A stretch of DNA of 20,854 nt, from NCBI RefSeq assembly GCF_006345805.1, contig NW_021824245.1, forward strand, positions 1-20,854, given 5' to 3'. Under the pieces are notes generated by a model. It worked only from the letters and a program-made list of their open reading frames with translations, was not told the DNA's origin and did no database searches. The DNA comes from Octopus sinensis (taxonomy: Eukaryota). Shown piece by piece: positions 1 to 20,854 of this stretch. The position numbers and the translations under genes are program-made. Numbering within the stretch: position 1 is the stretch's first letter; each line of letters starts with the position of its first letter.

Positions 1-192
1 TGCTATTGTCTATATATGAATTAAGTCCTTTGTGGAAAAATGTATAAACAAGTTGGGTGAGGGCGAAAAGAGCTGTCTAACTCGGGTGCTGCTTTTATTG
101 GGGTGGCACTTTTGGTCCGGCTTGGGATCCCGGGTGGGGTGCGGCAAACACAAGATCTGTCCGGGTGGCACACACTCTAGCTACCCTACTTA

Positions 193-680
193 AGTTAGAC
201 ACTTATATTATTATCTATAAATTAAGTGGCTTCTAGTCAATACCTGTAGTAAGAACATTGCTTTGGTCTCTGTCCATAGATATTAATTAGATGACCTGTG
301 GTCAATGGCAACAGTTAGACTATTGTCGTAGTCTATCTATGGAGACTAACTAATCCGACGTTTTATGGTCAATGGCAATAATCGGCTCATTATCGTGGTT
401 TCTTTCTATAGATATATTAATCAGATGCCCTGTAGTCAATGTAAATAGTTAGACCAATAGTGGTCTCTGTCAACAGATTCATTAATTAGATGGAGTGGGG
501 CTAAAGTCTATAGTTAGACAACTGTTTTGTGTCTATAGACAGATTAATTTGGTGATTTATGATCAATGACCAGTTAGACTATTATTGTGTCAGTGTCTTT
601 AGAGAGACTAATTAGATAGTTTGTAGCTAAAGACTATAGTTAGACAATTGTGTTATTATCAGTATATAAATTAAATGGAA
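193..680. repeat. Degenerate ~65-bp minisatellite, about 8 units (resumes at 1059-1150)
   Basis: AGTTAGAC or a variant recurs at 193, 248, 313, 380, 447, 512, 572 and 638 (spacing 55-67), with similar intervening sequence (..ATTAATTAGAT..GGTCAATG..). Two more units start at 1059 and 1125. Confidence 0.8.
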
Positions 681-681
681 C

Positions 682-864
682 GGCGAACTGGCAGAATCGT
701 TAGCACACCGGGCAAAGTGCTTAACGGCATTTCATTTGTGTTTACGTTGTGGGTTCAATTCCCACCGAGGGGTCGATAAAATAAGTACCAGTTTCACACC
801 GAGGTCGATGTTATTGACTCCCTCCCTCCCCCGAATATGCTGGCCTTGTGCCAAAATTTTAAAC
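682..864 (+). mobile_element. tRNA-derived SINE copy, family A (head GGCGA[A/G]CTGGCAGAATCGTTAGC), internally deleted
   Basis: A-box-like TGGCAGAATCG and B-box-like GGGTTCAATTCC. Homologous to the copies at 4149-4349, 18438-18642 and 20270-20634. Confidence 0.85.
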
Positions 865-1166
865 TTATATACAAATTAAATGCTCTGTGGCAAAAGTGAA
901 TAGTTATACAAGTAGCATTGCTGGGTGGTGGCGCGGAGAGCAATCCGTCCCGGGCGACTCTTTTAAAGGGTTGGCACTTGTGGGTCTGCTCGATGTGCGA
1001 CGGGGAGAGACAAACTCAAGGGCTGCTCTGGACGGCACACACTCTTGCTACACCACTAAGTTAGACTGTTGTTATGTCAGGGTCTATATGCAGATTAATT
1101 CGATAGTTTCTGGCCAATGCCTACAGTAAGCCCATTGTTGTGGTGTCCGTAAGTTAATGATTGTAT

Positions 1167-1484
1167 TTACGTCAATCTGCAGCCGGCATTCCACTTAGAT
1201 ATATGATCGAGCGTGTCGACCAAGTCCTTATCCTGTACTTCACTGAGAAACAAAGCCCATCCATTGTTTGTTCGCCCGCTCCCGCACCGCTGCTCCAATT
1301 GAGGACAGTTGGAGTAACCACCTGTCTCATTGAAGATACTTATCGAATGATGAGCAACAGTTACGGACATCCAACCAACATAAGTCTTAAAGTACATTCC
1401 ATAAACATACGGAGTAGGACAATTCTCGATGCGTTTTTCGGATAAACATTTTTGATTACCAACCACGACAAATGTTAGATGCTG
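1167..1484 (-). CDS. Candidate coding exon of an unidentified gene (QHLTFVVVGNQKCLSEKRIENCPTPYVYG...KWNAGCRLT*)
   Basis: Non-repetitive and more GC-rich than its flanks. A 105-codon open frame begins exactly after a TAG/CAG tandem acceptor (1487-1482). It ends at TAA 1169-1167, or at a possible donor GTAAAT (1170-1165). No recognisable family. Confidence 0.4.
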   Translation of the reverse strand, partial: QHLTFVVVGNQKCLSEKRIENCPTPYVYGMYFKTYVGWMSVTVAHHSISIFNETGGYSNCPQLEQRCGSGRTNNGWALFLSEVQDKDLVDTLDHISKWNAGCRLT

Positions 1485-1869
1485 CTATCAAACAATCATT
1501 AATATTCTATCTTAATTAGCATACAATATCAGATATTGTAATTCAAATACTTATATTTTTTTTCTTGAAACTAAATGACGTTTATTTTTATGTGTTCGTT
1601 GTTCGCACCGAAATAAACTTTGCCTCTGATCGTTCTGGAATCGATAAAACAAGTACAACTGAAGTACTGGAGTAGATATAATCGGTTGTACTTCAATTGG
1701 AAGCATCGTATCTCTGTTTGAAATCAATGATTACATTATGCAAATTGGGCTAAAAAGAATAGCTCCTTTTTATTCCAATGTATATTTTGAACAGTAATTA
1801 ATTAGATAATCAGAAATAACACTTAATCATTATTATACAGTTATCTTTGTACTAAGTGACGCCTTGTTT

Positions 1870-2143
1870 GTACACACACGCGCATGCACGCACACACACA
1901 CACACACACACATGCACAAACACGCACACACACACACACATGCACAAACACGCACACACACATACACACACACACAAAAAAATGATCTATCTTCCTTCAT
2001 ATCTATCTTATCCAAAAGTACATCTCTGTTGATCTACCTATGAACTTAGCTCTCTCTCTCTTTCCCTCCCTACCCTCTATCTTTCCTTCCGTACTCTCTC
2101 TCTCTCTCTCTCTCTCTCTTTGAATATATACACATACACTCCA

Positions 2144-2195
<52 letters not shown>

Positions 2196-2290
2196 TGCAT
2201 ACACACATATATACGCATACACATACACACGTATATATTTATATATATACATACAAACATACATACATACATACATACATACATACTTTA
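1870..2290. repeat. Compound microsatellites (CA)n, (CT)n, (TA)n, (CATA)n
   Basis: Directly visible simple repeats. Confidence 0.95.
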
Positions 2291-2543
2291 TATATCACAA
2301 CACAGGTCTATTAATTCCTTCATCACTCCACTGACCTTTAACTTTAATAGGTCATCCCTAATAATTCCAGCACACCGCTCTTACTCCTACACTTTCACGC
2401 TCTTACACAGTGGCATCCAATTTTATTTCTTTCATAGACAATTCCCATCATACGCACTTTTAGATGTGGATATCTCCTTTCTTTATTTCACAGAATCCCT
2501 CTCTTCTCGTTTCACTTAAGCTTTCCAGTCGTAACTTCCTGAA
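2216..2543. repeat. Dispersed repeat, copy 1 (microsatellite end plus ~255 bp complex sequence)
   Basis: Nearly identical to 6347-6658; about 4 substitutions seen in the complex part. Both copies end at GTAACTTCCTGAA. Confidence 0.9.
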
Positions 2544-3232
2544 ATGTTTACCATGACCGTTGAATAAAGTCGTACGTAGATGCAAAACATAATGTCCTGA
2601 CACTTAGTAGTGTGTAAATGTTATGACAGACTGCAATAAAACGTGAATATAAACGATATAAATTGTTTCAGCCTCTACACACGATCTCAGATCAACTTGG
2701 TTAACAAACAGCTCCGAAAGTTTATTATTTATTCTACAAGAATTTCACCGTTTCGCCTCTTCATTCGAGCTTTACCGTCTAATTTATAGACCGTAATAAA
2801 ATACCTTTAGTTATTTTATTATGCTTCATCATATTTTATTTATTCATTCAATAAATTTGAGCGTCTGTGTAAAGCTGATAATTCTTGACAGCCTGGGAGA
2901 AGTATGTATCCCTTTATATAAAAGAAAAAACAAATTTAAAAAAAAAAAAACTCAGAAAAAATATAAAAGTAAAGAAGAAAGGACTACAGATGTAGAACAA
3001 TGACCTCGCAGCGAGAAGGGAAGTCACTAAGTTACTGAAAAGGTCGCGAACTGCAACGAAAGAACTTTGACTAAGATACGATCGATCAATTGTTTAACCA
3101 GAACACTAAACAAACAATCGATTAGTTAGTAGGTTAGATATTTTAACCAATTAGGTAACATTGCAGAAGTGGAATTGAACCTGTGCGTGGTTATTATTTA
3201 AGCATTGTGTTCGAGGATGATTAAAGGGCTGG

Positions 3233-3283
3233 ATGGGTGCTGATGAAGGGAAGAACCCCACGAAACATGGCATGTGCACCCAT
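3233..3283 (+). ncRNA. Type I hammerhead ribozyme motif, probably inactivated (N17=G, helix II out of register)
   Basis: Helix I ATGGGTG (3233-3239)/CACCCAT (3277-3283); CTGATGA 3240-3246; GAAA 3262-3265; near-palindromic helix III ACATG-G-CATGT (3265-3275); distal helix 3211-3220/3294-3303. Confidence 0.75.
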
Positions 3284-3469
3284 TACACATTTCTCATCTT
3301 CGATCTCATTGTTTGTTTACATCGGACATCTCTTAGAAAAAGTCAGTGCTGCTTATAATTTCTATAAAATATCTGTAGAAATAACCTTCACTAATAAAGC
3401 AAAAAGCGCACTGCTAACACAGTAGAACGCGGTATTGATTATAAAAAAAATTCAATATAGTTTATAGTA

Positions 3470-4028
3470 TTGGGTTGCCCAGAAAGTTCGTGCCGATTAA
3501 TAAAAGCTTACCTTTCGATTTATTTTAGAGCATGGTTGAGTCCATAAAATAGGATTTGACTACACCTCCATTTAGAACGCAGTTTAAGCTATCTTTTCGT
3601 GGAAGAAGGTTTATGTTCCTGTGTTAATTCTGTAATGCTTAAAAATGGAAGATAAGAAAGTTCATTTTCGGCACTTGATGCTTTGGGAACCAGACAAAAA
3701 TTGCTGCAGCTCGGCTGGGATGTGTTATCCCACCCGCCATATTCACCAGATATTGCTCCTTCGGATTTCCACTTATTCAGGTCTCTGCAGAATAGTCTTA
3801 ATGGTAAAAATTTCAATTCCTTGGATGACGTAAAAAGATAGCTTGATGAATTATTTGCCATGAAACCACCTCAATTCTGGGAAGAGGGTATTTTCAAGTT
3901 AAAGGAAAGATGGAGATGCATTGTGCAACAAAATGGTTCATATTTGGTTGATTAAAAATGTAATGGCAAGAATTTATTGACCTTTTTCTTTCCTTTAAAA
4001 ATCGGCACGAACTTTCCGGACAGTCCAA
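3470..4028 (+). mobile_element. Internally deleted non-autonomous mariner element (559 bp)
   Basis: 29-bp TIRs with 4 mismatches (TTGGGTTGCCCAGAAAGTTCGTGCCGATT / AATCGGCACGAACTTTCCGGACAGTCCAA), flanked by TA at 3468-3469 and 4029-4030. Contains both ends of a transposase ORF. Confidence 0.95.
3645..3955 (+). pseudogene. Mariner transposase remnant: N-terminal 15 codons fused out of frame to the C-terminal ~88 codons
   Basis: MEDKKVHFRHLMLWE (3645-3689), then in another frame TRQKLLQLGWDVLSHPPYSPDIAPSDFHLFRSLQNSL...ERWRCIVQQNGSYLVD*. Has the mariner YSPD(L/I)APSD motif and an in-frame TAG at 3839-3841. Confidence 0.93.
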
Positions 4029-4097
4029 TATTTTACGGTCGCATAACGAAATACTACGTTCCAACAAGTCATTAGTATTTGTGTTGTTATTATTATT

Positions 4098-4523
4098 GGT
4101 GTAATCGTTGGCACGCTGGACGAAATGCTTAGCGATATTTCGCCCGTCGGCGAGCTGGCAGAATCGTTAGCACACCGGGCGAAATGCTTTGCAGTATTTC
4201 GTCCGCCGCTGCGTTCTAAGTTCAAATTCCGCCGAGGTCGATTAAATAAGTACCAGTTACGCACTGGGGTCGATATAATCGACTTAATCCGTTTGTCTGT
4301 CCTTGTTTATCCTCTCTGTGTTTAGCCCCTTGTGGGTAGTAAAGAAATAGATATTTCGCCCGTCGCTACGTTCTGAGTTCAAATTCCGCCGAGGTTGACT
4401 TTGCCTTTCATACTCTCAGGGTCAATAAAGTAAGTGCCAATGAAACACTGGGGCTGATGTAATCGACTATCCCCCTCCTCCAAAATTCAGGCCTTGTATC
4501 CATAGTAGACGGGTTTATTATTG
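4098..4523 (+). mobile_element. Family A SINE (4149-4349) nested in or tandem with an older family A copy
   Basis: Full head at 4149. The outer copy is interrupted after GATATTTCGCCCGTCG, which recurs exactly at 4134-4149 and 4350-4365. Confidence 0.85.
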
Positions 4524-4850
4524 GCGTAAGAACTCTCCCAAGACGCAACGAAATTTATTTTAACGCGCGAAATCGCACTAAAAATCATACAAAGCAAATA
4601 CTAAAAAGGATCTGTTCTTAAATCTCTTTGTAGCCTCCACCAATTGGAACATCCTCTTTTTGGTTTGAGGATCTTTCAGAATAAATTACACCATGTACTT
4701 TGGTTGCCTTTTAAAGGTTGTTTAAAAACTGCCATTCTGGAGCACTGCTTCGAAGTGCTTTTGTCGAACAATTTGACCCCAGGACTTATTTTTAAACCTA
4801 AAACTTATTCTATTGGTCTTTTTTACGAACCACTAAGTTACGGGAGTCAT

Positions 4851-4990
4851 AAACACTCCAACACCGGTTGCCAAGCGATGATGGGGGTGGGGACAAACAC
4901 AGGCACAAAGACACACACTCATATATATGCGTGTATGTGTGCGTGAGTGTGTGTGCGTGTGTGTGTGTATTTGTGTGTGTGTGTGTAAAT
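4851..4990 (-). mobile_element. Fragment of family B SINE (middle region)
   Basis: AACACCGGTTGCCAAGCGATG...GGGACAAACAC matches the reverse complement of the middle of 8768-9060 and the same segment of 16889-17123. Confidence 0.7.
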
Positions 4991-5073
4991 ATAATATGTG
5001 ACAATTATTCGGTAGCCATGATAAAACTTCGAGCTTCAGATGCCGGGGTGGAAACCCACACCGCCATTTCCAT

Positions 5074-5129
<56 letters not shown>

Positions 5130-5130
<1 letters not shown>

Positions 5131-5172
5131 ACTATAAATAAGGGTATCTCTCAGATACCCTTATTTATAGTT
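5130..5172. repeat. Perfect 20-bp inverted repeat with a 3-nt loop, directly after a (TA)n tract
   Basis: AACTATAAATAAGGGTATCT-CTC-AGATACCCTTATTTATAGTT. Confidence 0.95.
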
Positions 5173-5528
5173 TTAAATAATTATTACCTTTGTATGGTAC
5201 TTATTCTCATGCTGGCCACTTGATAAGATCGATATTTAAATATCGATATTATTCTTATTTATAAAATATATATATATATATACATACATGCATGCATGCA
5301 TACACACACATACATACATACATACATACATACATACATACATACATACATACACACACACATACACATATAAAAACATATACACACACGTGTGTGTGTT
5401 CGTGAGTTCGTTCTGAGGGACCAAACCGTTCAACGAAAATTCATTCGGACAGTTGTCGTTGTAGAATAATGTACATGGAGTATTCTTTATCCTTATTGGA
5501 ATAAACTTCAGTGAAGCAGAAACCTTAC

Positions 5529-5636
5529 CTCTTGGATTAAAATAAAAGACCCACCCACCAAGCCGCCAGAAGTACTCCCACGGCCACCGCCACAACCAGT
5601 ACTCTCCACCATCCTCTACCATTCAGTCTCAGATCC
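5529..5636 (-). CDS. Candidate 108-bp exon, reading frame ambiguous
   Basis: Minus-strand acceptor TTTGTTCTGTAAATTGCAG|G (intron ends 5637) and donor GAG|GTAAGG (5528-5523) bound a GC-rich island. All three frames contain a stop, so it is a start exon, a terminal exon or contains a sequence error. Confidence 0.45.
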
Positions 5637-6162
5637 CTGCAATTTACAGAACAAATCTAATCAGATGAGATAGAATCATATCACATACTCATTTGTGCCT
5701 ATATAATTTCATTATCTTATCAATATAATCCTTAATAACCATCCAATTAAAACATTAATTAAACAGATTTCGTCTATGTTGGCCTATTCAGATCGCTTCT
5801 CCCCGGGCTCTGGGCTCCGAGCTCTAGACTCAAAGCTGAAGAAATATTTTTCTATAAGGGGATTAATACGATCATCTTAATCTGTCTGTTTCGCTAATCC
5901 ATCTCTCTTTTTCACAATCCACAAGCAATTACATTTTATAAATGTTTTCTTTTTAAAATATATTTTTGTTTATTTTGTGTTGCTGTTTATTTCAGTATAC
6001 TTTTATCTCGATAAGCTATGATTGATGTATGTTTACAAACATCAATCGTCTACATCAGTTTGATAGTTTCTTAGTGGTTTCGTAGAAATATTCGCCATTG
6101 CTATTCATAATGATGGTCGAAAAACTGATACGTATTTGTGCGCGTGCGCATATACATATATA

Positions 6163-6336
6163 GGGAGAATTCACAAGAAAACAGAAGACGAAGACAGCTT
6201 GTGTAGACAACAAACAGATGTATTAGTTTAACGCTCAGGAAGTGAAGAAAACTTTAACGTTTCGAGCCTACGCTCTTCCACAGAAAGAAACACAGAAAGA
6301 AACAAGGAGAGAAAAGAAAGAATGTGTAGTGGCTAG
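6163..6336 (-). mobile_element. Short repeat carrying a minimal hammerhead-like motif (Penelope-type terminal repeat-like)
   Basis: Flanked by TA-rich microsatellite. Shares ACGCTCAGGAA and CGTTTCGAGC..GCTCTTC..CAGAAA with 9879-10081. Confidence 0.55.
6252..6287 (-). ncRNA. Minimal type I hammerhead-like motif (core A6 mutated to U)
   Basis: Minus strand reads CUUU-CUGUGGA-A-GAGC-GUAG-GCUC-GAAA-CGUU-AAAG: 4-bp helix I, 4-bp helix II, palindromic ACGU helix III. Confidence 0.6.
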
Positions 6337-6346
6337 TATATATACA

Positions 6347-6658
6347 CATACACATACACACGTGTATATTTATATATATACATACAAACATACATACATA
6401 CTTTATATATTACAACACAGGTCTATTAATTCCTTCATCACTCCACTGACCTTTAACTTTAATAGGTCATCCCTAATAATTCCAGCACACCGCTCTTACT
6501 CCTACACTTTCACGCTCTTACACAGTGGCATCCAATTTTATTTCTTTCATAGACAATTCCCATCATACGCACTTTTAGACGTGGATATCTCCTTTCTTTA
6601 TTTCACAGAATCGCTCTCTTCTCATTTCACTTAAGCTTTCCAGTCGTAACTTCCTGAA
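6347..6658. repeat. Dispersed repeat, copy 2 (see 2216-2543)
   Basis: Near identity to 2216-2543. Abuts and truncates the left TIR of the mariner. Confidence 0.9.
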
Positions 6659-7887
6659 TGAAATGTCCGATTTTCTTATGCACCAAGTTTGACAGTCGTT
6701 AACTCTAATGTTTAATCCTGACAATTCTTTGTTTTACGACATTGAAGAGTTACATCATCACTTTTCGAAATGCAATTCATGGTGTCTGATGATATTGTGA
6801 GTTTTCTCTCGTAAATCAATTTTTGTGAATCCATGGATAGATAAAGAATTTGTGCTGTTTATGAATATGAGTTCCGTCGTGGAACCAATGTATCCCAGAC
6901 ATCTCGAAACATCAGTGAGTAAAGATGTAACGAATGAGCGCACTGCGCATCGATGGTTTGGGAAGTTTAGGTCTTGTGACTTTACTCTTGAAAATCAGCT
7001 CCAAGGTAGAGCTGAGACCAAGGTGGATAATGATGAACTGGAAACTGTAGTGGAAGCAGATACCTCTCAAACTACGCGTGAATTAGCAGCAAGGTTTGAT
7101 GTTTCGATTGCAGCTGTATTGGACCATCTGAAACACTTCAGCAAGGTAAAGAAGCTGGACAAGTGGGTACCACACAAACTGAACGAGCATCAAATGACAC
7201 GTCGTCTTCAGACTTGTTGTTCTTTGCTGTCACGGTATAAAGAAGAACCATTTTTGCATCTTATTGTTATGTGTGGTGAAAAATGGATTCTTTTCAACGA
7301 TAGCAAGCGTTCTGCACAGTGGTTGGATAGACACGAAGTGCCAAAATACAATCCCAAAAAGAATATTCACCAAAAAAAAAAAGCTAATGGTGTCTGTTTG
7401 GTGGCCCAGCACTGGTGTCATCCACTACAGCTTCATGAGACCTGGTAAGTCAATTACAGCAGATGTATACATCAACCAACTGGATAAAATGGTGAGTGAA
7501 CTTGCAATTAACCGAGATTGGTCATTAGAGACAGGCCAATTCTCTTGCAAGACAATGCTTGACCACATGTTGCACAAAGAACACTACTCAAGTTACAAGA
7601 ACTGAATTTGGAAGTACTCTGTCATCCACCATATTCACCAGACCTTGCACCAACCTTTTTCAGGCATTAGACAACTTTTTTCAAGGAAAACACTTCAAAT
7701 CTGAAGAAGATGAAAATACAGCCTTTCGTGAATTCTTCGCTGCCGGCATAAATAAACTACCGATAAAATGGCAAAATTGTGTTGATAATTGAGGTGCATA
7801 CTTTGATTAAATGCTTTGCTTTTTGTTGAGATAAAGTAAAAATAAACTTTCAGTTCAAAACTGGACATTTAATTCTTAATGACCTGA
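6656..7887 (+). mobile_element. Near full-length defective mariner transposon with truncated left TIR
   Basis: Right TIR 7857-7887 followed by TA (7888-7889). The left end keeps only the inner 19 bp (GAATGAAATGTCCGATTTT, 16/19 match to the reverse complement of the right TIR). Encloses a transposase pseudogene. Confidence 0.93.
6833..7810 (+). pseudogene. Mariner (DD34D-type) transposase pseudogene
   Basis: MDR*RICAVYEYEFRRGTN...ERTAHRWF..., WVPHKL, MCGEKW (first Asp lost), LQDNA, HPPYSPDLAPT with the following Asp codon region deleted, KW..CVDN*GAYFD*. Several stops and frameshifts, e.g. at the A-run near 7374-7382. Confidence 0.95.
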
Positions 7888-7902
7888 TATATATGCCAGG
7901 TT

Positions 7903-8311
7903 CTATACAGGACAGTGCTACTGTTGTTTTTAGCCTCAGGAAGACATCTCCTCCAGCTGGCTAACGACACTAGTATTTGTGAGGGAGGTCATTGCTCCCA
8001 TCTCTAGCCTTACGTGATACACATGGACCCGAGTTTCTGACTGGTTACTCGTCCTCAGCATGCGTTAATCACTGGCTAGTGATGAACACTCTTTCCTCTC
8101 GCAAAATTACTATATGCTTTTCTAGCGACTCACTGTCACTGATCTCGTAAAAGAGAGAGATTTGTTATATTAAATCTCTGAGAGAGATATAAACAGTAGC
8201 AGTACAGAATCGTAAAATATATTTGCCAACTAAGTGTGGCGTCCTATACAGGACAATGCTACTGTTGTTTATAGCCCCAGGAAGACATCTCCTCCGGCTA
8301 GCTAACGACAC
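7903..8311 (-). mobile_element. Candidate retrozyme / hammerhead-bearing non-autonomous retroelement: 341-bp unit plus 68-bp terminal redundancy
   Basis: Direct repeats 7903-7970 and 8244-8311 (5 mismatches in 68 bp) enclose a type I hammerhead. Lies between a TA run and a (CATA)n tract. Confidence 0.6.
8004..8079 (-). ncRNA. Type I hammerhead ribozyme with extended helix I and a GUC cleavage triplet
   Basis: Minus strand: CUAGCC-A-GUGAU-UA-ACGCAUG-CUGAGGA-CGAGUAACCAGUCA-GAAA-CUCGGG-UC/CAUGUGU-AUCAC-GUAA-GGCUAG. Helix I pairs 7+5+6 bp. Predicted cleavage is between plus-strand 8026 and 8025. Confidence 0.85.
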
Positions 8312-8326
8312 ACAGTCTGTGACCGA

Positions 8327-8669
8327 TACATACATACATACATGCATGCATACATACATACATATATACATGCATACATACATACATGCATGCATGCATG
8401 CATGCATGCATACATACATACATACATACATACATGCATACATACATACATGCATGCATACATACATGCATGCATACATACATGCATGCATACATACATA
8501 CATACATACATACATACATACATGCATGCATACATACATACATACATACATACATACATACATACATACATACAGACATACATACATACATACATACATA
8601 CATGCATGCATACATACATACATACATACATACATGCATACATGCATACATACATACATACATACATAC
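8327..8669. repeat. (CATA/CATG)n tetranucleotide microsatellite
   Basis: Directly visible; it produces the MYVC/HTYI ORFs in the track. Confidence 0.97.
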
Positions 8670-8767
8670 AACATATTTTACGGTCGCCCTTGGTCTTGTG
8701 GAAGTACAATAAATGAGTACTCTACAATAAGTACTGTAAAATTTTCAGCATGACGTTGAACTGTTTT

Positions 8768-9060
8768 TGGTAAAAAGCTAGCTTCCCAACCACATGGTTC
8801 TGGGTTCAGTTCCACTGCGTGGCACCTTCGTCAAGAGTCTATTATAGCTGAACAAAGCCTTGTGAGCGGATTTAGTAGACAGAAACTGAAAGAAGCTCGT
8901 CGTATGTGTGTGTGTGTGTGTTTGTCCCCCACCATCGCTTGACAACCGATTTTGGTGTGTTTACGCCGCGTTACTTAGCGGCTTGTTCGATTAAAGGCGG
9001 TACACCAGTTTGGCCGCAGTCAAATGAATGAAACAAGTAAAAGAGTAAAAGAATAAAAAT
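8768..9060 (+). mobile_element. tRNA-derived SINE, family B
   Basis: Head TGGTAAAAAGCTAGCTTCCCAACCACATGGTTCTGGGTTCAGTTCC with A- and B-box-like motifs, an internal (TG)n, and a tail AAACAAGTAAAAGAGTAAAAGAATAAAAA. Homologous to 16889-17123 and 17196-17310. Confidence 0.85.
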
Positions 9061-9216
9061 TGAAATAAGTCGTCATAGAAACAGATATTTGTATATTTGC
9101 ATATGTATCTGCATGTGTGTGTGCGCGTGCGCGTGTGTGCATGTACACAAGGAGAGCCAGGACATGTATTTATACACACAGGCACACACTTGCACATACA
9201 CACACACATATATATA

Positions 9217-9270
<54 letters not shown>

Positions 9271-9274
<4 letters not shown>

Positions 9275-9464
9275 TTTCATATACTTATAATTTTAAAATA
9301 AACATACACATTTCCGCACGAAGACACGTAGTCTATGCCCTAGGGACGTAGCTTCAACCGTGTTCTTTCTTATGGGAATTTGCTACCCATGTATCGGTTA
9401 TCTTTCGAATTATCCTTTAATTACTCAAATATATATATATAATTATATATATATATATATATAT

Positions 9465-9538
<74 letters not shown>

Positions 9539-9556
9539 TATATAATTATATATATA

Positions 9557-9594
<38 letters not shown>

Positions 9595-9757
9595 TATATT
9601 TGAGTAATTGAAGGATAATTCGAAAGATAACCGATACATGGGTAGCAAATTCCCATAAGAAAGAACACGGTTGAAGCTACGTCCCTAGGGCATAGACTAC
9701 GTGTCTTCGTGCGGAAATTTGTATGTTTATTTTAAAATTATAAGTATATGAAAGAAT
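9271..9757. repeat. Long inverted repeat: 160-bp arms around a (TA)n spacer
   Basis: 9271-9430 is the reverse complement of 9598-9757, with 2 mismatches seen. Confidence 0.95.
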
Positions 9758-9841
9758 GCAGTTGAACGACTAGTTAACAAATATCCTTTATAAAGGATAT
9801 TTGTTAACTAGTCGTTCAACTCCATTCTTTCATATACTTAT
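9740..9841. repeat. 102-bp spacerless palindrome (perfect 62-bp core 9760-9821)
   Basis: Centre ...ATATCCTTTA|TAAAGGATAT... at 9790/9791, with a single C/C mismatch at 9759/9822. Confidence 0.95.
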
Positions 9842-9874
<33 letters not shown>

Positions 9875-9878
9875 TATA

Positions 9879-10081
9879 GTTAATCCAAACATAAACAAAG
9901 AGAAAACACAACAACGTAAGGATGTGGAACAAGTATAGTGTTATTGGACGCTCAGGAAAGGAAAGAAAGAAGGAGGATTTAGCGTTTCGAGCGGAGCTCT
10001 TCGTCAGAAACATAGAAAAAAAGGAAAAGTCCAAGGAAGGGAAGACAAAGAAAGAAAATCACCAACAATACACACGCGGTC
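9879..10081 (-). mobile_element. Short repeat carrying a minimal hammerhead-like motif, related to 6163-6336
   Basis: Flanked on both sides by (TA)n. Shares motifs with 6163-6336. Confidence 0.55.
9977..10011 (-). ncRNA. Minimal type I hammerhead-like motif (intact CUGACGA core; U16.1 mutated to C)
   Basis: Minus strand reads GUUU-CUGACGA-A-GAGC-UCC-GCUC-GAAA-CGCU-AAAU. Confidence 0.6.
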
Positions 10082-10115
<34 letters not shown>

Positions 10116-10139
10116 CTGTGTGTGTGTGTGTGTGTGTGT

Positions 10140-10387
10140 ATGTTTGTATGTATGTATACTAGTGATAGCACTTTAGGTATGGCAGGCTTTTGTATCGCGA
10201 GATTATTTTGTGTATATTATTATTGCACGGGTTTCATCGTGCAACTTTGATCATCATAGATCTGCTCAATCCGGGCTGGCCTGGGGCTAAACAGCAGCAA
10301 CAACGATAATAATAATAATAATAATAATAATAATATAATAATAATATAATAATAATGATGATGATGATGATGATGATGATGAATGAC

Positions 10388-10427
<40 letters not shown>

Positions 10428-10567
10428 GTGTTGATGATGATGATAATAAATGATGGTGATGATGAGGATGATGATGATGATGATGATGATAATAATAATA
10501 ATAATGATGATGATGATGATGATGATAAATAATAATGATGATAATAATAATAATAATAATAATAATA

Positions 10568-10606
<39 letters not shown>

Positions 10607-11299
10607 TGATAATCCTAACAATGTTAACAGCAACAACAACTACTAGTATTGTTACTACTACAATGGCGACGAGTCTAACAACAACAACGACAACAACAAC
10701 AACAATAGCATCGCCCACTCAATGGTTCATTTACTCTTCTAATGGCCTGTTGAAATATTTGGCCAAAGCATTGTAACTACAATATCTTGTTGTGTGTGAA
10801 TCCGTGGAAAGAATGCAAGATTTTCTGTTATGCACACACGTACACATACACACACGTACACATACACACACACACATACATACGTACAGACATACATACG
10901 TACGTACGTACGTACATACATACATGCGTACATGCATTGCTGGTCACTCATAACCTTCAGGGGAAGAGTAAATCACACAAAGTTGATTTGTAGCCGTTGG
11001 ATCATTTACAAAATTATATTCACATGAATTGACCGGACGTCGTTGACCTTCTGATACTTACTGATTGACGTCTTCATTTCGACCAATAATTTGGACTAAA
11101 GACTTGGCGTAACGGAATCTGAAACTCGTCAACCATAAAGGCTGCTCTTTGATCGCTTCATTCTGATTTCCACAAAACAGACTTGCATTTAGGAACGTTT
11201 GAAGGTTTGGAGAAGAAAGAAAAATGAAAAAAGGACCTTTCACGACCTACTATAAACGAACAGCTAGCAGCGGCAAAGAGACAGAAAGAGAAGAAGAAG

Positions 11300-11330
<31 letters not shown>

Positions 11331-11571
11331 CGAGAGAGAGAGAGAGAGACGAAGCTCTGTCTGTCTGTGTGTGTTGTGTGTGTGTGTGTGGTGTGTGTGT
11401 GTGTGTATGTTTGTATGTATGTATACTAGTGATAGCACTTTAGGTATGGCAGGCTTTTGTATCGCGAGATTATTTTGTGTATATTATTATTGCACGGTTT
11501 CATCGTGCAACTTTGATCATCATAGATCTGCTCAATCCGGGCTGGCCTGGGGCTAAACAGCAGCAACAACG

Positions 11572-11616
<45 letters not shown>

Positions 11617-11656
11617 TATAATAATGATGATGATGATGATGATGATGATGAATGAC

Positions 11657-11688
<32 letters not shown>

Positions 11689-12558
11689 GATGATGATGAT
11701 GATGATGATGATGATAATAAATGATGGTGATGATGAGGATGATGAGATGATGATGATGATGATAATAATAATAATATGATGATGATGAATGATGATAATA
11801 ATAATGATGATAATAATAATAATAATATAATAATATAATAATAATAATAATATAATAATATAATAATGATGATAATCCTAACAATGTTAACAGCAACAAC
11901 AACTACTAGTATTGTTACTACTACAATGGCGACGAGTCTAACAACAACAACGACAACAACACAACAATAGCATCGCCCACTCAATGGTTCATTTACTCTT
12001 CTAATGGCCTGTTGAAATATTTGGCCAAAGCATTGTAACTACAATATCTTGTTGTGTGTGAATCCGTGGAAAGAATGCAAGATTTTCTGTTATGCACACA
12101 CGTACACATACACACACGTACACATACACACACACACATACATACGTACAGACATACATACGTACGTACGTACGTACATACATACATGCGTACATGCATT
12201 GCTGGTCACTCATAACCTTCAGGGGAAGAGTAAATCACACAAAGTTGATTTGTAGCCGTTGGATCATTTACAAAATTATATTCACATGAAATTGACCGGA
12301 CGTCGTTGACCTTCTGATACTTACTGATTGACGTCTTCATTTCGACCAATAATTTGGACTAAAGACTTGGCGTAACGGAATCTGAAACTCGTCAACCATA
12401 AAGGCTGCTCTTTGATCGCTTCATTCTGATTTCCACAAAACAGACTTGCATTTAGGGAACGTTTGAAGGTTTGGAGAAGAAAGAAAAATGAAAAAAGGAC
12501 CTTTCACGACCTACTATAAACGAACAGCTAGCAGCGGCAAAGAGACAGAAAGAGAAGA

Positions 12559-12608
<50 letters not shown>

Positions 12609-12652
12609 GAGAGAGACGAAGCTCTGTCTGTCTGTGTGTGTGTGTGTGTGTG
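10140..12652. repeat. Tandem duplication of a ~1.26-kb unit (about 10140-11406 and 11407-12652), bounded by (TG)n tracts
   Basis: Offset 1262-1267 across the unit. The differences I found are single-base indels and microsatellite length changes. Confidence 0.95.
10310..10700. repeat. (AAT)n/(GAT)n/(CAA)n trinucleotide microsatellite block (duplicated at about 11570-11965)
   Basis: Directly visible. Confidence 0.95.
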
Positions 12653-12871
12653 GTTCTGAAGGAAAAGCGGGAGTTTCCTATCAATGAATTATGGTGGCGA
12701 AACGCAATCACCTGTGACAAGACTGGACAGCTTATTATTAATGAGGGACGAATATTCTGGAAAAAAATGTTGAAGTATATTACTTCGTGTAATGCTGGAC
12801 ATACATGATACTCGGGTGTCGCTGCTGCTGCTGCTGCTACTACTACTAAGCTCTAGATCAACTCTGATTAA

Positions 12872-12952
<81 letters not shown>

Positions 12953-13129
12953 ACGTTTCATAGACGTTTCAGCCAGTCTTTTGGTATATCTACGACCACA
13001 TTGTCCAAATCTCTCCTTTCTTTTTTGAAGATGGTAGAATATAATAAGACGGAATTTGGCTGCAATCTCTTTCGATTTCAACGTTGTGAGTGAACTTGGT
13101 TGACGGAAATTGAAAGAACCCATCGTATG

Positions 13130-13174
<45 letters not shown>

Positions 13175-13191
13175 CTTATAATTTAACACAC

Positions 13192-13347
13192 TCACCGGTA
13201 AAATTTCCACTTATTCCTTATTTTTATTTTCCTAAAATTTTCGTTGCGTCTTGCAACCTTTTCAATAGTCTTGACTCTGTCCGTTATTTACACTGTGTTT
13301 GTGCGCATGTGTGTGGGTCAGTGTGTGTGTGGAAATTTTACTGGTGA
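13192..13347. repeat. 19-bp inverted repeat enclosing 118 bp (small MITE-like unit)
   Basis: TCACCGGTAAAATTTCCAC (13192-13210) vs GTGGAAATTTTACTGGTGA (13329-13347), 1 mismatch. No clear TSD. Confidence 0.5.
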
Positions 13348-13552
13348 AATTTTACTGTAAGGCGCAAAAAGAAGATGACTCTCCCCAGACACAACAGATA
13401 TGCTTCAACACACGAACTCACAAAGAATCTTGCAAATCAAATCCCAAAACGATATATATACATATATAATATATTAATAAATAAAACATATGCATATATA
13501 TATACATATATGTACGTACCTACCTCTACATGTATATATACACGCATATATG

Positions 13553-13950
13553 AGTACAGGTCACCAAAAAAACGTCGAACACAATGAGAAACGAAAACAG
13601 ACACAAACCCAAGGAACTGGACATTTTTCTTAAACAACAACAAAAATAGAGTACAGGACAAATAACACAAGGAAAAAAACCCCTTCTTCAGTCGCCATGG
13701 TTTCATCTTCTCTACGTTTCGAAGGTGAAGGCGAGACGTATCTTCGATAGAAACTTTCCTTCCTGCGAAAAGCAAATCAAATAAAATTTGAGATCTTTTT
13801 GCAGAGGGGTAAAAATGGTAACAAAAACAGGACAGTAACGACAGTACAAAACATAAGCAGTAAAAGACAGGACAAGGAAAATAACAAGACAAGAAGGGCT
13901 GTCAAGCCGAACGAAAAAAAGTATTATGAACGCTAAAGTAAGAGTGTTCT
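13553..13950 (-). mobile_element. Purine-skewed repeat with a decayed hammerhead-like GAAACGTA motif (possible Penelope-type end)
   Basis: Minus strand 13754-13707 reads GUUU-CUAUCGA-A-GA..UC-GAAA-CGUA-GAGA; two core positions deviate. Flanked by (TA)n-rich tracts. Confidence 0.3.
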
Positions 13951-13970
13951 TGATATATACATATATATAT

Positions 13971-14491
13971 GGATAAGGGAAATTATAGAAGGAATACATC
14001 CAGGCAATCAATACAAATACCAAAGTATAATCTAAAACACACAACGAAATAAATATACACATAAATTTATAAATCATTGAACAAAATTACATATAAAAGT
14101 CATATGTAAAAACTATGCATCATGTAACTACTATACTTTACCCGAATTCACTCGAATATGTATATATTTTTTTTATCTACCTATTTACCCCTGAATTTTA
14201 AAATGTTGAACTCTCATCCGACATTTCGTATAAACATCCAATTCTTAATCGATTCGAACAGTTCCTTTTGGAAGCCCTGAACTCGAATTTTTATCTCTTT
14301 ATTTGTCACTCCTCTATTCGCTACCTGAACCCAACGTACATGATACATACTTTTCACATGACTTTTACATGTAAGTTTGTTCACTGATTTATAAATTTCG
14401 GTGTATATTTATTTCGTTGTTTGCTCTAAAATTATACTTTGAAATTTGCATTGATTGCCTGGACGCGTTCCTTCTATAATTTCCTTTATCC
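13971..14491. mobile_element. Diverged foldback element: ~155-bp arms (13971-14126, 14337-14491) with a 210-bp spacer
   Basis: The arms align as reverse complements at roughly 85% by eye. The left arm starts at a (TA)n tract. Confidence 0.8.
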
Positions 14492-14580
14492 TTCGATTTA
14501 GCTCGCAATGAGCTCTTCTTAAAACAGTCCAAAATATGTGAAGTATACTTAAAAACATACTTTATAACCAAATTTAACTT

Positions 14581-14612
<32 letters not shown>

Positions 14613-14648
14613 ATATATAATATATATATAATGTGTTGTGTGTGTGTG

Positions 14649-14679
<31 letters not shown>

Positions 14680-14899
14680 CAGACGATACAAGGAAAACAA
14701 GGACGACGAATCATTTGGAGTGTTCTATCCTCAGTGGAGTTCCAGATTATCTTTGCAATTTCGGCTAGTTACACTCGGGATTGCTCCAATCTGGCTAGTC
14801 TGGCCCAAGGAAAAATAAGCTAAGAGCATTACATTCCTTGGAAGAAAGCAGCAAATGTATATATATATATATATATATACACATATATATATTATGCGT

Positions 14900-14980
14900 A
14901 TATATCGGTGTGTGTATGTGTTCATCCCCCAACATTGATTGACAACCGGTGTTGATGTATATGCGTACCCCATAACTGCG
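14900..14980 (+). mobile_element. Family B SINE fragment
   Basis: CATCCCCCAACATTGATTGACAACCGGTGTTGATGT resembles 8920-8970. Confidence 0.55.
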
Positions 14981-15804
14981 GAAATCAATGTATATTCCAG
15001 TGTATCTTTTGTCGTGGAATAATTTGGGAATTAATTTTAATTCCGCTGTTAAAGAGTTAAAGAAAAGGGGATGTTGTGATGCTCATGCCGGGTCATGAAT
15101 CGAAACTGGATTACGAACTCGTCAATGAATATTCACCATTTTCTAAGCTTCCATGATAACACGTTTTGCTATAATAGTGTGATATCCAACAACATTAATT
15201 TTATATATTTTATCTACTACCCACTCTGTAATGTCACGGTGACATTTCGAATGTACTGCTAGATTAATTAGAAAAAAAATAAAGAAACAAACAAAAAGAA
15301 AAAAAATCATTGTTTTTTAATCATTTACAAAATCTTCTTAATTAAACCGTGTAAAAATTACTAGGAAGCAAGCTTTATACATAAAAAAATTTCTTTTATC
15401 GTAAAGTAAGTCCACATTGTTACAAACAATTGGATTATACAGTCGCTTTTATCAAAGACTTAACTGGTTTCACAAAAAACCCTTTATGTTATCTGAATTA
15501 TTAGCAATTTCTTTCTCATTTTCTATTCCTATCAGATCTTTTCCCACCAAGCAATTAAACGATGTTTGTCGAACAGTTTTCTCTCTTTCTATATATATTT
15601 TAAATCTTTGTTTATCGGGTTTATATTTTATATCTTTCTTTTGTAATCTATGTACACTTTCAACTATACGCGTACATACATACTACATACATACATGTTT
15701 GCTATTTGTATGTATATATGCATGTATGTGGTGTGTGTGCATGTAAATATAATATATTATATATATATATAATATATATATATATTATGTATGCATGTAT
15801 ATGC

Positions 15805-15844
<40 letters not shown>

Positions 15845-15902
15845 GATATATCTGCGTATGTGTGTTAATGTTTAATATATAAAAATAATATATAGAATAC
15901 AC

Positions 15903-15940
<38 letters not shown>

Positions 15941-16259
15941 GTACATATATATATATATATACGTACATACATTCAAGTAAACATGCATACATATACCTAT
16001 ACACACATAAATACAAGTAGGCACGCATGCATATGCATATTCATACATACATACATATATATATATCATATGCTCTGTGGCTTTAGATCTATATATACTT
16101 TTATGCTGTACGTTTGTGTAAACACTTTCTTACTGTTTGACATGGTGTACATCTAAGGCATTGGAGTTGTCTACATATGTCAAATTCTCACTTGTTACTG
16201 AACGGATTTGTGTGTTGCTTCATACAGTGTCGAATACACTTGGTGTAGAAATATGTGTA

Positions 16260-16640
16260 TAGGGTGATTCAAAAGTTGCCATACGTAGGAACAATTTGTC
16301 TTTTTATAAGAAACAGTTTATAAGAAAAGCTTTTGTTTTTTTTTTATTTAACAGGCTCTATATGGCAACCGTTGTTTTGAATACACATTGCAATACGTTT
16401 ACCCCACTCGTTGTGAACTCATCGTAATATCACATTTGGTGATACGTGTGCAAAGGAATTGGTGGTGCGTTCCTTCAAATGCTTTATGTCTTTTATCTTT
16501 CCGTAATACACCATGCCTTTCAAATGCTCCCAAAGATAAAAATCAAGAGGGGTCAGATCAGGGGATCTAGGGGATCTTATAAGTGTTTCTTATGAAAAAA
16601 ATAATTTTTTCCTATGTATGGAGACTTTTGTATATATCAC
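16260..16640. mobile_element. Possible old Tc1/mariner-type MITE
   Basis: GTGATTCAAAAGTTGCCATACGTAGG (from 16264) is an imperfect inverted match to CCTATGTATGGAGACTTTTGTATATATCAC (16611-16640). Confidence 0.4.
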
Positions 16641-16888
16641 AACGAAGCGTGCTTGGAAACTCCGTATTACGTGACTTTATGTGCACGTCGTACTTATTGT
16701 ATGACTGCACGGACAATCCATAATATATGCATGTTTGGCTGTGTCTTGGTGTGTGTGTGTGTGTGTGTGGTATGTGTGTGTGTGCGTTTGCACGTGTGTG
16801 TGCGTGCATCTATCTATCGATCATCTATCTATTCTATCTAATATTATATATATATATATATATATAAGATATATATATATATATATAT

Positions 16889-17123
16889 GCTAGTTTACGG
16901 GGACGTACACAAACCAACACCGGTCGTTAAGCGGTGATGAGTGGGCAAACACGGACACAAACACACACACACACATATATGACGGGCTTCTTTCAGTTTC
17001 CGTCTGTCAAATCCTCTCACAAAGCTTTGGTCAGCCCGAGGCTGACACTTGCCCAAGGTGCCTCGCAGTGAGACTGAACCCAGAACCATGTGGTTGAGAA
17101 GCAAGATTCTTATCACACGGCCA
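16889..17123 (-). mobile_element. tRNA-derived SINE, family B (5' half)
   Basis: Reverse complement of the head and middle of 8768-9060. Confidence 0.85.
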
Positions 17124-17195
17124 TATGTGTCAATCATTCCCACTTCACAGATGATTCTTGTCTCCTTGTGCCTCCTGGTTGTCAATAACGTTTCT

Positions 17196-17310
17196 GAATA
17201 AGTACCACTCTTTAAAAAAAAACGTGCCGGGGTCGATTAATTTGGCTCAAACCTTTAAGGCGGTGCTCCAGCATGACCTCAGTGAAATGACTAAAACAAG
17301 TAAAAAAAAA
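17196..17310 (+). mobile_element. Family B SINE 3' part
   Basis: TAAGGCGGTGCTCCAGCATGACCTCAGTGAAATGACTAAAACAAGTAAAA matches 8995-9040. Confidence 0.7.
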
Positions 17311-17655
17311 ATCAAGACCAAGTTAAACGATAAAAGATTGTTTTTAAAAAATCTTTGTCGGGATTAGAAAAAGAATTGAACCCTGTGTTATCAGTGAACA
17401 AACATGGCCGATAATGATCTTTGTCAAATATAGAATCAGATATTTTAAACCAGTGAAATCTCATTAAGCACTAAGAAGCTATTAGCGGTTCCTTTTTTTT
17501 TTTTTTTTTTATTATTTTTTTTTTGCTGTCATTAAATGCTGTTTACTAGAATATAAAGAGATGTTGAATATCTCAGTATATTTTATATTTAATTTTTATC
17601 TTTGTTAAAGTAGCAAAAAAAGAAATAATTTCTTATTCAAAGACACACACACATA

Positions 17656-17793
17656 CCGTAATCCCTCGTGATATCGTGGTTCACCTATCGCTGTTCACCA
17701 ATTGTGTTTATTATTTAAACTTACGTCAATTGCTCTGTGTTGTTATGAATTATAAAATATATTACAATTATAAAAATAATGTATATATATATA

Positions 17794-17833
<40 letters not shown>

Positions 17834-17917
17834 TACAGAACTTTTTCTGCTTCGGGGATTTTCATCTATCACGTGGTGTTTTGGAACATAACACCCGCAA
17901 TAGTCGAGGGAATACTG
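17656..17917. mobile_element. TA-flanked MITE (Tc1/mariner superfamily, pogo/Tigger-like ends)
   Basis: TA|CCGTAATCCCTCG... and ...CGAGGGAATACTG|TA, an 11/13 terminal match. TA at 17654-17655 and 17918-17919; internal (TA)n. Confidence 0.6.
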
Positions 17918-18038
17918 TATAAGACAGTTCTCCCGGAAATATTCATAATCCAGTGAAGCGAACCCAAGATTATTATAACTGAGTGCTTGTACGGTACGCG
18001 CCTGGATGATTTATCCCTATATACTCATCATATATATG

Positions 18039-18079
<41 letters not shown>

Positions 18080-18437
18080 TGAGTATATAGATATATTAGC
18101 AGGTACTTAGAAGGAGTGCTCATTGCAGCTTGAACTGCAAAAGAGAATGAGGTTTTGAAATTGTCTACCAAAGGCAGTTAGAAGCTCTCTCTGAATAGAT
18201 AAAATATGAAAGACAGGCGAGCAAAGTTACGGCAGATGAGTAGAGCCTCTTACAACTGTCTCTGGAATAGCCGAGCAAGTGGATCACGTTAATGTGTAAG
18301 GAATTCACGTAATCCAAGCAGCCCGTTCAGAGAGATCGATGTAAAAACAGTAGATAAAGACATATCCTTAATTGAGGACATTTGTAGTCATCAATTAGAA
18401 TGAGGGGCAACTATATTAGGTAACTCCATCATAAAAA

Positions 18438-18642
18438 TATTCTTTTCTACTCTAGGCAAAAGGCCCGAAATTTATGGGGAGGGAGCCAGTCGATTAAGTC
18501 GACCCTAGTACGCAACTGGTACTTAATTTATCGACCCCGAAAGGATGAAAGGCAAGTCGACCTGACGGAACTCAGAACGTAACGGCCGACGAAATACTGC
18601 TAAACATTTCGCCCGGCGTGCTAACGTTTCTGCCAGCTCGCC
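18438..18642 (-). mobile_element. tRNA-derived SINE, family A
   Basis: Reverse complement of the family A head (GCTAACGTTTCTGCCAGCTCGCC) and body. Confidence 0.88.
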
Positions 18643-19014
18643 GCCTTCCATGATTAAAATATTAATGAACTAATGAAGTCATCGAGTTAATAAAGTTGTG
18701 TAAAGTCTGTTGGTAGTTTCGTGTAAATAGCAGGTAGTAAGTTAAGGATAAACCATAGCAGAAGTATGTCAGTTAACAGATCCATTCTAAAATAGAAACA
18801 AGATTAAGTTGAAAATTGTATTCCAATATAAGGTAAAAACCGAGTAGAATCCATGTTGAGTTAAGAAATATATTGCAATGTGAGGTAAAGGTAAAGTAGA
18901 ACTAATGTAAAATTAGATATATACTAATCAATAGATATGTCTGAACGCGAGAATGCGTGTCTTCATATATATATATATATAATATATATATATTATAATA
19001 TATATATATATATA

Positions 19015-19280
19015 TTAGTTATCGCCATACTATATGGCATTCTTATAAAAATAAGAAAAAAGCTGACCGCTTATTAGCTCCATGAGGCCATCGCCTTAAG
19101 TTAGCTATTTGATACACAAACGTATCCATATAACCTTTGAACAAGGGAGGTCAGTCGCTCCACACTACTTGGCTCCCTCCCCAAATAGCTAACTTAAGGC
19201 GATGGCCTCATGGAGCTAATAAGCGGTCAGCTTTTTTTCTTATTTTTATAAGAATGCCATATTAGTATGGCGATAACTAA
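19015..19280. mobile_element. Young foldback MITE with ~97-bp TIRs, 70-bp spacer and TA target duplication
   Basis: 19012-19111 is the reverse complement of 19182-19283 apart from two single-base indels. TA at 19013-19014 and 19281-19282. Confidence 0.85.
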
Positions 19281-19615
19281 TATTTTCCGGGAACGCTGCC
19301 GTTGTTCTCTTTTAGAGAGACTTAGTAATTTTAATATTTCTATTATATATATATATATATTATTTAGAGAAAAACCTCTATTAAACAATTCAATAATGAA
19401 AGATGTTATTCACACCATATAGAAAACATATACTATAATAACCTTATTCTAAAAATTTATAAAGTATAAAAACAATAAATAGTAAAAAGTAGTAAAAAGA
19501 CTACGCACGTTTTGTGGCTATATTTTCAAATAGATAATAATAATAATAATAAAATCAATTCGATTTAAAATCAAATCTAAAATTAATTCTATTTTAAAAT
19601 ATAGTCGCTCATCAG

Positions 19616-19773
19616 GTCTATGTGGCCGGGAAGGAAGGGCAGTGTTTATCTGTCTGGTGACCTTAGCAAAAAAATGTTGTACAGTGGACAAAACTGAAAG
19701 TGCTGGGGACAGCTTCCTCTTTGGTCAAGCTGTCATTAATATTTTTCAAAATTCAATTGAAAAGTTAAGAGAG
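19616..19773 (+). CDS. Candidate internal coding exon (158 bp): xLCGREGRAVFICLVTLAKKCCTVDKTESAGDSFLFGQAVINIFQNSIEKLRE
   Basis: CATCAG|GT acceptor and GAG|GTAAGC donor. The frame is open across the whole exon and closes 5 codons into the intron. Protein-like composition; family not recognised. Confidence 0.55.
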
Positions 19774-20104
19774 GTAAGCGCTCTCTTCTAGTAAATTCGT
19801 TGGAAGGTGGATGAGAGGGGCGAGCAATGGTTCGAATGAATGAGCCTTCTCTGAACATGCGCCTGTAGATTAAAAGAGAACAACAGAGAGATGACGTGTG
19901 CCTTAGTTGTCAAGGTAACCTTGGCTTTGTGGGTGTTTCCGGAATTAGCACTCGGAAGTCTCTCCCTCTTTGGTGAAATAATTCCTTGACAAAATTCGTT
20001 GTTACTGTTATAGTTCTCTTCACGCCGTTTCAAGTAATCCCATGTTACGTCCTCTAACGACCTCGACCATTTATTGTAAATCTGTAGAGATTGATAAAGA
20101 AATC

Positions 20105-20203
20105 TTCATTATCATCATCATCATCACCACCACCACCATCATCATCATCGCCATCATCATCGTCGTCGTCGTCGCCACCACCACCACTACCACCGCCGCC
20201 ACC

Positions 20204-20251
<48 letters not shown>

Positions 20252-20267
20252 GTCATCATCATCATCA
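20105..20267. repeat. (CAT)n/(CAC)n trinucleotide microsatellite
   Basis: Directly visible. Confidence 0.95.
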
Positions 20268-20269
20268 CT

Positions 20270-20634
20270 GCGTAATCGTTGACCTGTCGAACAAATGCTT
20301 CGCGGCGGCATTTCTTCCAGCACTTTACGTTCTGAGCTCAAATGCTGACGAGGTCACCTTTGCCTTTCATCTTTTTCTAGGTCAATATAATCGACAGCCC
20401 CCCCCCCGCCAATTTTCAGGTCTTGTTCCTATATTAGAAAGGATTATTATTAACAGAATCTTTAGCTCACCAGGAAAATTGCTTAGCGGCATTTCGTCCG
20501 TCTTTACGTTCTGGGTTCAAATACCGCCGAGGTCGACTTCAACTTTCATCCTTTCACGGTCGATGTAATCGACTATTCTCCTCCCCCGAATTTCAGGCCT
20601 TGTGCCTATAGTAGAAAGGATTATTATTATTATT
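20270..20634 (+). mobile_element. Two tandem, degraded family A SINE copies (20270-20452, 20470-20634) ending in (TTA)n
   Basis: Both contain TTTACGTTCTG[A/G]G[C/T]TCAAAT...GAGGTC...CTTTCATC and end TTTCAGG[T/C]CTTGT[T/G]CCTATA[T/G]TAGAAAGGATTATTATT, as at 4366-4523. Confidence 0.8.
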
Positions 20635-20854
20635 GAGTGAGAGAGCAGTTCATGCCATCAAAGTGACTCTGAGGTAATATACCCATCATGACTATCCGTC
20701 TGATAAGGGTACACCAGGCACATGCATCACAACCATATGTGCGCGACATGGTGATCTCATATCAAGATAAACAGCACATGACCTTGCAGGTGGGACCCAG
20801 TTAGAATTTTCTTCTGGTCAAGTAGCCCATCCCGCTCAAAAGGTCCCCTAAATA

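What the first reader, a model, noticed from the sequence alone, without database searches (positions are those of the whole stretch)
8004..8079. Well-formed type I hammerhead ribozyme on the minus strand
Seen: the minus strand has CUGAGGA (plus 8058-8052), GAAA (8037-8034), helix III A-U/C-G/U-G closing on the self-complementary ACUCGGGU, and a GUC triplet (8028-8026). Helix I is 7 bp, a 2-nt UA bulge, 5 bp, a 1x4 internal loop, then 6 bp. The G-U wobbles work only on the minus strand (they would be A-C on plus), which supports the strand call. Helix II is CGAGU-AACC-AGUCA with only 3 of 5 pairs (C.A next to the core, and G.G), so this copy may be impaired. Established: bulged helix I plus a palindromic helix III is the layout of metazoan type I hammerheads that cleave as dimers. 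Inference: this is a relic or live copy of a self-cleaving family. I cannot tell whether it is already described for cephalopods.
Basis: partly seen in the sequence, partly recalled or inferred. Interest (0 to 1): 0.85.

Follow-up and report, generated by a model that had tools for sequence, protein, structure and literature searches.

The report
Decayed hammerhead ribozyme in octopus retroelement
The motif is a real but damaged type I hammerhead ribozyme inside one old copy of a roughly 355-base, non-coding, ribozyme-carrying retroelement present over a thousand times in this 2.7-Gb (probably octopus) genome; it is a new family of an already known kind, not a new kind of element.

Summary

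The motif lies in a 428-nt repeat copy (window 8327..7900, minus sense). This is 1.2 units of a ~355-nt family with at least 1,192 first-look candidates in the genome.

The family consensus is a better hammerhead than the window copy:
- helix I is a perfect 7 bp next to the core, plus 5 and 6 bp further out;
- helix II is GGGU/ACCC, with a C.A next to the core;
- helix III is the perfect palindrome ACUCGAGU.

Copies decay neutrally and show no covariation beyond shuffles. They have dispersed 5' ends. Their 3' ends fall at two AU-rich sites that often abut (TA)n/(TG)n runs. One third are longer than one unit, and many form head-to-head inverted pairs.

This is the architecture of non-LTR retrozymes and Penelope-like elements. 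Rfam Hammerhead_1 misses the window copy and scores an exact-core copy at 15.6 bits (cut-off 34).

Self-cleavage, circular RNA and the mobilising enzyme are all untested; no autonomous partner was found.

Verdict: a relic copy, and a new member of a known kind.

The parts
7900..8327 (-). Whole repeat copy, about 1.2 units of the ~355-nt family. In minus sense it consists of a 16-nt segment (consensus c340-355), one unit (c1-339), then a partial second unit (c1-71).
   Evidence: It is 86-89% identical to the family consensus. The consensus positions are the c-coordinates used throughout this report.
8312..8327 (-). 5'-terminal 16 nt, ATCGGTCACAGACTGT (consensus c340-355). It is present at the 5' end of the copy but missing at the internal unit junction.
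7971..8311 (-). One complete unit (341 nt here; 355 nt in the consensus, which includes the 16-nt segment).
7900..7970 (-). Partial second unit. It is a direct repeat of 8241-8311 at 92% identity and 341-nt spacing, a pseudo-LTR-like partial tandem.
   Evidence: (repeat family D4).
8004..8079 (-). Type I hammerhead motif, 76 nt.
   Evidence: (family covariance model R1: 105 bits).
8059..8079 (-). Helix I, 5' strand: 6 bp, unpaired A8073, 5 bp, UA bulge at 8067-8066, then 7 bp.
8052..8058 (-). Core CUGAGGA (C3-A9).
8038..8051 (-). Helix II and loop, CGAGU-AACC-AGUCA. Three of five pairs form here. The consensus is CGGGU-AACC-ACCCA: four pairs plus a C.A.
8034..8037 (-). Core GAAA (G12 A13 A14 A15.1).
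8027..8034 (-). Helix III palindrome ACUCGGGU (consensus ACUCGAGU). Within one molecule it can form only 2-3 bp. Between two hammerheads it can form 8 bp.
8026..8026 (-). C17. The predicted cleavage is 3' of this base, between 8026 and 8025.
   Evidence: together with established hammerhead numbering.
8004..8025 (-). Helix I, 3' strand.
8123..8141 (-). Decayed copy of the family hairpin, consensus CAGCGAC-AGTTT-GTCGCTG (c172-190). In other loci, head-to-head inverted copies join at this hairpin.
   Evidence: The link between the hairpin and the junctions is inference.
8326..8675 (.). (ATAC)n microsatellite abutting the 5' end of the copy.

Best explanation
Window 8327..7900 (minus sense) is an old, inactive insertion of a non-coding, non-autonomous retroelement with a unit of about 355 nt. 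The unit carries one type I hammerhead ribozyme. The element belongs to the class called non-LTR retrozymes, which are related to the pseudo-LTRs of Penelope-like elements (PLEs).

Proposed life cycle of the family, inferred from anatomy and from the published model:
1. Source loci holding more than one unit are transcribed in hammerhead sense.
2. The hammerheads pair two by two, because helix III is only a palindrome, and cut after GUC.
3. The released ~355-nt monomer, which is highly self-paired, is ligated into a circle by a host ligase.
4. A reverse transcriptase, most likely from a PLE, copies the circular or multimeric RNA. The primer is a nicked (TA)n/(TG)n microsatellite that anneals to one of two AU-rich template sites.
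5. Copying often runs for more than one turn and often stops early. Some cDNAs snap back at an internal hairpin.
6. The outcome is copies with fixed 3' ends, ragged 5' ends, partial tandems and head-to-head inverted pairs.

Shown here: the motif, the family, its consensus, the polarity and end structure of copies, neutral decay, the strong self-pairing of the unit, and abundant PLEs in the genome.

Inferred, not shown: catalysis, dimer action, circular RNA, and PLE as the mobiliser.

The window copy itself has one hammerhead with a weakened helix II and no second cleavage site. It cannot release a monomer.
For: Motif and chance.

Family size: (222 core matches against 0 in the control; 13 exact).

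The consensus is a better hammerhead than the window copy.

The only Rfam family matching an exact-core copy is Hammerhead_1. The match covers the whole model at 15.6 bits, and the model's own helix III is a zero-loop palindrome like this one.

Unit and ends:
- 355-nt consensus.
- 3' ends cluster at c91-103 (29 pieces) and c141-162 (29 pieces) out of 83, while 5' starts are dispersed.
- 27 of 58 preferred 3' ends abut TA/TG/CA runs, against 7 of 84 5' flanks.
- 28 of 85 pieces exceed one unit (maximum 615 nt), and there are 22 head-to-head junctions.

There is no enrichment of copy ends at the cleavage site, so the templates were uncleaved or religated.

The circular unit folds at -123.7 kcal/mol against -91.8 +/- 5.6 for shuffles (z = -5.7). 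GC content is 45%.

A cofold of two consensus hammerheads forms the 8-bp intermolecular helix III.

PLEs are abundant in this genome: GIY-YIG gives 4,846 candidates with open frames up to 883 aa, and there is an intact 765-aa RT plus GIY-YIG ORF.

Published class features match (PMC7229834; PLE tandem/inverted insertions and microsatellite bias, PMC8557442; retrozymes as PLE derivatives, 10.64898/2026.07.22.740005).
Against: - Rfam does not call the window copy, and the best family copy is far below the gathering score.
- Even the consensus has C.A where nearly all hammerheads have G10.1-C11.1, which may reduce or abolish activity.
- There is no covariation in 33 copies (88.3% of cells paired, identical to the shuffle mean).
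- Only a weak hint of lower core divergence appears in 15 unselected copies (6.7% against 11.9%, p = 0.04).
- No array longer than about 1.7 units was seen in 53 non-redundant loci, whereas published retrozymes reach long multimers.
- No PLE sharing this sequence was found in 21 sampled PLE loci.
- Microsatellite-targeting LINEs could produce similar ends.
- No expression data were available.
Confidence: 0.72

Rival explanations
1. The family is an ordinary SINE-like or satellite-like repeat, and the hammerhead resemblance in its master sequence is fortuitous or long dead. No RNA of this family ever self-cleaved.
For: - C.A at position 10.1-11.1 in the consensus.
- Sub-threshold Rfam score.
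- No covariation.
- In the same genome, a young and abundant repeat carries a hammerhead-like motif with a non-canonical core (UUGAUAA) and still proliferates. Hammerhead integrity is therefore not needed for spread.
Against: - The chance expectation for the motif is at most about 1e-3 per window, before counting the 11 extra helix I pairs and the palindrome.
- The consensus improves the hammerhead at helices I, II and III.
- The hammerhead strand coincides with the template strand deduced independently from copy ends.
- The unit has the size, GC content, self-pairing and partial-tandem habit of known hammerhead elements.
- There is no tRNA, 5S or 7SL head.
- An amphibian retrozyme hammerhead with a U.U at the base of helix II is active (PMC7229834).
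Confidence: 0.12
2. The hammerhead-bearing unit is real, but it is mobilised like a SINE by a microsatellite-specific LINE (for example the R4/Dong type) from linear read-through transcripts. Penelope-like enzymes and circular RNA are not involved.
For: - 3' ends lie at AU-rich sites abutting (TA)n/(TG)n, with 5' truncation.
- Inversions with 5' truncation are also produced by LINE twin priming (established knowledge).
- Dong-R4 LINEs are reported as abundant among recently active octopus elements (PMC13282606).
- No PLE partner was found.
Against: - One third of copies exceed one unit, although genomic arrays seen here are short. This is easier to explain with a circular template or PLE-style partial tandems.
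- Tandem plus inverted 5'-truncated arrangements and microsatellite bias are described hallmarks of PLE insertions.
- Published retrozymes co-occur with PLEs and are related to PLE pseudo-LTRs.
Confidence: 0.2
3. The copy is not a separate non-autonomous family. It is a detached pseudo-LTR fragment of an autonomous Penelope-like element.
For: - PLE pseudo-LTRs carry type I hammerheads with palindromic helix III.
- PLEs are very abundant in this genome.
Against: - In 53 loci the unit closes on itself (c355 to c1) with no internal coding region.
- The window has no RT or GIY-YIG ORF.
- Only 2 of 80 loci have PLE coding fragments nearby, and neither is contiguous with the repeat.
- 21 PLE loci lack any similarity to the unit.
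- Helix I here is 18 bp, unlike the minimal PLE hammerheads of this genome.
Confidence: 0.08
4. The hammerhead at 8004-8079 is a host-domesticated, single-locus regulatory ribozyme.
For: None specific. Conserved single-copy hammerheads do exist in amniote genes.
Against: - It is one of over a thousand dispersed, neutrally decaying repeat copies.
- Its helix II is damaged.
- It lies in a repeat-rich 20.8-kb unplaced contig with no host gene detected.
Confidence: 0.02

Closest known systems
Non-LTR retrozymes of metazoans (Cervera & de la Pena 2020, PMC7229834), e.g. the Mytilus galloprovincialis families and the axolotl Rtz_331/Rtz_353 families
   Same: - One type I hammerhead in a non-coding unit of 170-400 nt (355 here).
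- GC below 50% (45% here).
- Copies longer than one unit.
- No LTR, PBS, PPT or ORF.
- Highly self-paired unit RNA.
- Coexistence with PLEs.
- Like the axolotl motifs: a weak palindromic helix III suited to dimer action, and a mismatch at the base of helix II (U.U in HHR_Amex2, C.A here).
   Different: - Only short arrays (up to 1.7 units) were seen, not long multimers.
- Helix I is unusually long (18 bp with a bulge and an internal loop).
- 3' ends lie at two AU-rich sites next to (TA)n/(TG)n.
- No expression or circular RNA data.
- No cephalopod family is described in the papers read.
Hammerheads in pseudo-LTRs of Penelope-like elements (Cervera & de la Pena 2014; Craig et al. 2021, PMC8557442)
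   Same: - Type I topology and palindromic helix III.
- Partial tandems (pseudo-LTRs), inverted 5'-truncated neighbour copies, and an insertion bias for microsatellites.
   Different: - No RT/GIY-YIG ORF is attached.
- The hammerhead is not the minimal variant. This genome's minimal PLE-type motif (GUACCUGAAGAG...GAAACAUGUGUC GUAC) is unrelated in sequence.
Classical hammerhead repeats: newt satellite 2 (~330 bp), Schistosoma Sm-alpha, the cave-cricket pDo500 satellite
   Same: - A ~330-350-nt unit with one type I hammerhead.
- The newt motif needs a double-hammerhead (dimer) because helix III is too short.
   Different: - Those are long tandem satellites or SINE-like families in other phyla, with canonical G10.1-C11.1.
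- Their sequences are unrelated to this family. Part of this comparison rests on my own knowledge, not on a test made here.
Rfam RF00163 Hammerhead_1
   Same: An exact-core family copy aligns over the whole model (1-45), including the model's zero-loop palindromic helix III.
   Different: It scores 15.6 bits against a gathering score of 34. The window copy is not reported even at E <= 10.

Membership tests
Hammerhead ribozyme, type I (Rfam RF00163 / clan CL00010) | Conserved core: C3 U4 G5 A6 N7 G8 A9, G12 A13 A14, the A15.1-U16.1 pair, and H17 | tested here: met
   CUGAGGA at 8058-8052, GAAA at 8037-8034, U8027 and C8026. The family consensus has the same core.
Hammerhead ribozyme, type I (Rfam RF00163 / clan CL00010) | Three helices around the core, with helix I open (type I topology) | tested here: met
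   Helix I has 18 bp. Helix II has 3 of 5 pairs in the window copy and 4 of 5 in the consensus. Helix III has 2-3 bp within one molecule, or an 8-nt palindrome between two.
Hammerhead ribozyme, type I (Rfam RF00163 / clan CL00010) | Watson-Crick 10.1-11.1 pair (usually G-C) stacking on the core | tested here: not met
   C.A in the window copy and in 27 of 33 copies; U-A in 5 (pair 34-47).
Hammerhead ribozyme, type I (Rfam RF00163 / clan CL00010) | Score at or above Rfam's gathering threshold (34 bits) | tested here: not met
   No hit for the window copy. An exact-core copy, L038, scores 15.6 bits with E = 0.34.
Hammerhead ribozyme, type I (Rfam RF00163 / clan CL00010) | Covariation supporting the helices | tested here: inconclusive
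   33 copies give 88.3% of cells paired, equal to the shuffle mean, and 4 pairs with double changes against 3.9 expected. Copies of one family decay neutrally, so the test has no power. Other species could not be searched.
Hammerhead ribozyme, type I (Rfam RF00163 / clan CL00010) | Site-specific self-cleavage after H17 | not testable with these tools
   Needs in vitro transcription.
Non-LTR retrozyme (PMC7229834) | Type I hammerhead inside a non-coding repeat unit of about 150-450 bp with GC below 50% | tested here: met
   355-nt consensus unit, GC 45%, no ORF.
Non-LTR retrozyme (PMC7229834) | Tandem copies, from dimers to large multimers | tested here: inconclusive
   28 of 85 pieces exceed one unit, with a maximum of 615 nt. 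A few loci have two same-sense hammerheads 335-358 nt apart (L014, L018, L027). No long array appeared in 53 loci or among the 100 pattern places listed (of 222 matches).
Non-LTR retrozyme (PMC7229834) | No LTR, PBS or PPT, and no small-RNA (SINE) head | tested here: met
   The unit closes on itself. No tRNA or other Rfam family was found.
Non-LTR retrozyme (PMC7229834) | Highly self-paired unit RNA | tested here: met
   Circular fold at -123.7 kcal/mol, z = -5.7 against 200 shuffles.
Non-LTR retrozyme (PMC7229834) | Expressed as linear and circular RNA of unit length | not testable with these tools
   No transcriptome was available.
Non-LTR retrozyme (PMC7229834) | Coexistence with autonomous PLEs in the genome | tested here: met
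   GIY-YIG gives 4,846 candidates. There is a 765-aa RT plus GIY-YIG ORF in L081.
Autonomous Penelope-like element (pseudo-LTR) | Repeat flanks an RT plus GIY-YIG ORF, or is homologous to the terminus of one | tested here: not met
   - No such ORF in the window.
- PLE fragments occur near the repeat in only 2 of 80 loci, and neither is contiguous with it.
- 21 PLE loci show no similarity to the unit.
- The sample is small relative to thousands of PLE copies.

The most novel reading that the evidence does not exclude
This octopus family is a live-in-the-recent-past retrozyme with two distinctive properties. First, its hammerhead (C.A at position 10.1-11.1, 8-nt palindromic helix III) works only as a dimer. 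Second, its genomic copies are direct footprints of rolling-circle reverse transcription of a ~355-nt circular RNA. Those footprints are 3' ends at two AU-rich template sites abutting (TA)n/(TG)n, copies longer than one unit with no ends at the cleavage site, and inverted pairs joined at one hairpin. On this reading, reverse transcription was primed by microsatellite DNA through microhomology. That would be the first such element described in cephalopods and unusually clear genomic evidence for the circular-template step.
Probability: 0.3. Interest if true: 0.55.

Novelty: new member of a known kind. Interest (0 to 1): 0.35.

Why it matters
Hammerhead-bearing retroelements are known from cnidarians, bivalves, arthropods, flatworms and amphibians. 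In the papers I could search, cephalopod hammerheads appear only as a count of Rfam hits in the giant squid genome (PMC6962438). A detailed octopus repeat annotation mentions no ribozyme (PMC13282606).

This family escapes Rfam thresholds, so Rfam-based annotation would not find it. If it is active, it would add a naturally dimer-dependent hammerhead with an unusual base of helix II. It would also offer a tidy data set on how such elements are copied and inserted, through microsatellite microhomology and hairpin-centred inversions.

For the window itself, the practical message is simple: this is repeat sequence, not a host gene.

Tried and rejected
1. Rfam at gathering score on the window and at E <= 10 on 7850-8250 gave no hammerhead. 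On 13 exact-core loci, microsatellite-driven false miRNA hits swamped the table. A narrow search of L038 gave the only hammerhead hit, which was sub-threshold.

2. Covariation within the family shows no signal. The CpG-linked pair 25-61 has 5 U-A double changes but also 13 C.A, so there is no association.

I used pattern and family searches instead.

4. Search for the autonomous partner:
- L081 (an intact PLE) and 20 further PLE 3' flanks have no similarity to the unit and no canonical hammerhead.
- tblastn of the PLE ORF against 80 loci found only two unlinked fragments.

5. The best R1 hit in a PLE locus (L087, 24 bits) belongs to a 97-100% identical young repeat whose own core reads UUGAUAA. 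It is therefore not a canonical hammerhead and not usable for covariation.

6. Post-insertion constraint on the core: 6.7% against 11.9% divergence in 15 unselected copies, p = 0.04. This is too weak and too confounded to claim. The primary copies are biased by how they were found.

7. RNA-editing footprint in copies: A>G at 3.9% against T>C at 4.0%, so there is no strand asymmetry.

8. SINE head: no tRNA and no small-RNA family.

9. Strand discrimination by folding energy fails, because both strands fold about equally well.

Full report
**The observation**

- CUGAGGA is at 8058-8052.
- CGAGU-AACC-AGUCA is at 8051-8038.
- GAAA is at 8037-8034.
- ACUCGGGU is at 8034-8027.
- GUC is at 8028-8026.
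- Helix I has 7 bp, a UA bulge, 5 bp, a 1x4 internal loop and 6 bp, reaching out to 8079/8004.

RNAfold reproduces the whole of helix I (-25.1 kcal/mol, z = -2.74). Its minimum-energy fold extends helix I into the core instead of forming the catalytic junction. The plus strand folds nearly as well (z = -2.59), so energy does not pick the strand. What picks it are the core motifs and the G.U pairs and, as shown below, the polarity of the repeat family.

To estimate chance I wrote a descriptor of the same stringency as the proximal part of the motif. It finds only this site in both strands of the window. In 40 Mb of dinucleotide-matched random sequence it gives 29 hits with a 2-bp helix I and 1 hit with a 7-bp helix I. 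That is at most about 1e-3 expected per window, before counting the 11 distal helix I pairs and the 8-nt palindrome.

Rfam does not report the site at gathering score, nor at E <= 10 on a 401-nt slice.

**It is a repeat**

The window is a whole 20.8-kb contig of a 2.72-Gb assembly in 13,516 contigs. That size matches what a paper gives for the chromosome-level Octopus sinensis assembly (PMC12564688).

The 121 nt around the motif have at least 1,192 first-look candidates in the genome. The 40 scored copies are 84-92% identical. The 33-nt core of the family consensus occurs 222 times at 3 or fewer mismatches, 13 of them exact, against 0 for the reversed control.

In the window, the repeat spans 8327..7900 in minus sense. 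There is a 341-nt period between 8241-8311 and 7900-7970, and an (ATAC)n run abuts the 5' end.

**The consensus is a better hammerhead than the window copy**

Thirty-three aligned copies give this consensus:

CUAGCUGGUGAUUAACACACG CUGAGGA CGGGU AACC ACCCA GAAA CUCGAGUC CGUGUGUAUCACGUAAGGCUAG

- The proximal helix I is a perfect 7 bp.
- Helix II is GGGU/ACCC, plus a C.A next to the core.
- Helix III is the perfect palindrome ACUCGAGU.

The window copy differs in three places. It has G10.3-C to A-U, which is compensated. It has C11.4 to G, which creates a G.G mismatch. It has one wobble each in helices I and III. Its core is intact.

A chance look-alike would not be expected to improve in the ancestral sequence, so I take the hammerhead to be a genuine feature of the family's source sequence.

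A narrow Rfam search of an exact-core copy returns Hammerhead_1 as the only family. The match covers the whole model, but at 15.6 bits against a threshold of 34. The Rfam model's own helix III is a zero-loop palindrome of the same design.

A cofold of two consensus hammerheads forms the 8-bp intermolecular helix III (-60.1 against 2 x -26.8 kcal/mol). This is the double-hammerhead arrangement known from salamander repeats (PMC7229834).

**Copies decay neutrally**

On the 33 copies, 88.3% of cells are paired, exactly the mean of the shuffles. Double changes are no more frequent than in the shuffles. Mean divergence from the consensus is 10.7%: 21% at CpG sites and 9.5% elsewhere.

In 15 copies that were not selected through the hammerhead, the core is somewhat less diverged than the rest of the unit (6.7% against 11.9%, p = 0.04). 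I do not lean on this result. A>G and T>C substitutions are equally frequent, so there is no RNA-editing footprint.

It needs other families or other species, which the tools could not reach.

**Anatomy of the family**

An iterated pile-up of 60 loci gives a 355-nt unit. The window copy is [c340-355][c1-339][c1-71], and it lacks the 16-nt segment at its internal junction.

I mapped 85 pieces from 53 non-redundant loci on a multimer of the consensus. Read in hammerhead sense, they show the following.
- The 5' starts are spread over the whole unit, with a small peak at c191-200.
- The 3' ends pile up at two sites: ...GGCAAUUAUAU(GUUA) at c91-103 (29 pieces) and ...GAUUUAAUAUAG at c141-162 (29 pieces).
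- At those sites, 27 of 58 flanks begin with a TA/TG/CA run, against 7 of 84 5' flanks.
- 28 pieces are longer than one unit, up to 615 nt.
- There are 22 head-to-head junctions between a minus and a plus piece, mostly near c186-193, at a 7-bp hairpin (CAGCGAC-AGTTT-GTCGCTG).
- Copy ends are not enriched at the cleavage site, so templates were uncleaved or religated.

The fixed 3' ends and ragged 5' ends show that the RNA template had hammerhead polarity. This is an independent confirmation of the strand.

The unit has no ORF, no tRNA or other small-RNA head, and 45% GC. As a circle it folds far better than shuffles (z = -5.7), with helix I of the hammerhead extended into a long stem.

**Comparison with known elements**

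These features match the published description of metazoan non-LTR retrozymes: a type I hammerhead in 170-400-nt, low-GC, self-paired, tandem-prone, non-coding units that coexist with Penelope-like elements (PMC7229834).

They also match the insertion habits described for Penelope-like elements: partial tandems forming pseudo-LTRs, adjacent inverted 5'-truncated copies, and microsatellite targets (PMC8557442). A 2026 preprint derives vertebrate retrozymes from PLE pseudo-LTRs.

PLEs are abundant in this genome. GIY-YIG gives 4,846 candidates with open frames up to 883 aa, and there is an intact 765-aa RT plus GIY-YIG ORF. The genome also holds a different, minimal hammerhead family that passes Rfam's threshold.

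I could not find the partner. The intact PLE and 20 further PLE 3' flanks share nothing with the unit and hold no canonical hammerhead. The two PLE fragments near family copies are not contiguous with them. A LINE that targets microsatellites remains a possible mobiliser.

**Verdict**

The site is a relic copy, about 11-14% diverged, with a single hammerhead and a weakened helix II, from a hammerhead-bearing non-autonomous retroelement family.

It is a new member of a known kind. I found no description of such a family in cephalopods. The only relevant mentions are a count of 235 Rfam Hammerhead_1 hits in the giant squid genome (PMC6962438) and an octopus repeat annotation that contains no mention of ribozymes (PMC13282606).

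Catalysis, dimer dependence, circular RNA and the mobilising enzyme are all inferred. The C.A at the base of helix II is the main reason to doubt full activity. A U.U at the same place in an active axolotl motif is a precedent.

Noticed in passing
window 6825-7605 (+): A relic of a mariner-type transposase split over two overlapping ORFs. Pfam Transposase_1 scores 1e-16 on 7264-7605, and there are weak HTH_Tnp/Transposase_1 matches on 6825-7448. It lies about 300 nt from the 3' end of the hammerhead repeat.
   Followed up: partly
window 8326-8675: A 350-bp (ATAC)n microsatellite with ATGC variants abuts the 5' end of the repeat copy. The whole contig is dense in TA, TG, AG and ATG/ATA microsatellites (75 TRF rows).
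   Followed up: no
window 10093-11386 and 11362-12652: A tandem duplication of about 1.27 kb at 97.7% identity, which includes its internal microsatellites.
   Followed up: no
window 2207-2543 and 6338-6658: Two direct copies of another ~330-bp dispersed repeat at 93.5% identity. There are also weaker inverted matches: 8768-8979 with 16889-17115, and 13971-14126 with 14337-14491.
   Followed up: no
L061-L080 (e.g. L061:1501-1545, L065:1501-1542): A second, unrelated hammerhead family in the same genome. It is a minimal type I motif, GUACCUGAAGAGACCCAGAACAGGUCGAAACAUGUGUCGUAC, and 8 of the 74 scored candidates are at or above Rfam's gathering score. Nearby copies occur, for example C16:25146363 and C16:25146794. 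No PLE coding sequence was detected within 1.5 kb by tblastn with one PLE protein.
   Followed up: partly
L087:1946-2027 (-): A very young and abundant repeat: at least 1,994 candidates, with the 40 full-length hits 97-100% identical. It carries a hammerhead-like motif with a similar helix II (GGGCAAC.ACCC), but the family's own core reads UUGAUAA instead of CUGANGA. It also shows inverted 5'-truncated neighbour copies. It lies next to a PLE GIY-YIG ORF, on the opposite strand.
   Followed up: partly
L081:469-2766 (+) and L081:2900-3350: An intact 765-aa Penelope-like ORF (RT plus C-terminal GIY-YIG); in the family search, seven further loci tie with this copy at the same score with a 781-aa open frame. 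Its 3' region holds several ~70-80-nt repeats containing TGATGACGTC...TTCTGCTTGACTA, but no canonical hammerhead.
   Followed up: no
family consensus c172-190; window 8123-8141 (-): A 7-bp hairpin (CAGCGAC-AGTTT-GTCGCTG) sits where most head-to-head inverted copy pairs join. This suggests snap-back priming or template switching at this point during insertion.
   Followed up: partly
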